Shown: positions 1 through 64,000 of the stretch, in pieces
How positions within the stretch are numbered: position 1 is the first letter of the stretch
Layout: every line of letters begins with the position of its first letter
Source: Candidatus Nomurabacteria bacterium
GTDB lineage: Bacteria > Patescibacteriota > Minisyncoccia > Phycocordibacterales > UBA918
DNA length: 64,000 nt
Reading direction: 5' to 3'
Assembly: GCA_020632035.1 (NCBI GenBank)
Contig: JACKGG010000001.1
Coordinates: 45,056-109,055 of the forward strand
Position numbers and translations under genes: made by a program
Notes under the pieces: generated by a model
Told to the model about the DNA's origin: nothing
Databases searched by the model: none
The model's input: the letters and a program-made list of their open reading frames with translations, nothing else

Positions 1-1943
1 TAGGTAAGCTTGGACTGCCAAAACATACTCGGCATGGCTCCAAATCAGAGGTGCGGTTGAAAGTTGCTCGCGAGTATCGGGGTGCATTTGCTCGGCCAAG
101 ACTCCTCCGGTGGTAGCGTGTGAAGCAGTCCATTCCAGTAACTCCATAGCTTTTTCCAAATCTTTTTTAGATTCTGCTTTTTCAATATAATATCGAGCAA
201 TCCAAAGGGTGCAAATTACCCAAGGGTTTGGCGAATCGGCGTCTTGCATACGGTAATAGGCATCTCCTTCGTAGCGCACAAAACCCTTACTATTACCATG
301 CACCTGCAGTCTGTCTTCAACAGTTTTTAGCATTCTGGTAATTCTTTCGTCATCAATTTCAAAAACTCTAAAAAAGAGTAATCCGTAAAGACTACTGGAG
401 TCGAGAGTGTTGTCGTACTCAAGTTCACCATCATCAGTGTGAAAAACGTGCTTTACAAAAATCCCCTCATCTTCTTTAAACAAAATCTTTCCGATGGCAG
501 ACTGCATCCTTTGAGCAACTGCTTGGAAAGTGCGAGAAGCTTCGTCTTTACCAAGCAAGTTGGCAAACTTAGCTGCAGCCATGAGCCCACCATAAACAGA
601 GGCTGAAGTGTAAGTGGAAGTACCATACTTCTCTTCCCATAGGTCGAATGAAGCTTGTGGTAGACCGGTTACCGACTCAATGTATTCACACAAAAACTCT
701 GCGGCTGGTTCTATAAAGGGGTTGTACATCGACTCGACAAACTCAATGTCTTTATATTGTTCATAGTGTTCCCAAAGGACAAAGATCACAGTAGCTGTCT
801 CATCTTCCTGTATTGGTAATCTTGGTTCTCCTTTTATTATCCATGGGTGCCAAGAACTACCTAAAACTCCATCGGTACGAAACTTATGCATTAGATAACC
901 ACTTGGGTCTAGCTGTTTAGCTATGAAATCGAAGAAACTACGCGAAGTGTCTCGATAGCCGGCTTTGTCAAAAGTGTGAGCAATTATTGCAGCGTCTCGT
1001 GGCCAAACGTAACTATATGTATCACGACCGTGGTGAAGCATGTCGGTATCACTTGAAGCTATAATTCCGCCTCGGTTATCAGCGTGTACACGCATAACCA
1101 TGAGTGAACGCTTATACAAGGTCTGTAACTCAAGAGGAATATCTGACAAATCAGTATCCTCTTTCTCTAGCCAAGCCTGCCAATAATCTTCGGTTGAAGC
1201 AATCAAGCGATCTGGACCTTCTTTTAAAACTAACTCATCTAAAGCGTGGGCTTCAGGTATCGAAGATGCACACACCACCCAGTAGTAGGTATCATTGGAA
1301 GCGTGACCAGGAATAGAAAAAGCTAATTCAATAACCGAGTCGACAGAGCCATGTTCGATAGGATTTTTCTCAAGGACGCCGTCGTTAGCATCGAGATAGG
1401 TACCTTCTTTACCTTCTATACCAAACAAGCCAATGTTGTATGACTGAAAAGGGTGTCCGTCGCAAGTTGCATTCACTAGCAAGGTCGTGTCTCCTTTATA
1501 GTGCACAATGGCGTTTACCCGCGGGTCATAGAAACCGGTGTCACCTCGACGTGATTCAAATATTCTAAATTGTTGCGATAGGAAGAGTTTAATGTCTCGA
1601 GTTTCAGAGCGATGATTATGTACAGTAAAATGTCTTAAGAAAACATTATGCTCGTTGTGAACCGCGTCTCTACTACCAATAGATACTCCGAGTTCAACAT
1701 TCTCGGCAAACATCGAGCCAACACAAGTACTCTCATCTAGTCCACTAGTTACATTCCATCCAGGTTCTTCCAGCCAAGAGATTTTACCGTCAACAAAAAC
1801 CCCGATACGGTGGACAAAGTTTCCACTGGCCCCACTTACGTGATTAGCCTCGCCCACGAAAGGAAATACAAATCTCGGACCTGCCCTTTAACATCAAGTC
1901 CGACTAATAGATTGCCATTTCCAACTGTGACTGATCGAGCCAT
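1..1943 (-). CDS. Glycoside hydrolase family 15 (glucoamylase/glucodextranase-like), C-terminus runs past the window start
   Basis: Manual reverse translation from the ATG at 1943 gives MARSVTVGNGNLLVGLDVKGQVRDLYFPFVGEANHVSGASG..., a typical GH15 N-terminus (IGNG…YFP). The frame stays open to position 1. It is missing from the ORF track because it has no in-window stop. Confidence 0.7.
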
Positions 1944-1948
1944 GAAGA

Positions 1949-2338
1949 TTAAACTGAATAGTACTTAAGGTGCTTTACTACAGTTGTCTTGGCTGACTTC
2001 GGAGTTTTCGCTTTTTGGAGATCTGTGGCACATGCATTATCTGCTAAAACAGCAGCCACCCAGTTAGCGAAATCGTTTTGTGCGTTTCCGGCATGGTAAG
2101 CGTAGACTTCTTTTTCCATCTCATCTAGAGCGTCACGTAGAGCCAACAAACTATCTAGCACTTGCCCGTTAGACACCCAAAAAGCTGTCTGTCCGTTGGC
2201 ATACACTAGTGGCTTTTTAGATTCTGTTGCCTTTTGAGTAGATTTCTTTACAGCTGCTTTCTTGGCAACCTTTTTAGCAACTTTTTTTGTAGGAGCTTTC
2301 ACCTTTTTTTTGGTGTTTTTTGTTTTTAATGTTGGCAT
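1949..2338 (-). CDS. Lysine-rich (histone H1-like tail) small protein of unknown function
   Basis: 129-aa ORF. The N-terminal 45 residues are K/A-rich (KKKVKAPTKKVAKKVAKKAAVKK), followed by a globular C-terminal part. It abuts the GH15 start. Confidence 0.5.
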   Translation of the reverse strand: MPTLKTKNTKKKVKAPTKKVAKKVAKKAAVKKSTQKATESKKPLVYANGQTAFWVSNGQVLDSLLALRDALDEMEKEVYAYHAGNAQNDFANWVAAVLADNACATDLQKAKTPKSAKTTVVKHLKYYSV

Positions 2339-2353
2339 ATTTGTAAGAACTAA

Positions 2354-3741
2354 TTATCCTCGCTTGATACTTTTAAGGAACGGTATTGTATTAATGATTT
2401 TCTCCCACCAGCGACCGATTGACTGTGGCCTAGTAGGATTAATATTTACTTGCTCGTCTACAGTGCTCACCTCCTCTCCTTCCTCTTCAACCTTTAGAGT
2501 TTCTTTGACAACTTGCTTTACAGCATCTTTTGTCTCGCGTTCAACCACTGCACTGCTTACCCTTAATTGTAAATCACTTAAGGCATTCATGAAAGCGATA
2601 TACGCATCATATGGGGATTGATAGGGAGAAAAGTAAGCGTGCACATCACCATCGTTAGACCACTTAGTACACATGTAATAAAAGTGGTCGGAGGTTTGCA
2701 GCTTACGCCATGTTTCGATCAAGCTTTTCTTCTTAGTCTTCATTACGTCTTCTTCCATTTTATAGATGGCATTGAGTGCATCTCGCTGGATATCGTTACC
2801 AGTCCAAGCGGTCAGGTCGCGGTCGGTATCGGCCCAGGTTAAAACATCTGGTACATCGTACTCGCCAGTTGGTTCATAGCTTTCCACCGTCTCAGTAGCG
2901 GTTTTAAAACTAGTCTCAGGATGACGAAGGATCATCTCCGGCATTGCTCGCAAAAGTCGAAGATGCCGGTGTCTTCCCACTGGTGCTCACCGAAGCTTTC
3001 GTAGTCCATGAAGAGATTGACGGTCTCTCCGTCTCCATGATGCGAATGAATCCAGTCAGCATAGGTTTCGGCATTGAGAGGCCAGTTGTTCCATTCTTTA
3101 TTCCCAAATCGAAAAGCAATATCATCGGAGAGTTTATAGTTCTTTAGTAAAACTTTAATTTTTTTGCAACCGGCTGGTCGGTACAAGTAATTTGGACTCC
3201 GCCAGCCCAGATATTTATCCCACCCCTCGGCCATAATACCGACGTAACCATTGTCTTCACACCACTTCGCTAGGTCGTTACGGTAAGACAACTCCGTGTT
3301 TCGAAAGACTTTTGGCTTAACTCCAAATAGTTGTTTAATTCTTCTTTCATGTTTTTGCACCTGGCGCTTGAACTCTGGTACGGAATAAAAAAATGCTAAT
3401 GAGTGGTGATAGGTATCAGCCAGAATTTCCACCCGGCCGGTCGCTACTAATTCTTGAAAGGACTCTAGTACGTCTGGAGCATATTCTTCAAACTGGTCGA
3501 GGACAGTCCCAGAAAAAGAAAGGCTAAAACGAAACTCCGGGTGCTTATCGAGAAGTTCTCTAAGAATTTTGTTGGTTGGTCGGTAAGATTTATCGGCGAC
3601 CTTCTCAACTATTTTTCTATTATTTAAATCGGTTTCGCTACTGTCGTTAAAATATTCATTATCGTTACCAATATCAAAAACTCGATACTTTTTGATCCGG
3701 TAAGGTTGATGAACATGAAAATAGGGACAAACGGTAAGCAT
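2354..3741 (-). pseudogene. GH57-family alpha-glucan hydrolase/branching-type enzyme split by a frameshift
   Basis: The 269-aa ORF (2932..3741) carries the GH57 signatures YFHVHQPYR and FGEHQWED and then ends with …FDFCEQCRR*. The overlapping 208-aa ORF (2354..2980) in another frame continues as RLLRAMPEMILRH…, which looks like the GH57 C-terminal region. The shift lies between 2935 and 2986, near an AAAA run at 2952–2955. Confidence 0.55.
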
Positions 3742-3742
3742 A

Positions 3743-4966
3743 TTATGTAGTTACGTATTGTAACAGACTTTGATAAATCCTTCGTAGTTTTTCGGCAGCT
3801 TGTGACCAAGAAATATTTTTCAATTGTTGTCTTCCTTCACTTACCATTTGCTGACGGATGACTGGGTACTTGAGACTAGAGAGAATTTGGTTAGCCATAT
3901 CGTCGACATCCCAAAAATCTACCTTAAGAACGTGAGTGAGTACTTCTGCCACACCAGACTGCTTGGAAATAATTGAAGGAGTTCCATGTTGAAGAGCCTC
4001 AAGCGGGACCAGGCCAAAGGGTTCGGAGATTGAAGGCATTACTACCAAGTCTGCACTTTGATACATTTTATCCCTATCCTCAAACCACAACGCTCCAGCA
4101 AATAAAACATTATCAGAGAGTCCAAGGCTCCCTACAAGTTCAATAATCTGGGTGGTCATGTCTCCCGAACCAGAAATAACAAACATTACATCTGGATATA
4201 CATCGACCACCCGCCTAGCGGCTCTAATGAAATGGTCTACCCCTTTTTGGATGGTGATCCGACCGTGATAAAGGACAATTTTTTTACCTTGTCGCTTTAG
4301 TTCCTCGAGTGCTGGCGGGTGACGCTGTGGCTCATTGTTACCACAGCCATTATGTACCACTTCAACTTTTTCAGCTGGTACATTGTGCTTATGAACAATT
4401 ATGTTCTTGGTGTATCCACTCACAGTGACTACTTTGTCTGCTAAAGCAAAACATTCTTTTTCGATGCGGTAGATTTCTGGATCAACATTTTCGCCGGCCG
4501 CCTGGTCGAAAGAGGTGGCATGAACATGGAGGATGAGTGGCTTACCGGTCGCTAGCTTAGCTGCCACTCCCGCTAGGTACGAAGTCCAATCGTGAGCGTG
4601 GATAACATCAAACTTCTCTTCTTTGGCAATAATAGATGCCTGATGCGCAAACCGGTGAGCTTCTTCTATTATGGTTCGAGATTTTATTATTGGTGTACCA
4701 TCTTTCCGATAACCTACTATAGAGTCAATTATGTTGTTGGCTTGCTGGTACGGAACCGGGGTCATATTAGCCTGGACCACCTTCACCAACCGGGCAGAAT
4801 CTGCAAAGACAAAACGGGCATTTCCGTGAGTAGCCTGAGTCTTAGGAAGCACAAAAATCACCTCTACACCACTCTGTAGAAGTTCTTCCGTTAGGCTCTG
4901 ACAAGCAAAGCCTAAACCGCCACTTTGTCCTGGTGGGAATTCCCAACCAAATGTTAGTACTCTCAT
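3743..4966 (-). CDS. GT4-family glycosyltransferase (glycogen/alpha-glucan synthase-like)
   Basis: 407 aa. The N-terminus is MRVLTFGWEFPPGQSGGLGF… (GT-B, GT4 type), and the C-terminal half carries an E…E sugar-nucleotide binding motif. It sits next to GH57 and GH15. Confidence 0.7.
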   Translation of the reverse strand: MRVLTFGWEFPPGQSGGLGFACQSLTEELLQSGVEVIFVLPKTQATHGNARFVFADSARLVKVVQANMTPVPYQQANNIIDSIVGYRKDGTPIIKSRTIIEEAHRFAHQASIIAKEEKFDVIHAHDWTSYLAGVAAKLATGKPLILHVHATSFDQAAGENVDPEIYRIEKECFALADKVVTVSGYTKNIIVHKHNVPAEKVEVVHNGCGNNEPQRHPPALEELKRQGKKIVLYHGRITIQKGVDHFIRAARRVVDVYPDVMFVISGSGDMTTQIIELVGSLGLSDNVLFAGALWFEDRDKMYQSADLVVMPSISEPFGLVPLEALQHGTPSIISKQSGVAEVLTHVLKVDFWDVDDMANQILSSLKYPVIRQQMVSEGRQQLKNISWSQAAEKLRRIYQSLLQYVTT

Positions 4967-5092
4967 AATGAAAACTACTAAACGCCTAATGCACCACTCA
5001 ACGCTAGCTGTTTTATAATATCACGAAGCTATACCAACCCTTGTTTTTTATAGTGTATAAGGTGTTTTTTGCCATCAAGAAGATTGACACAT

Positions 5093-5120
5093 TGACGTTT
5101 TCTCCTTCTTTTGCTAGAAT
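5093..5120 (+). promoter_or_regulatory. Sigma-70-like promoter (TTGACG, 16-nt spacer, TAGAAT) 9 nt upstream of a small ORF
   Basis: TTGACG at 5093–5098 and TAGAAT at 5115–5120. The ATG is at 5130 with no Shine-Dalgarno sequence, so the transcript is probably leaderless. Confidence 0.4.
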
Positions 5121-5129
5121 CTCGCCACT

Positions 5130-5309
5130 ATGTCACAGGATTTACTAATAAAGATGGTGTCTGCAGGCGACAAAAATGGCGTTGAAAAGGTCATGTCTAC
5201 TACACCAGATACAATAACAAAAACAAAAAAAGACCCTAGCAAGAAGTACGAGACCACTAAATTCAACCCGATCGCCAAAGTACACACGGTGTACAAACAA
5301 AAGAAATAG
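5130..5309 (+). CDS. Hypothetical 59-aa lysine-rich small protein
   Basis: ORF MSQDLLIKMVSAGDKNGVEKVMSTTPDTITKTKKDPSKKYETTKFNPIAKVHTVYKQKK. It is bracketed by the promoter above and the terminator hairpin below. It falls under the 60-aa cutoff of the ORF track. Confidence 0.4.
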   Translation: MSQDLLIKMVSAGDKNGVEKVMSTTPDTITKTKKDPSKKYETTKFNPIAKVHTVYKQKK

Positions 5310-5310
5310 A

Positions 5311-5336
5311 AAAATCGTCTCTAAGGAGACGATTTT
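5311..5336. terminator. Bidirectional rho-independent terminator
   Basis: AAAAATCGTCTC-taag-GAGACGATTTTT: a perfect 8-bp stem flanked by an A-run and a T-run. It serves the aldolase on the minus strand and the small ORF on the plus strand. Confidence 0.65.
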
Positions 5337-5369
5337 TCTATTTCTTTTGTTTTTTACCTATATCGAAAT

Positions 5370-6371
5370 TTATAGCTTACCCAAGCTCGCCAAGCTATTT
5401 GCCTTACAAGCTTCCAGCAACGCTTCTTTGGCTTTGTCTTCATTTTCCTTCTTACCTCCCCAGGCTTTTAAAACCGGTTCTTCGATGGCCCGAGAGAATG
5501 AATAAGTAATCGGCCAAGGTTGCTCACCCATCTTAGCGATAGCGTTCAGGTTTTTGGTAGATCGCTCAGGAGTCTGACCACCAGACAAGAACACAATACC
5601 AGCGCAGTCATGAGGAACACTCATGTGGAAGGTGCGTAAGGTAGCATTTGCTACTGCTTCTGGAGAAGTTTGCTCTGCGTACTTGTCGCCAGCTAATACC
5701 ATTGATGACTTGAGTATAAGTCCTTGCAGGTCGACCTTGTATTCAATCAGTGTACTGAAAAGAATTTGTAAGGTCTTGGTGGTAACTTTTTCTGCCAGCT
5801 CGAGTGAGTGATCTCCAGTGTGTATTACCTCTGGTTCAACTATCGGTACGATACCTGCCTCTTGAGCAATCTGGGCGTAACGGGTCATCATGACACAATT
5901 CATCTTTAGGATTTCGTCAGTTGGTGTGTCGTCTTCATCGATATTTACCACCATCCGCCATTTAGCAAAACGAGCACCGAGGTTGTAGTAGTCGGCAAAG
6001 CGTTCAGTCAGATTATCTAATCCTTGAGTTACCACCTCACCTTTGAACCCATGAATTTCTCTAGTCCCCAGATCAACTTTGATCCCAGGCACAATACCAC
6101 TAGCAGTAAGCACATCTGGAAAAGCAACTCCATCGTCGGTAAAATTACGAATCGAGGAATCATACATAATAACTCCAGACAAATACTCTTCTATTCCAGG
6201 AGCAGTAAATAAAATTTCCCGGAAGTCTTGTCGGTTTTCTGGTTCGTTTGGTAAATTGACCATAGCCAAACGAAGACCTGCAGTTCCATCACTTTCGTCG
6301 GCAGCCAAAATCCCTTTGCCTGGGGCAAGAAGAGCGGCCACTGTTTCATAAAGCTTTGTATTCTTTTTCAT
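5370..6371 (-). CDS. Fructose-bisphosphate aldolase, class I
   Basis: 333 aa. The GKGILAADES motif and overall similarity match class I (Schiff-base) FBA. Confidence 0.85.
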   Translation of the reverse strand: MKKNTKLYETVAALLAPGKGILAADESDGTAGLRLAMVNLPNEPENRQDFREILFTAPGIEEYLSGVIMYDSSIRNFTDDGVAFPDVLTASGIVPGIKVDLGTREIHGFKGEVVTQGLDNLTERFADYYNLGARFAKWRMVVNIDEDDTPTDEILKMNCVMMTRYAQIAQEAGIVPIVEPEVIHTGDHSLELAEKVTTKTLQILFSTLIEYKVDLQGLILKSSMVLAGDKYAEQTSPEAVANATLRTFHMSVPHDCAGIVFLSGGQTPERSTKNLNAIAKMGEQPWPITYSFSRAIEEPVLKAWGGKKENEDKAKEALLEACKANSLASLGKL

Positions 6372-6499
6372 CCCGTTAGAAATTAACTGAATAAAACCTC
6401 TTGCTAGATATTGTTGTGTGATTCATAGGAACTAATGTTACTTGCCGAAGGATCCATGTTAATTTCTAACTGGATTCATACTTACCTATGTAGTGTAGC

Positions 6500-6530
6500 A
6501 AAGGCGTGGGCCCGTGGGGCCCGCGCCTGT
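6500..6530 (-). terminator. GC-rich hairpin downstream of the ABC permease
   Basis: GGCGTGGGCCC-gtg-GGGCCCGCGCC: an 11-bp stem including one G·U pair, in an otherwise AT-rich spacer. Confidence 0.4.
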
Positions 6531-6547
6531 TGGCAACTTTACATTAA

Positions 6548-7315
6548 CTAAGAACGGATCTTCCAACCGCGGTTGAACAGTTGAGTAACCAAAATACCTA
6601 ACCCGAGCACTAACCCTGCAATAACTAAAAATCCAACTATTGAATTAGCTTCACTGTAACCAATCATGCTACATCTGATACCATCAGCAAAATAGAAAAA
6701 TGGATTAAGTTTAGTAATAGTTGCAGCCAGTGGTGGCAAGAATGTAATTGAGTAAAAAATACCTCCCAAGTATGTAAGTGGTGTAATCACAAAAGTATTT
6801 AAGACTTGTAACTGCTCAAAACTCTCAGCCCATAGAGCCACAATAATTCCGAGCATTGCGAAAATTGCTGATATAGCTGCTACATAAAGCACAAAACCAA
6901 CCGGGTTGACCAAAGAAACAGCTCCGAACAAAAGCCCAGTAACCAGAATTAAACCAGCTACTAAAAGTGCTCTAGTGACCGCACTTCCAACAAATCCAAT
7001 TAACATTTCAAGATAAGAAAAAGGTGAAATGAGTATCTCCTCGATCCCTTTGGTAAAGCGCATAAAATAAAGTGAGGAGGAAGCGCTGGCAAATGAAGCG
7101 TTGATAATAGAAAGCATCAGCACCCCAGGAAATACGAATGATATGTAAGGAACGCCAGCGAAGTCTTCAATTTTAGTACCAATCACTGTCCCGAATATAA
7201 ATAAGTACAGAGTGGCTGAAATAACTGGAGCAACTAACGTCTGAATAACCACTCGAAAAGTACGTTCAACTTCGCGACGAAACATCGTATATAGTCCTAT
7301 CCAATTTATATGCAT
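6548..7315 (-). CDS. ABC-2 type transporter permease
   Basis: 255 aa with six predicted transmembrane segments. It lies immediately downstream of the ABC ATPase on the same strand. Confidence 0.75.
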   Translation of the reverse strand: MHINWIGLYTMFRREVERTFRVVIQTLVAPVISATLYLFIFGTVIGTKIEDFAGVPYISFVFPGVLMLSIINASFASASSSLYFMRFTKGIEEILISPFSYLEMLIGFVGSAVTRALLVAGLILVTGLLFGAVSLVNPVGFVLYVAAISAIFAMLGIIVALWAESFEQLQVLNTFVITPLTYLGGIFYSITFLPPLAATITKLNPFFYFADGIRCSMIGYSEANSIVGFLVIAGLVLGLGILVTQLFNRGWKIRS

Positions 7316-7332
7316 ATCTCTATATTATATTA

Positions 7333-7463
7333 AAATGATTTTATAATGTGTTTGAGAAACCTCGCGGAGCGTTGGTTTTTGTCAAGACGCTTCGCATCTT
7401 GACAAAAACCACGTGAGCGGAGAACTTGATTCGTGTTTTGAAAATACATTATAAAATCATTTT
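7333..7463. repeat. Intergenic inverted-repeat element between the ABC ATPase and permease
   Basis: Perfect 18-bp inverted repeat: AAAATGATTTTATAATGT at 7333–7350 and ACATTATAAAATCATTTT at 7446–7463. It encloses a perfect 14-bp hairpin, GGTTTTTGTCAAGA-cgcttcgca-TCTTGACAAAAACC at 7374–7410. The right arm overlaps the ATPase stop codon. Confidence 0.5.
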
Positions 7464-8212
7464 TTATTTCTCTCATTATCATTTCGAGTAATTTCTAAAT
7501 ATCTATCTTCTACACTTTTCCCACCGCTCATAAATTCTTCTTTGGTTCCTTGAGCCACTATCTTTCCATGATTGATAATGGCTATTTCGTTACACAAGTA
7601 TTGAATTTCTTCCAAGTAATGAGAAGTCAAAATAATTGTTTTTCCGCCCTCATTTAATTTTTTCAGATACTGCCACAGGTCGTGCCTTTGCTCGACGTCT
7701 ACACCAGCTGTTGGTTCGTCTAGAATGAGAAGATCTGGAGTGTGGACCAAGGCCCGACCGAGCATGGCTCGACGCTTAAGTCCGCCAGATAATTTTTGAA
7801 ACTTCATCTTGCGGTGTTTTTCTAAATCAAATTGTTTTATTAGCTCATCGACTCGAGCATCGCGAACTTCTTTTTTAATACCATAATAACCGGCCATGTA
7901 ACCCATCAATTGTTCTGGTGTAGCAAAAATATCAACATTGAATTCTTGTGGAGAAAGACCAACTTTAGTTCGAGCCAACTTGTAGTCCTTCACCACATCA
8001 ACCCCATCAATCAAAATTGTGCCTGAGGTTGGTTGAGCAATACCAGTGATGCAATGTATAGTAGTACTCTTGCCGGCTCCATTTGGACCAAGTAGACCAT
8101 AAAAACTTCCTCTAGGGATTGAGAGCGAAATATCTTTAACAGCCGTAGTCTGAGTCTTGCCCGAACCGTAGGTCTTTACTAAATTTTTTATTTCAAGGAT
8201 TTGTGTATTCAT
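7457..8212 (-). CDS. ABC transporter ATP-binding protein
   Basis: Walker A GPNGAGKST, signature LSGGLKRR, and Walker B LILDEPTAGVD. Confidence 0.85.
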   Translation of the reverse strand: MNTQILEIKNLVKTYGSGKTQTTAVKDISLSIPRGSFYGLLGPNGAGKSTTIHCITGIAQPTSGTILIDGVDVVKDYKLARTKVGLSPQEFNVDIFATPEQLMGYMAGYYGIKKEVRDARVDELIKQFDLEKHRKMKFQKLSGGLKRRAMLGRALVHTPDLLILDEPTAGVDVEQRHDLWQYLKKLNEGGKTIILTSHYLEEIQYLCNEIAIINHGKIVAQGTKEEFMSGGKSVEDRYLEITRNDNERNKK

Positions 8213-8239
8213 AATTTGTGTTCGGTCTAGTATAACAAA

Positions 8240-8275
8240 AAATAGCGCCTGCGAAGGGCGCTACAAAATATTTTA
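8240..8275 (-). terminator. Rho-independent terminator of the 8316..8738 gene
   Basis: AGCGCC-tgcgaa-GGCGCT hairpin with flanking A/T runs. Confidence 0.5.
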
Positions 8276-8315
8276 TTCCCCAACCCCCCCACTTAGTTTA
8301 ACTCAGAAAACCTAG

Positions 8316-8738
8316 TCAACGTATATGATAGCCGTAATCAGGCTTGGCGGCTTGCGGCTGTAAGTCTTTTAGCGCCGTATCAATCAACTCCAGGAGACTG
8401 CTCTCTAGGGTGGCTCGTTCCGTTGCCTCATCTACGGGATGCCGTTTTAAGTGGACACGTACATCTTTGCTTATAAGCAGGTATTTGTTGGACTCCCCCA
8501 AAAAACAAATAAGTTTAAGCAACTCTCCATATTCGTCATTACCAGGATTACTAAGGTTAGCAAATACATTTTTTACGTAGGAGTTAATCACGTTCAAAAA
8601 TGTGGCTGTCTCTGCAGGTGTAAAAGTTTTTGCGTCTAAAAGCTTTCTGACGTACTGGCTTTTATTTTGAGCGAACAAGTACTGTGCTAAAGAAAGATAC
8701 ACAACATATTTTTCCTGCACTATTTCTATCAAAACCAT
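8316..8738 (-). CDS. Hypothetical all-alpha protein
   Basis: 140-aa ORF with no confidently recognised domain. There is an Rx5H motif near the C-terminus (RVHLKRH). Confidence 0.5.
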   Translation of the reverse strand: MVLIEIVQEKYVVYLSLAQYLFAQNKSQYVRKLLDAKTFTPAETATFLNVINSYVKNVFANLSNPGNDEYGELLKLICFLGESNKYLLISKDVRVHLKRHPVDEATERATLESSLLELIDTALKDLQPQAAKPDYGYHIR

Positions 8739-8824
8739 GAGATTCTCCTTCAGGTTATGGAGTGGTTTACCGTGAGTTTACTGTTTGACGAAATACTTCC
8801 TATGTAGCATAGTACTAATAAGTT

Positions 8825-9586
8825 ATGAAAAGTCAAGAAGAAGAGTGGTTATTAAAAGAGAAGTATGGAGGCGAGAAAAGCATTGCTTTTTTCGCCGACT
8901 GTAAACGACTAGCGCTTGGTGAACCGCTAGCCTACCTAATAGGTTTTTCTCCCTTCTTAGACTGCAAAATTTGGCTGGACAATAATCCGCTCATCCCCCG
9001 CCCCGAAACTGAGTATTGGGCTGAAGAAGCTATTAGTGCCATAAAGGGGGGCGAAACACTTTCCCTTGGTCTTGAGTCTAAATCGCCACGGATACTAGAC
9101 CTTTGCGCTGGCAGTGGTTGCATTGGTGTTGCTGTAGCAAAAGCGATTCCGGAGGCGCGCGTTGATTTCGGAGAAATCGACGCGCGCCTCCTCCCCACTA
9201 TTACTAAGAACATTGTGGAAAATATCCTCAACCCTGAACGAAGCCAGGTTTTCCATACTAGCCTCTTTAGCAACATACAAAACAATTACGACTTCATACT
9301 GTCTAACCCACCATACATAGACGAAACTCTCAATCGAACAGAAAAATCAGTCAAAAACTTTGAACCATACATAGCTCTATTTGGTGGTGAAAAAGGAATG
9401 GAAATTATTTCGGACATTATTTTAAAAGCGCCAGCCCACTTAGCTGCAGGAGGGCAACTGTGGCTCGAACACGAACCAGAGCAGTCACAAACAATCAAAG
9501 AGTTAGGGGAAGAAAATAATTTCTCGGTGACCACAAAGCGGGACCAGTTTAAGGTCGAACGCTACTCAATCTTAGTGCTACAATAA
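8825..9586 (+). CDS. prmC: Release factor glutamine N5-methyltransferase PrmC/HemK
   Basis: SAM-binding motif LDLCAGSGCIG and the NPPY catalytic motif (LSNPPYI). Confidence 0.8.
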   Translation: MKSQEEEWLLKEKYGGEKSIAFFADCKRLALGEPLAYLIGFSPFLDCKIWLDNNPLIPRPETEYWAEEAISAIKGGETLSLGLESKSPRILDLCAGSGCIGVAVAKAIPEARVDFGEIDARLLPTITKNIVENILNPERSQVFHTSLFSNIQNNYDFILSNPPYIDETLNRTEKSVKNFEPYIALFGGEKGMEIISDIILKAPAHLAAGGQLWLEHEPEQSQTIKELGEENNFSVTTKRDQFKVERYSILVLQ

Positions 9587-9590
9587 ACCT

Positions 9591-9818
9591 ATGCCAGACG
9601 CATTTATGTTCAATGAGGTAGCGCTGACTTTTGAGACTGTCGTGAGACTAGCCTTGTACCTAGTGCTTGGCGTATACGCAATCTACAGTGCTATTTTTTA
9701 TTACCACTGGATATCATATGGAACGGACGAAAAAGTGACCTCCTTCACCATCATTTTATATTTTGCCACTACTATCCCACTTTTGATAGTAATGACTATT
9801 CTATCTTTCATTATTTAG
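9591..9818 (+). CDS. Small membrane protein
   Basis: 75 aa with two predicted transmembrane helices. It is tightly coupled to the next ORF. Confidence 0.4.
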   Translation: MPDAFMFNEVALTFETVVRLALYLVLGVYAIYSAIFYYHWISYGTDEKVTSFTIILYFATTIPLLIVMTILSFII

Positions 9819-9821
9819 TTT

Positions 9822-10388
9822 ATGTTATTTGAAAAAATACAATTAGAACCAGGTGAGGAAGTTCTAACCGTAGTCCGAAAACACTGGTTTGTAATTGCAA
9901 CAGAACTCCTTGGAACTTTTGTCATGCTACTGATTCCGTTCATTATTTTATTTCTAATTGCCTTATTCCCCAGCACCATTCTCTCCGCCGACATTAGCCT
10001 AGCTCATTACACTACCATGATTGCTTTTGGAGTAGCTGCTTGGTCAATCATTACTTTGATGGCCGGATTTGCTACCTGGACCACCTACTATCTAGACCTC
10101 TGGATAATTACTGACCGGCGCATAATACTAGTAGACCAGGTCAGCTTCTTTAACCGCAACGTCAGTATATTTCGTTTAGAGAGACTCCAAGATATAGAGT
10201 TTTATGTTAAAGGATTCATACCGACTTTACTAAACTTTGGCACTATTAGGGCTCAGACAGCCGGCGCTTTTGAAAGTAACTTCAAGACTAATGGCCTACC
10301 CGACCCGCGCGGATTACAAGCCACCATCCAAAAAGCCATGGACCGGCGTCTTGCCCTCCTTCACAACAACCCAGATCTTGCCGAGTAA
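9822..10388 (+). CDS. Membrane protein with a bacterial PH (bPH_2/YdbT-like) domain
   Basis: Two N-terminal transmembrane helices, then LWIITDRRIILV…, typical of the DUF304/bPH_2 family. Confidence 0.6.
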   Translation: MLFEKIQLEPGEEVLTVVRKHWFVIATELLGTFVMLLIPFIILFLIALFPSTILSADISLAHYTTMIAFGVAAWSIITLMAGFATWTTYYLDLWIITDRRIILVDQVSFFNRNVSIFRLERLQDIEFYVKGFIPTLLNFGTIRAQTAGAFESNFKTNGLPDPRGLQATIQKAMDRRLALLHNNPDLAE

Positions 10389-10466
10389 AGAGAGATTGAC
10401 AATTATTTATTTTTCGACAAAATTATATTAGTTTCGTCCTTCAACTTCTATGCTCGGGAGAATTAG

Positions 10467-10907
10467 ATGAAAAATTCAATCGTTAGACTGATACTTTTGT
10501 TTTTCTTTTTATCTCCAACAACCTCTTTGGCGATAGGTAATTTGGCGGATATAAAAACTAATAAGGTTTGTCAGAAGATGATCCTTCCTTCCAAAGACAG
10601 TCCCATGGCGGAAAGTGTTGCTGTGACTGAGGATGTGATTATTGAAAAAGATAATCTAATTCTCGACTTTAACCTATCTGGAAAAGTAAACTATAAACTT
10701 TCTGGTGTCCGAGGAGTGACAATTGCAAACATGTACATCTCAAGCATTAGTAAAGGTTATTTGCCATTTGGCATAGTCATCAGGAACTACGATTACTTCA
10801 GTGTTTATTATGTAACTGCTGATATGGTAGACACTAAGGGCATCGTTAAATCTTGCAATGTTGTAACTCTAAAAATTATTCCTGCTACTTTATGGACTCC
10901 CGCTTAG
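10467..10907 (+). CDS. Secreted hypothetical protein
   Basis: Signal peptide MKNSIVRLILLFFFLSPTTSLA. No recognised domain. Confidence 0.5.
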   Translation: MKNSIVRLILLFFFLSPTTSLAIGNLADIKTNKVCQKMILPSKDSPMAESVAVTEDVIIEKDNLILDFNLSGKVNYKLSGVRGVTIANMYISSISKGYLPFGIVIRNYDYFSVYYVTADMVDTKGIVKSCNVVTLKIIPATLWTPA

Positions 10908-11052
10908 GGGGTTTATTTTTTATGTTTATGGTTGTCTTAAGGTGACTTTCTTAAAAACCCTTAATCAATATTAATTCACAGCGGTACACGATGGAAACTA
11001 TCATCTTCTTGGGTTATAGTTAACCTACCTCGATAACTTAATTCAGACAATC

Positions 11053-12312
11053 ATGACCGACAAAAAACTATCTACCGAATCATACAAAGGAGTGCGTGAC
11101 TTTTACCCAGAGGATGCAGCTATTCAACAATATATTTTTAATACTTGGGCCAAGACAGCCGAAAGTTTTGGTTTTGATCGCTACGATGCTTCTATCTTAG
11201 AGCCTTCGGACTTATACCGCGCCAAGGGGGCTGAGAATGAAGAGATGGTAAACGAGCAGACCTACACCTTCACCGACCGAGGTGAGCGTGAAGTTACCCT
11301 TCGTCCTGAGATGACTCCGACCATAGCACGTATGGTAGCCGGCAAAGCTCGCGAGCTCGCCTTCCCATTGCGTTGGTATTCGATCCCAAATCTGTTTCGG
11401 TACGAACGTCCACAAAAAGGTCGATTACGTGAACACTGGCAATTAAATTGCGATATTTTTGGTTCCGACAGCGTGGCAGCCGATGTAGAGATAATTGCTC
11501 TCGCCCACCAAACTATGATTAATTTTGGCGCGACTAATGAGCTGTTTGAAATTAGAATCAATGACCGCCAGCTAATGCAAAGATTATATAGGGCCATCGG
11601 GCTGAACGACGACCTAATTCCAAAAATAACTCACCTAAACGACCGGAAAAATAAAATCTCGCGCGAAGAATACTTAGACGCATTAAACTCTATAACCAAT
11701 GACGAAACCATAACCGAGGAAGTAATCATGCTCTTGGAAAAATCAGACGAACAGACCGATGTAGTGATCGGCCTAGAGGAACTAGGTATCACAAACGTCG
11801 TCTTCGACAAAAGTCTGGCTCGAGGCTTCGATTATTACACCGGCACCATCTTTGAAATATTTGAATTAGATGGAGAAGGTAGATCAACCGGGCGATCGAT
11901 GCTTGGTGGTGGACGATATGACAACCTTACCAGTATGTTCGGAGGTAAACCTATTTCTGGAATTGGTTTTGGTATGGGTGATGTGACCATGCGAGATTTC
12001 CTTGAAGCTCATAACCTAATCCCAGGCAAGGCTCGATGTACCTCAGCTAAGGTGACTATAATTCCAGAAACCAGTGAACAAAATTTATACGCAGAAGTGG
12101 TGGCTAAACGAGTTAGAGAAACCGGTGTTGCTGTCTCAACTGACCTTGGCACTCAAAAGTTAGATAAGAAAAAAGCCCGTGCTAGTGAACGAGGTGTAAA
12201 GTTCATAATTGTAATTGGAGAAAACGAAGCCATTACTGCCAAAGACATCACTACAGGAGACAAAAAGTCGGGTCAGATTACTGAAATAATTAATTTCTTA
12301 AACACAAAATAA
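11053..12312 (+). CDS. hisS: Histidyl-tRNA synthetase
   Basis: Class II aaRS motifs (RPEMTP, FRYERPQKGRLREHWQ) and HisRS-wide similarity, 419 aa. Confidence 0.9.
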   Translation: MTDKKLSTESYKGVRDFYPEDAAIQQYIFNTWAKTAESFGFDRYDASILEPSDLYRAKGAENEEMVNEQTYTFTDRGEREVTLRPEMTPTIARMVAGKARELAFPLRWYSIPNLFRYERPQKGRLREHWQLNCDIFGSDSVAADVEIIALAHQTMINFGATNELFEIRINDRQLMQRLYRAIGLNDDLIPKITHLNDRKNKISREEYLDALNSITNDETITEEVIMLLEKSDEQTDVVIGLEELGITNVVFDKSLARGFDYYTGTIFEIFELDGEGRSTGRSMLGGGRYDNLTSMFGGKPISGIGFGMGDVTMRDFLEAHNLIPGKARCTSAKVTIIPETSEQNLYAEVVAKRVRETGVAVSTDLGTQKLDKKKARASERGVKFIIVIGENEAITAKDITTGDKKSGQITEIINFLNTK

Positions 12313-12334
12313 GAAGCGTGTTAAACTGTGAACC

Positions 12335-12910
12335 ATGCGATACATCGTTTTTGACCTAGAAACGCAAAATATATTCCAAGAAGTCGGCTCGAGCGACCCC
12401 GCCGCGCTCGACATCTCTGTCGCCACTGTCTACGATAGTGAAACTGACAAATACACTACAGTTCTAGTAGACGACATCGATTCACTCTGGCCGATTATTG
12501 AAAAGGCTGACGCACTGGTCGGGTACAACAGTAACCACTTTGACATTCCCCTTTTAAATAAGTATTACCCAGGAGATTTGACCCAAATAAAAAGTATCGA
12601 CCTTCTGGAAGACATTAAAAACTCACTGGGCCGAAGACTGAGGCTCGACAGTGTAGCCCAGGCTACTATTGGCGCCAAGAAATCAGCGGACGGCCTGCAG
12701 GCCGTCCGCTGGTGGCGCGAAGGTAATATAAAAGACCTGATGAAATACTGCGAGCAAGATGTAAAAGTGACTAAAGAGATTTTTGAATACGCTCGCCAGA
12801 ATGGTCACGTGAAATTTAAAGACGGCCACCGTAAAAAAGAAATCCCACTAGACACTTCTAGCTGGGAAGAAAAAGTGGAGTCAGGCATGACTCACTCGAT
12901 GTTGTTCTGA
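12335..12910 (+). CDS. DEDD-family 3'-5' exonuclease (RNase H-like fold)
   Basis: FDLET motif at the N-terminus and YNSNHFDIPLL (Exo II/III-like). Confidence 0.6.
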   Translation: MRYIVFDLETQNIFQEVGSSDPAALDISVATVYDSETDKYTTVLVDDIDSLWPIIEKADALVGYNSNHFDIPLLNKYYPGDLTQIKSIDLLEDIKNSLGRRLRLDSVAQATIGAKKSADGLQAVRWWREGNIKDLMKYCEQDVKVTKEIFEYARQNGHVKFKDGHRKKEIPLDTSSWEEKVESGMTHSMLF

Positions 12911-12942
12911 AAAACCCGCCGGCGTAACCAGTTAGATTTTAT

Positions 12943-13752
12943 TTAGGTAAACAACGCTACGTAACCCACCATGCTGGCCAAAATGACTCCGTACCACACA
13001 AACGGCCAAAGGGTATACTTGCGGATAAAGGCCAAGAAGAAGTGTATTACTAACAAAGCAGTAATAAAGGCAGAAGATGCTCCTATAGCAACCATCATCC
13101 AATCTACCGATGCCCCTTCTTTTAACAAGTCAATACTCATTTTAATACCTACCCCGAGAGTAATTGGTATCGCTAATAAAAAAGAAAAGCGAGAAGCTTC
13201 ATAACGTGACATACCAAGTAGCATTCCTCCAGCGATGGTTGCTCCTGAACGCGACATACCAGGAATCAGAGCCAAGGCCTGGTAAAGACCAACCATGAGA
13301 CCTTTCTTAACTGTCAGTTCACCCTGCATTGGCTGGAGGTAGAACTTCCACTCGGCGTAGAGAAAAAATATTGAAGCACATAGTAACGCTCCGGCTACAA
13401 AGAGTGGAGTACGTAGGTTTGTAGAAACGTAATCTTCAAGTAGTAGACCTAAAATTACGGCCGGGGCAGTTCCAATCACCAAAGCATATAATAAAGTAAT
13501 ATCCTTTTCGTTTACTGGTAACCGTCCTAATTTGCGCAGAAAAACTTGAATCAAGTTCCAAATATCGGCCCGAAAGTATATCATCACGGCCGCTGTGGTT
13601 GCAAAGTGGAGGACAGCATCGTAAGCCAGAGCACCACTTCCTTCTATATTTAGTAATTCATGCACTAGCACCAAATGCCCAGTCGAAGAAACTGGCAAAA
13701 ACTCTGTGATACCCTGCACTAAACCCAGTATTAAAGCGTCTACCCAATCCAT
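12943..13752 (-). CDS. uppP: Undecaprenyl-diphosphate phosphatase
   Basis: N-terminus LGLVQGITEFLPVSSTGHL, polytopic membrane protein, BacA family. Confidence 0.85.
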   Translation of the reverse strand: MDWVDALILGLVQGITEFLPVSSTGHLVLVHELLNIEGSGALAYDAVLHFATTAAVMIYFRADIWNLIQVFLRKLGRLPVNEKDITLLYALVIGTAPAVILGLLLEDYVSTNLRTPLFVAGALLCASIFFLYAEWKFYLQPMQGELTVKKGLMVGLYQALALIPGMSRSGATIAGGMLLGMSRYEASRFSFLLAIPITLGVGIKMSIDLLKEGASVDWMMVAIGASSAFITALLVIHFFLAFIRKYTLWPFVWYGVILASMVGYVALFT

Positions 13753-13917
13753 ATTCGCAGATTATAGCATAGCAGGATAGGCTATACTCTGCCCATTAAC
13801 AACTTCAACAATATTGCTCTAACGGAACCTGTAACAAAACCAATAGCGTTACCGAGGTTTTAAATTGGCCTTTGACAGGGTATACTTTTCTCATTAAGAA
13901 TAAGTAACTGTCTTGGC

Positions 13918-14670
13918 ATGGAACCACAATCAAATCAAACATCACCTCTAATTCCAATCGCCATCATATTTGGGTTCGCTTTGATTGCTTTGGCCATCTT
14001 CTTCACCAACAAGGACTCTGAACCCGTTCCGGTACAATCAACTCCTGATAGTACCTCAGGGGATCAGGTGTCAGATGGCAAACCCAGAGTGGTAGACGCG
14101 ACAGACTATATTTACGGCAACCCAAATGCTCCAATCTTAATGATCGAATACTCTGACTACGAGTGCCCTTTCTGTAAGCAATACCATACCACCATGAATC
14201 AAATTATGGATGAATATGGAATCAGTGGAAAAATAGCTTGGGTTTATCGCCAATTCCCTCTCACTCAACTTCACCCGAACGCAGCCAAGATTTCCGAGGC
14301 CGGACTTTGTGTCGGCAACATCGGAGGCAACGAAGCTTTTTGGAAATTTACCAACCGAATCTTTGAAGAAAGGGACATTAACGCCCCAACAAATGTAACC
14401 CGTCTACCACAGTATGCTATAGATGCTGGCGTGTCACAAAACGATTACATAAAATGCATGAATGATGAACGAATGAAAGAAGCAGTACTAGCTAGTGCTG
14501 AGGACGCCTTCAAAATCGGAGCCAGAGGTACACCATACACAGTTTTAGTAGTTGGTGGCCAACAAGCTATTATTAACGGTGCTCAACCATACAATGTAGT
14601 GAGAGAAATTGTTCAAAGTCTAATTGACCAAATTGATGGAAAAACTGACGTGACACCAAAAACCCCATAA
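13918..14670 (+). CDS. DsbA-like thiol:disulfide oxidoreductase (membrane-anchored)
   Basis: N-terminal transmembrane segment, CPFC active-site motif (YECPFCKQYH), thioredoxin fold. Confidence 0.7.
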   Translation: MEPQSNQTSPLIPIAIIFGFALIALAIFFTNKDSEPVPVQSTPDSTSGDQVSDGKPRVVDATDYIYGNPNAPILMIEYSDYECPFCKQYHTTMNQIMDEYGISGKIAWVYRQFPLTQLHPNAAKISEAGLCVGNIGGNEAFWKFTNRIFEERDINAPTNVTRLPQYAIDAGVSQNDYIKCMNDERMKEAVLASAEDAFKIGARGTPYTVLVVGGQQAIINGAQPYNVVREIVQSLIDQIDGKTDVTPKTP

Positions 14671-14699
14671 ATAAAAGCTGGTCCCAATGGATCGGCTTT

Positions 14700-17669
14700 T
14701 TATCTTTTAAGAGTAGACCAAAAAATACACGCTTCACAATCCTTTTTACTGCATCCTTTAGTTATAAAATTTCCGGTAGTCACCTCTTCCACCATTTTCT
14801 CAATTTCTTTTTTCAATTTATCTAAATCAGCTTCAGTGACAGTAAGTGTTTTTTTTTCAAACTCACCTGTATCTGTAGGTTCAACAAAATCTAATATCGC
14901 GTCAGCAATAGTAACTTCACCATCTTTGTAACCCTCAAGTAATAGGTGATAAAACTGAATTTGTCTCTCCAGTGCTTCTTTCTGCGCCTTGGTTGATTTC
15001 TTGCTAAACACTTTACCAGTTTTATAATCTATGACCCTTATCCTTCCAGCTCCAAATTCATCAAGAAATTCAATCTTGTCTATCTTCCCACTCAAGGTAA
15101 GCTCCGCGTCACTAACTACAAACGATCGCTTGATGTACTCTTCCAGCAATACATCGACACTCCAGTCTGAATTGTAGTAGTCATAATACATACCAAGAGA
15201 GCAACGCCCTTTGGTATGGAACTCATCATATTCTTTACCGAAGAAACCAGAATTTTCCATACACTGTTTGTAAGCATTTAATAGGTTTTCCTTGGCTAAA
15301 ACTTTTTTGGCAACTACTGAATCAGTAAAAAATGTTTCTAGAGCTCGGTGTACAGTTTCTCCATAACGTAAGGAAGAAGTGTAAACATCAGGTAGTTGAA
15401 TTAGATTACGAAACAGATACTTTAATGGACAATCGATGTAATTATTTAGAGCTGTCACACTAAGATTTTCCTCTAGAAATCTGGCCGCTAGATACTCCTT
15501 GTCGAAAACTGAATCATCTGGTATTTCGTTTGAGAAAAACCTGAGTAGTTCAGCTTCATTTTCCATCTCGAATGCTTCTGTCGAAAGTTGCTTAACAAAA
15601 TTGCCTGATAGTTCTGTGACGAATTGACTGGGCTCGAGAGATTTGCCAGACCAATCTTGTTTTGAAGATGAAATTGATAGATGACTTTTTGCTCTAGTAA
15701 TCGCCACATAAAATAGACGCCGCTCATCATCCAGCTCGCCAACATATCGATCTAAAGGCAGAGAGATAGCTGAGAACCCGCGACTCTTTTCCCAATTACT
15801 TCGAGCGGTGTTTATTACATAGACATGCTCGTACTCAAGCCCTTTCGAGCCATGTGCAGTCATACATTGAACACCCTTACCAACACTAGCTGCTGTAACT
15901 TCAATATTTATACTATAAGACAAAGCTGCATCGATAAATTCAATAAAGTCACTGGCTCTATAGTTAGGTTTTCTTTCAGCCTGTTGACGAAATTCGTTAA
16001 ATAACACCTCAACCTTTCTTAGGCCACTTCTGCTGTCAGGTCGATTTAGTAATGTGGCCAAAAAACCACTAACGTGAAGTACTTCTTTAAAGGTTTCATT
16101 AAAAGTGTGATTTGCTTCATAAATCTGTAGAGTCTTTATCATTTCCACTACGGAGTGGTAATACTCATCCGAGCACAAAATATCTATCAGTCCTTTTATA
16201 TCAGATTCTCGTCTTAGTGAACGATAATGACGTAGGGTATTAGTCACGTTGATTGGGTCTAGTTTGATAAAATCTGCAAACAAGAGTTTGCCCAGACTAT
16301 TGTCATCATATGGATTTACAATTACTCGGATTAAAGTAATTAACATTAGAATTGCCGAATCATCCAGAAGTGTATCACGCGACAATACCTGGTATGGCAC
16401 ATTAAATTGTTGAAACAATGACTTAATATCGACTAAGTGTTTGTTTGAACGATAGATAACTGCGATTTCATCCGCCGGAACTCCGGCTTCAAGTTTGGCT
16501 GTAATATCTTTCACCACAAACATAAGTTCGAACTTGTAATCAGAAAACTCTCGAACAGACACGAATTTATCGTCAGATTTGTTGCTCACTAAAGGTTTAG
16601 AGTTTTGTATAGAGTGCTGAATTAGCTCGTGAGCAGAATCTAGAATTGCAGCATTAGAACGATAATTTTTATCAAGTTCTATAACCATAACATCGGAATA
16701 ATGAATCTTGAAATGAGTAAAAGCTTTATCGCTTGCTCCTTGGAAACGATAGATGGATTGTTTTTCATCTCCTACGGTAAATAAATTTGGTCTTCCTTCC
16801 AGGTGCTCGGCATCGGTCAGTAGTTCAATCAGTTTGTTCTGACCTTCGTTGGTATCCTGGTGTTCGTCTACCAAAACGTACTGGTATTTCTCTTGTAAAT
16901 CTAATTTTAGGTTTTCATCTGATTCCAGACCTTTCAAGACAGAGAGTATCATATCTGAGAAGTCATACAGATTTTCTTTCTCTAAAACTCTTTGGTAAGA
17001 CTTGAAAACAGTTGCTATCTCACGAGCCTTAGCTACCCGTTTCTCAACTTTCTGTTTTTCAGTTGGTTTAATATCCCTTACTCCGTACTTTCCTGTGGCT
17101 CTTTTATAAAACATGACGTCATCACTAAGTTGTTCTTGTTCCCAGTCGGGTAAAAGTGCCTCAAACTCATCTGGCTGATAACCCTCTTGCTTTATACTGT
17201 TGACAGCATCCATAACCTGGCGAAGTGAACTGAACTTGTCATAACTAGAAACAATTTCAGTGAAGTCATGTTGTTCGAGAATCTTTTCAATGATTTTTGC
17301 TTTTTCCAAATCTGAAATCACTGAAGCAAACTCTTGGGCTGGAAAGTATGAGCTATAAGACTGGAGGATACTTTCAGCGAAGGAATGGAAGGTATAAATC
17401 CCTACTCGATAGGCATCATCATTTATGTAGTTTTTTAAACGCTCTCGCATTGCTCGTACTCCAGAGTTTGTAAAAGTTAGAGCCAAAATATTTTCTGGAC
17501 TCATTTGGGTTTGCTTAAGGATATTGGCAATCCTCAGCGTAAGGATTTGAGTCTTTCCAGTACCAGGGCCAGCAATAACCATAACCGGCCCTTCAATAGT
17601 ATCTACAGCTTCTTTTTGCGCTTTGTTTAGTCCCTTGTAGGCATCATCGTAAGCAGTACTTTGTTTCAT
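14700..17669 (-). CDS. UvrD/PcrA-family helicase fused to a C-terminal PD-(D/E)XK Fe-S (Cas4/AddB-like) nuclease
   Basis: Walker A AGPGTGKTQ at the N-terminus with UvrD motifs. The C-terminus has IDYKTGK and a three-cysteine cluster, GCSKKDCEAC. 989 aa. Confidence 0.8.
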   Translation of the reverse strand: MKQSTAYDDAYKGLNKAQKEAVDTIEGPVMVIAGPGTGKTQILTLRIANILKQTQMSPENILALTFTNSGVRAMRERLKNYINDDAYRVGIYTFHSFAESILQSYSSYFPAQEFASVISDLEKAKIIEKILEQHDFTEIVSSYDKFSSLRQVMDAVNSIKQEGYQPDEFEALLPDWEQEQLSDDVMFYKRATGKYGVRDIKPTEKQKVEKRVAKAREIATVFKSYQRVLEKENLYDFSDMILSVLKGLESDENLKLDLQEKYQYVLVDEHQDTNEGQNKLIELLTDAEHLEGRPNLFTVGDEKQSIYRFQGASDKAFTHFKIHYSDVMVIELDKNYRSNAAILDSAHELIQHSIQNSKPLVSNKSDDKFVSVREFSDYKFELMFVVKDITAKLEAGVPADEIAVIYRSNKHLVDIKSLFQQFNVPYQVLSRDTLLDDSAILMLITLIRVIVNPYDDNSLGKLLFADFIKLDPINVTNTLRHYRSLRRESDIKGLIDILCSDEYYHSVVEMIKTLQIYEANHTFNETFKEVLHVSGFLATLLNRPDSRSGLRKVEVLFNEFRQQAERKPNYRASDFIEFIDAALSYSINIEVTAASVGKGVQCMTAHGSKGLEYEHVYVINTARSNWEKSRGFSAISLPLDRYVGELDDERRLFYVAITRAKSHLSISSSKQDWSGKSLEPSQFVTELSGNFVKQLSTEAFEMENEAELLRFFSNEIPDDSVFDKEYLAARFLEENLSVTALNNYIDCPLKYLFRNLIQLPDVYTSSLRYGETVHRALETFFTDSVVAKKVLAKENLLNAYKQCMENSGFFGKEYDEFHTKGRCSLGMYYDYYNSDWSVDVLLEEYIKRSFVVSDAELTLSGKIDKIEFLDEFGAGRIRVIDYKTGKVFSKKSTKAQKEALERQIQFYHLLLEGYKDGEVTIADAILDFVEPTDTGEFEKKTLTVTEADLDKLKKEIEKMVEEVTTGNFITKGCSKKDCEACIFWSTLKR

Positions 17670-17734
17670 GTTGTTAGTATAACAAAACTAGGATATTAGA
17701 GAATGTACACAATTGTTAGTCAGGTGTATGATGT

Positions 17735-18190
17735 ATGTATATGAAAGTCAAAGACATCGTAAAACCAGCGGTAGTCATCTCTGAAACTGACACCTTCTCT
17801 ATGGCCCTAGAAGCAATGACCACTCAGCACACAAATACTTTACTAGTAACAGACGAAAACGGTGAGTTATCTGGTGAGGTAACTGTGGTTGATTTGTTAG
17901 ACGCTATCATACCCAACACTCTTGATGGTGGTGAGGTAATGGAACATTTTAATAGCGACGAATCTTTTATCGCTTCGATTGATGTGGCGCGAGATCTTCC
18001 GGTCGAGGATTTCATGTCGCGAGATTTTTCTGCCTTAACCCTAAACGATGACTTGCTTCCAATTGTGGCAACTGCCATTGCACATCAGCGAGCCAGGATC
18101 CCGGTAGTAGACAACGACAACAGACCGGTCGGAATTATTTCTAGGCAGGGCTTGAAACAGATACTAGCCAAATTCCTCAAGGCTGCCTAG
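17735..18190 (+). CDS. CBS-domain pair protein
   Basis: 151 aa with two CBS-like repeats. Confidence 0.7.
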   Translation: MYMKVKDIVKPAVVISETDTFSMALEAMTTQHTNTLLVTDENGELSGEVTVVDLLDAIIPNTLDGGEVMEHFNSDESFIASIDVARDLPVEDFMSRDFSALTLNDDLLPIVATAIAHQRARIPVVDNDNRPVGIISRQGLKQILAKFLKAA

Positions 18191-18199
18191 CTACAAAAA

Positions 18200-18703
18200 A
18201 TGTTTGCAGCCATTGAACACTTTTCTGAGTATGCTCCATTAGTAATATTTATTGCTTCGGCTTTAGACATTTTTTTTGTCACCGGCCTCTTCCTATACGG
18301 TGCCGCCATGTTAAGCACTATCGCTATGATGCATAGTGCAGGAATGATTACGGTTGAGATGATTGTTATTTCAGCTTACGCTGGAACGGTATTTGGTAAC
18401 ACTCTCAACTACGGAGCTGGGCGTTTGTTTAAAGAAGCACCGATTGTAGCGAAAAGATTAAACCACCCGAAAGTAGCCACGGCTCGTAGCTTCTTGCAAA
18501 GCCGAGGCCTTTTTATCTACATCCTTATTTGCCGTTTTATTGCTGTAGCCAGACCTCTTTATGCCCTTTTACTCGGTAGCCTTGAGATAAAGTTCTATCG
18601 CTTTTTTATCTACGAATTAATCGTAGCAATCTTCTGGATCATATTCTGGTTATTTATACTGGTCCAAGGAGAAGCTTTGTTTAGCCATTTCTTTGGAAAA
18701 TAA
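18200..18703 (+). CDS. DedA/SNARE-associated family membrane protein
   Basis: 167 aa, polytopic, with a GxxxxxxG-type DedA core. Confidence 0.55.
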   Translation: MFAAIEHFSEYAPLVIFIASALDIFFVTGLFLYGAAMLSTIAMMHSAGMITVEMIVISAYAGTVFGNTLNYGAGRLFKEAPIVAKRLNHPKVATARSFLQSRGLFIYILICRFIAVARPLYALLLGSLEIKFYRFFIYELIVAIFWIIFWLFILVQGEALFSHFFGK

Positions 18704-18704
18704 A

Positions 18705-18734
18705 AAAGTCGGTGAGCAAACCCACCGACTAAAA
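18705..18734 (+). terminator. Rho-independent terminator
   Basis: AGTCGGTG-agcaaacc-CACCGACT, an 8-bp stem, after the DedA stop. Confidence 0.6.
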
Positions 18735-19020
18735 GTACAACATTACGCTATCGACTAAAATCAAAATACTTAGCTTCACATATCGCCAGAGTATCTATGT
18801 CGTGCCCAATGATTTTTTCTCCTAAAGCTGGAGCTGGATAATGTCCCCAGCCAATATCTACCACAACAAACTCCTTCACCCAATGTGTTTTCCGTTAGCC
18901 ATAACAGGCCTCCATTAGTTACCCATCCTGCTTCCGTCATGGAAACGCTCGGGATTATTATTTACCATTTAAATTTAAGTATGTAAAGAGGATGGGTTTC
19001 ATTCCCAACGCCAGAATCTC

Positions 19021-19052
19021 AAAAATCCTCATTTTACAAGTGAGGATTTATG
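19021..19052 (-). terminator. Rho-independent terminator of rpoD
   Basis: AAATCCTCA-ttttacaag-TGAGGATTT, a perfect 9-bp stem, 15 nt downstream of the rpoD stop. Confidence 0.6.
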
Positions 19053-19066
19053 AAATAAATGTTGTC

Positions 19067-20428
19067 TTAGTATGACTTCAATCGTCGAGCTTTCTCGTGC
19101 TGGCGTATTTTTTCTAAAGCCTTCGCTTCAATCTGGCGAATACGTTCGCGGGTAACTCCAAACTCTTTTCCTACTTCTTCAAGTGTATGGTAAGTTCCGT
19201 CGAGTAGGCCATGGCGCATCTCCAAAATCTTTCGTTCCTTTTCAGAAAGTGTATCAAGTATTTCAGTAATTTGGTCGGTCAAAATGCTGTGAGAGACTTC
19301 TTGGTCTGGTGAAGTAATCTTATCGTCTGAGATAAAATCAGAAAGTCGTGACCGGTCGTCGTCGTCTCCCACTGGAAGTTCAAGAGAAATCGTATCTTGG
19401 CTAATCTTTTCAATCTGATAAATTTTTTCAACTTCAACTCCCATTTCTGTAGCGATTTCTTCAGACATTGGGTCTCGTCCCAAGTCTTGTGCAAGTCGCC
19501 TTGAGACCTGCTTGTACTTAGCCATAGTTTCCACCATGTGCACAGGGATACGAATCGTTCGAGATTGGTCGGCTAGTGCACGTGTGATAGCTTGCCTGAT
19601 CCACCAAGTAGCATAAGTAGAAAACTTAAACCCTTTAGTGAAGTCGAATTTATCAACCGCCTTGAAAAGTCCAAGGTTACCTTCTTGAATAAGGTCGAGT
19701 AAGGTAAGGTCTGGAGAACGTCCGACATATTTCTTGGCAATAGAAACCACCAAACGTAAGTTGGCGCGAGCGAGGAGGTTACGAGCTTCGTCATCCCCTT
19801 CAGTTATACGCTTAGCTAATACTCTTTCCTCATGAGCATTTAGAAGTGGATACTGCCCAATTTCCCTTAGGTACATCTGAATCGAGTCGTACCCGCTATC
19901 ACTACGCTTAAAAGCATTCTTCTGAGCAATAATATCAATACTAGGGTCATCACCAAGCATTCCACCACTTTGCAGTACATCAATTCCGGATACAGAAAAA
20001 CGTTCGTAGAGCGTATCTAAGAATTCGACATCTTTTTCAATTTCAGGGAAAGATCTTAGTAATTCATCGTAAGTGACGTACCCTCGCTCTTTTCCAAGGC
20101 GCATCAAGTCAGCCGCTTTAGCTTCAAGCAATCTTTCACTCTTGGTCAACTTCTTTTTGGGAACTTCTTTCTTTAGTTTTGTAACTGGAGTCTTTTTGAC
20201 TACTTTTTTCTTCGTTGAAACAGCCGCTTTTTGGGCGACTTTCTTATCAGGAGTTTTTTTAGTTGTCCTTGCGACCTTCTTTGCAGTAGGTTTCTTAACC
20301 ACTGACTTCTTTTTTGTTGCCGTTGCTTTCTTTGTTGAAGCTTTCTTTACGGCTGGTTTTTTATTTGTTTTTACGGTTTTTTTGACCGCTTTTTTTGCGA
20401 CTTTCTTTGTGGCCTTTTTGGTTGCCAT
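19067..20428 (-). CDS. rpoD: RNA polymerase sigma-70 factor RpoD with a ~110-aa lysine-rich N-terminal extension
   Basis: Sigma regions 1.2 to 4 ([21 protein letters not shown], helix-turn-helix in region 4). The N-terminal third is a K/A/T-rich repeat ([22 protein letters not shown]…). Confidence 0.9.
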
Positions 20429-20596
20429 AATCCGCCTACTATACAGAAAAACCTTAAAATGTCCAGTCCCTTATTGCTACTTTAGTATCATATCTTCACA
20501 ACCTATTTATCACACGCTCCGATGCATTCGTCTGAACTATAGACGTTTTATCCCCGCGGACGCTCAAAATACGTTGTGAAGATACTAGACAGACTA

Positions 20597-22390
20597 TTAG
20601 TCAGCTAAAAACAACTCGGCTTCATAGGCTGGCTCCCTAAGAATTTTCTCGTATTTAGCTATATTTTGCAGGGTTTCATCAAATCTTTTATCATCGTGAG
20701 CCTCTTCCATTTCGACCAAGTGCTTTTTCAATTCTGCCAACTTTCCACGAACAAGCATTGTCTTTAGCCTATTTAGCTTTGTTACCACTTCTTCAGTCAC
20801 GGCCAATTTAGGCAGGCTGGCAAATTGTTGCTCCAACTTAAACGATACTCCGGATAATTCTGATTCTGATGGTTTTTCTAGTTCGGAAATTTTGATTACC
20901 TTATCTAGTTCTGTTTTCAGTTTTTTGGCTAGTTTTTCTTCCACCAGCATTTCTGAAGCGAGGAGAAAAATATAAGATTTGTATCCTGTATCAATCGTGC
21001 TTTGTTTTTTGTCTAAATCATCTTTCTCACTTTCTGCTGTTTTGGTATCTACTCCAGCGTATTCACTCTTCTCCCTAAGTCTCTCCAGCTCAAAACGAAC
21101 TGCGTCTGTTGTTGAGTCAATAGCCTCAGCAATCTTTTTTACAAAATGTTCTTGGTCAATCCGACTTGGCAAGAGTAGTACAAAAGGTAATACTTCATCT
21201 CGGACTTTTCTTTTAAACGATCTATCGTCAGCGATTTCTCTCCGCAAAACATGAAGCAAAAACTCAATCACGTGCACTGATTTCCCTATAAACTTTTTAA
21301 ATTCATCCTTGTTCTCCAAAATAATATCAGCAGGATCTTTTCCTAGCGGAAGCTCGGCTACTTTTACATCAAGCCCCCTTCTGAGCATCAGATCTGCTCC
21401 TTTTTTCATGGCATTTATTCCGGCTCGGTCGGCGTCTAAGGCAAGCACGACCTTCTCTGACATTCTTTCCAAGAGTTGCACATGATGAAGAGTGAGCGCA
21501 GTCCCTGACACCGCAACAGTATTGCTGTACCCAGCCTGATGACACATCACTACATCAAATTGCCCTTCAACAATTAGCGAAAAATCCAAGTTCCTAATCC
21601 CTGTTTTAGCTTTATCGTAACCATAGAGAAGCTCAGATTTTTTGTAAAGTGCTGTTTCGGGTGAGTTTACGTATTTTGAAGCCTTGTCATCAGGATGCAG
21701 AATCCGACCAGAAAAAGCCACTACCTTCCCGCTTGGTTCCGCCATCGGAAACATTATTCGATCACGAAACACATCAAAGGGTTCTTTGCCTCCCTCTGTA
21801 GTTTTTATCAATCCAGCTTTTAATAGCTCATCTTGCTTGAAACCTTTCTTTTCCAATTCTTCTTTTGTCTCACGCCAGCCGTACTTCGGTGGACCGGGAG
21901 CAAAACCAATCCGCCACTTGGCAATCGTGTCTTTTTTAACTCCTCGTTTTTCTAGGTAGTCAATAGCTTCTTTTTCTTTATCCAGCCAGTCAGAATAAAA
22001 AACGGTGGCTGACTCAAGCGCACTATACAGATGCTCTCTTTCGCTCTTTTTCTTTGGGTCTTCTGGTATGAGTTCAACTCCGGCTTTTTGCGCTAGTATC
22101 TTTAGCGCTTCCTTAAAATCAACTCCTTCCATCGCTTGGACAAAATTGAACATGTCGCCACCTTGTGAGGTAGAAAAACAATAGTACATCCCTCGGTCAG
22201 GAGAAACATAAAAAGACGGGGTTTTTTCCGCCGAAAATGGAGATTTGCCTTTAAAATTTTTCCCAGCCTTATGTAGCTCAACGTAAGGTGAAATGACATC
22301 CAGAATACTGAGCTTATCTTTTATTTGCTGGACTGTATCACTCATAATTCCGTCTATTGTACCTGAAATTTTGTTTGAGTGCTCAAACAT
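20597..22390 (-). CDS. dnaG: DNA primase DnaG
   Basis: TOPRIM (EGQFDVV, LALDADRAG) and RNA-polymerase core. Sits in the conserved dnaG-rpoD arrangement. The N-terminal zinc-ribbon region is present but its ligand positions are altered (see findings). Confidence 0.85.
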   Translation of the reverse strand: MFEHSNKISGTIDGIMSDTVQQIKDKLSILDVISPYVELHKAGKNFKGKSPFSAEKTPSFYVSPDRGMYYCFSTSQGGDMFNFVQAMEGVDFKEALKILAQKAGVELIPEDPKKKSEREHLYSALESATVFYSDWLDKEKEAIDYLEKRGVKKDTIAKWRIGFAPGPPKYGWRETKEELEKKGFKQDELLKAGLIKTTEGGKEPFDVFRDRIMFPMAEPSGKVVAFSGRILHPDDKASKYVNSPETALYKKSELLYGYDKAKTGIRNLDFSLIVEGQFDVVMCHQAGYSNTVAVSGTALTLHHVQLLERMSEKVVLALDADRAGINAMKKGADLMLRRGLDVKVAELPLGKDPADIILENKDEFKKFIGKSVHVIEFLLHVLRREIADDRSFKRKVRDEVLPFVLLLPSRIDQEHFVKKIAEAIDSTTDAVRFELERLREKSEYAGVDTKTAESEKDDLDKKQSTIDTGYKSYIFLLASEMLVEEKLAKKLKTELDKVIKISELEKPSESELSGVSFKLEQQFASLPKLAVTEEVVTKLNRLKTMLVRGKLAELKKHLVEMEEAHDDKRFDETLQNIAKYEKILREPAYEAELFLAD

Positions 22391-22399
22391 TGACTTCTA

Positions 22400-22753
22400 T
22401 TGTTTTTGACGTATAATATTAAAAATTCAAGAGGAGTTCTTCTAATGATTTATTTATTTGTTTTCTTGTGCGCGACCACGAGCATAACCCTTGTTAATAG
22501 CGAGGGGTTGACTATGCAAGCAATTACGAACGGGTCTGCCGCAATCTGTCTGCTGATATGGAAATTACTAGATAAGTATAGGTCTGGTAGTAGAAAAATG
22601 TCATTCTACTGGGGTTGTGTTTTTACAGTATGTTTTATGTCAGCACTAGTCGAACAACAAATACAAGGATTCTTCTTTTGGTGTGGTGTGATTGGCTTAT
22701 CACTGAGTGCAGCACTTTATCTAAGAGAAGTAATACATCAAATAAAAAAATAA
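22400..22753 (+). CDS. Small integral membrane protein
   Basis: 117 aa with three or four predicted transmembrane helices. Followed by a terminator. Confidence 0.4.
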   Translation: MFLTYNIKNSRGVLLMIYLFVFLCATTSITLVNSEGLTMQAITNGSAAICLLIWKLLDKYRSGSRKMSFYWGCVFTVCFMSALVEQQIQGFFFWCGVIGLSLSAALYLREVIHQIKK

Positions 22754-22775
22754 ACCTGAAACCTTCTAGACTACC

Positions 22776-22810
22776 TCGCCGGCACACATTACATGTGACC
22801 GGCGGTTTTT
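22776..22810 (+). terminator. Rho-independent terminator
   Basis: CCGGCACACA-ttacatg-TGTGACCGGCGG followed by TTTTT. Confidence 0.5.
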
Positions 22811-22812
22811 GT

Positions 22813-23457
22813 CTAAGCAGTGAACTTCAAAACTCCCTTTTCATTTACCAAAATCTCGCTGAGGGCTTTTTGTTTTTTGGCGGTGGTATTGGCTTTAATG
22901 TGTAGCACTCTCTCCCCTTTTACCAGTCTAGAGCGAGTTATTTGAACAATCTTAATCTTGCATTCATCAAATATATCGAGAATATTGTCTTCGTCTTCGT
23001 CTGAATTTTTAATAGTTACATCAACTTCTACAAAATCATGCATTCTGTCTATCCAACGTTCAAAAGGAGGCAGTGCCCAAAGTACAATCAACACCAACAA
23101 AGTAACAGCTCCCACCAACTCGTATTCCATAAGTCCTGCCCCCATACCCAAAGCGGCCACTAGCCAGATAGAGGCAGCGGTTGTGATACCTCTTATTGTT
23201 GCACCATCTTTAAGGACGACCCCTGCTCCCAAGAAACCAATACCTGTCACAATCGCTGCTGCAATACGAGTAGACTCCTTCTCGACCGTTCCCATTTTTA
23301 TTGATAAAAGAGTAAATAGTGTTGAGCCAATCGCGATTAAAATCATGGTGCGAAAGCCGGCGCTTTTATCTCGGTACTCTCGTTCGATACCGATAAGACC
23401 ACCTGCTAAAACTGACACTAAAATAGGAATAAAGTACTTCAAAAGTTCTTCTAACAT
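22813..23457 (-). CDS. mgtC: MgtC/SapB family membrane protein
   Basis: LAGGLIGIEREYRDKSAGFRT motif, typical of MgtC, plus a C-terminal soluble domain. Confidence 0.75.
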   Translation of the reverse strand: MLEELLKYFIPILVSVLAGGLIGIEREYRDKSAGFRTMILIAIGSTLFTLLSIKMGTVEKESTRIAAAIVTGIGFLGAGVVLKDGATIRGITTAASIWLVAALGMGAGLMEYELVGAVTLLVLIVLWALPPFERWIDRMHDFVEVDVTIKNSDEDEDNILDIFDECKIKIVQITRSRLVKGERVLHIKANTTAKKQKALSEILVNEKGVLKFTA

Positions 23458-23879
23458 AACTGGATTATTTTAGCACGTTATAAAATTTTGAGTTTTACAC
23501 ATTTGCACAGTTAGACCTGTATAACTAATTTAACTTAAGACTTGATTTTTATATAACAAGTGTGGAACAACTGAAGAGGAAAATACGATGCTACTAAAAA
23601 TTATTGAGTATTTTGTCTTGAGAGGTTTGGGAATTTCGCTGAGTGTTTTTTTACTTAACAACCCCAAGCATAGCTGGTGCGCTATTAATCTTCACTCTAA
23701 TACAAGGAATTATATTATTCCTAGAGAGTGACATAAGGAGGTTGTTTAAGGATAAATACGATTTTTTATAACCGCCCCGCCATAGCGGGGTTTACCAATT
23801 TGACTTGATTTTATGTATAAATGTGGTACTATTTTACCAAACTCTTGTTCCCTATTTCAACCACGCTGAGGATATTAAA

Positions 23880-24200
23880 ATGGCTAAGAAAAAAGCTGGT
23901 GGCACACATACAACCTTGATTGGTTGTGCTCAATCGGTAGTAGATGAGCTTAATAAACTACCTGATGGAGTAATAAAGTCCTATTCACCAGGTCGTATAA
24001 CAGACCCTGCACGATCGGGAAGCAGTAGACACTTGACTTTCGTACACACCGCAGTAGGTATTGAAATGAAAATATGTGGCGATGGTGTCCAAATCGTAAC
24101 AGTTCATACGGACAATCGAAGACAGATGATTGAACAAATTAAAAAGTCGAAAAAGTTACGACGTTTCAATTTCAATGAGCGTGATCGTACACCCAGGTAA
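23880..24200 (+). CDS. Hypothetical basic protein
   Basis: ORF from MAKKKAGGTHTT…, with an AGGA sequence 8 nt upstream. The track start at 23805 gives an implausible N-terminus. Followed by a terminator. Confidence 0.45.
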   Translation: MAKKKAGGTHTTLIGCAQSVVDELNKLPDGVIKSYSPGRITDPARSGSSRHLTFVHTAVGIEMKICGDGVQIVTVHTDNRRQMIEQIKKSKKLRRFNFNERDRTPR

Positions 24201-24214
24201 CCTTTTACCTCAAA

Positions 24215-24252
24215 ACACCCCGAGCGATTTTTGCCGGGGTGCATTTTTTAGC
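24215..24252 (+). terminator. Rho-independent terminator
   Basis: CACCCCG-(12-nt loop)-CGGGGTG followed by a T-run. Confidence 0.5.
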
Positions 24253-24257
24253 TATAA

Positions 24258-24290
24258 AAAAAAGCCTGTGCGAAGCACCGGCTTTTTTCT
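24258..24290 (-). terminator. Rho-independent terminator downstream of rpoC
   Basis: AGCC-GTGC-gaa-GCAC-GGCT flanked by A8 and T6. Confidence 0.5.
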
Positions 24291-24304
24291 TCTACCTAAT
24301 CAAA

Positions 24305-27300
24305 CTAATTTTGACTAGCTTGTAAATCCTGAATCATCTTGTACTTCTGACTTCCTTCGAACCCAGAACCTGCTGGAATAAGTTTTCCGATGATAACGTT
24401 TTCCATCAAGCCAGCCAGGTTATCGCTACTTCCCTTCACTGCTGCGTTAATAAGAACGCGAGTTGTGTTTTGGAATGAAGCGGCTGACAAGAAACTCTTT
24501 CGTGATAGAGATGTCTCAGTGATACCCATTATTAGTCTGTCACCTTTTGCAACATCTTTTCCATCTTCTTTGAGCTTGTTGTTTATATCAACCAAGATCC
24601 ATTCTTCAACCACTTCACCAATTGTGAACGGGCTGTCTCCTCTATGATTAATCTTAACCCGTGACATCATCTGCTTAACAATAAGCTCAATGTGCTTTCG
24701 TGAAATGGTTACACCTTGAAGTTCGTAAATCTTGTTTACTTCAGAAATAATATAGTCCTGAGTTATTTCTTGTCCTCCAAACTTAAACAGTTCAGGAAGT
24801 AGAGCAGAACCGTCAGTAAGCATTTGTCCAGGAATAACAGTATCTCCCTTTGAAACGGTAGTTACACGACGGTAGTGCACTTCATACTCAGTTGCATCTT
24901 TCTTTTTTGGAGCACCGGGAGCACTCATGTCTGGAGCAACTACGATTACTTTTTCTCGTCCTTCAGTTCGTATATCAGTAACAACACCATGATACTTAGC
25001 AACTACAGCTGGAATTTTTGGTTGACGCTTCTCGAAGACTTCTTCTACACGAGGTAGACCTTGAGTTACGTCTCCACCTACAGATGCGGCTCCTCCGGCG
25101 TGCTTGGTGTTCATAGTAAGCTGAGTACCCGGCTCACCAATCGCTTGGGCTGCTACAGTCCCTACTGCTTCACCAATATCTACTAGAGCATTGGTTGTAA
25201 GGTCGATACCATAGCACTGCTGACATACTCCTCTTAGTGTCTTACAGGTCATTGGAGAACGTACAGTCACATTTTCACAAGTTGTCTCCTCTACAGCAAT
25301 CGCATCACGCCGAGAAAGCAGATGTCCTTTTTTGAAGATAACATTTCCTTTTGTATCAACAGCATCCTCAGCTAAGATACGTCCACGAATTGCTTTAGAA
25401 AATGCAATTTCGATTCCAGAAGCTGAGATACGGTTAATGCTTGTTCCCGCTTTAGTCTTACAGTTTGACTCAGTTACGATAGCGTCTTGAGCTACCACGA
25501 AGAGTCGTCGAGTAAGATAACCTGCTTTTGCAGTTTGAAGTGCGGTGTCAGCTAGCCCCTTACGCGAACCGTGAGTAGTATTAAAGTACTCAATCGGTGT
25601 CATACCTTCTTTCATAGATGAAAGTACTGGGAACTCTAGAGTTTCACCTCTAGTGTTTACAATCAAACCTTTCATACCCGCCATTTGAGCAATCTGTCCG
25701 AGAGAACCTCGAGCACCAGACTTCCACATTTCATAAGCAGAACCATTTTCGCTCAAAGTTTCTGGTAGAATTTTTTCAATATCACTTTTCGCTCGGTGCC
25801 ATACTTCTACCACCATTCGACGTCGTTCGTCTCGTGAAAGAAGACCTTCGTCAAAATGTCCAACAATCTCGCGCACTTCTTCTCTAGCTGCTTCTATAAT
25901 CGCAGGTTTTTGTTCTGGCACAATCACGTCATCAATTCCCCAAGTAGTTCCTGAAACAGTTGCGTACTTGAAACCAAACTTCTTAAGTCGGTCTACAATC
26001 GCTGGTACCGCTTGAGCACCGCGATCGTCAATAATATCAATGATGATTTGGAATAATGTCTTTTGAACAACTACGTCATTGATGAATGGGTGATCGCTAG
26101 GAAGTACAGAGTTGAATAAAAGACGTCCAACCGAGGTCTCAAATATTTTTCCTTCATATTGAGCGTACTTTTCAGTTTCTGTGGAAAGTACTTTAACCAT
26201 TGCACGGAAGTCTATTACTCCGTAATCAAAAGCATTGATAGCGTCATTTGGAGAAGCAAAGTACTTACCCTCTCCATGTGCACCTTCAACCACCTTAGTC
26301 ATCCAGTAGGCTCCAAGGGCCATATCTAGAAGCTTTTCAGATACCACAGGCTCAGAAGAACCCGGCTTTAGAATATTGTTGTTTGCAGAGATAATTGTCT
26401 TAGCTTCCATCTGTGCTTCATCTGAAAGTGGTACGTGTACCGCCATTTGGTCTCCGTCGAAGTCGGCATTAAATGCTCGACAAACAAGTGGGTGTACCTG
26501 GATAGCGTTACCCTCAATCAGTACTGGACGGAAGGCCTGGATACCTTGTCGGTGAAGAGTTGGAGCACGGTTTAGCATCACGTATTTCTTCATGATGATA
26601 TCTTCAAGAATCGCCCAAACTTCAGGTACACCATCCTCAATCAAGCGTCCAGCTCCTCTAATGTTGTATGCCAACTCTTGTTCGAGCAGTTGAGCAATTA
26701 CAAACGGTCGAAAAAGTTCAAGGGCCATGTGCTTCGGAAGACCACATTGGTCTAGCGCTAGCTCAGGACCGATAACAATCACAGAACGTCCAGAATAGTC
26801 TACTCGTTTACCAAGTAGGTTTTGTCGGAAGTATCCTTGCTTACTCTTTAGGTAGTCAGAAAGTGACTTTAGTGGTCGACGTTGTGCCTGACTCATTACT
26901 GAGTATGCTCCACCACCGTGTCGGATAGAATTATCGATCAGAGCATCAACGGCCTCCTGCATGATTCGTTTTTCGTTTCGAAGAATAACGTCTGGCGCCT
27001 GAATGTCGATCAACTTTTTTAGACGATTGTTTCGGTTGATAACTCGTCGATAAAGGTCGTTTAGGTCAGAAGAAGCGTGCCGACCTCCTTCAAGAGCCAC
27101 CATCGGACGGATAGCTGGTGGTACCACTGGGATACGAGTTAGGAACAGCCATTCTGGCTTTACTCCAGCGTTTACCATTCCTCGAATAAGCGATAGACGC
27201 TTGTCGAGTTTTGCTCGCTCCATTGCACCAGCCTTGGTGTAACGATCTTCAAGTTCTTCAGCTAGCTTAGACAGGTCAAGCTCTTTGAATAATTCAAAGA

Positions 27301-27991
27301 TAGCTTCAGCACCGATCTTAGCTTCAAATAAAGTACTGTACTTGATTGAGAACTTGTGAAAAGTCGCCTCGTCTAGTACTACTCCTAGCTTGATACCTTC
27401 AATCTCTTTTTTGGTTTCATCAGCTCTGGTCTTCAGAGCGTCCTTTGCGTCTTCGTTTTGCAGTGCTTTTAGTTTTGTTTTAAATTCTGTATCAAGTTCA
27501 TTTAAGATTCGAGCTCGATCTTGCTCGCTTACCTTAGTTACAATGTATCCAGCGAAGTAGATGACTTTTTCTACTGAAGAAGCAGTCAGACCAAGAATCA
27601 TAGCGATTCTTGATGGTACTCCACGTAGGAACCAAATGTGAGACACGGGAACACAAAGGTCGATGTGACCCATTCGTTCTCGACGTACAATGGCGCGAGT
27701 AATTTCTACTCCACACTTTTCACATACAATACCTTTGTAGCGAATTCCTCGGTACTTCTTACAACTACATTCGTAGTCTTCAACTGGACCAAAGATTCTT
27801 TCATCAAATAGACCGTGCTTCTCAGGACGTTGAGTTCGGTAGTTAATCGTTTCCGGCTTAGTTACTTCTCCCCATGACCAGTCAAGAATAGTTTCTGGTG
27901 ATGCCAACTTCAAACTTACACCTGTGTAGTTTGTTGGGATTGGTGCTGGCTTCTTGAATTCTGTTTTTTTGAATGTTGATTCGTTAGACAT
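24305..27991 (-). CDS. rpoC: DNA-directed RNA polymerase subunit beta'
   Basis: 1228 aa with the NADFDGD catalytic motif and zinc-binding cysteines at the N-terminus. Confidence 0.95.
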   Translation of the reverse strand: MSNESTFKKTEFKKPAPIPTNYTGVSLKLASPETILDWSWGEVTKPETINYRTQRPEKHGLFDERIFGPVEDYECSCKKYRGIRYKGIVCEKCGVEITRAIVRRERMGHIDLCVPVSHIWFLRGVPSRIAMILGLTASSVEKVIYFAGYIVTKVSEQDRARILNELDTEFKTKLKALQNEDAKDALKTRADETKKEIEGIKLGVVLDEATFHKFSIKYSTLFEAKIGAEAIFELFKELDLSKLAEELEDRYTKAGAMERAKLDKRLSLIRGMVNAGVKPEWLFLTRIPVVPPAIRPMVALEGGRHASSDLNDLYRRVINRNNRLKKLIDIQAPDVILRNEKRIMQEAVDALIDNSIRHGGGAYSVMSQAQRRPLKSLSDYLKSKQGYFRQNLLGKRVDYSGRSVIVIGPELALDQCGLPKHMALELFRPFVIAQLLEQELAYNIRGAGRLIEDGVPEVWAILEDIIMKKYVMLNRAPTLHRQGIQAFRPVLIEGNAIQVHPLVCRAFNADFDGDQMAVHVPLSDEAQMEAKTIISANNNILKPGSSEPVVSEKLLDMALGAYWMTKVVEGAHGEGKYFASPNDAINAFDYGVIDFRAMVKVLSTETEKYAQYEGKIFETSVGRLLFNSVLPSDHPFINDVVVQKTLFQIIIDIIDDRGAQAVPAIVDRLKKFGFKYATVSGTTWGIDDVIVPEQKPAIIEAAREEVREIVGHFDEGLLSRDERRRMVVEVWHRAKSDIEKILPETLSENGSAYEMWKSGARGSLGQIAQMAGMKGLIVNTRGETLEFPVLSSMKEGMTPIEYFNTTHGSRKGLADTALQTAKAGYLTRRLFVVAQDAIVTESNCKTKAGTSINRISASGIEIAFSKAIRGRILAEDAVDTKGNVIFKKGHLLSRRDAIAVEETTCENVTVRSPMTCKTLRGVCQQCYGIDLTTNALVDIGEAVGTVAAQAIGEPGTQLTMNTKHAGGAASVGGDVTQGLPRVEEVFEKRQPKIPAVVAKYHGVVTDIRTEGREKVIVVAPDMSAPGAPKKKDATEYEVHYRRVTTVSKGDTVIPGQMLTDGSALLPELFKFGGQEITQDYIISEVNKIYELQGVTISRKHIELIVKQMMSRVKINHRGDSPFTIGEVVEEWILVDINNKLKEDGKDVAKGDRLIMGITETSLSRKSFLSAASFQNTTRVLINAAVKGSSDNLAGLMENVIIGKLIPAGSGFEGSQKYKMIQDLQASQN

Positions 27992-28002
27992 AAGCAGAAA
28001 AA

Positions 28003-31000
28003 TTAAGCAGACTCATAATTACGTTTAAACTCTTCCTTCTCCAACTTCACATCTAGTGCTAAACCTCGTAGTTGGTTTAGAAGCACATTGAAGGCAGCTG
28101 GAGTGTGAGGATGAGAAATCTTTTCACCTCGCACAATCGCGTCGAAAGCTGCGCTTCGTCCGACGATATCGTCTGACTTGATGGTGAGCATTTCTCGAAG
28201 TGTATAGGCTGCCCCATAACCAAGTAGTGCCCACACTTCCATTTCTCCAAATCTTTGTCCTCCCACCTGAGCCTTTCCTCCGAGTGGTTGTTGAGTGATA
28301 AGTGAGTATGGACCAATCGAACGCATGTGGATCTTGTCTTCTACCATGTGGTGAAGCTTCAAGATATACATATATCCAACAGCTGTTTTCTGAGCAAATT
28401 TTTCACCTGTTAGACCGTCTCGTAGTTGAATCTTTCCGTCTTCAGGGAATCCAGCTTCTACTAATTCTTTCTTTACGTCTTCCTCAGAAGCTCCAGCAAA
28501 AGGTGGCACAATAGCTTGGTAACCAAGTGTGTGCGCTGCCATACCAAGGTGAAGTTCTAGAATCTGCCCCAGGTTCATACGTGAAGGTACACCAAGTGGT
28601 GTCAGTAGGATATCAACCGGAGTTCCATCTTCTGTGTACGGCATATCTTCTTCAGGCAGAATTCGAGAGATTACCCCCTTGTTTCCGTGTCGTCCCGCTA
28701 GCTTGTCTCCAACTGACACGTTTCGTACTTGAGCAACAGTAATAAGAATCTTTTTGATTACTCCGCTTTCTAGATTGTCTCCATCTTCTCGAGAGAAGAT
28801 CTTAACTCCAATCACTCGACCACGCTTTCCAGCCTCTAGTCTAAGTGAAGTATCTTTCACATCTTTAGCTTTTTCACCAAAGATAGATCGAAGCAGTCGT
28901 TCTTCTGGAGTAAGTTGGGTTTCTCCCTTTGGAGTAACTTTTCCAACCAAGATATCTCCTGGTCTTACTTCAGCTCCAATCCGGATAACTCCAGTTTCAT
29001 CGAGGTTTCGTAGTTTGAGTTCTGAAACGTTTGGAATGTCTGGAGTTGTTACTTCTGGTCCAAGCTTAGTGTCTCGCACTGCTACTTCTAGTTCATCTAG
29101 GTGGATGGTTGAAAACTTACTCTTCTTTACTAGTCGTTCAGAAATGATAATAGCATCTTCGTAGTTGGCACCATTCCAACTCATGAAAGCCACCATGGCG
29201 TTTTGTCCTACAGCAATCTGTCCGTTGTCGGTAGAAGTTGTGTCAGCTAGCAAGTCGCCTCGTTTTACCTTCTGTCCCACTGAGACAGCTGGTCGGTGAC
29301 TGAAGGCTGAGAAATCGTTGGTTCGTTGTAGTTGTGTTAGTGGGTACTCCTTGTTCTTTCCATCTTTTCCTTTGATTACAATCTTACGAGCATCGGCTTC
29401 AGTAACTTCCCCTGCTTCTTGTGCATATAGTACTCGTCCAACATCTCTGGCAGACATAGCTTCTACTCCAGTCGCCACTATCGGTGCTTCTTGCACGATA
29501 CAAGGTGTCGACTGTTTCTGCATGTTTGAACCCATCAAAGTACGGTTGGCATCATCGTGGTTCAAGAAAGGAATCATTGAAGTCGCAACGGAGAAAGGTT
29601 GGTTGGTGGCAATATCGATGTAGTCTACGTCGTCTCGAGACACCATTCTTGGTTCTCCACGGTAACGAGCTTCTACGAATTCATTTTCAATTTTACCTTT
29701 ATCGCTTACTACGATAGCAGCATGAGCAATAGTGAATCCTTCTTCCTCATGAGCGTTCATGTATGTGATCTCATCAGTCAGTTTACCCTTAGTAACCTTC
29801 ATGTATGGAGTCTCGATAATACCAAAGCGGTTTACTCGAGAATACATTGAAAGACGTAGGATCAAACCAATGTTTGGTCCTTCTGGGGTATGGATTGGAC
29901 AAAGTCGTCCGTAGTGAGACGGGTGAACGTCTCGTACTTCAAAGCCAGCTCGTTCTCGAGTAAGTCCACCGGGACCTAAAGCAGAAAGAGTACGGAGGTG
30001 TTCTACTTCAGCAAGAATATTTTGCTGTTGTGAGAACTGTGAGAGTTGGTTGGTCGTGAAAAACTCTTTAATAGCGGCTTGCAAAGGTCGTGGGTTAATG
30101 ATCTGCATTGGGAGAGAAGTTTCTGCTTCAATAGTAGACATCCGGTCTTGAATATTTCGCTTCATGCGAGTCATACCAACTCGAACGCGTTGCTGTAGCA
30201 TTTCACCAAAGTAACGTACACGACGGAAACCGAGGTGGTCGATATCATCAGGCAAGGCTTGGTTGTCGTGATTTGAAACTATGATGTGAGAAAGGATTCG
30301 TTGAACATCTTCTACTGAAACAGTTCGGTTAGCTGTTGCTTTGGCATCGGTTGGTAGACCAAAACGTTCATTGAAGTGATGGCGTCCGATTTCAGACAAG
30401 TCATATCTTTCTGGTGAGAAGATTGAGTTAACAAACTCCTTAGCGTTGTCGATAGTCGCTAGGTCTCCATCTCGAAGGCGTTTGTAGATTTCTACATATG
30501 AATCATCGGTGGTTTTGGCGGGGTCCTTTTCGATCGTAGCCTTCATGTATTCCTCACCTCGTTCAATTCCCTTCATGAGTTTAATCATGGCTTTTTCGTC
30601 TTCAACTCCAAGTACTCGAAGTAGAGATGAAATTGGGAATTTCTTCTTGCGGTCAATTTTTACATAAATCACTCCATCGGCTTCAGATTCAACCTCAACC
30701 CAGGCTCCTCGAGCTGGGATGATTTTAGCACCAAAGAGAGTCTTCCCTTTTGATTCTTGGGCAGTAAAGAAGATACCGTAACTTCTTGCAAGTTGTGGCA
30801 CGATAACACGCTCCACACCATTGATTATGAAAGTTCCGTTGTCAGTCATCACTGGGATGTCTGTCATGAAGATTTCTTGTTCCTTCTCGCTTTCGAAAGT
30901 CTTGTTCTTTAGAACTACTGTGGCTCGTAGCGGTGCTTCGTAAGTTCTTTTGTTTTCTTTAGTAAATTCTGGAGAGTACTTTGGTACACCCATTTCGTAC

Positions 31001-31206
31001 TTCTTAAACACCAGTTCAAACTTCTTTTCTGAGTAGTCAGAAATTGGTGAAAATTCTTTAAAAATCTCTTTTAGTGCAGTCTCAACAAACCACTTGTACG
31101 ACTCCCGTTGTGGTTCGATAAGATCTGGAAGCGGGATCCTTGGCGCAGACGCTTTCTCAAACCGTCGTTGCGGCAAATGCCCAACTGAAACTTCTATTGT
31201 ATCCAT
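28003..31206 (-). CDS. rpoB: DNA-directed RNA polymerase subunit beta
   Basis: 1067 aa with conserved beta-subunit regions. It lies immediately upstream of rpoC, 11 bp apart. Confidence 0.95.
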   Translation of the reverse strand: MDTIEVSVGHLPQRRFEKASAPRIPLPDLIEPQRESYKWFVETALKEIFKEFSPISDYSEKKFELVFKKYEMGVPKYSPEFTKENKRTYEAPLRATVVLKNKTFESEKEQEIFMTDIPVMTDNGTFIINGVERVIVPQLARSYGIFFTAQESKGKTLFGAKIIPARGAWVEVESEADGVIYVKIDRKKKFPISSLLRVLGVEDEKAMIKLMKGIERGEEYMKATIEKDPAKTTDDSYVEIYKRLRDGDLATIDNAKEFVNSIFSPERYDLSEIGRHHFNERFGLPTDAKATANRTVSVEDVQRILSHIIVSNHDNQALPDDIDHLGFRRVRYFGEMLQQRVRVGMTRMKRNIQDRMSTIEAETSLPMQIINPRPLQAAIKEFFTTNQLSQFSQQQNILAEVEHLRTLSALGPGGLTRERAGFEVRDVHPSHYGRLCPIHTPEGPNIGLILRLSMYSRVNRFGIIETPYMKVTKGKLTDEITYMNAHEEEGFTIAHAAIVVSDKGKIENEFVEARYRGEPRMVSRDDVDYIDIATNQPFSVATSMIPFLNHDDANRTLMGSNMQKQSTPCIVQEAPIVATGVEAMSARDVGRVLYAQEAGEVTEADARKIVIKGKDGKNKEYPLTQLQRTNDFSAFSHRPAVSVGQKVKRGDLLADTTSTDNGQIAVGQNAMVAFMSWNGANYEDAIIISERLVKKSKFSTIHLDELEVAVRDTKLGPEVTTPDIPNVSELKLRNLDETGVIRIGAEVRPGDILVGKVTPKGETQLTPEERLLRSIFGEKAKDVKDTSLRLEAGKRGRVIGVKIFSREDGDNLESGVIKKILITVAQVRNVSVGDKLAGRHGNKGVISRILPEEDMPYTEDGTPVDILLTPLGVPSRMNLGQILELHLGMAAHTLGYQAIVPPFAGASEEDVKKELVEAGFPEDGKIQLRDGLTGEKFAQKTAVGYMYILKLHHMVEDKIHMRSIGPYSLITQQPLGGKAQVGGQRFGEMEVWALLGYGAAYTLREMLTIKSDDIVGRSAAFDAIVRGEKISHPHTPAAFNVLLNQLRGLALDVKLEKEEFKRNYESA

Positions 31207-31529
31207 ATATTATAGTTACGAAAGGCAACAACTAAAAACAGAAAATCACGCAAAAAGCGCTCTCCTTAGTTATTAATTTGTTACCCGATGAATAAAAACA
31301 TCACGACCGTGATTTATTACCTCCGCGTACGTTATGAAAATCTCACCACCAGGACTCATTCGAGATCGCATCCCTGCGTATGTGGGTAGGAGTATACGCT
31401 ATTTTAAAATCTTTGCAAGGTGTTATAAATATAGACTCCTATGGACATGAATATAAATTAGTAGTACAAATACCCTCAGGTAGTACCGGGCACCCCGCCC
31501 AACAATCAAAAATCTGAAAGGAAGACATC

Positions 31530-31943
31530 ATGAAATTAGTAGCACCTGATGATATTCAAACGTTAATTAAAGTACGCTTGGAGAAATGGGGCCAAAGGCT
31601 GAACAACCAGTTAACTCGTGGCATCTACGACGACTACACTTTCAAATGTGCGAGTGAAGTAAACCGCTGGCTCATCATTCTTTACGGAACAAGACTTTAT
31701 TATATGGAAGAGCGGAATATGATTGGTTTCTGCCAATGGTGTGATGGCAACTCGAAGCCTCTCGTCCCCCAAACTGGCATGTGTGCTGAGTGTAAAGCCG
31801 AGCTGGATTCTATGAAACGACCGGCGGGTGTCTGCAATGAGTGCAGAGATGACAAAAAAGTACTCGCTAAAAATAGCCGGTTCTGCGAAGATTGTGACCA
31901 AAAGCTTGAAGAACAGATGCAGTCTGTTAGACGCGAAGGATGA
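31530..31943 (+). CDS. Cysteine-rich protein with 4×CxxC (two predicted zinc ribbons)
   Basis: 137 aa: CQWC…CAEC…CNEC…CEDC. Divergent from rpoB. Confidence 0.55.
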   Translation: MKLVAPDDIQTLIKVRLEKWGQRLNNQLTRGIYDDYTFKCASEVNRWLIILYGTRLYYMEERNMIGFCQWCDGNSKPLVPQTGMCAECKAELDSMKRPAGVCNECRDDKKVLAKNSRFCEDCDQKLEEQMQSVRREG

Positions 31944-31986
31944 TGTTCAAAAAACCATCTTCTTCCGTCAGGACTCAGACAAACCA

Positions 31987-32020
31987 GCCCCGAACCCCAG
32001 TGGTATCGGGGTTTCTTTTA
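31987..32020 (+). terminator. Rho-independent terminator
   Basis: AACCCC-agtggtatc-GGGGTT followed by TTCTTTT. Confidence 0.5.
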
Positions 32021-32085
32021 TTTACTACTATACCTAGTTCAAATACCCTGTCCGATTCCTAGGAAAAAAGTTTTGTGGGCTAGAG

Positions 32086-32373
32086 TTATAAACTATCCTC
32101 TATTTTATGATGAGCTTTAAGAATTTGTTGCAGGTCTTTAATAGATTTTATGGAGACTGCAAGAGAATCTTCAAGATACTTAATTTGATCTTTGGTATCA
32201 TCATCCGATAATCTACCTGTTCCTAGTTGCATATAGTGTTCCCGAAGTTGTTTAACAATTATGTTCCATTCAGCCATCTTTTTACCCAACTCATCCAAAG
32301 TGTTTTTTATGGACTGATCCAGCTGTTCTTGTGTGGGATAGGGGTCTGAGTTTTCATAAATTCCTTCTGGCAT
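32086..32373 (-). CDS. Hypothetical coiled-coil protein
   Basis: 95 aa, acidic, predicted helical. Confidence 0.4.
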   Translation of the reverse strand: MPEGIYENSDPYPTQEQLDQSIKNTLDELGKKMAEWNIIVKQLREHYMQLGTGRLSDDDTKDQIKYLEDSLAVSIKSIKDLQQILKAHHKIEDSL

Positions 32374-32390
32374 AATATTGCTGTCTTAAA

Positions 32391-32831
32391 CTACTTCAAA
32401 ATCTTAAATTGACCGACAAATGGTAGTTCTTTCATTTCTCCTTTGTAAGCTCTATAGGCACCAATAACAGCCAGAACAATAATAGCCAGATTAATTAATT
32501 GATTGATTAAAAATCCCAACGACATCAAAACCATTGTGAGTATCCCGCTTACGAAAGAAGCAGCTACTACAATTATCAGAAGTATTAATTGCTGGTTAGC
32601 ATGAAAACGGGCAAAGGGTTCGTGCTTTGAAGTTTCATTAAGAAGAGGCAGGAAGAACAGGAATGGTAAAATATAACCAATAATTGCAAAAGCTTTGTTG
32701 TCTGCAGTGCTGCTTGCCGAAACTGGTTCGGCTTCTGTACTATTTCCATTCTCTGGCTTTGAGGTGTTCATTTCACCACCAACAGTTGGTCCTGTAGAGA
32801 CTGTCCCTTCTTTGTTTGTTTCTGGTTCCAT
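32391..32831 (-). CDS. Small membrane protein (DUF4870/YtaB-like)
   Basis: Low-complexity N-terminus, then two or three transmembrane helices with a NETSKHEPFARFHANQ-type motif. Confidence 0.5.
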   Translation of the reverse strand: MEPETNKEGTVSTGPTVGGEMNTSKPENGNSTEAEPVSASSTADNKAFAIIGYILPFLFFLPLLNETSKHEPFARFHANQQLILLIIVVAASFVSGILTMVLMSLGFLINQLINLAIIVLAVIGAYRAYKGEMKELPFVGQFKILK

Positions 32832-32883
32832 ATTTATAACCTAATTATTTTAAACTTGCTAAAAGTCTAGCATGTAAATACAT

Positions 32884-32912
32884 AAAAAGCGCCGGCAAGC
32901 CGGCGCTTTTTA
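32884..32912 (-). terminator. Rho-independent terminator of the YceI-like gene
   Basis: AGCGCCGGC-aa-GCCGGCGCT, a perfect 9-bp stem, followed by TTTTT. Confidence 0.65.
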
Positions 32913-32924
32913 CTTAAATTTAGA

Positions 32925-33629
32925 TTATTCCTGTTCGGCCACTAACTTAAAGGAAAGCGCCACCATGTCATCAACTACATTGTCTGCTAAATTGTCGAAA
33001 AAAGAGCCAGAGCCAGCAGTGATACCCCATTTAGTTCGGTCGAATTCTAAGTCTGCCGAAGCATAAGTTCTACCATCACCTAGGTCTGTGTAGATGATGG
33101 CAGGGAATGTTAGTTCATGAGTTTCTCCTTTCATAGTCAATTCACCTTTCACGTCATATAAGAATGAAGTTTCATTTTCGGCTTGTGGGACAGCTTCTGT
33201 TATGACGAATTTAGCCTCTGGATATTCAGCAACATTAAACCAACCTTCACCCTTAAGATGTCCTTCAAGTACATCTTCTTTACCAGGCTTAGATGGAGTA
33301 TCGGTTACTGACATAGTATCCATATCGATTACTAACTCTCCTGTAACCACACCTTCATTAACCTCAATAGAGCCACTTGTTACCTCCATTGAACCAGTAT
33401 TTATATAACCATCAAGAAGAGGTTTTTTTCCTGACCAGAATACACTACTATCGTCAGGCATAGCAATGTATGATCCGTCATCAACTACAGTACGGGTCTC
33501 CATGCTTTCAATTACACTATCTACTGCTATTTCGGTCTGATTGTTTTCTGTATTATGAGTTGGAGACCCATAAATAAGTAGCACTCCTCCTACCAATAAC
33601 AACAATACTATTCCAAATCCAATTTTCAT
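32925..33629 (-). CDS. YceI-like periplasmic/secreted protein
   Basis: Signal peptide, then a YceI-family core (…WFNVAEYPEAKFV…). Confidence 0.7.
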   Translation of the reverse strand: MKIGFGIVLLLLVGGVLLIYGSPTHNTENNQTEIAVDSVIESMETRTVVDDGSYIAMPDDSSVFWSGKKPLLDGYINTGSMEVTSGSIEVNEGVVTGELVIDMDTMSVTDTPSKPGKEDVLEGHLKGEGWFNVAEYPEAKFVITEAVPQAENETSFLYDVKGELTMKGETHELTFPAIIYTDLGDGRTYASADLEFDRTKWGITAGSGSFFDNLADNVVDDMVALSFKLVAEQE

Positions 33630-33694
33630 ATTTTTATCTTTCTAAAGTATCTAAGTTTACAACCTCTAAAGTGATTAGATCACGCTGGTACAGT

Positions 33695-35665
33695 TTACCA
33701 TCTACCGGGTAAAGTTTTGCCTATATACTTTAATAAAGTAATGCGGCCAGAAGACTTATTGCCAGATGAGTCCTCAGCTCTCACCAACACGACTTGATTA
33801 CCCACATCAAGATCTTCCACCTTCTTAGATACACTACAGGTATTACTATTTGCACAAGTACCAACTATTGTATCATTAATCAATATCTTGATTAATGATA
33901 CACCAGTATCATCAGTCACAGACACATCTATAGTTAATAGTCCATTGGGTGGTAAAACTGATCCATTCTTTGGAGAGATAATATTTATTGATGGTGGAGT
34001 AGTATCTACAGGAATAGCGAGTGTTTGCACAACAACTTTATTTGAATGTGCTGAGTGTCCGACGCTATTAAAAGCTTTGACCTTGTAGTGATAAGTAGTG
34101 TCACTGATTAGTCCATTATCAACATAAGAAGTGACATCAGCAGAAAGAACCGCCACCTTAGTCCAACTTACTCCATCAAAAGACCTCCTTACTATATAAC
34201 CAGTTTCATCAGAAGCGTTGTCGTTCCAGGCAAGTCGCACCTCTGAAGCGGAGTTCACAGTCGCTTGTAACTTAGTCGGGGCTAGCGGGACCTCCGGAAC
34301 AACTGGTGAGATAGAGGCTCGAAAATTTGCCACAGTAGGACTTGTCATATTAAGTGTCCTTGCGTTATCAGCGTTAATAGTACCGGTTGGCTTTCCTTCA
34401 TATAAATAATCTGGACTAGAGAAATTTCTAATACGAGAGGAACCTCCACAAGCGTAAGACATTATCGTTCTAAAAGTTGAACAGTCTGTATATCCACAAG
34501 AGAAAGAGAAAATACCACAAGATGATGATTCTATATTATGATTCATACCTTGATTATGTCCCAGTTCGTGACCGAAGCTATAATAACCAGTAGCACAGTT
34601 TCTACTAACCACAGAAAAAGCATTACTCTCGAAACCAACACTTAAAGTAGCCATCCGATAAGCGACTCCGCAATTCTCGTGACTTTTTACAATTAAAACA
34701 ACTTGGTCAGCGGCATATTGATCACGAAGTCTGTGAATTTCATCCATATATCCGTCGTAAGGACTTCTCAACCTAGACAATGAAGTATTCATACTCCCGA
34801 CTTCTTCATAACCTTCTGCTTCTACCATATGGACCAGGTTGAGTGTCACGTTTATTCCACTTCGCATATAAGCATCATTTGTCTCGGTCACTGCAGTTAG
34901 TATTTTTGACTCAATCTCTGATACTCCACCTTCTTTATCTTTAGCCTCAGGTGTATAAGCTACTAAGATATCAATTGTCTCCCCTGAGTCTACAAACTGG
35001 TCAGACTCAGCACTACTAGTAACGTTTGAGCTGTCTAAATCTTTTTTATCAACCAAAATTGAATCTGACTCTGTAAACTGGTCCGGATATCCAGTATTTA
35101 TCTCTCTAATAGAGTGGACTCCATTTCCAGCATATACAAGCTCAAACGAACGATCTCTGTAGTGGACAATGCCAGAAGAAATTCCTTGACGAGAAACTAA
35201 ATAAACTCTATCCGATTCCTTACCACGTATGTGACCAACCCAAACTATCCCGCCATTCTTATCTTCTACGTACTCTCTTTCTGCAATCACAGACAGTTCA
35301 TCCGACAATTGGAGCACGAATGAAGCTGCGCTACCAAGTAACATATTGTTCACATTTACCGCCCTAGCTGAACCCAATACACCACGAGTGACAGGAGTTT
35401 CTTCTTTTTCAAACTCTGGAGTGATATCACTTCTAACCGACAAAAATTCCGGTCTGGAGCTAGGTAATTTCCTACTAATATCAAATACTGGTTCATCTGA
35501 TTTATTCACTCCAAATATAATACCTGCCACTTGTGAGACTCTACTATACAAAGAATCTGACCAGTCAGATATAAATCCAGCCTGAGCAGTCTGAGTACTA
35601 CTTAATATAAGCAACGCAACAATTGGTAATACAGTGACCCCTCTAAAACTTGTATTCTTTTTCAT
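33695..35665 (-). CDS. Secreted metzincin-like zinc metalloprotease with FN3 and Ig-like domains
   Basis: Signal peptide, then HELGHNQGMNH (the HExxHxxGxxH metzincin motif), then an FN3-like domain and a Cys-rich Ig-like C-terminal domain. Confidence 0.6.
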   Translation of the reverse strand: MKKNTSFRGVTVLPIVALLILSSTQTAQAGFISDWSDSLYSRVSQVAGIIFGVNKSDEPVFDISRKLPSSRPEFLSVRSDITPEFEKEETPVTRGVLGSARAVNVNNMLLGSAASFVLQLSDELSVIAEREYVEDKNGGIVWVGHIRGKESDRVYLVSRQGISSGIVHYRDRSFELVYAGNGVHSIREINTGYPDQFTESDSILVDKKDLDSSNVTSSAESDQFVDSGETIDILVAYTPEAKDKEGGVSEIESKILTAVTETNDAYMRSGINVTLNLVHMVEAEGYEEVGSMNTSLSRLRSPYDGYMDEIHRLRDQYAADQVVLIVKSHENCGVAYRMATLSVGFESNAFSVVSRNCATGYYSFGHELGHNQGMNHNIESSSCGIFSFSCGYTDCSTFRTIMSYACGGSSRIRNFSSPDYLYEGKPTGTINADNARTLNMTSPTVANFRASISPVVPEVPLAPTKLQATVNSASEVRLAWNDNASDETGYIVRRSFDGVSWTKVAVLSADVTSYVDNGLISDTTYHYKVKAFNSVGHSAHSNKVVVQTLAIPVDTTPPSINIISPKNGSVLPPNGLLTIDVSVTDDTGVSLIKILINDTIVGTCANSNTCSVSKKVEDLDVGNQVVLVRAEDSSGNKSSGRITLLKYIGKTLPGRW

Positions 35666-35757
35666 AAATAAATAATACTACTTAGAATAATACTACTTAG
35701 TTTTAGTATACCAGACAGATCATCATTATTTAGTACGTTTTAGTTGCAATAAGTCTT

Positions 35758-36429
35758 TTAAGAACTACGTCTCTTATCTATTTCAGCATGATTTCCGCTA
35801 AGAAAAACTGGGGGGACCTTAAGTTTCTTTTTTTTGTATTCAATAATCCCTGGTCGAGTATAGGTCTCACCGGTTGTCACTCTATTATCCTCGAGTGATT
35901 CATGGGTACCGAGAACACCTTTTACGTGCCTAGAAGTAGAATCAATAATGGTCAAAGCTGGCAACTCTCCACCCGTCAAAATATAATCCCCCACACTAAC
36001 TTCCTCGGCTTTAAGAGCTTTTTTTACCCGAGCATCTATTCCCTCATAGCGACCACTAATCAGTACAAGGTGATCGTACTTTTTAACATAATCTTTGGCC
36101 AGCTTCTGGGTAAAAACTTTTCCTCGAGGAGACATTATTAAGGTTTTCACTTTTTTTTGGTCTTTTTTTCTTCCCACTGCTTTTTCCCAAGCTCGCAAAA
36201 TAGGCTCAGCCTGCATCACCATACCTGGCCCGCCTCCATATGGTTTGTCGTCTATTTTGTTGTGTTTGTTCTTAGCGAAGTCGCGCGGGTTGTAATAGCT
36301 TACAGAAATTTTTTTTCCTTTAACTTTAGCCCCTTTCCCCTTCTCAGTTTTTTGCGCTCTACCAATCACACTAGCGTCCGTGTACGCCTTACAAGCTTCT
36401 GGAAAAATTGTGATTACATGAAAATTCAT
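35758..36429 (-). CDS. trmD: tRNA (guanine37-N1)-methyltransferase
   Basis: MNFHVITIFPE… and YGGGPGMV motifs. There is a lysine-rich insertion (KGKGAKVKGKK). Confidence 0.85.
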   Translation of the reverse strand: MNFHVITIFPEACKAYTDASVIGRAQKTEKGKGAKVKGKKISVSYYNPRDFAKNKHNKIDDKPYGGGPGMVMQAEPILRAWEKAVGRKKDQKKVKTLIMSPRGKVFTQKLAKDYVKKYDHLVLISGRYEGIDARVKKALKAEEVSVGDYILTGGELPALTIIDSTSRHVKGVLGTHESLEDNRVTTGETYTRPGIIEYKKKKLKVPPVFLSGNHAEIDKRRSS

Positions 36430-36438
36430 AACGATATT

Positions 36439-36861
36439 CTATAGTGGGTTTAGTTCAATATTTTTTTGAATCTGTGAATGTAATGGTGAAGGTAACGTAT
36501 CTGCAGTGAACCAACCAATTTCATCATGCTTGTCAGGCTCATTATTTACAACTTGATTTGGATCAAGTAATACTTTATATGCAAAACCAACCCAATGCGT
36601 AAGTTTACCTCCTTGTTCCCTGAAGGTTTCCCTGTGACAAAGTAATTCACAAGAGATTATATCAGCTCCATATTCTTCCTTTACTTCCCTCCGCAATCCG
36701 TCTTCAATTTTTTCACCAAATTTTAGTGCACCACCGCCAAAGTCCCATTTCCCACATTCATCACGACAATTTGAACCTCGTCTGTGCATCAAGTAATTAC
36801 CTTTTCCGTCATGGCAACGAAATCCAACTGCTACACCAATATAATCCTCTCCCTTCTTCAT
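36439..36861 (-). CDS. NUDIX hydrolase
   Basis: Canonical Nudix box GGGALKFGEKIEDGLRREVKEEYG. Confidence 0.75.
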   Translation of the reverse strand: MKKGEDYIGVAVGFRCHDGKGNYLMHRRGSNCRDECGKWDFGGGALKFGEKIEDGLRREVKEEYGADIISCELLCHRETFREQGGKLTHWVGFAYKVLLDPNQVVNNEPDKHDEIGWFTADTLPSPLHSQIQKNIELNPL

Positions 36862-36942
36862 AACAAAAGACTAGCACAAAAATCGTCAATATTTTAACTA
36901 ATAAGACATTAAACCATACCCGTATCCCTATCATTAATGATA

Positions 36943-37392
36943 TTAACTATTTATTTTCTTTGCTTTATGCATCATCGAGAACAAAAGAAAATGAGTGGGA
37001 TATTTATTTTTAAGTGCAGTAAAAGAAAAGGGATCTTCTGGTTTGGATCGAGTACGATTTGGATTGTTGTCTAAAAGCTTTTGATCTGCACGATGTTCTT
37101 TAAGCGCTTTGTCATACTCAGGAATTTGTCCAGTAAGCCATTTTCTGGTACGACTAAACGTGTTCGGACTCACACCTAATTCATAGATTATCTCCGCTTG
37201 TTTCTTACCTTCTAAAATCATTTGCGCAATAAGTAGTCTGCGCCCGATCATGACTTGCTCGCTCTCTGTTAAAACATTTGTGATAAATATTACCACTGGA
37301 TCATTTTTAGGCATGTTTCTTGCCGTCTCAAAAAGAGTTTTCATTATGAGTTTCCTTTCTTTTGATTTTATATGTTTTAGATTTTTACTCAC
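36943..37392 (-). CDS. TrpR-like YerC/YecD family DNA-binding protein
   Basis: 149 aa. The helix-turn-helix region QAEIIYELGVSPNTFSRTRKWL resembles the Trp-repressor/YerC family. Confidence 0.6.
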   Translation of the reverse strand: MSKNLKHIKSKERKLIMKTLFETARNMPKNDPVVIFITNVLTESEQVMIGRRLLIAQMILEGKKQAEIIYELGVSPNTFSRTRKWLTGQIPEYDKALKEHRADQKLLDNNPNRTRSKPEDPFSFTALKNKYPTHFLLFSMMHKAKKINS

Positions 37393-37443
37393 GATATAAC
37401 TATATCATTAATAATAGGTAAATCTTTTATCAAGTTGAATAAA

Positions 37444-37481
37444 AACTGTTTACCTATCATTAATGATAGGTAAACAGTTTA
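37444..37481. promoter_or_regulatory. Perfect 38-bp palindrome, a candidate operator of the TrpR-like gene
   Basis: AAACTGTTTACCTATCATTAATGATAGGTAAACAGTTT. A related half-copy lies at 37403–37422 and a 14-bp core palindrome TATCATTAATGATA at 36929–36942. Confidence 0.6.
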
Positions 37482-37518
37482 GTGATTTGGTGGTGTGGTG
37501 GTTTTTGCTACATAAAAA

Positions 37519-37557
37519 CATAAAAGGTGCGGGCATTAACCCGCACCTTTTATGTTT
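37519..37557 (-). terminator. Rho-independent terminator downstream of the KH-domain gene
   Basis: AAAGGTGCGGG-cattaa-CCCGCACCTTT, a perfect 11-bp stem, followed by a T-run. Confidence 0.65.
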
Positions 37558-37565
37558 TGTCCAAT

Positions 37566-37922
37566 TTATATCTTGAGGTCGTCGATGGCTTGGTCTAGTG
37601 ACTTAGTCTCCGCTACTGAAGGATTATCCTCCCGCATTGCGTCTGACATCTCTCGGTTCATTCCTTTTCCTCCTTCTGGCTCGTTAATTTTTAAATTCAC
37701 GCGAGCATCGTTCTTCATCCCTACTACTCTAAGTAAAGTTCTGATCGCTTTTGCTGTATTGCCTGAGCGACCAATAATCTTACCCATATCATCGGCGTGT
37801 ATATCAAGAGTTAGTAGTACCCCCATTTCATCTACGGTTCGATTGATTCCAACTGAATCTGGGTGATCAACGAGTGCTTTTACAAGATTTTCGAGAAACT
37901 GTTTATCTTCGTGGGTATCCAT
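37566..37922 (-). CDS. KH-domain RNA-binding protein (KhpA/YlqC-like)
   Basis: 118 aa with GxxG-containing KH_4 features (GKIIGRSGNTAKAIR). Located downstream of rpsP, as in many bacteria. Confidence 0.7.
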   Translation of the reverse strand: MDTHEDKQFLENLVKALVDHPDSVGINRTVDEMGVLLTLDIHADDMGKIIGRSGNTAKAIRTLLRVVGMKNDARVNLKINEPEGGKGMNREMSDAMREDNPSVAETKSLDQAIDDLKI

Positions 37923-38031
37923 ACATCAATTTAGCTATACTGTTAAGCAATCGTCGCTAGAAAGCAACGCGCTACTAAAATCATACGAGACTGTCGCTTC
38001 TTAGTCAATGACAAATAGTGTATTAGTGGTG

Positions 38032-38565
38032 CTAGTCAGCTTCTGCGTCAGCTTGAGCTAGAGAGTGTTCTGATTCTCTTTTAGTTAATTCTTCAGGGCT
38101 TTCTTCAGCTGTTTCAGAGTGATCTACTGGATCGTCCTCATCTACGACAATTTCAACTTTTGTGTCATCTTCAGTCACCTCAGTGGCTTCTGGAGTTTCA
38201 TCTGATTCTGTGGCCTCTGCAGCAGCCTTTTCTGCTTCTGCCTTAGCGGCGGCTTCTTCTTCCGCTTTTTTCACCGCTTCTTCATCGATAACAGGTGATT
38301 TCTTTGGCAGAACGTTGATTTTCTTACCCTCAATTACCTTTTGGGTAATAAGCAGATTGTGCATAGTGTCAGAAGGCTGAACACCATTAGCTATCCATTC
38401 TCGAGCTTTATCGGCATCAATAATAAAGTTCTTGGTTTTTGGATTATAAGAACCTAAGCGATCGACATGCTTATCGCTTTTTACGCCAGTTCTTTTGTCG
38501 GTCACGACAATACGATACGAAGGATCGTTCTTGCGGCCAACTCGTTGTAAACGCATCATTAACAT
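38032..38565 (-). CDS. rpsP: 30S ribosomal protein S16 with an acidic/Ala-rich C-terminal extension
   Basis: N-terminal 80 aa is typical S16 (MLMMRLQRVGRKNDPSYRIVV…). About 95 extra C-terminal residues are rich in E/A/D. Confidence 0.85.
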   Translation of the reverse strand: MLMMRLQRVGRKNDPSYRIVVTDKRTGVKSDKHVDRLGSYNPKTKNFIIDADKAREWIANGVQPSDTMHNLLITQKVIEGKKINVLPKKSPVIDEEAVKKAEEEAAAKAEAEKAAAEATESDETPEATEVTEDDTKVEIVVDEDDPVDHSETAEESPEELTKRESEHSLAQADAEAD

Positions 38566-38975
38566 ATAAATATAAAGTATTTATACAAATTTCACTCGCT
38601 CGGAGATAAATATAAGTATTTATCTCTCTCACTCCTTCATTTGTAGTTGGACGCTAGCATAGCAGATTGTAAACAAAGGTCAATAGGGGCAGCCAATAAA
38701 ATAAATGACTCCCGATTAGCACTTACGGGTAGGCTAACGGGAGTCTGTCCATTGTCCATATAAAGGAGTGGACGTTTTTGTTTCTACCTTTGTCTCTATC
38801 GTTTTAAGACTACAGACTCCAGTTACTTAATTTTAAACCCTAGATTTGATTCTGACAAGCAATATACCCTGCCCTGTGACTAACCTACAATACACTTTAA
38901 AAATCAAACTTATTACCTATAATATAACTTTTAGCTAGGCTTTATATTTAGCCAAGGGCGGGGTATACTGCCCCA

Positions 38976-40919
38976 ATGTTAAAAACCCACGAAGGCGCGA
39001 TAATGATTCGCGGTAAGGGAACCGGCTTTGTTGCCCACCCTGATTTAGAAGAAGATATTGTAGTTGAGCGCGAAGCTCTTGGCTTCGCGCTTGACGGCGA
39101 TATTGTAGAAATTAGCCTGAAGAAAAAAGTTCCAGGACGACGCCAAGAAGGTGTTGTTGAGAAGGTTGTTAAGTCAGCTCATAGAGAGCTGATTGGAGTT
39201 GTTAAGGAAAAAGATGAAAACGGCCAACCTGTGAAATTCCTCCAGCCGGACAATCACCGGATCCACATCCGCCCTCTCCTACCAGAAGCAACAGCGAATG
39301 ACTTGGGGATGAAAGTTGCGGTGGAGATCACCAGCTGGAAAAACCCTCAAATAGACCCGCTAGCTAAAATTACTGAGACCCTCGGGCGAGCCGGTGACCA
39401 TGAGACAGAAATGCAGGCTATCATTCGCTCAGGCGGGTTCTCAAAAGAATTCCCTGAGTCTGTTCAACAAGCAGCTCATACACTTTATGAAACTAAGGAA
39501 AAAATCTTTGCCGATGCTTTAGCCGACCCGAAGAGAAAAGATGTCCGAGGTATTCCAACCATGACCATAGACCCAGCAGATGCTAAAGACTTCGACGATG
39601 CGCTATCGATTCAAACGCTTGAGAATGGCAATATTGAAATTGGTGTCCATATTGCCGATGTTTCTCACTATGTCCGTGAAGGTGAACCGCTCGACAGCGA
39701 AGCCGTCGAGCGCGGAACTTCTGTCTACTTAGTAGACAGGGTCATCCCGATGCTTCCGGAGGTTCTATCGAACGACCTCTGTTCCCTTCGCCCTAACGAA
39801 GACCGTCTGGCTTTTTCGGCTATTTTTGAATTAACTAAAGACGGACAAATCGAAAACTCTTGGTACGGACAAACTATCATACATTCAGACAAGCGGTACA
39901 GTTACGAGGACGCTCAAAAAACTCTAGACGAAGGGACTGGTGACTACTTTGCTGAGCTGAGCACCATGATGGAGCTTTCCCGTGTACTCCGCCGTAAGCG
40001 CTACGCCAATGGAGCCATTGCTTTTGAACAGCCAGAAGTTAAATTTGAACTCGACGAAAGAGGAGCACCTATCAGAGCCTACAAAAAGCACCGGACTGAA
40101 ACAATGCTCATGATCGAAGACTTCATGCTTCTCGCCAACCGAGAAGTGGCGGCTTTCATCAACCAAAAAGCCAAGAGTCAAAACCGAGAACTTGCCTTTG
40201 TTTACCGCATACACGATGTGCCCAATCCAGACAAGATCGAAGAACTGGCTACTTTTGTCCATGCTCTCGGATACGAATTCGAAGCTAAGAAAGGGATAGT
40301 AAACGCCAAAGATATAAATAAATTGATGAAGGAAGTAGAGGGTAAGCCAGAGGAAAACCTGATCAAGACTGCCAGTATTCGCTCAATGGCCAAGGCTATT
40401 TATTCCACAAGAAACATTGGTCACTTCGGGCTTGCTTTCAAGTATTACACCCATTTCACTTCACCGATTCGTCGTTACCCAGACTTAATGGCGCACCGAA
40501 TGCTTCGACACCACTTGGACGGAAAAAATATTGGACAAAAAGAAACTGCTATGTACGAAAAGATTTCGATTCAGTCTTCAGAACGAGAGATGGAAGCGGT
40601 TTCAGCTGAGCGGGACTCTATTAAGTTCAAGCAGGTTGAATACATGATGAACCACGTGGGAGAAATCTTCGACGGAGTTATCAACGGAGTAGCCGACTGG
40701 GGTATTTATGTCCAAGAACAAAACACTCTTGCCGACGGGATGGTAAAACTTTCCAGCATCAAGAGCGACTACTTTGAGCACGAAGCCAAAAAATATCGTA
40801 TTAAGGGCCAAAGAACTGGAAAAGTCTACCGACTGGGTGACGCGGTAAAAGTAAAGTTAGTCCGCGCCGACAAAGACGACCGACAGTTAGACTTTGAGTT
40901 GATTGACGAGAATAAATAA
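38976..40919 (+). CDS. rnr: Ribonuclease R (RNB-family 3'-5' exoribonuclease)
   Basis: Cold-shock/OB N-terminal region, RNB catalytic domain (…DPADAKDFDDALS…) and C-terminal S1 domain, 647 aa. A TATACT sequence sits 6 nt before the ATG with no Shine-Dalgarno sequence. Confidence 0.85.
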   Translation: MLKTHEGAIMIRGKGTGFVAHPDLEEDIVVEREALGFALDGDIVEISLKKKVPGRRQEGVVEKVVKSAHRELIGVVKEKDENGQPVKFLQPDNHRIHIRPLLPEATANDLGMKVAVEITSWKNPQIDPLAKITETLGRAGDHETEMQAIIRSGGFSKEFPESVQQAAHTLYETKEKIFADALADPKRKDVRGIPTMTIDPADAKDFDDALSIQTLENGNIEIGVHIADVSHYVREGEPLDSEAVERGTSVYLVDRVIPMLPEVLSNDLCSLRPNEDRLAFSAIFELTKDGQIENSWYGQTIIHSDKRYSYEDAQKTLDEGTGDYFAELSTMMELSRVLRRKRYANGAIAFEQPEVKFELDERGAPIRAYKKHRTETMLMIEDFMLLANREVAAFINQKAKSQNRELAFVYRIHDVPNPDKIEELATFVHALGYEFEAKKGIVNAKDINKLMKEVEGKPEENLIKTASIRSMAKAIYSTRNIGHFGLAFKYYTHFTSPIRRYPDLMAHRMLRHHLDGKNIGQKETAMYEKISIQSSEREMEAVSAERDSIKFKQVEYMMNHVGEIFDGVINGVADWGIYVQEQNTLADGMVKLSSIKSDYFEHEAKKYRIKGQRTGKVYRLGDAVKVKLVRADKDDRQLDFELIDENK

Positions 40920-40927
40920 ATGAAATA

Positions 40928-40958
40928 CAAAAACCGGCCCATAGGGGCCGGTTTTTGT
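40928..40958 (+). terminator. Rho-independent terminator of rnr
   Basis: AAAACCGGCCC-atag-GGGCCGGTTTT. Confidence 0.65.
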
Positions 40959-40964
40959 ACTTTT

Positions 40965-42398
40965 TCAAACAATTTCCTTCTCTTCTTCATTTAATAAGCC
41001 CATTTCCTCTAAGACGTCGGCATTCGCGTAAACTTTAGTAACATATTCTCTAGAGTGCCTTTTATATCCTCTTAATAAATCGCTTTCATTACTTTTACTA
41101 GCGTGGTCAGCCACTGCTAAGTACAGATCTTTTCCTGAAGGAATCTGTTCTCTTGAAAAGTTTTTAGCAAAATGATTAACCGCATCAGCTACTCTAGCTT
41201 CTCCAGCATTATAAGAATTAATTGTCACTGGACATAAAAAATCTTTTTGAAAATCTTCCTCAGTATTAAACTTCTCTCTAAAAATATTCAAAGTGTCTTC
41301 ACCAATCAAATCTTGGACTTTGGTGTACATACCAGACATCAAATTGCCGGCCACTTCTAATTGTTTTGACAAAGACATCGATCCTTCACCGTCACCACCG
41401 TATTTATTCCAAGTGCCTGGTATGATCTGCATAACCCCAATAGCAACCGCTTCACTCTTTACTCCAGCGTTGAATTTAGACTCTTGCGCACATAACCCTG
41501 GTAACAATCTCTTGAATTCATTTTGTACACAATCAGGAACATCATCACGAAATTTAACTAACTCTTTTACATACTGTGCTCGATTATACTGCTCTGCCCC
41601 GATAACTTTTTTCTTAGCAAAATGTGCGACAATGTCTGCCCTTGTAACAATTTTTCCACTCTTTATATCTTCCACTAATTCAGGTTCGTCCTCTTCTTTT
41701 AAGGCCGCTTCAAAATCAGTAACATTATGCAATGTACTTGTAATCTTTTGATTTGGATATTTTTCTTGTACTTTTTCTCTAACATAGTCGAGCCATTCAC
41801 CGGCAATACCGCCTTCAGGAATACCAACAAGGTTCATCCTGCCCGGAGTAAGAAGATAATCGCCGGCACCATCCCTCCTAACTAAACTTCTATCCACCAC
41901 AAAATCTTCAAACCTTACCGGTTCTCCAACTGGGATATTATTCTCATCTACAAACAAAACTTCATCTTTTCTAAGATTCATTAGCGCCTTATACCCGAGC
42001 ATTTCTGCTTCAAATCTTTCACTGCTTCCTGGTATACTTTCGACTTTTTCATTTTCTGATTCTTTAAAATCGTCATCCTCAAGGCCATAGTCAAGCAATA
42101 TATTTTTCAGACCTTCATTAATTAAAGTTCCACCTACTGTGATACCAGCCACACCCAAAGCTCCCTTTATAAGAAAACTTCTCCTTGATAAATCAACCGG
42201 GACAGTTAGGTCTTTTTTTTTTAGTACAACTGTAGTATCCGGATTCCTTTTTATGACACCTTTTAAAGCTTCCCTAATGGCAAGCTTTACATCTGGAGTA
42301 GGTTCTTGAAAGTCATAGTCAACTGGATCAATCCCTCTTTCTCTAATTACCTTTTCGTTTGATTTGTTTGGGATTCTTTCACTCATTACCCATATCAT
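40965..42398 (-). CDS. Lytic transglycosylase (SLT domain) protein
   Basis: The C-terminal half has the SLT family motif AQESKFNAGVKSEAVAIGVMQIIPGTW. The N-terminal region contains an SRRSFLIKGALGVAG twin-arginine-like segment. Confidence 0.6.
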   Translation of the reverse strand: MIWVMSERIPNKSNEKVIRERGIDPVDYDFQEPTPDVKLAIREALKGVIKRNPDTTVVLKKKDLTVPVDLSRRSFLIKGALGVAGITVGGTLINEGLKNILLDYGLEDDDFKESENEKVESIPGSSERFEAEMLGYKALMNLRKDEVLFVDENNIPVGEPVRFEDFVVDRSLVRRDGAGDYLLTPGRMNLVGIPEGGIAGEWLDYVREKVQEKYPNQKITSTLHNVTDFEAALKEEDEPELVEDIKSGKIVTRADIVAHFAKKKVIGAEQYNRAQYVKELVKFRDDVPDCVQNEFKRLLPGLCAQESKFNAGVKSEAVAIGVMQIIPGTWNKYGGDGEGSMSLSKQLEVAGNLMSGMYTKVQDLIGEDTLNIFREKFNTEEDFQKDFLCPVTINSYNAGEARVADAVNHFAKNFSREQIPSGKDLYLAVADHASKSNESDLLRGYKRHSREYVTKVYANADVLEEMGLLNEEEKEIV

Positions 42399-42450
42399 AA
42401 CAAAAACAGCGGACCGTGGTTAGGTCGCGCTGGGATAAGTCGGCTTAAAG

Positions 42451-42663
42451 TCAATCAAGCAGAGACCTTGAGTATACAACCATTTCGGTTTGAGGCTTTG
42501 AATCATCTTTCGTCTCTTGCAGATTATTGCTATCTTTTGGTTTTTGTCTCTCTTTTATTTTGAAACCTTTATGGCAAGAAAGTGTTTCACCACTCCAATC
42601 ATCATTAACTAAATCAATCATAATGACTCCACGATACTCATGTAGTTTATATAAATGTACCAC
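42451..42663 (-). CDS. Small hypothetical protein
   Basis: 70-aa ORF between SMC and the transglycosylase, with no recognisable features. Confidence 0.25.
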   Translation of the reverse strand: MVHLYKLHEYRGVIMIDLVNDDWSGETLSCHKGFKIKERQKPKDSNNLQETKDDSKPQTEMVVYSRSLLD

Positions 42664-42696
42664 CTAGAAAATTAAACTTTGTAAAAATTAAAAAAG

Positions 42697-44940
42697 TTAC
42701 TTCGCGACTGCAGCGGCTTCTTCGAACTTCACTGAGAGTGTCTTCGACACTCCATCACTTCCCATTGTGATCCCGTACAAAACTCCAGCTCTGCTCATAG
42801 TTTCTCGATTGTGAGTAATCAGTACTAGTTGGGACTTCTTGGCCAACGCTTCGATCATGTCTCCGTAGCGGCGACTGTTGGCTTCGTCTAGGGCGGCGTC
42901 GGTTTCGTCGAGGATGATAAAAGGCGGAGGGTTAACCTGGCTCATAGCAAAAATAAGCGCAATTGAAGTCAGGGCTCGCTCTCCCCCAGAAAGCATTTCC
43001 AACCCCTTCACTCGCTTATTAGGTAAAGCAATATTCAGCTCAACTCCCTCTTGTATAACTTTTTCTTCATCTTCCTCCTCTTCATCGTCACGTTGCTTAA
43101 TTTTTACTTTTTCTAAAGAAGCAGAACCACCGCCAAACATAAGAGTGAAGAAAGTATGAAACTCTTTGGTAATCTTATCTAAGCCACTAGAGAATTGCTC
43201 ATGGAGTTTGGCTTGCATGTCTACTATAAGCTCCTTAAGATTCTCAACCGACGACTCTAAGTCAGCCAACTCTCGAGCCAAGAACTCATCTCGCTCTTTG
43301 GCGTCGTTATACTCCTTCAGCAAATCTTCCGTTGCACCAACCCCTAGTTCTTCTAATCTGATTTTTAGTTTTTCTAATTCAAACTGTCGGGTTCGCTGAG
43401 TACTCCTGTCTTCGCCCACAATCACCTCCTCAGACACGACCTGCCCCGATTCGTCTTTTACTTCGTATGAAAAATAATCAGACGCCGCTCTTCCGAGCAG
43501 AGTAACTGCTTCTTGTAGTTGTTGTTTAAAGTCATTTCGATCTCTATTTAAGGCTTCTAGTTCTCGATCGATGGTAGAGATTTTACCTTCGAGCTCGCGC
43601 CTTTCGTTCATGAGCGCAAACATGTCTCGTTCTGCTTCGCGATTCTTTTCGGTATCTTCTGATCTGGCTGCTTGAATAGCTTCAAATACTTCTCTGGCTT
43701 TGTTTTCTTTTTCCAAAGCCTCTGCTACCACTTTTTCGGTGGCTTTAAGACTTTTTTGCAAAGCTTCCAATTCTTCTTTATCAGCTGCAGACGTGTCCAC
43801 CACTTCCCCCTTTTCGTGTTTTAAAAATGTTCGTAGTCTGTCTACCAGGTCGGTCAGAGCATGTTTGAAAGCTGATGCACTCCCCTCACTTAAAGCCTGC
43901 TCAACTTTAGACTCTATGTCTGAGACCAACTCTTCTACCTGTACTCTTGGTATAAATGCTGTTTGTTCAACTTCTGCTTTAGGCGGGTTAGCTAGTCGAC
44001 GCTCTAGAAAAGACACCTGGCCTTCTAAGCTACTCTGTTCCCTCTCGGCTTCTTGTCGACTCCTGGAGGCCGACACGAAGCTTTCATCGGCCTTTGTTAG
44101 CTCGTCTGACTCGGGAGCTGACTCGGAGTCTTTTAGTTTTTCTTTTACCTCAAGCAGTCGCTTTTGGATTTCTTCCAGCTTATCACTTGGTTCAAGACGG
44201 CTTTTGGTCAGGCGGTCATGATGAAAAGCCACGTAGGTATCTTCCCGCTTCAAGTACTCGGCGTATTTTTCTTTTAATATTCCTTGTACCTCAAGCGAAC
44301 GTTCGGCTTTCTCTACTTGCTTCTTTAAGTATTTTAAATGCGGTGCTACCTCCCGGCGCAACAACTCGACCTGAGTAATATTTTCCCTTGTTTTGTCTAG
44401 CTTTCTCTCGGTTTCGTTTTTCTTTATTTGGTACACCTTCAGACCGAGAGCGTCTTCAATCATTTCTCTTCGCTCTTTGGGCCCAGCCGCTAAGACACGG
44501 TCGGCCTCACCCTGAGAAATAATGTGATGTCCAGTCGAACCTATATTGGCGTTAGCTAATAATTCATGTACGTCCTTTAGACGTACATTTGAGTCGTTTA
44601 ATTTGTATTCATTTTGTCCGTCACGGTGGACGATGCGCTCGATTTTGACTTCGTCAAAATCGAGTGCAAACGTCCGACTTTTATTATCAAACACTACTTG
44701 CACGACGGCTCTATTCCCTCGCGAGACTTTATCTGAGCCACCCCAAATCAAATCTTCCCCTCTCTTCCCGCGCATCGATTTTACTGACTGTTCACCAAGA
44801 ACAAAACGAAAAGACTCTGCGATGTTACTTTTGCCAGAACCGTTTGGACCAACGATAGCAGTAATCGGTGCAGAGAATTCTAACTCGCTTTTTTTAGCAA
44901 ACGATTTAAATCCATTGATAGAAAGTTCTTTCAGGTACAT
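42697..44940 (-). CDS. smc: SMC-family chromosome segregation ATPase (short form, 747 aa)
   Basis: SMC N-terminus MYLKELSINGFKSFAKK…GPNGSGKSNIAESFRFVLG and C-terminus LSGGERALTSIALIFAM…ILDETDAALD, with a long coiled coil between. It is much shorter than canonical ~1180-aa SMC. Confidence 0.75.
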   Translation of the reverse strand: MYLKELSINGFKSFAKKSELEFSAPITAIVGPNGSGKSNIAESFRFVLGEQSVKSMRGKRGEDLIWGGSDKVSRGNRAVVQVVFDNKSRTFALDFDEVKIERIVHRDGQNEYKLNDSNVRLKDVHELLANANIGSTGHHIISQGEADRVLAAGPKERREMIEDALGLKVYQIKKNETERKLDKTRENITQVELLRREVAPHLKYLKKQVEKAERSLEVQGILKEKYAEYLKREDTYVAFHHDRLTKSRLEPSDKLEEIQKRLLEVKEKLKDSESAPESDELTKADESFVSASRSRQEAEREQSSLEGQVSFLERRLANPPKAEVEQTAFIPRVQVEELVSDIESKVEQALSEGSASAFKHALTDLVDRLRTFLKHEKGEVVDTSAADKEELEALQKSLKATEKVVAEALEKENKAREVFEAIQAARSEDTEKNREAERDMFALMNERRELEGKISTIDRELEALNRDRNDFKQQLQEAVTLLGRAASDYFSYEVKDESGQVVSEEVIVGEDRSTQRTRQFELEKLKIRLEELGVGATEDLLKEYNDAKERDEFLARELADLESSVENLKELIVDMQAKLHEQFSSGLDKITKEFHTFFTLMFGGGSASLEKVKIKQRDDEEEEDEEKVIQEGVELNIALPNKRVKGLEMLSGGERALTSIALIFAMSQVNPPPFIILDETDAALDEANSRRYGDMIEALAKKSQLVLITHNRETMSRAGVLYGITMGSDGVSKTLSVKFEEAAAVAK

Positions 44941-44946
44941 GGTTAA

Positions 44947-45492
44947 CTATTGGCACTGTCCACCAGCACTGAAAACTGCGAAGGACTTAGTAAACTCATC
45001 TGAAGCTAAATATCCTGAGGTAATATTTACTCCTCCACAAGTCGCACTGCAACTACTCGGGCATCTGGCCATTACGTCGTTTGGGCTAACTACTTCATCT
45101 CCGCCTATACACTTAACGGCAGTTAGTTTGTACCAAGAGCCACCAACTTCTCCATCATATTCAATTAAGCAGTCGGAATTAGCAGATTTATCTTCATCGG
45201 GTAAATCAGCAATGAAGTCTGGTGTTAAATTTGACTCATATTCAGTTTGATTAACTGGATAGGCTCCATTTTGTGACTTATATAATTCGAGCGCCAACTG
45301 GGTTTCCTTTACTTCGGCCCGTAGAGCTTTGTTCCGTGCTTGGATTCTAGCGTCGCCAAAACTGGCATACAAAATAGTCGACAAAATACCAATGATGGAT
45401 ATCACAACCAAAACCTCAATGAGGGTAAATCCGTTTCGTGAGAATATTTTTTTCATACTTCTATAATAACACCAGAATTTACCTAAACTCAT
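44947..45492 (-). CDS. Type IV pilin-like protein (prepilin N-terminal methylation domain)
   Basis: GFTLIEVLVVISIIGIL class III signal peptide, and a Cys-rich C-terminal domain. Confidence 0.7.
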   Translation of the reverse strand: MSLGKFWCYYRSMKKIFSRNGFTLIEVLVVISIIGILSTILYASFGDARIQARNKALRAEVKETQLALELYKSQNGAYPVNQTEYESNLTPDFIADLPDEDKSANSDCLIEYDGEVGGSWYKLTAVKCIGGDEVVSPNDVMARCPSSCSATCGGVNITSGYLASDEFTKSFAVFSAGGQCQ

Positions 45493-45523
45493 CTGTGTTC
45501 ACATAAAAAATTTCACATTGCTA

Positions 45524-46336
45524 TTAGTTCCATCCATTACTGGGTGGCATATTACAAACGACTTTCTCGGTCATACATTCAATCTCAAGTTCATCTGTGT
45601 TTTGGTTTGAGTTGATCTCTTCTGGGCCTGCAAATCCACCCCAAACGGCATATGAGCTGCTTATGTTATCTAAATTACAGTCATTATATTGGCTAATGTT
45701 ACTTACACCAGCTCCCCTTTGACACTTTGTATCATTAATAATCACACTACATATAGAATAGCTACAATAATTTTTTTCGGCATTGGTTGTAATGAATCCT
45801 GGTACGTGTGCTGGACACAAACCATAATTTGCAATTCCTAAGTCTCCAACTTTCACATAGTTATAATTGGATCCATCCGTAACTAAATCACAAGCCGCAA
45901 AATCTGAATCAGGGGTGACAGTTTCTAGCTCTACCGAGTTTCTGGCCACTACTTTATAAACGCTTCTTGCAGTATTTGTAAGATATACATAACCGTAGTC
46001 ACCAGACCCCGCTTTTGGATCGACTGGTAGTGCCGGGATAAATTCTGGCGCAAGACCATCTATATACTCTCCACTACCATCAGGGCAGGCAAAATCTGTA
46101 CCCACTTCTCCAGACCAAGTATTTGCCCCATTACACCCCGCCGGATACCGGCCGTTTTTGTTTTTGTAGAGCTCGATAGCTGATTGTAGATTCCGTAGGT
46201 CTGCTTTACGCTTAGCATCACGAGCTTGAGCGGTGCTTTCACTAAAATTCATATACACTATACTTGAAAGTATCCCAATGATAGCAATCACCACCGCCAG
46301 CTCAATAAGAGTAAATCCTGATGACCATCTTTTCAT
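45524..46336 (-). CDS. Type IV pilin-like protein (second paralog)
   Basis: Start taken at the internal MKRWSSGFTLIELAVVIAIIGIL. The longer track ORF would overlap rnc. The C-terminal domain is Cys-rich. Confidence 0.65.
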   Translation of the reverse strand: MKRWSSGFTLIELAVVIAIIGILSSIVYMNFSESTAQARDAKRKADLRNLQSAIELYKNKNGRYPAGCNGANTWSGEVGTDFACPDGSGEYIDGLAPEFIPALPVDPKAGSGDYGYVYLTNTARSVYKVVARNSVELETVTPDSDFAACDLVTDGSNYNYVKVGDLGIANYGLCPAHVPGFITTNAEKNYCSYSICSVIINDTKCQRGAGVSNISQYNDCNLDNISSSYAVWGGFAGPEEINSNQNTDELEIECMTEKVVCNMPPSNGWN

Positions 46337-46367
46337 ATAGTCAATTGTATCACGTGTATTTAGTATA

Positions 46368-47084
46368 CTAGTCAGTTTCCCAACCCTTGGCTTCAATGGC
46401 GTGAATGGCCGCTTCTTGCTCAGCTTCTTGTTTTGAGCGTCCGTTACCTTTGGCAATCAACTCTTTTTTTAGATAAACTCCAACGGTGAACACTCGATCA
46501 TGGTCAGGACCTTCTTGAGAGAGGGTTTCGTAAGTCGGAGTAACAGAAACATGCTCTTGTGATAATTCCTGAAAACGACTCTTGGCATCTTGCCACAGGC
46601 GCTTTTTCACAATTTCTTCGGTCTTAGGAAACAGTCGGTCTGCAATAAAATCTTTGGCGGATTCATAACCTTGGTCTATATAGATGGCTCCAATGCAAGC
46701 TTCAAAGGCATTAGCCAGGATATACTGCCGGGCTCGCCCGGTGTCTTTTGCTTCTCCCTTAGACATCAGTAGGTAAGAGTTAACCCCCAGTTGCTCAGAG
46801 GCGGCACTTAGCGAAACAGTATTAACTAAAGCCGCTCGAACAGCCGTTAGCTCCCCTTCTGGCTTTTCTGGATACTTATTGAACAGATAGTCGGTGACGA
46901 CCAGCTCAAGAACAGCATCCCCCAAGAATTCCAGGCGTTCATTGTGGTCCCAGGTGGCTTCTCGGTGTTCATTTAAATAAGATCGATGAGTAATAGCCGA
47001 CAACAATACTGTTGTGTCTGTGAAGGCTACTTTTAATAAGTTCTGTAGTTTTGTAAGGCTTGTTTGAATATCTCGTTCCTCCAT
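46368..47084 (-). CDS. rnc: Ribonuclease III
   Basis: ERLEFLGDAVLELVVTDYLF signature and a C-terminal dsRBD. Confidence 0.9.
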   Translation of the reverse strand: MEERDIQTSLTKLQNLLKVAFTDTTVLLSAITHRSYLNEHREATWDHNERLEFLGDAVLELVVTDYLFNKYPEKPEGELTAVRAALVNTVSLSAASEQLGVNSYLLMSKGEAKDTGRARQYILANAFEACIGAIYIDQGYESAKDFIADRLFPKTEEIVKKRLWQDAKSRFQELSQEHVSVTPTYETLSQEGPDHDRVFTVGVYLKKELIAKGNGRSKQEAEQEAAIHAIEAKGWETD

Positions 47085-47116
47085 AACGGGCTAGATTTAA
47101 TTTAAAAACACTACCA

Positions 47117-48019
47117 CTATTTGCCTGACCTGCCAACCAGTACAGTTATTGCTTTAGTTACAATTGGTAATATGTCTTCGTAGAAGTTTAGTTCAAGGAT
47201 GCTTGACACCTTAAACCACTTGGCGTCGTCTAGACCACCTTTCTTCAGTAGTTCGATTTCTTGGTAAGGAGCTTTGGCTAAGTAATAGTGGACTTGTTTA
47301 CGGACCTTGCCTACCTCTGGCTGAGAAGCTACGTATTCGTTATTACCAAGTTCTGCTTCAATGGTAACCGGCAAACCGACTTCTTCGAGCAAAGCCCTGA
47401 TGGCTCCATCTTGGGGAGACTCCTCTTCTTTAACTTTACTCTTGGATAGAGTCCAGTGGCCGAAAATATCGTGCACTAAAGCAAGGAACATCTGCCCCTC
47501 ATGTTCAGCATATACGACTGCTCCAGCTAAACGCTCAATTGGCATTTGGTCGAAAGGTACATCTTTTTTGCGTTTCTTACTCTGCTCGTCTTTTCCTGGT
47601 TCGCCGATCTCTTTGTAGACTGCACCCAATACTCCGTTTACAAATCGACTACTATTATCGCCTCCGAATTGCTTAGCCAGCTCAATTGCTTCATTAATAG
47701 CTACCTTAGCTGGTACTTCAGCCCGATCTGCAAACAAAAGCTCAAATAAGCCTAGTCTGAGTATGTTTCGGTCAACTGGAGAGATGCGGTCAATCGGCCA
47801 CTCGGGGGCAGCTTTTTCGATCACTAGATCGAGTTCTGGTTTTTTGACCATGACTCCATCTAATAGTTTTTCCATAAACGGCAAGTCGGTCTTGTTGGGA
47901 GCAAACTCCGCCACATTCCTTTCTAACACTTCATGCACTGCTTTTCTTTCAAGCGCGTTCAAATCCCACTCAAAGAGTGACTGAAGAACAATACTGCGTG
48001 ATAAATGTCGATTTGCCAT
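47117..48019 (-). CDS. nusB: NusB transcription antitermination factor fused to a C-terminal NUDIX-fold domain
   Basis: N-terminal ~145 aa is NusB-like (…RFVNGVLGAVYKE). A basic linker follows, then FGHWTLSKSKVKEEESPQDGAIRALLEEVGL. This aligns with the Nudix box (GxWxLPGG…RExxEExG), but GG is replaced by KS and RE by RA. Confidence 0.75.
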   Translation of the reverse strand: MANRHLSRSIVLQSLFEWDLNALERKAVHEVLERNVAEFAPNKTDLPFMEKLLDGVMVKKPELDLVIEKAAPEWPIDRISPVDRNILRLGLFELLFADRAEVPAKVAINEAIELAKQFGGDNSSRFVNGVLGAVYKEIGEPGKDEQSKKRKKDVPFDQMPIERLAGAVVYAEHEGQMFLALVHDIFGHWTLSKSKVKEEESPQDGAIRALLEEVGLPVTIEAELGNNEYVASQPEVGKVRKQVHYYLAKAPYQEIELLKKGGLDDAKWFKVSSILELNFYEDILPIVTKAITVLVGRSGK

Positions 48020-48155
48020 ACTGATGTACTTACAAATAGTTCAATACTTAACACAACCTTATAAACTAAACTGTTGTTTCGTCGACTTTGGTTCAACGAT
48101 AAGTATACGAACTATTCTTCTTTTACTGCCTTAAGTGTACCACTGAAAAATTTTG

Positions 48156-48196
48156 CAATGGGTACAAATCCACAAAGTCCCCTTCGGGGACTTTGT
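48156..48196 (-). terminator. Rho-independent terminator downstream of rpmF
   Basis: AAATCCACAAAGTCCCC-ttcg-GGGGACTTTGTGGATTT, a 17-bp perfect stem. Confidence 0.7.
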
Positions 48197-48204
48197 GGAT
48201 TTTA

Positions 48205-48546
48205 TTATTTAGCTTCTTTTTTCTTCTTCTCTTCTTTCACTTCAACCTTTTCGACTTTCTCTTCCACTTTCTCAGCTTCTACTGGAGCAAGATCAGTTTG
48301 TCCATAATCTCCAGTCTGGGCTTGTATCGCTTCTTTCTTAGCTTGTAGTCGCTCTTCTCGAGCTTTCTTCTTAGCCGACATATCCACTACCATTCGGCCT
48401 TTGTAAAAGCCACAATCCAAACACATGTGGTGTGGACGGTGCTTTGCGCCACAGTTGCTGCATACAGCCAAAGTAGGCGCTTTTAGCGCATGATGTGAAC
48501 GACGGTTTGCGGTGTGTGCCCGCGTGTGACGCATTCGAATTACCAT
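48205..48546 (-). CDS. rpmF: 50S ribosomal protein L32 with a K/E-rich C-terminal extension
   Basis: …[37 protein letters not shown] matches the L32 zinc-ribbon core. The C-terminal ~55 aa is a KEE repeat. Confidence 0.75.
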
Positions 48547-48664
48547 AGTGGCGAAACTATAGCAGAATGGTTAAAAAAAGCAATGGTTAAGTCGTATTCA
48601 TGTCCAAAAAAAAGCGGCCTATCGAGCATCAACTCGACAGACCTATTTTGAACTTACGTTCCGT

Positions 48665-49015
48665 TCAGTAATGCGATAGTTCACAGTGTTTTTCGTACCA
48701 CCACTCTACAACGTGGGCGTTATGCAGGCTCAGGTCCTCTTCCTCGCTCTTACGAAAAGATTCACCTTCCCTTAATACGCACACACTAGCACTTACTTGG
48801 ACATCAACCCACTGTCTAACCTCTACCTTCCGACAATAAACTCTAGGGATTAATCCTAACTGATTAACACCTTTGTCTTCAGCAAAGAAATAGCAATTGG
48901 TACAAACACCCAATTTCGGTAAAGAACTTTTGTTCAATGAAGATTTTTTGTTGGTTTTCAGGGCACTTTTATATTCTTTTCTTCTTAGGGCCAAGGCTAA
49001 CCTGCTATTTGTCAT
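48665..49015 (-). CDS. Hypothetical protein upstream of rpmF
   Basis: 116 aa with a GGGGA ribosome-binding site 8 nt upstream. Its position matches YceD/DUF177 in other bacteria, but the sequence is not convincingly DUF177. Confidence 0.4.
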   Translation of the reverse strand: MTNSRLALALRRKEYKSALKTNKKSSLNKSSLPKLGVCTNCYFFAEDKGVNQLGLIPRVYCRKVEVRQWVDVQVSASVCVLREGESFRKSEEEDLSLHNAHVVEWWYEKHCELSHY

Positions 49016-49078
49016 TTAACTATCCCCTGTACATCCGTTTAAAAATTTGATCTCCAGCTAATACTGGAGATATATACT

Positions 49079-49678
49079 CTACAATATTTTTATATCTTTG
49101 CAATAGCTTACCCGATGGATCGGGCATTTGCCGTATTTGGCTATATTTTCTCTGTGCAACTTAGTTCCATAGCCTTTATGTACATCAAAACCATACTGAA
49201 AATACTGTCGGGCGATTTTCTTCATATATTTATCTCGTGTAACCTTGGCCACAATCGACGCTAGTCCGATTACCTTTTCTTTATCATCACCTTTTATGAT
49301 GGTTTCTTGGGAGAATTGGGATGGCGCGCGAAGCGCGCCATCTAACTTAATAAAACAATCTCCCTCATTTAATTCAAGTCTATTAATACAGCGAGCCATA
49401 GCAGTGTTTATAGCAAAAACTATCCCTTTCTCATCTATTACGGAAGAACCGACCTGGGCCACTGCAAAATCTAATTGTCGGTGGTGGCGCAACTCTTTAG
49501 CTCGATGGAAGATTGCTTCGCGATTTTCCTCCGATACTTTCTTACTATCACCCACTCCAACAACAAGCTTCCAGTCAAAACCCTTAGGAATCTTTACCAC
49601 ACCAACAGCGACCGGCCCGGCCAAAGGACCTCGGCCTGCTTCGTCTATACCAATAATCCATTTAGCTTTCATATTCAA
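49079..49678 (-). CDS. rnhB: Ribonuclease HII
   Basis: GIDEAGRGPLAGPV N-terminal motif, 199 aa. Confidence 0.85.
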   Translation of the reverse strand: MNMKAKWIIGIDEAGRGPLAGPVAVGVVKIPKGFDWKLVVGVGDSKKVSEENREAIFHRAKELRHHRQLDFAVAQVGSSVIDEKGIVFAINTAMARCINRLELNEGDCFIKLDGALRAPSQFSQETIIKGDDKEKVIGLASIVAKVTRDKYMKKIARQYFQYGFDVHKGYGTKLHRENIAKYGKCPIHRVSYCKDIKIL

Positions 49679-49758
49679 AGTATTATAGCAAACATTGACT
49701 TTTACTTAGAAATATGTATAATATTAGATAAATGCACATTTTAGTGAGGGAGGCCAAG

Positions 49759-49968
49759 ATGAAAAATGTTAATACTCCAGAAAAAAGTTTTCTCTGGAAA
49801 GTTTGGGTAGGCGTAATGGTAATCTTGCTATTCTGCCACGTTCAACTAGACTACGACCCAGTTGATTTGAGCTGGATTGGAAAAACTTGTCTAGTCTTGG
49901 AAGTAATAGCAATCCTTTTTGTTGGCTCAGTTGGTCTTTGGACCATACTGGGTTGGGTAATAAACTAG
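49759..49968 (+). CDS. Small membrane protein
   Basis: Start at MKNVNTPEKSF, preceded by GAGGGAGG with a 6-nt spacing. Two transmembrane helices. Confidence 0.4.
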   Translation: MKNVNTPEKSFLWKVWVGVMVILLFCHVQLDYDPVDLSWIGKTCLVLEVIAILFVGSVGLWTILGWVIN

Positions 49969-49977
49969 GAGGAACCA

Positions 49978-50271
49978 ATGAAAAATTTTACTGTAGTAAT
50001 AGCTTTGTTGCTTACCTGTCCCCTCGTGGCTCAGGCAGACAACAATCCTATACAGGACGTCGCCAAGAGATTTGCTACCGATATTGGAGTCAGTACCCTG
50101 CAGTCCGCGAGGATAGAGTGTCCCCGAAACAAGGACTGTCGCCTGACAGCGACGATTCCGGGACGGGAGATAAAACCTTCCGTTGACGCGAAAGTCGTCA
50201 ATGGCCGGGGTCAGGGGTTAGAGATCCTGAAAGGAAGGATAACCCTGGGCTGGAAAGAGATAAAATTATGA
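49978..50271 (+). CDS. Small secreted protein
   Basis: Strong Shine-Dalgarno (AGGAGG) and signal peptide MKNFTVVIALLLTCPLVAQA. Confidence 0.45.
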   Translation: MKNFTVVIALLLTCPLVAQADNNPIQDVAKRFATDIGVSTLQSARIECPRNKDCRLTATIPGREIKPSVDAKVVNGRGQGLEILKGRITLGWKEIKL

Positions 50272-50521
50272 TCCTGTCTCACAGGCACCACGACATTCCA
50301 TTTCGGAAAGTCCTCTGGTGCTCTTTTTATATTCAACCCAACACACTGAGCGAGCTCTTGACGGAAAATGCCGTTGCGGAGTAATTATATATTTGTACTG
50401 AGTTGGAGTAGTAAATTGTGACTGTTTGAGCCGAAGGCGAGTCTCACAGTTTGCGTCGTGCAAACGATACTACAAATAATGATTACGTAGCATTCTGGCA
50501 TTTTCCGCCAAGAGCGAGCGA

Positions 50522-50530
50522 TGCTATAAT
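50522..50530 (+). promoter_or_regulatory. Extended -10 promoter (TGcTATAAT) 9 nt upstream of the dnaE ATG
   Basis: TG at 50522–50523, TATAAT at 50525–50530, ATG at 50540, and no Shine-Dalgarno sequence. Probably a leaderless transcript. Confidence 0.4.
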
Positions 50531-50539
50531 GCTAAAATC

Positions 50540-53500
50540 ATGCCCGCCCCGAAACTCTCTACCAACTTTGTCCACCTACACGTGCACTCAATGTACTCAC
50601 TCTTGAATGCCGTCCCCCGCCCTTCTGAGCTAGCTGCAGCCGCAAAAGCAGACGGACAGGATGCTCTTGCCATTACCGACGCCGGTGCTCTTTACGGAGC
50701 GATAGATTTTTATAAAGCTTGTACCAAAGAAGAAATAAAACCGATCATCGGACTGGATGCTTTTCTGGCGCCTCGCACTCGCTTTGATAAAGAAGTAAAT
50801 ATAGACAAACCAAGGTCTAGACTTGTCCTTTTGGCTAAGACTTTCACCGGTTACCAAAACTTGATCAAACTTGTAACTCGTTCTAACACCGAAGGTTTCT
50901 ACTACCGCCCCCGGATTGACGAAGAACTGTTGAAAGAATTAAAAGATGACTTAGTTTGTATCATTCCCTCTTTTGCCGGTGAAGTGGCCCAAGCCATAAA
51001 AGACGTCAATCCAGAAAAAGCAACTGAGCGGCTGGACTGGTACAAAAATGTATTTGGTGATGATTGTTATTTAGAAATCTCCCACCACCCTGAAATCTTT
51101 GATCATGAAGAAATCCAAACTAAAATAAAAGCCTTAGCGAAAGAGACTAGCACTCCCCTAGTGGCTGCCCACGATGTCTACTACCTAAAACCAGAAGACA
51201 GCTTAGCACGAGAGACCATGATCAAGATTCAAAGCGGTGGAGTGGTGGACACCACCGTCGACTTTGAAAGTGGTAACAACTTTTCGTTCACAACCCAAGC
51301 ACAGATGAAAGAGTGGTTTGCCGACACTCCAGAAGCTTTAAGTAACACAGTAAAAATTGCTGAGCAATGTAATGTGGAAATAGAAATTGGTACGCACTGG
51401 TACTTCCCAGACTACAAAATAGAGAGTGGTCGCGAGTCCGACGACGAGCTTCAGGTCACTTCTTATGAGGGCGTTAAGTGGCGTGGTTTAGATATAAATG
51501 ACAAGGAAGTAAAAGAGCGTCTGGACTACGAGCTGGAGGTGATTAAAAACAAAGGTTACGCCAAGTACTTTTTGGTGGTGGGAGACCTACTGCGTGAGTC
51601 TCGCGAAAGAGGTATTTTAACCACCATTAGAGGTTCAGTGGCCGGCTCATTAACTACCTATGTACTTGGTATTACCAATGTGAACCCCTTAGAATACAAG
51701 CTTCCCTTTGAGCGTTTTCTCAATCCTGAACGTCCGTCGGCGCCCGATATCGATATGGACTTTGCCGATAATCGTCGGGATGAAATTATCGAATACGCCA
51801 AGGAAAAGTACGGTGAGGACAAGGTAGCCCAGATCGGTACCTTTGGAACCATGATGGCACGCGCGGCCGTCCGAGATGTGGCACGAGCACTTGGCTACTC
51901 TTACTCGACTGGTGACCGTATTGCCAAACTGATTCCCTTAGGTGCTCAAGGCTTCCCTATGACAATCGACCGGGCGCTTGAGATCGAACCAGACCTAGCC
52001 GAACTTTATAAAAAGGACTCCGAATCTCGAGAGGTGATTGACCTAGCTAAGCAAATAGAAGGTCGGGTTCGTCACCTTGGTGTGCACGCCGCTGGAGTGG
52101 TAATCGCTCCTGAACCCCTTAATCAATTTGTTCCGATCCAGATCGACTCCAAGTCGGGTAAATTTATTACTCAATACGAAATGCACAGCGTCGGCGAAGA
52201 CGGTGTCGGCCTTTTGAAGTTTGACTTCCTTGGTATCAAAAACCTCGCCATCCTCGCCGACGCAGTAAAACGAGTGAAGAAAATTCGGGGTGAGATTGTA
52301 GACATCGAAAATATTCCCCTCGATGACGCTAAGACTTTTAATATTTTGGCCAAAGGTGAAACCATGGGTCTCTTCCAGCTCAACGGTACCGGGATGACTT
52401 CTTTCTTAAAGCAACTCAAGCCAACCACTATCCACGACATCAACGCGATGGTGGCGCTTTATCGCCCAGGGCCAATGGAAATGATTCCAACCTACATTGA
52501 ACGTAAACATAACTCAACTTTAATCTCTTTCCTTGACCCCCGCATGGAAGATATTCTTGATCGTTCATACGGGGTTATCACCTACCAAGACGACGTGATG
52601 ATGATATCGATCAAACTGGCCGGCTACTCTTGGCTAGAAGCCGACAAACTTAGAAAAGCGATGGGTAAGAAAATTCCTGAAGTTATGGCAGCTGAGAAAG
52701 ACAAACTTTTTCAAGGACTTATAGACAATGGCATGCCTGGCAATAAAGCCGAGGAACTTTGGAAACTTATCGAACCATTTGCTGCCTATGGATTCAACAA
52801 AGCCCACGCCGCTAGCTATGGTCGAGTTGCCTATCAGACGGCTTATATGAAGGCTAATTTCCCAGTTGAATACATGTCGGCGGTGCTAACCGCCGACTCT
52901 GGTGACACCGATCGGATCTCAGATAGTATCCATGAATGCGAACGCATGGGCATAGATGTGTTACCGCCCGACATAAACGAATCATTTGCTGATTTCTCAG
53001 TAGTCCCAGGTAAGCAAACAATTCGTTTTGGTCTTACCACTATAAAAAACTTTGGCGCCGGAATTGCCGAAATCATTATTGAAGACAGAAAAAAGAACGG
53101 GCCTTTTACTTCAATGCAAGATTTTCTGTCGAGGATTCATGACCGAGCCCTCAATAAAAAATCACTTGAAGCGCTAATTACTACTGGGGCTTTCGATAGC
53201 TTTAACGAACGTGGAGAGCTATTTGCCAACCTAGAAAACCTTCTCTCATTCAACCGCGAGCATGTGGCTGGAAAAGAAGCAAGTCAAGATTCACTTTTTG
53301 GTGGGATGGAGGAAGTAAATGGGCTTACTCTAGAACCAGCCGAAGCTGCCACTATGATGCAAAAACTACTTTGGGAAAAAGAGCTGCTTGGTATTTATGT
53401 TTCCGGCCATCCCTTAGACGCCCACGAAGGAGAGATTGCCAAACGCCCAACAATTAAGCAAACAAGAGAAGGCTACAAAGGAACAACCGTGGTTACTACT

Positions 53501-53746
53501 GGTTTAGTAGAAACCGTAAAGGAGCTTTTAACTAAAAAAGGCGACCGGATGGCTTTTGTAAAACTAGCCGACCAAACAGACAGTATTGAAATGGTTGCCT
53601 TCCCCGAAGCTTACGCCAGTAATAGAGAAGTACTAGAACCTGGTACCTGTGTCGCGGTAAAAGGTAAGCTCAACTTCCGCAACGATGAACCAAGTATTTT
53701 AATAGATAAAATTAAAATACTTGGTTCTAACACAGCCTCAGATTAA
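50540..53746 (+). CDS. dnaE: DNA polymerase III alpha subunit
   Basis: PHP domain N-terminus (FVHLHVHSMYSLL), polymerase core and OB fold, 1068 aa. Confidence 0.9.
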   Translation: MPAPKLSTNFVHLHVHSMYSLLNAVPRPSELAAAAKADGQDALAITDAGALYGAIDFYKACTKEEIKPIIGLDAFLAPRTRFDKEVNIDKPRSRLVLLAKTFTGYQNLIKLVTRSNTEGFYYRPRIDEELLKELKDDLVCIIPSFAGEVAQAIKDVNPEKATERLDWYKNVFGDDCYLEISHHPEIFDHEEIQTKIKALAKETSTPLVAAHDVYYLKPEDSLARETMIKIQSGGVVDTTVDFESGNNFSFTTQAQMKEWFADTPEALSNTVKIAEQCNVEIEIGTHWYFPDYKIESGRESDDELQVTSYEGVKWRGLDINDKEVKERLDYELEVIKNKGYAKYFLVVGDLLRESRERGILTTIRGSVAGSLTTYVLGITNVNPLEYKLPFERFLNPERPSAPDIDMDFADNRRDEIIEYAKEKYGEDKVAQIGTFGTMMARAAVRDVARALGYSYSTGDRIAKLIPLGAQGFPMTIDRALEIEPDLAELYKKDSESREVIDLAKQIEGRVRHLGVHAAGVVIAPEPLNQFVPIQIDSKSGKFITQYEMHSVGEDGVGLLKFDFLGIKNLAILADAVKRVKKIRGEIVDIENIPLDDAKTFNILAKGETMGLFQLNGTGMTSFLKQLKPTTIHDINAMVALYRPGPMEMIPTYIERKHNSTLISFLDPRMEDILDRSYGVITYQDDVMMISIKLAGYSWLEADKLRKAMGKKIPEVMAAEKDKLFQGLIDNGMPGNKAEELWKLIEPFAAYGFNKAHAASYGRVAYQTAYMKANFPVEYMSAVLTADSGDTDRISDSIHECERMGIDVLPPDINESFADFSVVPGKQTIRFGLTTIKNFGAGIAEIIIEDRKKNGPFTSMQDFLSRIHDRALNKKSLEALITTGAFDSFNERGELFANLENLLSFNREHVAGKEASQDSLFGGMEEVNGLTLEPAEAATMMQKLLWEKELLGIYVSGHPLDAHEGEIAKRPTIKQTREGYKGTTVVTTGLVETVKELLTKKGDRMAFVKLADQTDSIEMVAFPEAYASNREVLEPGTCVAVKGKLNFRNDEPSILIDKIKILGSNTASD

Positions 53747-53901
53747 CCTGCTTTGACAGAGATTTTGCTATTGACAAATAGCATTATAAAGATAGGTTTA
53801 ATTCAATTTATTGGAATATACCGTTACATGCGTAAGGCTTTCGAAGAGACGCTGAAACGATACAATCCAATACCGCAGACTGCCATTTTGGGCAGTTTTA
53901 T

Positions 53902-54810
53902 TTATATATTAGCAATACTGGCTCGCAACTGATCACTGTAGTCTGCTGATTGGACGTTAACCCTAGTATTGTCTATCAGGTGCCTGAATTTTATAGCCGG
54001 AAATTCTCCGCCTGACTCGATCAATTCCATTTCATATAAAACTTCGTCGAAATATCCTGGCAAGATTGTCTTCCAAGTAAGTGGAAAATCTACTTGAGAC
54101 ATTTGTTCGACTGGTCTGGTTAGTTCATTGGTACAATTATGGGTTAGGGTATTGTACATGGTAGGTGTCTCGTAGACGTCGTTTACCTTTTTTGAAATGA
54201 GTCTCAGTAATTCTTTAGCTTGTTCTGAGGTGGCTTTGGTTGGATACAAATAGACTCTCTCCCCCCTATACCCCGTTCTCACCCCCACAATATCTTTTTC
54301 TGAGCCAACCACGTAAATAGTCTCAAACTGTCTAAGTATTCCTAAGAGAGGTGAAAAGGCTTCCCCTTCTTCTCTTCTTGTTTCTAACGATACTACGACT
54401 GGTTCATCGTCTTCGACTCTAAAGCTCAAAAATATATGAGCCAACCCTTCAAAATCATCGAAGTGCGAGATAAAAACATCTACCCCACTGATGTTATCGA
54501 AGTCAAAGGTTCTTGATTCATAATTCACCTCAGCAGCTTTAACGTCTGTCCAGTTGAAATTTCGATAGTTATTAATGGTAACCATGGAGCTATCGGTAGA
54601 ATAAATAAACTGTGGAAGTTGTTCGTGACCCAACTCCCAATCTCTATCGTGTGATGGCCTAAAAATTATTACTAAACAAAGATACACCACCAGCCACAAT
54701 AAAAGTATGGTGGATAAAAACAATAATATTTTGTGCCTGAAGAAAAAACCCTTTATTTTCATAAATTTATTATACTTTAAAACTGAACTGGCAAATATCT
54801 TTCTCAACAT
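53902..54810 (-). CDS. Membrane-anchored DUF4105-like protein
   Basis: N-terminal transmembrane segment and the C-terminal …YNTLTHNCTNEL motif, characteristic of the DUF4105/Lnb-like family. Confidence 0.5.
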   Translation of the reverse strand: MLRKIFASSVLKYNKFMKIKGFFFRHKILLFLSTILLLWLVVYLCLVIIFRPSHDRDWELGHEQLPQFIYSTDSSMVTINNYRNFNWTDVKAAEVNYESRTFDFDNISGVDVFISHFDDFEGLAHIFLSFRVEDDEPVVVSLETRREEGEAFSPLLGILRQFETIYVVGSEKDIVGVRTGYRGERVYLYPTKATSEQAKELLRLISKKVNDVYETPTMYNTLTHNCTNELTRPVEQMSQVDFPLTWKTILPGYFDEVLYEMELIESGGEFPAIKFRHLIDNTRVNVQSADYSDQLRASIANI

Positions 54811-54861
54811 TTACAAAAATGACTGATTTGACAAAGATTTTATGAAGGTTAAGATAATACC

Positions 54862-55033
54862 TACAGAGATTGTGGCGCCTACCAAACGCCAGAGCTTAGC
54901 TCGATACTTTCCTAATCTGTATAAATGAGAGCCGATTGGCATACTAATCGGAAACTCGGTGGAACCGCGATCAAGATCGTCCGAGTGAGTCTACGAATTA
55001 TTCGTATATTCACTTGGGCGATTTTATTTTATT
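54862..55033 (+). promoter_or_regulatory. Candidate minimal T-box riboswitch leader of thrS (Thr specifier)
   Basis: GGTGGAACCGCG at 54958–54969 matches the T-box consensus GGUGGNACCGCG. Antiterminator: A1 ACUCGG (54954–59), bulge UGGAACC, A2 GCGAUC/GAUCGU, A1' CCGAGU (54981–86). Alternative terminator: 54976–54986 pairs with 55011–55021 (11 bp), followed by UUUUAUUUUAUU. The upstream hairpin GGCG-ccuACCAaa-CGCC (54874–54890) presents a Thr ACC codon followed by A. Confidence 0.5.
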
Positions 55034-55340
55034 AGAAATTCTGTAGACTCTTTCACTTTAGACTTCTTCCAGACACGCGTCCTCGCCTCCTGCGGGCTCG
55101 GCGCTATGCTCGCTCGATTTTCGCACTATCGTGCGACCGAGCAAAATCGAACTGCGCAATGTCTGTAAAAAATCTAAAGTGAATTCGCTACCATAGAGAA
55201 CTGGGAAGTTATCTCTGTCTAGCGAAACATACCGCAGACTGACCTAGTTTTCAGGAAAGACGCTCAGTCTGACCATGAAAACGGGAAGGTGAGGACGTTG
55301 AGTCTGATAGAGATAACTTCCCAGTTCTAAGAACAAAAAT

Positions 55341-57092
55341 ATGAACCAATCACTAGAACATAAACGACACACCCTCGCTCACCTCTTGGCGGCAGCAGTA
55401 GTTGAGAAGTATCCGAATGCCAAACTAACGCTAGGACCAGCCATTGATACTGGTTTCTATTATGACATCGATTTTTCTACTGGCGATACTCCGGGCGATG
55501 CTGACCTGAAAGATCTCCAGAAAGACATGAAGAAGTTATTGAACAAATGGACAGAATTTACGCACGAGGTGGTTTCTGCTGACCGAGCCAGAGAGATTTT
55601 TGCAGGTAATGAGTTTAAGTTAGAACTTGTAAATGAAATCGAAACAAAAGGCGAACAAATCACTCTTTATACCTGTGGTGGATTTACCGACCTCTGCCGA
55701 GGCGGACACTCGGACAACCCAAAAGCAGAAATTTCTACCGATGCATTCAAACTAGACAAAATCGCTGGTGCTTACTGGCGCGGAGACGAAAAAAACCTAA
55801 TGCTTACCCGTATTTACGGTTTGGCTTTTGATACCAAAGAAGAGCTAGAAGCATATGAAACCCAAATGGAAGAAGCTAAAAAGCGTGACCACAGGAAAAT
55901 TGGAAAAGAATTAGACCTCTTCACTTTTTCAGAATTAGTTGGACCAGGCCTTCCCCTCTTCACCCCAAACGGCACAATGATGCGTGATTTGATTGTAGAT
56001 AAAATCATGCAGATCCAAGCTAAGTATGGATACAAAAAAGTTACGATCCCCCATATTACAAAAAGTGACCTGTACAAGACTTCTGGCCACTGGGAAAAAT
56101 TTGGCGATGAATTGTTCAAGGTAAAAGGTCAATCTGAAGCTGAGTTTGTCATAAAGCCGATGAATTGCCCACATCACACCCAAATTTTTGATGCTCAACC
56201 ACGTTCATATAAGGAGCTTCCAATTCGTTATGCAGAGACAACTATGGTTTACCGTGACGAGCAAGCGGGCGAACTTATTGGACTTGGACGAGTACGTAGT
56301 ATCACTCAGGATGATGGTCACGTTTTTTGTACAGTAGACCAAATTGACCAAGAGGTAGAAAATATTGTCCTCGTGATAAAAGAATTCTATCAATCCCTTG
56401 GTATGTACGAAGAAGGAAAATTCTGGGTATCATTATCTGTGAGTGATCCAAAAGACCCAGGCAAGTATCTTGGTGATAAAGAAAACTGGAAGAAAGCAGA
56501 GAACATGCTTGAAAATGTCGCCAAGAAGCTAGAACTACCTTACAAGCGAGTCGAGGGAGAGGCTGCATTCTATGGGCCGAAGTTAGACTTTATGTTCTTC
56601 GACGCCATTGGTCGGGAGCGTCAGCTTGCGACCGCCCAGTTGGACTTTGTTATGCCAGAACGTTTTGACCTTAGTTACGTGGATAACGAAGGAAATAAGC
56701 AAACTCCTGTTATGATCCACCGAGCAATTGCAGGTTCATTAGAACGTTTCATGGCCATTATGATTGAGCACTTTGCTGGCAACTTCCCGCTCTGGCTTTC
56801 ACCTACTCAATTAACCATCATCCCAGTGGCTGAGGTTCACAATGAATACGCCCTTAATGTTCACAAAGCTTTACTTGAAGCAGGCTTTAGAGCGGAAATT
56901 GATACAGAAAATGAATCCATGGGCAAAAAAATCAGAGGTGCGAAAAAGAACAAACTTCCTTACTTTGTAGTTATCGGAGACAAAGACATAGAGTCTAGCT
57001 CAGTGACTTTAGAATCTAGAGACACTGGAGAATCAGTATCTATTTCTCTTGATGACTTAATTGCGAAACTGTCCAAAGAAGCGAGTGTGTAA
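55341..57092 (+). CDS. thrS: Threonyl-tRNA synthetase (no N-terminal TGS domain)
   Basis: Starts in the editing-domain region (HKRHTLAHLLAAAV zinc-site His residues). Class II catalytic core with conserved HR/FRDE-type motif regions and an anticodon-binding domain. 583 aa, against about 640 aa for canonical ThrRS. Confidence 0.9.
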   Translation: MNQSLEHKRHTLAHLLAAAVVEKYPNAKLTLGPAIDTGFYYDIDFSTGDTPGDADLKDLQKDMKKLLNKWTEFTHEVVSADRAREIFAGNEFKLELVNEIETKGEQITLYTCGGFTDLCRGGHSDNPKAEISTDAFKLDKIAGAYWRGDEKNLMLTRIYGLAFDTKEELEAYETQMEEAKKRDHRKIGKELDLFTFSELVGPGLPLFTPNGTMMRDLIVDKIMQIQAKYGYKKVTIPHITKSDLYKTSGHWEKFGDELFKVKGQSEAEFVIKPMNCPHHTQIFDAQPRSYKELPIRYAETTMVYRDEQAGELIGLGRVRSITQDDGHVFCTVDQIDQEVENIVLVIKEFYQSLGMYEEGKFWVSLSVSDPKDPGKYLGDKENWKKAENMLENVAKKLELPYKRVEGEAAFYGPKLDFMFFDAIGRERQLATAQLDFVMPERFDLSYVDNEGNKQTPVMIHRAIAGSLERFMAIMIEHFAGNFPLWLSPTQLTIIPVAEVHNEYALNVHKALLEAGFRAEIDTENESMGKKIRGAKKNKLPYFVVIGDKDIESSSVTLESRDTGESVSISLDDLIAKLSKEASV

Positions 57093-57104
57093 AGCAGAGA
57101 GCAG

Positions 57105-57136
57105 AAAAAAGTCGCCCGTACGGGCGACTTTTTTGT
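57105..57136. terminator. Bidirectional rho-independent terminator
   Basis: AAAAGTCGCCCG-ta-CGGGCGACTTTT. Confidence 0.65.
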
Positions 57137-57160
57137 TCTAATAATTAGACCTGGATCAAA

Positions 57161-60100
57161 CTAATTAGACTCCTTTACAGCCTTCATAATAGCCATTTTC
57201 ACGGCTGAAGCTTCGTCGGTATAAGTACCATCAATGGCTCCAGTTAAAGCAGTAATCATGTTCTTGATTTTATCGTCAGAGATATCTTTAGTTTTAGCAA
57301 CAAGCAGGTCAGAGGCATTTGCGTCAGATCCTTTTCGGATTCTGTAAACTGCGTCTAGGTCTGCAGCAGCATCTGCTAGAGCAAACATTGGTCGGTTACC
57401 AATCATGTTGTAGGCAGCGACAATGTTACCAGTCACGATTGCCTCAGCTAGTGAACCTGTACCAGTTGGTACGGTAGCTGGGACAAAAGACTCATGAGTA
57501 GCTACTTTTGCATTTACTTTACATGTCTCGCAGAGGTTTTGCATACGTGCTTCATTGATCACTATCCAACCATCTTCTAGAGGGTAAGTCTTCTTTGCTT
57601 CAGCTATAACTTCATCCAAAGATTCATTTCTTTCAACAGAACCTTCAGTTGTTGAAATAAAGTATAGGACTGCATCACTAGAAAGTAGTGCCTTTTGAGC
57701 ATGGGCCCGGTTTTCTAAGTCTGTTACAACCACGTCGGTAGCTTGGTGAGGGTTAGCAGCCATGCTTGTCTCAACGTAATCACTGTAGCCAATAACTGGT
57801 GCAGTGGGGAGATTCGCTGGAGCAGCACTCACTGACTCAACTACTCCTGTATTAATAGAAGTAAATAGGTCAGGTCGTGATCCTTCCGCTTTCTTCATAG
57901 CAACCTGAGATGGGCTGTGTAATGTTGGGATATCCATAATTGGTTCATCATCGCTCATTGCTAGTCTCTTTCGTATAACCAGCATGTAGGTTATGTATAG
58001 AGCCCAAGCTACCAACAACATGTAGAAAAGGATGGTCATTACTGGCCCTGCTTCAAATCCAGTGTATGGCACTTGAGACAGAGAGATACCCGCCACTAAT
58101 GGTTGTTGATCTCTTGATTGAAGTACCACCAGGTCATCCAGCTCAACCTCTACTGAACATTCTTTATCTCGAGAACCTTTTTCAGCTATAAGAGTATATT
58201 TTGTATCTCGGGTCGGCTTAACTTTAATTGACCAGTCGAAGAATACTTTCTTCTCAGTTGAGAGAAAATCATCAGTTGTAAGCAGGATCTTTCCCTTATC
58301 ATCTTTAAGTGTGACTTCAGATACGTTTGAGGTATCCCAAGTTAGAGTAACTTCTTCTCCTAATTTAATCTTAGAATCAGAGATCTCAAGATCACACCTT
58401 GGAGAAGAGCTCCCTCCTCCACCTCCACCTCCGGTTGATACATCTACCGATACTGGACAATCGATAGATTTACTACCTTGCGTCGCAGTTAGAACGTAAG
58501 TCGTGTCGCTAGTAGGAGAAACTTTTTCGGTTCCAGACAGAGAAGTCGCGTTTATCTTGCTAATAGAAACTGTGTCTACATCTGTCGTGCTCCACTTAAG
58601 CTCAATCTCTTCCCCCTTACTAATTGAAGTATCAGAGGCAGTGAATGAGACATTGTCTGAACAAGTAAATGGAGACTCAGGATCTTCGACTGTTACTGGC
58701 GCAGTACAACTAACCTTATCTCCATTACTATCTTTAGCAGTAAGTTTGAAGGTTGTTGATTCAGTAACATCGACAACTTTATCTCCAATTAACCCAACAG
58801 TACCAACAGTTGGCTCAATAGTAACTTCGGACGCTTTTTCAATGTTCCACTTTAGGGTAACATCTCCCCCTCCAACACCTAGAGTACTTGGTGAAGCTGT
58901 AAATGATTTACATACTGGTACAGGATCTTCAGATACTGTCACCGGCACCATACAGTCTACTGTTTTATCTACTCCTACAAGAGTCAGTGTATAAACTGTA
59001 TCAACAGTAGGTGATACAACCTTAGTTCCATCAACAGCTACTGGACCGACTCCGTTGTTAATTGATGCACTTATTGCATTGGTTGATTCCCACTTTAGAG
59101 TTGAGCTATCTCCAATCATAATTGTGTTTGGAGTAGCTTCAAACAAATCACAACTTGGTACCAACACTTTTGGCTTAACCTTCACCACTGCATCACAGGT
59201 CACTTTTCCACCCTTACCGACAGCAGTTAATGTATAGCTCTTGTCAGCAAAAAGTGCAGCCGTATAATCACTGCCGTTAATACCAACGTTTCCAAGGTCT
59301 GTAATAACAACTGAATCAGCGTACTTTGTAGTCCAACTTAGAGTTGCCTTTGCTCCATATTCGATAGTCTGAAAAGTTGGAGTAAGAGTACAATCTGGCT
59401 TTTTAGATATGACACACTCATTATCGACCACAGTTTTTACTATTGGACTGTAGACCCAAGTCATGTAGTTATTTAGTTCTACTGCAGTAGCTTTTGCCTG
59501 GTTCTCTATCTCAAAATCTCCACATTTAGTTGGTGAGATAACCTTACCAGTAACAGTGATAACCCCCTTCTCTCCTGGAGTCAGTTCAAAACCATTGAAG
59601 TGTAAGGTTCTATCTGAAGAAGTATAAACAGGTACATTCATATAACCAGCACCCAGATTACTTGTTAGGGTATGTCTTAGATACTTAAGATTTTGATCTA
59701 CCACATCTTCAATTTTTACACCACTACCAGTACAGTCAGCTGTACCAGTGTTTTCTACAGTAATAGTATAAGTTAGTTCCTTACCAACTTTTGAATAGGT
59801 CTTGTCTACTGTCTTATCGACTGTTAGCTCGCAGTTATTTGGAGCACAATCATTATCTACGTTTGTCTTCACTACTGGACTATAAGTCCAAGTCTTAAAA
59901 TTATTAAGTTCTTTAGCAGTAGCTTGAGCTTGGTTTTTTACAACAAAGTCGCCACACTGAGTTGGATTTTGAATTTTACCAATCCAAGTAATAGTTCCCT
60001 GTTCACCTGGGGTTAAAGTATTACCATTAAAGTGTAGAGTTCTATCGGCATAAGTATAGACAGGAGTACCTTGATAACCAGCAGTTAAATTATTTGAAAC

Positions 60101-61474
60101 TGTATGGCTTATGTACTTAAGATTATTGTCTACGATATCATCTATCATTACACCACCGCCAGTACAATCAGCATCACCAATATTTTGAACAGTTATTGTG
60201 TAAGTAAGATTATCGCCTACCACCCCTGATGTCTTATTGACTGTTTTACCAACTGACAGAATACACTTTTTTGGTTCATCTGGTGGAGTGACCTTAATTA
60301 CCGCAGTACATTTTGTAGATTGATGTGGTGATACGACCAATCCTTCATCAACGGTAAGAATATAGGTAGTGTCTTTATATAGTGGCCCCACTTCCATAGA
60401 ACCATTAGCTGGCTTATTGCCAATTCCATTATTGAAGATTACCCCTTCACCTCCTTGTGATGTCCAATTTAGAGTAACCTTACCTCCGTAAGGAATAGTT
60501 TGATTAGCTGGATTTAAAGTACAGTTAACTTCTGGTGCAGGTGGAGTGACCTTAATTACCGCAGTACATTTTGTAGATTGATGTGGTGATACGACCAATC
60601 CTTCATCAACGGTAAGAATATAGGTAGTGTCTTTATATAGTGGCCCCACTTCCATAGAACCATTAGCTGGCTTATTGCCAATTCCATTATTGAAGATTAC
60701 CCCTTCACCTCCTTGTGATGTCCAATTTAGAGTAACCTTACCTCCGTAAGGAATAGTTTGATTAGCTGGATTTAAAGTACAGTTAACTTCTGGTGCAGGT
60801 GGAGTGACCTTAATTACCGCAGTACATTTTGTAGATTGATGTGGTGATACGACCAATCCTTCATCAACGGTAAGAATATAGGTAGTGTCTTTATATAGTG
60901 GCCCCACTTCCATAGAACCATTAGCTGGCTTATTGCCAATTCCATTATTGAAGATTACCCCTTCACCTCCTTGTGATGTCCAATTTAGAGTAACCTTACC
61001 TCCGTAAGCGATAGTTTGAAGAGTTGCAGTTAGGGTACATTTAACGTCTACCGGTGCCTGCTCACAACCAACAGTTACTGTTGAGTTACAAGAAGACGTA
61101 CCGCTATCATTTGTTGCAACTAACTTAAAAGTAGTTTCAACTTGAATGTTATAGTATGTTTTTTCACCCTTACTACCAGAGACAGTTTCTCCATTAATAG
61201 TTATCTTAGAAAATCCGCTTGTTTCCCATTTTATTGTCACTTTCTCACCAGCCTTTACGGACCTGCTGCTTGCAGTCACAGAACAAGAAGTATTTGATGA
61301 GCTACCGCCCCCAATACTAAAAGATGTTCCTGAGCTAGAGCCAGAAGTTTGAGTCACCGCGTTTGCAGTTGCAAAAGGCGCTGCAAAGGCAGACATCACC
61401 ATCGTAAACATAACCATTGCGCTAGCAATAGTTCTTAGATTTTTTTTCATAGTAATTGAAATAATTTTATTCAT
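57161..61474 (-). CDS. Giant surface protein with Ig-like and DUF11-like repeats, one transmembrane segment and a ~340-aa cytoplasmic tail
   Basis: 1437 aa. The signal peptide is MNKIISITMKKNLRTIASAMVMFTMVMSAFAAPFATANA. There are at least eight Ig-like units with the pattern C…TL(K/N/S)W(E/T/N)S…. Two DUF11-like units read TVDKTVDKTYSKVGKELTYTITVENTG…. A Gly-rich linker GGGGGGSSSP follows. Then comes …SQVPYTGFEAGP plus a hydrophobic helix plus RKR, then about 340 more residues. Confidence 0.8.
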   Translation of the reverse strand: MNKIISITMKKNLRTIASAMVMFTMVMSAFAAPFATANAVTQTSGSSSGTSFSIGGGSSSNTSCSVTASSRSVKAGEKVTIKWETSGFSKITINGETVSGSKGEKTYYNIQVETTFKLVATNDSGTSSCNSTVTVGCEQAPVDVKCTLTATLQTIAYGGKVTLNWTSQGGEGVIFNNGIGNKPANGSMEVGPLYKDTTYILTVDEGLVVSPHQSTKCTAVIKVTPPAPEVNCTLNPANQTIPYGGKVTLNWTSQGGEGVIFNNGIGNKPANGSMEVGPLYKDTTYILTVDEGLVVSPHQSTKCTAVIKVTPPAPEVNCTLNPANQTIPYGGKVTLNWTSQGGEGVIFNNGIGNKPANGSMEVGPLYKDTTYILTVDEGLVVSPHQSTKCTAVIKVTPPDEPKKCILSVGKTVNKTSGVVGDNLTYTITVQNIGDADCTGGGVMIDDIVDNNLKYISHTVSNNLTAGYQGTPVYTYADRTLHFNGNTLTPGEQGTITWIGKIQNPTQCGDFVVKNQAQATAKELNNFKTWTYSPVVKTNVDNDCAPNNCELTVDKTVDKTYSKVGKELTYTITVENTGTADCTGSGVKIEDVVDQNLKYLRHTLTSNLGAGYMNVPVYTSSDRTLHFNGFELTPGEKGVITVTGKVISPTKCGDFEIENQAKATAVELNNYMTWVYSPIVKTVVDNECVISKKPDCTLTPTFQTIEYGAKATLSWTTKYADSVVITDLGNVGINGSDYTAALFADKSYTLTAVGKGGKVTCDAVVKVKPKVLVPSCDLFEATPNTIMIGDSSTLKWESTNAISASINNGVGPVAVDGTKVVSPTVDTVYTLTLVGVDKTVDCMVPVTVSEDPVPVCKSFTASPSTLGVGGGDVTLKWNIEKASEVTIEPTVGTVGLIGDKVVDVTESTTFKLTAKDSNGDKVSCTAPVTVEDPESPFTCSDNVSFTASDTSISKGEEIELKWSTTDVDTVSISKINATSLSGTEKVSPTSDTTYVLTATQGSKSIDCPVSVDVSTGGGGGGGSSSPRCDLEISDSKIKLGEEVTLTWDTSNVSEVTLKDDKGKILLTTDDFLSTEKKVFFDWSIKVKPTRDTKYTLIAEKGSRDKECSVEVELDDLVVLQSRDQQPLVAGISLSQVPYTGFEAGPVMTILFYMLLVAWALYITYMLVIRKRLAMSDDEPIMDIPTLHSPSQVAMKKAEGSRPDLFTSINTGVVESVSAAPANLPTAPVIGYSDYVETSMAANPHQATDVVVTDLENRAHAQKALLSSDAVLYFISTTEGSVERNESLDEVIAEAKKTYPLEDGWIVINEARMQNLCETCKVNAKVATHESFVPATVPTGTGSLAEAIVTGNIVAAYNMIGNRPMFALADAAADLDAVYRIRKGSDANASDLLVAKTKDISDDKIKNMITALTGAIDGTYTDEASAVKMAIMKAVKESN
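60283..61056 (-). repeat. Three tandem, near-identical 258-bp in-frame repeats (86-aa Ig-like module) inside the giant protein gene
   Basis: GTGGAGTGACCTTAATTACCGCAGTACATTTTG… recurs at 60283, 60541 and 60799 with a 258-bp period. Copies 2 and 3 look identical over the whole unit. Confidence 0.8.
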
Positions 61475-61602
61475 AAGTTCTATACTCCCACCTACACCAT
61501 ATACGCAAGAGTAACCAAGCCCACGAAGCTTAAATTAATTTAAATTTGGAGAACGGTACAACTCAATGTTGCGAGGAGAACTTATAATTTAGTATTCTAT
61601 AC

Positions 61603-61630
61603 TAAAAAGCGCCTTCTGTCAAGGCTTTAC
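61603..61630 (-). terminator. Terminator hairpin immediately after the sortase stop
   Basis: On the minus strand, GCCTT-gacag-AAGGC followed by GCTTTTT. Confidence 0.45.
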
Positions 61631-62376
61631 AGGCTCTGTATGCTTATTTGTTTGGCTTCTACTATGTACCGATCATCGACACTTCCAAAGCTATTGCAAG
61701 TCGCTAAAGTCAGTCTGTGTCCTTCCCCTGCTATAGGCACTGTTACATCTTGGGCATTGGCTCGATAGACCTTTTCAACCCGGTATTCAAAAACCGAATC
61801 TTCTGAGTAAACCTTGATTATATCTCCCCAGACTAGATCTTGAATACCGTTAAAAGCCTGGAAATTTTTATTAAATACCTTAGGTAAGTAGCTAGAGTGC
61901 CCTAAAATAAAGACGTTCCCTTCTTGAGTCAAAGAAGCTGAATCCGGGTGTCTCACCACTCCATCAAGCAGAGCAGTATCCAGGTCAGCGATAGAACGAG
62001 AGGTTGGGTTGGCCACCGAGATTGTCTTGTCTAACTTCTCGATAGTGATTTTAGTTGGAAATTCTGGTTTCACATAAGTATTAGAATCATAATTATCATT
62101 TTCCTCAGTGATTTCCTCTGTTCCTTCTATTGAGCTGTCTTCTTCTCCAGAAACCAGCGAGTCGTCGACTGCAACTTGTTGCTCACTGTTTGGATCAGAT
62201 GAATCAGCTACAGGCTTTTCTGGTAAGAAATCTATCGCCAACAGGAAAATATATGAAAAAGTAAACACAATAAAAAAGGTGCCTACGAATGCAAATTTTT
62301 TTAACCAAATTGTTTCGAAGATTCTGTCCATGAAATAAAGTTTGGCTATTATAACACTTTCTAGTAAAAAAGTCAA
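61627..62376 (-). CDS. Sortase (transpeptidase) with an N-terminal membrane anchor
   Basis: Catalytic TLATC motif (GEGHRLTLATCNSFG) and a conserved His upstream (ILGHSS). N-terminal transmembrane helix. Confidence 0.8.
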   Translation of the reverse strand: MTFLLESVIIAKLYFMDRIFETIWLKKFAFVGTFFIVFTFSYIFLLAIDFLPEKPVADSSDPNSEQQVAVDDSLVSGEEDSSIEGTEEITEENDNYDSNTYVKPEFPTKITIEKLDKTISVANPTSRSIADLDTALLDGVVRHPDSASLTQEGNVFILGHSSYLPKVFNKNFQAFNGIQDLVWGDIIKVYSEDSVFEYRVEKVYRANAQDVTVPIAGEGHRLTLATCNSFGSVDDRYIVEAKQISIQSL

Positions 62377-62476
62377 TTTTAGCCATTACTTTCTTTTATA
62401 GTCAGCAGATTACGCAAATAATCAACTGTTGTATATTGACAAAAGTTTTATAACGTGGTAGTTTTTTACCATCAAT

Positions 62477-63484
62477 ATGAAAAATGAATCAAACAACAAA
62501 TCAGGCCTAGTCCTAAAATTCCTAGCTGTTTTAGGATTTATCGGAATCATTATTATAATTTCGTGGTTTTCCGTAATGTTGGTAAATGTTATGCCAACTG
62601 CTTTTTCTTCTCTCGCTTCCCTAGCAGAAGGATTGAATCAACAATCATTTACCGGTACAGATGATAAGGAAGTAAAGTCTTTTGTAGTATCAAGCGATAC
62701 AACTCTCATAAACAGTGGTGAATCTATTGATCTATCTTGGGACAATAATAGTGTTCAAGGAAGTTACGTTTTTTCATACACCTGTACTGATGGAGTAAGT
62801 CTAGACATCCAAGATGCAAACAATGGTCTACGTAATGTTGCTTGTGGAGCAAACTACAATATCGGAAACACTAACTCGGTCACAGTCACGGTTGAGTCTG
62901 AGAAAAGCCGGTTTGAAAACATAAACTATACTATTTCATTTTTAGCCACTAATGATACTACCCCCCGTTCTAGCGGCAGCGCCTCATTCACTGTTATCAA
63001 TAGCAGCATCTCTGAATTCGCAGCAGAAGATGGAGGAGAAGATTCTGAAGATAATAATGAGACAGAAGTTGTAACTGATCCTGAGGTGGCTGTGGAAGAG
63101 CCAGAAGTAGAAACACCGGTTACCACCCCTCCTGCTCCAACTTACGAACAAGAATTTATCTATTCTATTCCTGTTTCAGACCCTAATGGAAAAACTGATC
63201 TATCGACTCGCTACCTTTCAAGCGGTAACATTATCGGTAACACATTCTTTGTTGGAGCAATCTATCAAGAAAACTCTGGAGCAATTCAATTTGAAGTGAA
63301 AAACTATGGAACAAAGACTTCTAGCGACTGGACTTACACTATGAGTCTACCTGGTGGTGGTGAATACACTTCGACCAAACAGTCTCCTCTTAAGCCAAAC
63401 GAGCGAGCAGTCATCACTCTAGGCTTCCCAACCAACGATGATTCAAAACATACTTTCGTAGTTTCAATCGACGAATCTACATGA
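62477..63484 (+). CDS. Membrane-anchored secreted protein with an Ig-like domain and an acidic linker
   Basis: N-terminal transmembrane segment or signal anchor. IDLSWDNNSVQGSYVFSYTC resembles the Ig-like units of the neighbouring giant protein. An acidic run (EDGGEDSEDNNETE…) follows. There is no C-terminal sorting signal. Confidence 0.55.
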   Translation: MKNESNNKSGLVLKFLAVLGFIGIIIIISWFSVMLVNVMPTAFSSLASLAEGLNQQSFTGTDDKEVKSFVVSSDTTLINSGESIDLSWDNNSVQGSYVFSYTCTDGVSLDIQDANNGLRNVACGANYNIGNTNSVTVTVESEKSRFENINYTISFLATNDTTPRSSGSASFTVINSSISEFAAEDGGEDSEDNNETEVVTDPEVAVEEPEVETPVTTPPAPTYEQEFIYSIPVSDPNGKTDLSTRYLSSGNIIGNTFFVGAIYQENSGAIQFEVKNYGTKTSSDWTYTMSLPGGGEYTSTKQSPLKPNERAVITLGFPTNDDSKHTFVVSIDEST

Positions 63485-63547
63485 CCGAAATAGTGCAAAC
63501 GATAAGTTTTCACAACTAGTATACTTTGCTAAGTAGTTAGTAATAAA

Positions 63548-63588
63548 TAAAAAGCGGGCGGGCCTTAAGGCCCGCCCGCTTTTTATTT
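63548..63588. terminator. Bidirectional rho-independent terminator
   Basis: AAAAGCGGGCGGGCC-ttaa-GGCCCGCCCGCTTTTT, a 12-bp perfect stem. Confidence 0.7.
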
Positions 63589-63591
63589 AGC

Positions 63592-64000
63592 CTAAATATC
63601 CACGTTAGCCGTCTTGGCGTTACTCTGAATAAATGATTTTCTATTTGGCACATCGGTACCCATTAAGATATCAAAGACTTTATCGGCTTGGATCACGTCG
63701 TCAATCTGAACCTGCTTTAGAATACGATTCTCAATGTTCATGGTAGTTTCACCAAGCTCTTCGGCATTCATTTCTCCCAAACCTTTGTATCGCTGTATTC
63801 TCACCCGACTTGATTTCTTCACTGACTCCACACCTTCATCCTCTTCTTCATTCCCCTCTTCTGTTGCATCTAGGTCGTCCGACACTTCTTCGCCCATGTC
63901 TTTCAATATAGCAAACTTCTCATCATCATCAAAAGCGTAACGAATGTCTTTCCCTTTTTGGATCTTGTACAGTGGCGGCAAGGCAATGTATACGAAACCA
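63592..64000 (-). CDS. gyrB: DNA gyrase / type IIA topoisomerase subunit B, C-terminal part; the gene continues past the window end
   Basis: …QRYKGLGEMNAEELGETTMNIENRILKQVQIDDVIQADKVFDILMGTDVPNRKSFIQSNA matches the conserved GyrB/ParE C-terminus. The reading frame is open to the window edge. Confidence 0.7.
   Translation of the reverse strand, partial: GFVYIALPPLYKIQKGKDIRYAFDDDEKFAILKDMGEEVSDDLDATEEGNEEEDEGVESVKKSSRVRIQRYKGLGEMNAEELGETTMNIENRILKQVQIDDVIQADKVFDILMGTDVPNRKSFIQSNAKTANVDI

Follow-up and report, generated by a model that had tools for sequence, protein, structure and literature searches.

A gene for a TrpR-family protein is bracketed by three copies of one palindromic dyad, and these copies are very probably the cognate operators of the enclosed protein, with self-repression through the promoter-proximal copy and with the flanking copies as auxiliary sites. 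An earlier note on this stretch of DNA had proposed an autoregulatory operator set, possibly with looping, and that proposal draws strong support from dyads linked to the orthologs, from other dyads in the distant homologs, from the tracking of the dyad with the recognition helix, and from the overlap of one copy with a putative -10 element. By the window we mean the whole 64-kb stretch that was analysed, and numbers of the form L001 denote related loci.

To our knowledge almost nothing is known of transcription control in the Patescibacteria (Candidate Phyla Radiation), and among the papers listed in the library searched, none named both TrpR and Patescibacteria. The locus offers a concrete, testable protein-DNA pair for a widespread regulator family, and, for a phylum that is poorly understood, it displays a conserved and unusual architecture, with predicted operators on both sides of the regulator's own gene.

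Three copies of one dyad at the locus

The distal putative operator is a perfect 38-bp palindrome (AAACTGTTTACCTATCATTAATGATAGGTAAACAGTTT, positions 37443–37480, detected by an inverted-repeat search), the two arms of which (37443–37461 and 37462–37480, 19 nt each) are 100% complementary with zero gap. The earlier note was right about the existence of this palindrome, but it had placed it one base too high, at 37444–37481, and had put 52 bp between it and the start codon, where we count 50 bases. Its core, TATCATTAATGATA, occupies 37455–37468 and is centred 69.5 bp upstream of the start codon. The putative promoter-proximal operator (37397–37422) has the core TATCATTAATAATA at 37403–37416, with one mismatch and a GGTAAA flank; its centre lies at -17.5 from the start codon, the dyad spanning -24 to -11, and the segment TATCATTAATAATAGGTAAA at 37403–37422, described in the earlier note as a half-site copy, is 95% complementary to 37449–37468. 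The putative downstream operator is a perfect core TATCATTAATGATA at 36929–36942, found by a core search exactly where the earlier note had seen a recurrence of the 14-bp core right after the gene, and it abuts the TAA stop codon (36943–36945) at a distance of 0 bp. None of the three is assigned to a strand, and from centre to centre the sites are 52 bp and about 474–526 bp apart.

With up to 2 mismatches allowed, the core has 4 matches in the 64 kb against 0.38 expected, a count of 4 was reached by 0 of 100 shuffles, and the fourth match (45730, 2 mismatches) falls within an ORF. When 69 sites from related loci are combined into a 26-bp weight matrix, the distal, downstream and proximal copies score 31.9, 24.0 and 17.9 bits, the next-best score in the window being 4.8 bits and the maximum over 30 shuffles 12.6. 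The three copies are real, non-random and confined to the TrpR-like locus within the 64 kb. Chance or a dispersed repeat is ruled out by the shuffles, the matrix scan and the scan of related loci, and the same three results exclude a REP-like repeat scattered independently of the orthologs, the circumstance under which the operator proposal was to be abandoned; REP- or BIME-like repeats are at odds with 3 copies in 64 kb, all at this locus. By eye the dyad looks like a Fur box (TGATA/TATCA), but at up to 3 mismatches no match to the 7-1-7 Fur box TGATAATnATTATCA overlaps any of the three dyads, and matches in the window occur at chance level.

The matrix scan found no other target of the TrpR-like protein in the 64-kb window, and in about 324 kb of related loci, taken at distances of more than 450 bp from the gene, only 4 extra locus-specific cores occur; these stray copies are found between trpS and an aspS/asnS gene, in a terminator-like hairpin, after the next gene and beside a tandem paralog. 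A small distant regulon is possible, the scan having covered the 64-kb window and the 324 kb of related loci.

The TrpR-like gene and its product

The enclosed gene lies on the minus strand (36943–37392) and was assigned to the TrpR-family helix-turn-helix proteins by Pfam and homolog alignment, with a product of 149 aa when read from GTG 37392. An alternative start, ATG 37344, is preceded by an AGGAAA ribosome-binding site and would give 133 aa. The N-terminus is conserved among the homologs (MSKNLKH..ERK; MSK..KH.K..ERK), and since the homologs start at the GTG position, where their ATG aligns with GTG 37392 of the window, and the internal ATG 37344 aligns with an Ile in the closest genome relative, we prefer the 149-aa reading, in agreement with the start codon chosen by the earlier reader.

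The protein scores 41.5 bits against the Pfam model Trp_repressor (PF01371, cut-off 27) over residues 2–84 of the 133-aa form, and PF01371 is present in all homologs. It stays below both curated NCBIfam models, with 21.9 bits for TIGR02531 (YerC/YecD; cut-off 42.2) and 22.9 bits for TIGR01321 (TrpR; cut-off 67.25), so that its earlier naming as a YerC/YecD gene does not hold; judged by its sequence, it is instead a member of a large, mainly patescibacterial subfamily separate from YerC/HisR. A profile search of 1.84 billion representative proteins returned 357 clusters (50% identity) at E<=1e-10, and the named source organisms (Kaiserbacteria, Nomurabacteria, Paceibacteria, Minisyncoccia and Saccharibacteria) are all Patescibacteria. 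In the supplement of a study of essentiality in cultivated Saccharibacteria (PMC10633639) we found no TrpR-like regulator, 'TrpR' occurring there only as a fold label for DnaA domain IV and in a TrpRS entry.

The recognition helix of the protein is VSPNTFSRTRKWL. About 55 extra residues follow at the C-terminus, and the homologs, 143–151 aa in length, share a conserved C-terminal motif, PFSF..LKKKYP.HFLLF. An AlphaFold2 model (pLDDT 77) is all-helical, with TrpR-like helices and three more C-terminal ones predicted at residues 93–108, 124–130 and 136–148. By family profile the nearest solved structures are 3KOR, 3G1C and 3FRW (E 5e-9 to 5e-8), E. coli TrpR comes next, and 1TRR (TrpR) is among the matches. 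A Foldseek search of the PDB likewise ranks TrpR-like structures first, with the same HisR/YerC-type structures on top, at weak E-values of 0.17–1.5 for a query that is a monomer model of a fold existing as an intertwined dimer. In the homolog alignment T42, G50, R52 and T78 are invariant and R81 is nearly so; these residues align with T44, G52, R54, T81 and R84 of TrpR, and the ligand-pocket residues T44, R54, T81 and R84 are thus matched by T42, R52, T78 and R81. Because the equivalents of these TrpR residues are conserved, a small-molecule co-repressor is likely.

Conservation of the dyad and a possible recognition code

Perfect or one-mismatch copies of TATCAT-NN-ATGATA stand on both sides of the gene in 9/9 genome loci and 17/17 metagenome loci, with 1–4 copies upstream, 1–5 downstream and variable spacing. 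All 9 genome loci (46–66% protein identity) have perfect copies within about 220 bp upstream; after the stop codon 8 have a perfect copy and L007 has one with one mismatch. The 17 metagenome loci extend the both-sided pattern to protein identities as low as 37%, and the first downstream site begins 0–25 bp past the stop codon in 23 of 25 loci, and in the window at 0 bp. It had been suggested that the same dyad be looked for beside orthologs in related genomes, and it flanks the ortholog in every related locus examined.

Distant homologs (29–39% identity) lack the TATCAT dyad and have other palindromes on both sides of the gene, for example TATGATATATCATA, TTTGATATATCAAA, TAGTATCAT..ATGATACTA, ACACCCATATATGGGTGT and CAGTATGGTAATATGTATTACCATACTG. 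When we asked for an identical 6+6 dyad within 300 bp upstream and within 300 bp downstream, 48 of 79 loci had one, against 4 of 580 control ORFs taken from the same sequences. The class of dyad goes with the class of recognition helix, the second helix of the helix-turn-helix: (S/A/G)PNT helices occur with TATCAT-NN-ATGATA, VGxDT helices with TATGATATATCATA or TTTGATATATCAAA, and other helices with ATACT....AGTAT-type sites. This co-variation between helix and dyad is the strongest available in-silico support for a reading of the palindromes by the adjacent protein, and natural variants of this kind from different lineages could show how the TrpR fold recognises its DNA sequence.

Promoter geometry

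On the minus strand a putative extended -10 element, TGATATAGT (37399–37407), can be read from the sequence 6 nt before GTG 37392, and it shares bases with the right half of the proximal operator. The proximal centre lies at exactly -17.5 in the window and in L001, L002, L008, L013, L014 and L023, and in six of these seven loci ATGATA together with the next four bases forms TGnTAnnnT, examples of the extended -10 being TGATATAGT in the window, TGATATAAT in L002 and TGATATGAT in L001. An operator over the regulator's own promoter, as expected of an autoregulated repressor, is thus present in silico, with a like geometry in six other loci, and the overlap between the proximal operator and the -10 element implies negative autoregulation, the predicted sign of regulation following from the same geometry.

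The form TGnTAnnnT (consensus TGCTATAAT) stands 4–9 nt before the start codon in 13 of the 51 long ORFs of the window, where its background is 0.0011 per nt. Leaderless transcription from extended -10 promoters thus appears usual in the source genome, and TGnTAnnnT promoters with leaderless starts appear dominant there. Since the extended -10 of the TrpR-like gene ends 6 nt before the start codon, a leaderless transcript is implied, and on this position of the -10 the mRNA is probably leaderless. Counted against this are a GTG start, which is atypical for leaderless mRNA, and the good ribosome-binding site of the internal ATG 37344; the one mismatch carried by the window's proximal copy is a point against the operator reading.

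Outer arms and hairpins

As RNA, the distal palindrome folds into a hairpin of 17 pairs with an A+T-rich stem (-22.5 kcal/mol, z -8.2) followed by UUUUUAUU, and on the minus strand the palindrome is followed by TTTTTATT, which gives it a terminator-like look. It was absent from the output of a terminator scan, which demands 3 or more G-C pairs. One could therefore suppose that the palindromes act mainly as nucleic-acid structures, RNA hairpins or DNA cruciforms, and that their link with the gene is one of transcript boundaries; an A-run, a hairpin and a T-run do follow one another upstream in L001 and downstream in L037, L056 and L063. The arms themselves lend this idea some weight. The outer arms differ between copies within one genome, yet each is perfectly self-complementary, an extension of at least 7 bp past the core occurs in 23 of 82 sites, some palindromes reach 46–50 bp in total, and for perfect palindromes with minimum arm lengths of 10, 14 or 18 bp the density within 330 bp of the gene is about 11–13 times that in the rest of the same loci, an enrichment of about 11-fold for long palindromes beside the gene.

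We nevertheless judge a mainly structural role improbable. Among proteins of 37–66% identity the 12 specified positions of the core do not vary, and they switch class with the recognition helix, which stems would not do; no fold is obtained for the proximal and downstream copies in the window (z -0.66 and +0.62); upstream copies would lie outside the transcript if the mRNA is leaderless; and a search of Rfam at E<=1 gave nothing relevant. Because T-rich tails are found in only 19 of 118 long palindromes of the family, termination is ruled out as the general reason for the arms. A test for G:U wobble pairs, meant to tell an RNA hairpin from a DNA palindrome, had only 5 mismatched pairs to work with, the arms being perfect and then ending abruptly. 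A protein that reads two identical half-sites cannot by that recognition give rise to compensatory arms peculiar to each site. Either hairpin or cruciform formation is functional, or a tightly bound protein promotes a template-switch correction that goes on extending the palindromes. A structural role could be a secondary function of some copies.

Genomic neighbourhood

Along the minus strand the order is rpsP (38565–38032), a KhpA-type KH gene (37922–37566), a terminator (37515–37558), the TrpR-like gene (37392–36943), a NUDIX hydrolase gene (36861–36439) and trmD (36429–35758); the TrpR-like gene is located in a strongly expressed ribosomal-protein operon. The terminator, an inverted repeat on the minus strand with an RNA fold of -32.1 kcal/mol, is the strong G+C-rich intrinsic terminator of the upstream khpA and is context outside the operator set.

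The downstream copy invites the suggestion that it is mainly an operator of the next gene, with the protein controlling NUDIX and trmD and no bracket around its own gene. No terminator separates the site from the NUDIX start, which it precedes by 68 bp, and trmD as the next gene is co-oriented in L005 and L008. The NUDIX gene, however, has a putative promoter of its own, shown by an extended -10 element TGCTAGTCT (36868–36876, minus strand) that stands 6 nt before ATG 36861 and was read from the sequence and from the count of promoter forms, and the downstream operator, at -81 to -68 as counted from the NUDIX start (36861), does not overlap this element. The conserved distance is moreover to the regulator's own stop codon, 0–25 bp in 23/25 loci, and many loci have a convergent downstream gene or a terminator after the sites. 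Control of the neighbour as the main function of this copy is accordingly a quite improbable reading.

Across the loci the neighbours differ widely, comprising khpA and trmD, dnaG and a convergent rpoC, a rhodanese-like gene, UMP kinase, transketolase and ribokinase, aminoacyl-tRNA synthetases and UvrA. Often the gene that follows is convergent (rpoC, a kinase, ribokinase) or lies behind a terminator placed after the sites. A conserved target gene next door is ruled out by this variety. Because neighbours vary, are convergent or lie behind a terminator, the downstream copies are not operators of a conserved target, and for the same variation and convergence we assign the bracket to the regulator gene. 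Two contexts recur, khpA-trmD in the window, L001, L005 and L008 (46–66% identity) and dnaG-rpoC in L002, L004, L009, L012 and L023.

The many genomic contexts, the like palindromes bracketing the gene and the tandem paralogs of some genomes would also suit a small mobile or selfish cassette with palindromes as recombination ends. There is, however, no adjacent transposase or integrase, the unit is single-copy in the window, the number of sites (1–5 per side) and their spacing vary, the outer copies show no sign of a target-site duplication, and the shared khpA-trmD and dnaG-rpoC contexts indicate long vertical inheritance. A search of IMG/VR viral contigs found no relatives of the TrpR-like protein, and a phage or mobile origin was set aside on this result. 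To the cassette we grant almost no probability.

We also considered a DNA-organising factor, centromere- or anchor-like in the manner of ParB-parS, with its sites clustered at its own gene. The near lack of sites at a distance from the gene, in about 390 kb of sequence scanned, would fit such a factor, as would the very strong conservation of the palindromes and their presence downstream of the gene, which recalls parS or sopC. The 390 kb is, however, only a small part of each genome sampled, and no ParA-type ATPase gene is adjacent, the neighbours being khpA and NUDIX in the window and unrelated housekeeping genes in 21 other loci. The overlap of the proximal site, at exactly -17.5, with the -10 element favours promoter control, and the residues of a ligand-sensing TrpR pocket are conserved. 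A ParB-like role is in our estimate highly improbable.

Proposed mechanism

In the reading that we favour, that of cognate operators of the enclosed protein, a TrpR-like dimer would read TATCAT-NN-ATGATA with the recognition helix VSPNTFSR. Protein bound at 37403–37416 (-24 to -11) would exclude RNA polymerase, because the proximal copy overlaps the extended -10 TGATATAGT, and the gene would so repress itself. The distal 38-bp palindrome and the copy at the stop codon would be auxiliary operators bracketing the gene, and they would probably strengthen repression by cooperative binding, by higher local occupancy or by looping over the roughly 450-bp gene. They may in addition insulate the gene from its neighbours, including the ribosomal-protein operon, and the hairpin and U-tract of the distal copy could stop residual read-through from khpA. 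The conservation of the downstream copies suggests their role, and the conserved arrangement of the sites is what points to looping.

A stronger version holds that the bracket is itself the functional device, in which, across the Patescibacteria, a gene enclosed by its own operators, with long perfect palindromes (up to 50 bp, with site-specific outer arms), would form an insulated, self-contained autoregulatory module through a loop over the whole gene, perhaps with the protein as a tetramer joined by its additional C-terminal helices, or through binding to extruded cruciforms. We consider this version tentative and on balance unlikely. If it is true, the module would be of a kind undescribed for TrpR-family proteins, and the match between helix and dyad would amount to a readable recognition code for a major regulator of reduced genomes.

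Comparison with known systems

The claim that the YerC/YecD family is poorly characterised is outdated, since YerC of the Firmicutes is HisR, the histidine repressor, a short single-domain protein of <100 aa with the operator cacTTTAnnnnnnTAAAgtg, and about half of genomes have a candidate HisR site in front of hisR (PMC9413887). HisR (YerC of Bacillus subtilis; 3KOR, 3G1C, 3FRW) is the closest solved relative of the TrpR-like protein by profile and its top fold match, and the likeness extends to the small, all-helical TrpR fold, the palindromic operator and the site before its own gene in about half of genomes. Unlike HisR, with its <100 aa, the TrpR-like protein has 149 aa and three extra C-terminal helices; the dyad predicted here is TATCAT-NN-ATGATA, whereas the HisR site is the 20-bp cacTTTAnnnnnnTAAAgtg upstream of genes for histidine biosynthesis and transport; and the window has khpA, NUDIX and trmD as neighbours, no his genes, and sites also downstream of the gene.

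E. coli TrpR binds as tandem dimers, and E. coli trpR represses itself at an operator that overlaps its promoter. Both proteins match PF01371 and the equivalents of T44, G52, R54, T81 and R84 are conserved, but the half-sites differ in sequence and spacing, and the extra C-terminal region and the both-sided copies belong to the TrpR-like protein and gene. Autoregulation is, by comparison of HisR with E. coli TrpR, a trait of the TrpR family, and by the same analogy the TrpR-like protein is predicted to work as they do, as an autoregulating dimeric repressor of the TrpR fold that acts at a palindromic operator. It is distinct from both in scoring below the two curated cut-offs, in its different predicted operator, in its added C-terminal region and in the putative operators on both sides of its gene.

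With regard to site arrangement, the lac operators O1, O2 and O3, the gal operators OE and OI, and the lambda operators OR and OL around cI combine a proximal operator with auxiliary copies at distances from tens to hundreds of bp, some of them inside the regulated gene or past its end, and in lambda the repressor gene is located between the operator sets. The TrpR-like locus shares with these systems a putative promoter-proximal operator with putative auxiliary copies, whose conserved arrangement suggests looping, but their proteins are unrelated to the TrpR-like protein. ParB-parS and SopB-sopC resemble it in pairing a helix-turn-helix protein with conserved palindromic sites beside or downstream of its own gene; they differ from the TrpR-like locus, which is without a ParA partner, has its proximal site over a putative -10 element and encodes a protein with the fold of TrpR rather than that of ParB.

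Dyad copies and paralogs at other loci

Among the loci encoding homologs of the TrpR-like protein, L009 and L012 carry dyad pairs upstream and downstream of the gene that form near-identical composite units, laid out as TCTACC-site ... site-GGTAGA and located in L009 at 2944–2986 and 3464–3506. The near-identity of the upstream and downstream units points to copying from one flank of the gene to the other, by duplication or gene conversion. Farther from home, an additional copy of the L021 dyad (TGATATGATATATCA, 8509–8523) lies 1.5 kb from the TrpR-like gene of that locus, with the stop codon of a tryptophanyl-tRNA synthetase gene on one side and the start codon of an aspS/asnS-type gene on the other, and is the sole hint of a distant target among the loci scanned. 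Two perfect TATCATATATGATA cores are found in L022, at 6094 and 12878, each within a hairpin between an A-run and a T-run. The dyad at the TrpR-like gene of that locus is TTTGATATATCAAA; the TATCATATATGATA cores may belong to another paralog, whose gene would lie outside this locus. The core at 6094 is 3' of a gene read as recR.

Paralog pairs lie close together in L019 (308–538 and 703–1140) and L066 (557–979 and 3334–3753), and the profile search with the TrpR-like family returned two large proteins, P0137 (740 aa) and P0164 (640 aa), built of 12 and 8 repeats, respectively, of the helix-turn-helix region of the family. The contigs of L002 (JBLIMJ010000003.1) and L003 (JBLHGD010000002.1) are labeled as Acidimicrobiales and Azotimanducaceae MAGs; they are probably mis-binned, since their G+C is 42–43% and their gene context, dnaG / TrpR-like / rpoC, is patescibacterial.

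Promoter form and neighboring proteins in the window

The putative extended -10 form TGnTAnnnT (consensus TGCTATAAT) ends 4–9 nt 5' of a start codon in 13 of the 51 long ORFs of the window, examples being 12943–13761, 48205–48570, 49079–49705 and 63592–63999 on the reverse strand and 50483–53746 on the forward strand. This suggests that, in this genome, extended -10 promoters usually give the first gene of an operon a leaderless or near-leaderless mRNA.

Ribosomal protein S16 (38032–38565, reverse strand; 177 aa) matches its Pfam domain only over residues 8–65, outside of which is a long C-terminal tail rich in Ala, Glu and Asp. A 656-aa protein (33695–35665, reverse strand) has a metzincin-type zinc-metalloprotease motif, HELGHNQGMNH, and a signal-like segment at its N-terminus, and its C-terminal part appears to resemble fibronectin-III and Ig-like repeats.

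The khpA-trmD slot

The slot between khpA and trmD, occupied in many bacteria by rimM, contains the TrpR-like gene with variable cargo in the window and in L001, L005 and L008. In the window, a NUDIX hydrolase gene (36439–36861, reverse strand) separates the TrpR-like gene from trmD. L001 has two other ORFs as cargo (3526–4621), the second of which we take to resemble a DnaQ-type exonuclease, and L005 and L008 have none.

Follow-up and report, generated by a model that had tools for sequence, protein, structure and literature searches.

The long spacer in front of the threonyl-tRNA synthetase gene (thrS) of a Candidatus Nomurabacteria bacterium raises the question of whether this CPR organism reads tRNA-Thr through a T-box riboswitch and, if so, with what RNA architecture. 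The window analysed is a stretch of 64,000 nucleotides of contig JACKGG010000001.1, taken from the forward strand. As originally predicted, a 530-bp spacer (54811-55340) lies upstream of a 583-aa ORF, and the tRNA_SAD, class-II core and HGTP anticodon-binding domains found with Pfam identified the product as ThrRS. The gene on the 5' side of the spacer (53902-54810) is on the minus strand, opposite to thrS. The sequence comparisons described below make it highly probable that window positions 54864-55036 (+ strand) form a transcription-attenuating T-box riboswitch that is specific for tRNA-Thr and controls thrS in Paceibacteria (CPR). This leader is ~173 nt long from transcription start to U-tract, and its sensing core, from leader start to antiterminator end, is ~125 nt. 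The features of the locus are as follows.

54828-54855, + strand: promoter-like site, with -35 TTGACA at 54828-54833, a 16-nt spacer and -10 TAAGAT at 54850-54855.
54864-54872, + strand: 5' strand of the closing helix P1, CAGA (54864-54867), then junction bases GA (54868-54869) and UUG (54870-54872), supported by covariation and conservation.
54873-54891, + strand: specifier hairpin P2, with stem UGGCG(C)/(A)CGCCA and the 7-nt loop CUACCAA (54879-54885).
54892-54911, + strand: variable region, consisting of the hairpin GAGC-UUA-GCUC (54892-54902) plus 9 nt.
54912-54919, + strand: CUAA (54912-54915), then UCUG (54916-54919) as the 3' strand of P1, together closing the junction.
54920-54953, + strand: linker and first half of the discriminator, with GAGAG (RRRxG) at 54927-54931, Stem III at 54932-54951 and AA at 54952-54953.
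54932-54951, + strand: Stem III, CCGAUUGG-CAUA-CUAAUCGG, supported by covariation.
54954-54986, + strand: antiterminator, from the fold of the truncated leader and RF00230 alignment posterior probabilities near 1.
54973-55036, + strand: intrinsic terminator, whose hairpin (54973-55025) has an 18-bp outer and a 6-bp inner stem.
55341-57092, + strand: thrS, threonyl-tRNA synthetase, 583 aa (Pfam tRNA_SAD, tRNA-synt_2b, HGTP_anticodon), the presumed regulated gene.

The 3' half of the leader is a canonical T-box discriminator domain. The predicted T-box core, GGTGGAACCGCG, was located at 54958-54969, and helix A1 (ACUCGG 54954-54959 with CCGAGU 54981-54986) and the 7-nt bulge UGGAACC (54960-54966) were as proposed. 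Helix A2 was also found, although not with the proposed 6 bp and 2-nt loop; instead, 5 bp (GCGAU 54967-54971 with AUCGU 54976-54980, including a basal G·U) fold with a 4-nt CAAG loop. Among relatives, the bulge read UGGAACC in 65 of 69 distinct leaders bearing the T-box core, helix A1 covaried (GCGCGG/CCGCGC, GCUAGG/CCUAGC, GUUGGG/CCCAAU), and the basal pair of helix A2 was G·U in 18/22 and 33/38 sequences of alignments A2 and A4, respectively. Stem III showed double changes at 6/8 pairs in alignment A2 and 8/8 pairs in alignment A4, and the alignment positions of RRRxG and AA (A65, G66, G68, A89 and A90) were invariant. T-box hallmarks include RRRxG-Stem III-AA and the RAG motif (PMC7583486, PMC11297988), and the published discriminator hallmarks were all found in the leader, namely RRRxG, AA after Stem III, the basal G·U in helix A2 and the 7-nt bulge.

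The terminator hairpin sequesters the 3' strands of helices A2 and A1 and is followed by a U-tract at 55022-55033 (UUUUAUUUUAUU). Pairing of the antiterminator 3' strand with 55011-55021, as had been proposed, was recovered with 54977-54987 as the partner, forming the core of the longer hairpin 54973-55025. The predicted mutual exclusion was likewise observed, since the truncated leader folded into the antiterminator and the full leader into the terminator, with 54973-54986 common to both. The terminator dominates the minimum free energy (MFE) fold of the full leader (-65.8 kcal/mol, z = -6.7), and the estimated energies were -31.8 kcal/mol for the terminator hairpin versus -9.8 kcal/mol for the antiterminator. 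An equivalent hairpin, capturing at least 4 of the 6 A1 3' bases and followed by a U-rich run, was present in 63 of 65 distinct leaders.

Note that the 12-mer core alone was not significant, as the window held 1 match versus 0.27 expected and 24 of 100 shuffles contained at least 1. We consider the element to be beyond chance because of its RF00230 E-value, its conservation in orthologous thrS leaders and the covariation of its helices. The covariance-model search suggested originally, with RF00230 run in E-value mode on the leader, gave a match at 36.6 bits (E = 1.8e-6 in a 701-nt stretch), far below the Rfam gathering score of 93; at the gathering threshold, Rfam had no match in the window. 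Relatives scored 26-35 bits against RF00230. The gathering score reflects no biological feature; it is a cut-off for annotation that was adjusted to long-Stem-I leaders. RF00230 aligned end to end, with high posterior probability in the discriminator half; its Stem I alignment (54774-54870) was rejected as spurious, as it lies upstream of the conserved promoter.

Conservation was measured in two ways, and both bore out the GGUGGAACCGCG/antiterminator geometry as a conserved feature before thrS. Of 80 related genome loci, 38 had the exact core upstream of thrS, with A always at the variable position, and a covariance model built in this analysis from the leader family (R1) matched the whole leader in 83 of 160 related Patescibacteria loci at 75-127 bits, always just upstream of thrS (39/80 genome loci with E below about 5e-5 and 44/80 metagenome loci with E below about 2e-4). 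In alignment A2, 96.6% of pair cells were paired versus 26-38% in slid controls, and 16/31 pairs had double changes; the corresponding values in alignment A4, an independent metagenome set, were 95.8% and 24/31. Fitting to the model inflates the pair counts of alignments A3 and A4; alignment A2, a plain MAFFT alignment, gave the same picture. The window contained exactly one copy of R1 (127 bits), and a motif scan and R1 found no second T-box in its 64 kb; hisS (11053-12312) carries no T-box. A motif match at 27117 was rejected as a T-box as it falls within a 1228-aa ORF (24305-27991), which we take to be probably rpoC.

The 5' limit of the leader is set by the promoter-like site, which matched 10/12 consensus positions in a consensus scan and predicts a transcription start at ~54862-54864, right at P1. 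A TAnGAT/TAnnAT hexamer ends 4-14 nt (mostly 8) before leader position 1 in 63 of 64 distinct orthologous leaders, and in 59 of those 63 a -35-like hexamer lies 16-18 nt upstream of it. With a promoter directly 5' of P1 in 63/64 leaders, there is therefore no hidden longer Stem I. On the 3' side, between the terminator and the thrS ATG, the + strand had no promoter-like site in the consensus scan. This interval holds ~300 nt of structured inserts for which the T-box reading does not account, with hairpin units at 55052-55328 that may be a mobile element, a processing site or a regulatory element; a hammerhead reading of the inserts was rejected, as their core is CUGCAG...CGAAG and not CUGAUGA...GAAA and there was no Rfam match.

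The 5' half of the leader is non-canonical for a T-box. It is closed by P1, a covarying 4-bp helix (54864-54867 with 54916-54919) with compensatory changes to GUCU/AGAU, AUCC/GGAU, GUCU/AGAC, CAGG/CCUG and CAAA/UUUG in relatives. The register of the MFE fold for this helix, AGAUUG/UAAUCU, was dropped for CAGA/UCUG plus UU/AA, because this is the sole register compensated in loci L016, L017, L006, L029, L034, L058, L065 and L072. In the junction, alignment A1 showed no variation at A6, U7 and U8 and almost none at G5 and G9, and G5-G9 were all invariant in alignment A2; within CUAA, A51 and A52 were invariant and C49 and U50 at least 90% conserved. The invariant GA (54868-54869) faces the invariant AA (54914-54915) beside P1, and the two may form a K-junction-like variant. 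A canonical K-turn was not recognised, as in our reading no arrangement of GAUUG/CUAA yields a 3-nt bulge together with tandem G·A/A·G pairs.

Within this junction, P2 displays the proposed specifier ACC (Thr) at 54881-54883, followed by the purine A at 54884. The original prediction of a short hairpin showing ACC and then A stood as to the hairpin and its loop CUACCAA, but not as to a free-standing Stem I, since the hairpin is one arm of a junction closed by the covarying P1. Double (compensatory) changes occurred at 6/6 P2 stem pairs in both alignments A2 and A4, and the loop-closing position in the window is a C·A mismatch. The loop read NNACCR(N) in 62 of 62 distinct leaders having the specifier hairpin; because ACC plus purine is invariant over a stem that covaries at every pair, we infer selection on the displayed codon. 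Variation at loop positions 1-2 ruled out the CUA and UAC frames. Conservation alone does not rule out the CCA/CCG (Pro) frame, which is disfavoured since the following base is not a conserved purine, both tRNA-Pro genes found have A73, and the gene is thrS.

The remainder of the 5' domain is poorly conserved. The variable region had no conserved columns in alignments A1 and A2 and folded individually into one or two hairpins in relatives, among which the distance from leader position 1 to the T-box core spans 88-159 nt. No distal interdigitated double T-loop platform of the elbow-binding kind (AG bulge plus distal loop) was found, as only a variable ~15-90 nt without conserved columns follows P2, and the Stem II S-turn (GAA/AGUA) and the IIA/B pseudoknot with its F-box were absent between the specifier hairpin and CUAA in alignments A1 and A2. 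The 12-nt linker had no conserved sequence besides RRRxG, and the RF00230 alignment deletes the Stem II and IIA/B elements. Inspection of alignment A2 by eye found no conserved complementarity for a pseudoknot among the specifier loop, the linker and the Stem III loop.

We then compared the leader with the tRNAs of the lineage. The window contains no tRNA genes. Related Paceibacteria contigs carry three tRNA-Thr genes (UGU, CGU and UGU), all with U73, which matches UGGA, and U73 occurred in none of the 12 other tRNAs (2 Pro, 3 Tyr, 2 Val, 2 Ile, 1 Glu, 1 Asn and 1 Ser); U73 thus appears to be unique to tRNA-Thr in the Paceibacteria lineage. The predicted complementarity of the A of UGGA to U73 held for 3/3 lineage tRNA-Thr genes, and the accompanying statement that U73 is usual for tRNA-Thr did not hold as a general rule. 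These three genes encode UGU/CGU isoacceptors and come from loci without a window-type leader. The GGU isoacceptor that the original prediction had called for was absent among the 15 tRNAs found in 1.42 Mb of related sequence; ARAGORN, run on the window and on 162 loci, gave only UGU and CGU isoacceptors of tRNA-Thr. ACC and ACU make up 71% of the Thr codons of the window genes, and because of this an ACY-reading tRNA-Thr is expected in the genome.

Relatives with other architectures gave further insight into the decoding. Locus L044 has a second T-box before the AspRS gene, which shows GAC in a 'CU-NNN-A' loop context and a UGGC bulge that fits the G73 expected for tRNA-Asp. The specifier codon accordingly suits the regulated gene in both settings, with ACC-A before thrS and GAC-A before aspS, and a codon and putative discriminator-pairing base that switch together with the gene are what classically marks a T-box. 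The L044 aspS leader also has a K-turn-like base, Stem II with GAA/AGUA, a IIA/B-like hairpin and a terminator. The thrS leaders of L055 and L051 have a K-turn (a textbook one in L055, CAGAC-GGU-GA...GA-GUCUG) plus an 8-nt loop with ACU-A, and a terminator. These aspS and thrS leaders are of the ultrashort-Stem-I type in CPR. In Campbellbacteria relatives the discriminator domain seems to work on its own, a promoter standing where Stem I would be, and L002 has kept the 5' domain and lost the T-box core.

Taken together, the thrS leader most probably senses uncharged tRNA-Thr and on that basis lets transcription go on or stop; we infer tRNA binding, charging-state sensing and read-through from the known T-box mechanism. 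Transcription would begin at the conserved promoter, directly at P1, and the 5' domain would fold into a junction of P1, the specifier hairpin and the variable hairpin, showing ACC plus purine in a 7-nt loop that resembles an anticodon loop. The GGU anticodon of tRNA-Thr would pair with ACC and, provided that the tRNA carries no amino acid, its 3'-terminal U73-C-C-A would pair with UGGA of the T-box bulge. The latter pairing is expected to stabilise the weak antiterminator (about -10 kcal/mol), helped by the purines of RRRxG-Stem III-AA; the stronger terminator (about -32 kcal/mol) would thereby be blocked and RNA polymerase would read into thrS. With charged tRNA-Thr or no tRNA, the terminator would form and transcription would end at the U-tract. 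As the elbow platform, reported to be needed, is absent in the thrS leader, tRNA binding may be weak or may need a helper.

Three other explanations were weighed against this tRNA-Thr-specific switch. E. coli thrS is autoregulated by ThrRS, which binds its leader through anticodon-arm mimicry, and with this precedent the 7-nt-loop hairpin could be an operator that mimics the anticodon arm of tRNA-Thr for ThrRS. CUACCAA does have anticodon-loop geometry (7 nt, U at position 2, purine at position 6), but the loop shows the codon ACC rather than an anticodon (GGU, UGU or CGU) and is hence a complement of tRNA-Thr and not a mimic. Moreover, the hairpin lies ~460 nt before the ATG and 5' of the terminator, not at the ribosome-binding site, and an operator would not account for the complete set of T-box discriminator hallmarks, so we regard it as very unlikely. 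Less credible still is that the element is a chance resemblance, or an ordinary terminator of the upstream transcript without a regulatory role. The non-significance of the 12-nt core by itself in the 64-kb window would allow this, but the gene upstream (53902-54810) is encoded on the minus strand, opposite to thrS, a promoter stands immediately 5' of the element, and conservation with covariation over 83 loci, always before thrS, already refutes chance resemblance.

The most serious of the alternatives, albeit an improbable one in our judgement, is a relic or repurposed T-box whose switch is real and whose reduced 5' domain has ceased to decode tRNA; such a switch would be constitutive, or would answer any uncharged tRNA or another factor, e.g., a protein. 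The score under the Rfam threshold and the lack of a platform, Stem II or recognisable K-turn fit such a relic, as does the report that transcriptional T-boxes need the elbow contact (PMC7583486). The seemingly discriminator-only Campbellbacteria relatives suggest that tRNA decoding may be dispensable in the group, and L002 retains a 5' domain without the T-box core. However, ACC plus purine is kept in 62/62 loops over a fully covarying stem, which is the mark of selection on a displayed codon, and strong constraint acts on P1 and the junction bases as well. In addition, in the aspS leader of L044 a different codon comes with a different UGGN base. We accordingly retain the tRNA-Thr-specific T-box as the preferred reading.

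Compared with known T-boxes, the leader differs in its decoding domain from all described classes, having no long Stem I platform, Stem II S-turn, IIA/B element or recognisable K-turn. The nearest counterpart by gene is the classical Thr T-box (RF00230) of Bacillus subtilis thrS/thrZ, which shares the gene, the amino-acid class and probably the mechanism. The core of our leader matched 12/14 positions of the classical AGGGUGGNACCGCG; the classical element has a full Stem I, Stem II and IIA/B and is about 250-300 nt long, whereas the window leader is far shorter. Like glyQS of Bacillus subtilis and Geobacillus kaustophilus, the thrS leader would act by transcription attenuation through an antiterminator/terminator switch, lacks Stem II and the IIA/B pseudoknot, joins the decoding domain straight to the discriminator domain by a short single-stranded linker, and shares RRRxG-Stem III-AA, the UGGNACC bulge, the basal G·U in helix A2 and a G+C-rich codon ending in C. 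However, in glyQS Stem I is long and contains a K-turn, an S-turn within its internal specifier loop, and a distal double T-loop platform that sits on the tRNA elbow, and this platform is reported to be essential for transcriptional T-boxes (PMC7583486). In the thrS leader, by contrast, the codon is in a terminal 7-nt loop on one junction arm, and the second arm is variable, with no conserved platform sequence.

The likeness to actinobacterial ultrashort Stem I T-boxes that had been proposed was borne out in part. The ileS T-boxes of Mycobacterium tuberculosis and Nocardia farcinica (intermediate/ultrashort Stem I) share with our leader a reduced Stem I without an elbow platform, a canonical discriminator domain and, in the ultrashort form, a specifier in the terminal loop of a short hairpin. 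The ileS elements are described as translational, acting via a sequestrator, and as needing the K-turn, the purine string in the S-turn of Stem II, as well as the IIA/B pseudoknot with its F-box, for tRNA binding (PMC7583486, PMC11297988). Against this description, the likeness does not extend further, as the thrS leader appears to be transcriptional, its P1 encloses both the specifier and the variable hairpins, and it has no recognisable K-turn, Stem II or IIA/B element. The predicted structure of the thrS leader is that of a new architectural variant of a known mechanism.

Whether this variant amounts to a third architectural T-box class, a co-transcriptional switch whose small junction presents the codon for a loop-loop 'kissing' contact with tRNA-Thr, is in our view an evenly balanced matter; the arrangement has so far been seen only in Paceibacteria (CPR). 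If it is such a class, either transcription can be controlled kinetically by anticodon plus NCCA pairing alone, or a new contact is made, or a protein recruited, by the invariant GAUUG/CUAA junction together with the Stem III loop GCAUAC, which is conserved. The apparent uniqueness of U73 to tRNA-Thr in this lineage may explain the shrinkage of the decoding domain and its seeming loss in the Campbellbacteria relatives. The field asks if any T-box functions without a K-turn (PMC7583486), and the thrS leader family offers dozens of natural variants of a ~125-nt core with which to test the platform and K-turn requirements; so small a tRNA-sensing module is also attractive for structural work and engineering. 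There is an annotation gap as well, given that Rfam at its gathering threshold misses all these thrS leaders and R1 recovers them.

T-boxes are considered a trait of Firmicutes, Actinobacteria, Chloroflexi and Deinococcus-Thermus (TBDB supplement), and the literature searched contained no paper linking them to Patescibacteria, Parcubacteria, Saccharibacteria or the candidate phyla radiation. A thrS T-box conserved in Paceibacteria would extend the mechanism to the CPR. The genomes of these bacteria are small, and sensing tRNA charging directly may be among the few ways in which they monitor nutrition.

The closest relatives of the ThrRS encoded in the window (74–87% identity) were all from MAGs labelled Parcubacteria, Paceibacterota or Patescibacteria, and the source of the window is a Patescibacteria/Paceibacteria (CPR) genome. 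Since the neighbouring ORF upstream of thrS lies on the minus strand, the 530-bp spacer before thrS is a divergent intergenic region. The hisS leader in the window showed no T-box, as examined by motif search and by R1, a covariance model built from the leader alignment described below, indicating that T-box control is not general for the aaRS genes of this genome.

Genes in the window
11053-12312, plus strand, hisS (histidyl-tRNA synthetase)
53902-54810, minus strand, neighbouring ORF upstream of thrS
55341-57092, plus strand, thrS (ThrRS), with tRNA_SAD, class-II core and HGTP anticodon-binding domains

All leader elements listed in the original prediction of a Thr T-box were found in the sequence at their positions. 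Helix A1 (ACUCGG/CCGAGU) and the UGGAACC bulge were present as drawn, and helix A2 was also present, but it folded as GCGAU/AUCGU with a 4-nt loop rather than as GCGAUC/GAUCGU. As proposed, 54977-54987 pairs with 55011-55021, followed by UUUUAUUUUAUU, and the loop of the hairpin 54873-54891 (the specifier hairpin) holds ACC and then A. The discriminator hallmarks summarised in PMC7583486 and PMC11297988 (RRRxG, Stem III, AA, a 7-nt bulge and a G·U pair at the base of A2) were all present, including the 7-nt bulge and basal G·U, and were essentially invariant among the leaders.

Discriminator-domain elements of the leader
54927-54931, plus strand, RRRxG motif (GAGAG)
54932-54951, plus strand, Stem III
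54952-54953, plus strand, AA after Stem III
54958-54969, plus strand, T-box core GGTGGAACCGCG

The leader cut at 54990 formed the antiterminator, the specifier hairpin and Stem III, and the full leader (-65.8 kcal/mol overall, z = -6.7) was dominated by an 18+6-bp terminator hairpin at 54973-55025; the alternative folds behave as those of a T-box should. The terminator of the window leader was far more stable than the antiterminator (~-32 versus ~-10 kcal/mol); across TBDB, the two energies average -19.5 and -7.4 kcal/mol, respectively. A comparable hairpin capturing the 3' strand of A1, followed by a U-rich run, was found in 63 of 65 distinct leaders. Note that in the MFE structure of the full (terminated) leader, GAUUGUGG in the 5' junction (54868-54875) forms 8 bp with CCGCGAUC (54965-54972); this pairing of the freed T-box sequence could be an OFF-state clamp or a folding artefact.

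The 12-mer core by itself was not significant in 64 kb. The Rfam T-box model RF00230 matched the leader end to end (E = 1.8e-6 on a 701-nt stretch) with 36.6 bits; a routine Rfam scan misses it, since the gathering score, 93, is much higher. The Stem I aligned by this model, from 54774 onward, is spurious, as it is located upstream of the promoter. We then compared 160 thrS loci, 80 of them taken from species-representative genomes and the other 80 from metagenomes. The conservation expected of a T-box was observed: 38 of the 80 genome loci carry the exact core before thrS, in every case with UGGA. The common layout consists of a -10-like TAnGAT, CAGAGAUUG, a hairpin with the loop CUACCAA, one or two variable hairpins, CCUAAUCUG, a purine-rich linker, Stem III with the loop GCAUAC, GAAACUC-GGUGGAACCGCG and the terminator. 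When 22 leaders were aligned with MAFFT and scored against the structure written from the window sequence, 96.6% of cells were paired, versus 26–38% with slid partners, and both-sided changes occurred at 16 of 31 pairs, including 6/6 pairs of the specifier hairpin and 6/8 pairs of Stem III. Model R1, built from this alignment, gave one match in the window (54864-54988, 127 bits) and matches in 39 genome and 44 metagenome loci, each of them immediately before thrS. In the metagenome set, which is independent, pairing held in 95.8% of cells and double changes occurred at 24 of 31 pairs; this alignment was fitted to the model, which flatters the structure.

The specifier hairpin had been proposed as a free-standing short Stem I. 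Instead, it is enclosed by a closing helix, P1, in which CAGA (54864-54867) pairs with UCUG (54916-54919) directly after an invariant CUAA; an invariant GAUUG lies opposite, between P1 and the specifier hairpin. P1 is fully compensated in divergent relatives (GUCU/AGAU, AUCC/GGAU, GUCU/AGAC, UGGU/GCUA, CAGG/CCUG and CAAA/UUUG), and these changes rule out another P1 register preferred by the MFE fold. Judged by sequence comparison, P1, the specifier hairpin and a variable arm meet in a predicted junction that makes up the 5' domain. Of 64 distinct leaders, 63 have a -10-like hexamer that ends 4–14 nt before P1 (8 nt in most), and 59 of those 63 also have a -35-like hexamer, indicating that the transcript starts at P1 and that a longer Stem I would not fit in.

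A close relative, L002 (2824-2955; ThrRS 84% identical), retains the promoter, P1, ACC hairpin and CUAA, and carries an unrelated hairpin (GUUCCGAAUUUUCGG...CCGAAAAUUCCUGGAAC) in place of the T-box core and antiterminator. The L017 leader (2826-3005) has a complete window-type T-box without a terminator; pairing is possible between its A1 3' strand GAAUGAAC and GUUCAUUC, which adjoins the ATG, and this suggests a translational (sequestrator) version.

The specifier loop was NN-ACC-R(N) in all 62 distinct leaders having the hairpin: CUACCAA in 41, CCACCAA in 7, UUACCAA in 5, and rarer loops such as CAACCAA, GCACCAU and UUACCGC in the remainder. Because loop positions 1-2 vary, the CUA and UAC frames drop out. 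Conservation does not remove a CCR (Pro) frame, which is nevertheless disfavoured, since its 3' neighbour would then be no conserved purine, both tRNA-Pro genes found carry A73, and the regulated gene is thrS. The ACC triplet ends in C, in agreement with the T-box 'C rule'. Furthermore, with its length of 7 nt, a U in position 2, the triplet in positions 3-5 and then a purine in position 6, the loop looks like an anticodon loop, pointing to a probable loop-loop contact with the GGU anticodon.

No tRNA genes were found in the 64-kb window, and ARAGORN detected only 15 across 162 related thrS-centred loci (1.42 Mb). Three were tRNA-Thr (UGU in L069, CGU in L124 and UGU in L132, the last with CCA also encoded); all three carry the predicted U73, and all come from loci without this leader. 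U73 was absent from the other 12 (Pro x2, Tyr x3, Val x2, Ile x2, Glu, Asn and Ser), so that UGGA matches tRNA-Thr, and no other tRNA in this small sample. A tRNA-Thr(GGU) was not found among the 15 or in the window, which, together with the missing leader at the three tRNA-Thr loci, makes this check of compatibility an indirect one. An ACY-reading tRNA is expected, as 619 of the 866 Thr codons in the large ORFs of the window are ACC or ACU. Note that 15 genes in 1.42 Mb is far below an even spread of an assumed full set of ~40–50 genes in a genome of <1 Mb, which may mean that tRNA genes cluster elsewhere.

The analysis establishes the elements of the leader, its alternative folds, conservation, covariation, promoter position and codon/discriminator-base fit. 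The leader very probably responds to uncharged tRNA-Thr(GGU), with tRNA binding, charging-state sensing and read-through as inferred steps. The anticodon would pair with ACC and the UCCA end with the UGGA bulge bases, and the bound tRNA would stabilise the antiterminator, leading to read-through into thrS. There is a small chance that the leader is a relic or a non-decoding switch. An operator bound by ThrRS is highly improbable, as the loop displays a codon and not an anticodon, and chance resemblance can hardly be credited at all.

Between the terminator and the thrS ATG, the window spacer contains two ~130-nt hairpin-closed units, which recur in relatives.

Hairpin units in the window and in related thrS loci
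55052-55183, unit 1, fold z = -3.6
55197-55328, unit 2, fold z = -8.8
Relatives: L004 2815-2961, L016 2772-2959, L083 4756-4917, L094 9795-9959, L103 1746-1871, L108 1239-1401, L008 2881-2959, L009 2637-2715, L031 2919-2959, L097 6177-6217

Their core (~35–41 nt) consists of (G)UAGC-GAAACAU(CU/UC)GCAG, a variable hairpin and CGA(AGC/GGA)CGUUGAG-UCUaAUA, in short (G)UAGC-GAAACAUyyGCAG...CGArGmCGUUGAG. In 1.4 Mb, 22 distinct copies were found, only in the terminator-to-ATG spacer of thrS loci. Both orientations occur, inverted pairs 60–100 nt apart are frequent, and each unit has complementary closing arms of its own. None of the units matched an Rfam family, and their core differs from that of a hammerhead. 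Candidate identities are REP/REPIN-like elements, as several units begin with GTAG, an invertible segment, a target of RNase III and an operator. No promoter-like site was found among the window units, so thrS transcription should still cross the T-box terminator. A different conserved structured insert, CAAGGCAUGGAGAA...GAGUCGUAUCnGGCAUACGGUGA...GAGGCUCCAUAACGCAG, with inverted-repeat flanks and no Rfam match, occupies the same spacer in L019 (~2880-2968), L043 (~1225-1310), L066 (~2880-2968) and L086 (~1720-1805).

Other T-boxes were found in the related loci. L044 carries a second one (4848-5100; Rfam T-box score 35.2 bits) downstream of thrS, before a class-II D/K/N synthetase gene (5116-6516) that looks like AspRS. 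It serves as an internal control from another gene. Its ultrashort Stem I hairpin (CCAG-CUGACA-CUGG) displays GAC-A in the same 'CU-NNN-A' context; the base of the leader is K-turn-like, Stem II carries GAA/AGUA, and a IIA/B-like hairpin, a UGGC bulge and a terminator are also present. Bacterial tRNA-Asp has G73, which UGGC fits; codon and discriminator-pairing base switch together with the gene, as T-boxes should. Moraniibacteriota thrS leaders (L055 2731-2859, L051 1255-1400 and L041 ~2700-2870) have a textbook K-turn (CAGAC-GGU-GA...GA-GUCUG), then a 4-bp stem, an 8-nt terminal loop with ACU-A and the core GAGUGGAACCGCC, without Stem II. The suggested likeness to actinobacterial ultrashort Stem I T-boxes holds for these CPR relatives and only partly for the window's clade, which is reduced further: it has no drawable K-turn, Stem II or F-box, and its sole extra arm is unconserved. 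Ultrashort Stem I T-boxes are translational in Actinobacteria, whereas those in the CPR loci here are terminator-coupled.

Campbellbacteria-like thrS leaders (L025 2812-2922, from the complete genome GW2011_OD1_34_28; L128 7732-7841; L129 9812-9922; L141 5036-5120) retain the discriminator domain only (AAGUG-Stem III-AA-antiterminator with UGGA-terminator). In three distinct loci, conservation starts at a promoter (TTGACA ... TACTAT) that takes the place expected for Stem I, so the transcript seems to be without any specifier; such a leader is possibly a natural 'discriminator-only' T-box relying on U73, unique to tRNA-Thr in our sample.

Within the collection of papers searched, none linked T-boxes with Patescibacteria, Parcubacteria, Saccharibacteria or CPR, and the TBDB text and supplements mention none of these groups; databases may still list such elements. 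According to a review, a long Stem I platform is generally required in transcriptional T-boxes, the absence of Stem II from Gly leaders is ascribed to strong GGC/GCC pairing, and it is a question whether any T-box works without a K-turn (PMC7583486). Set against this literature, the window leader belongs by mechanism to the T-box family and has a new decoding-domain architecture.
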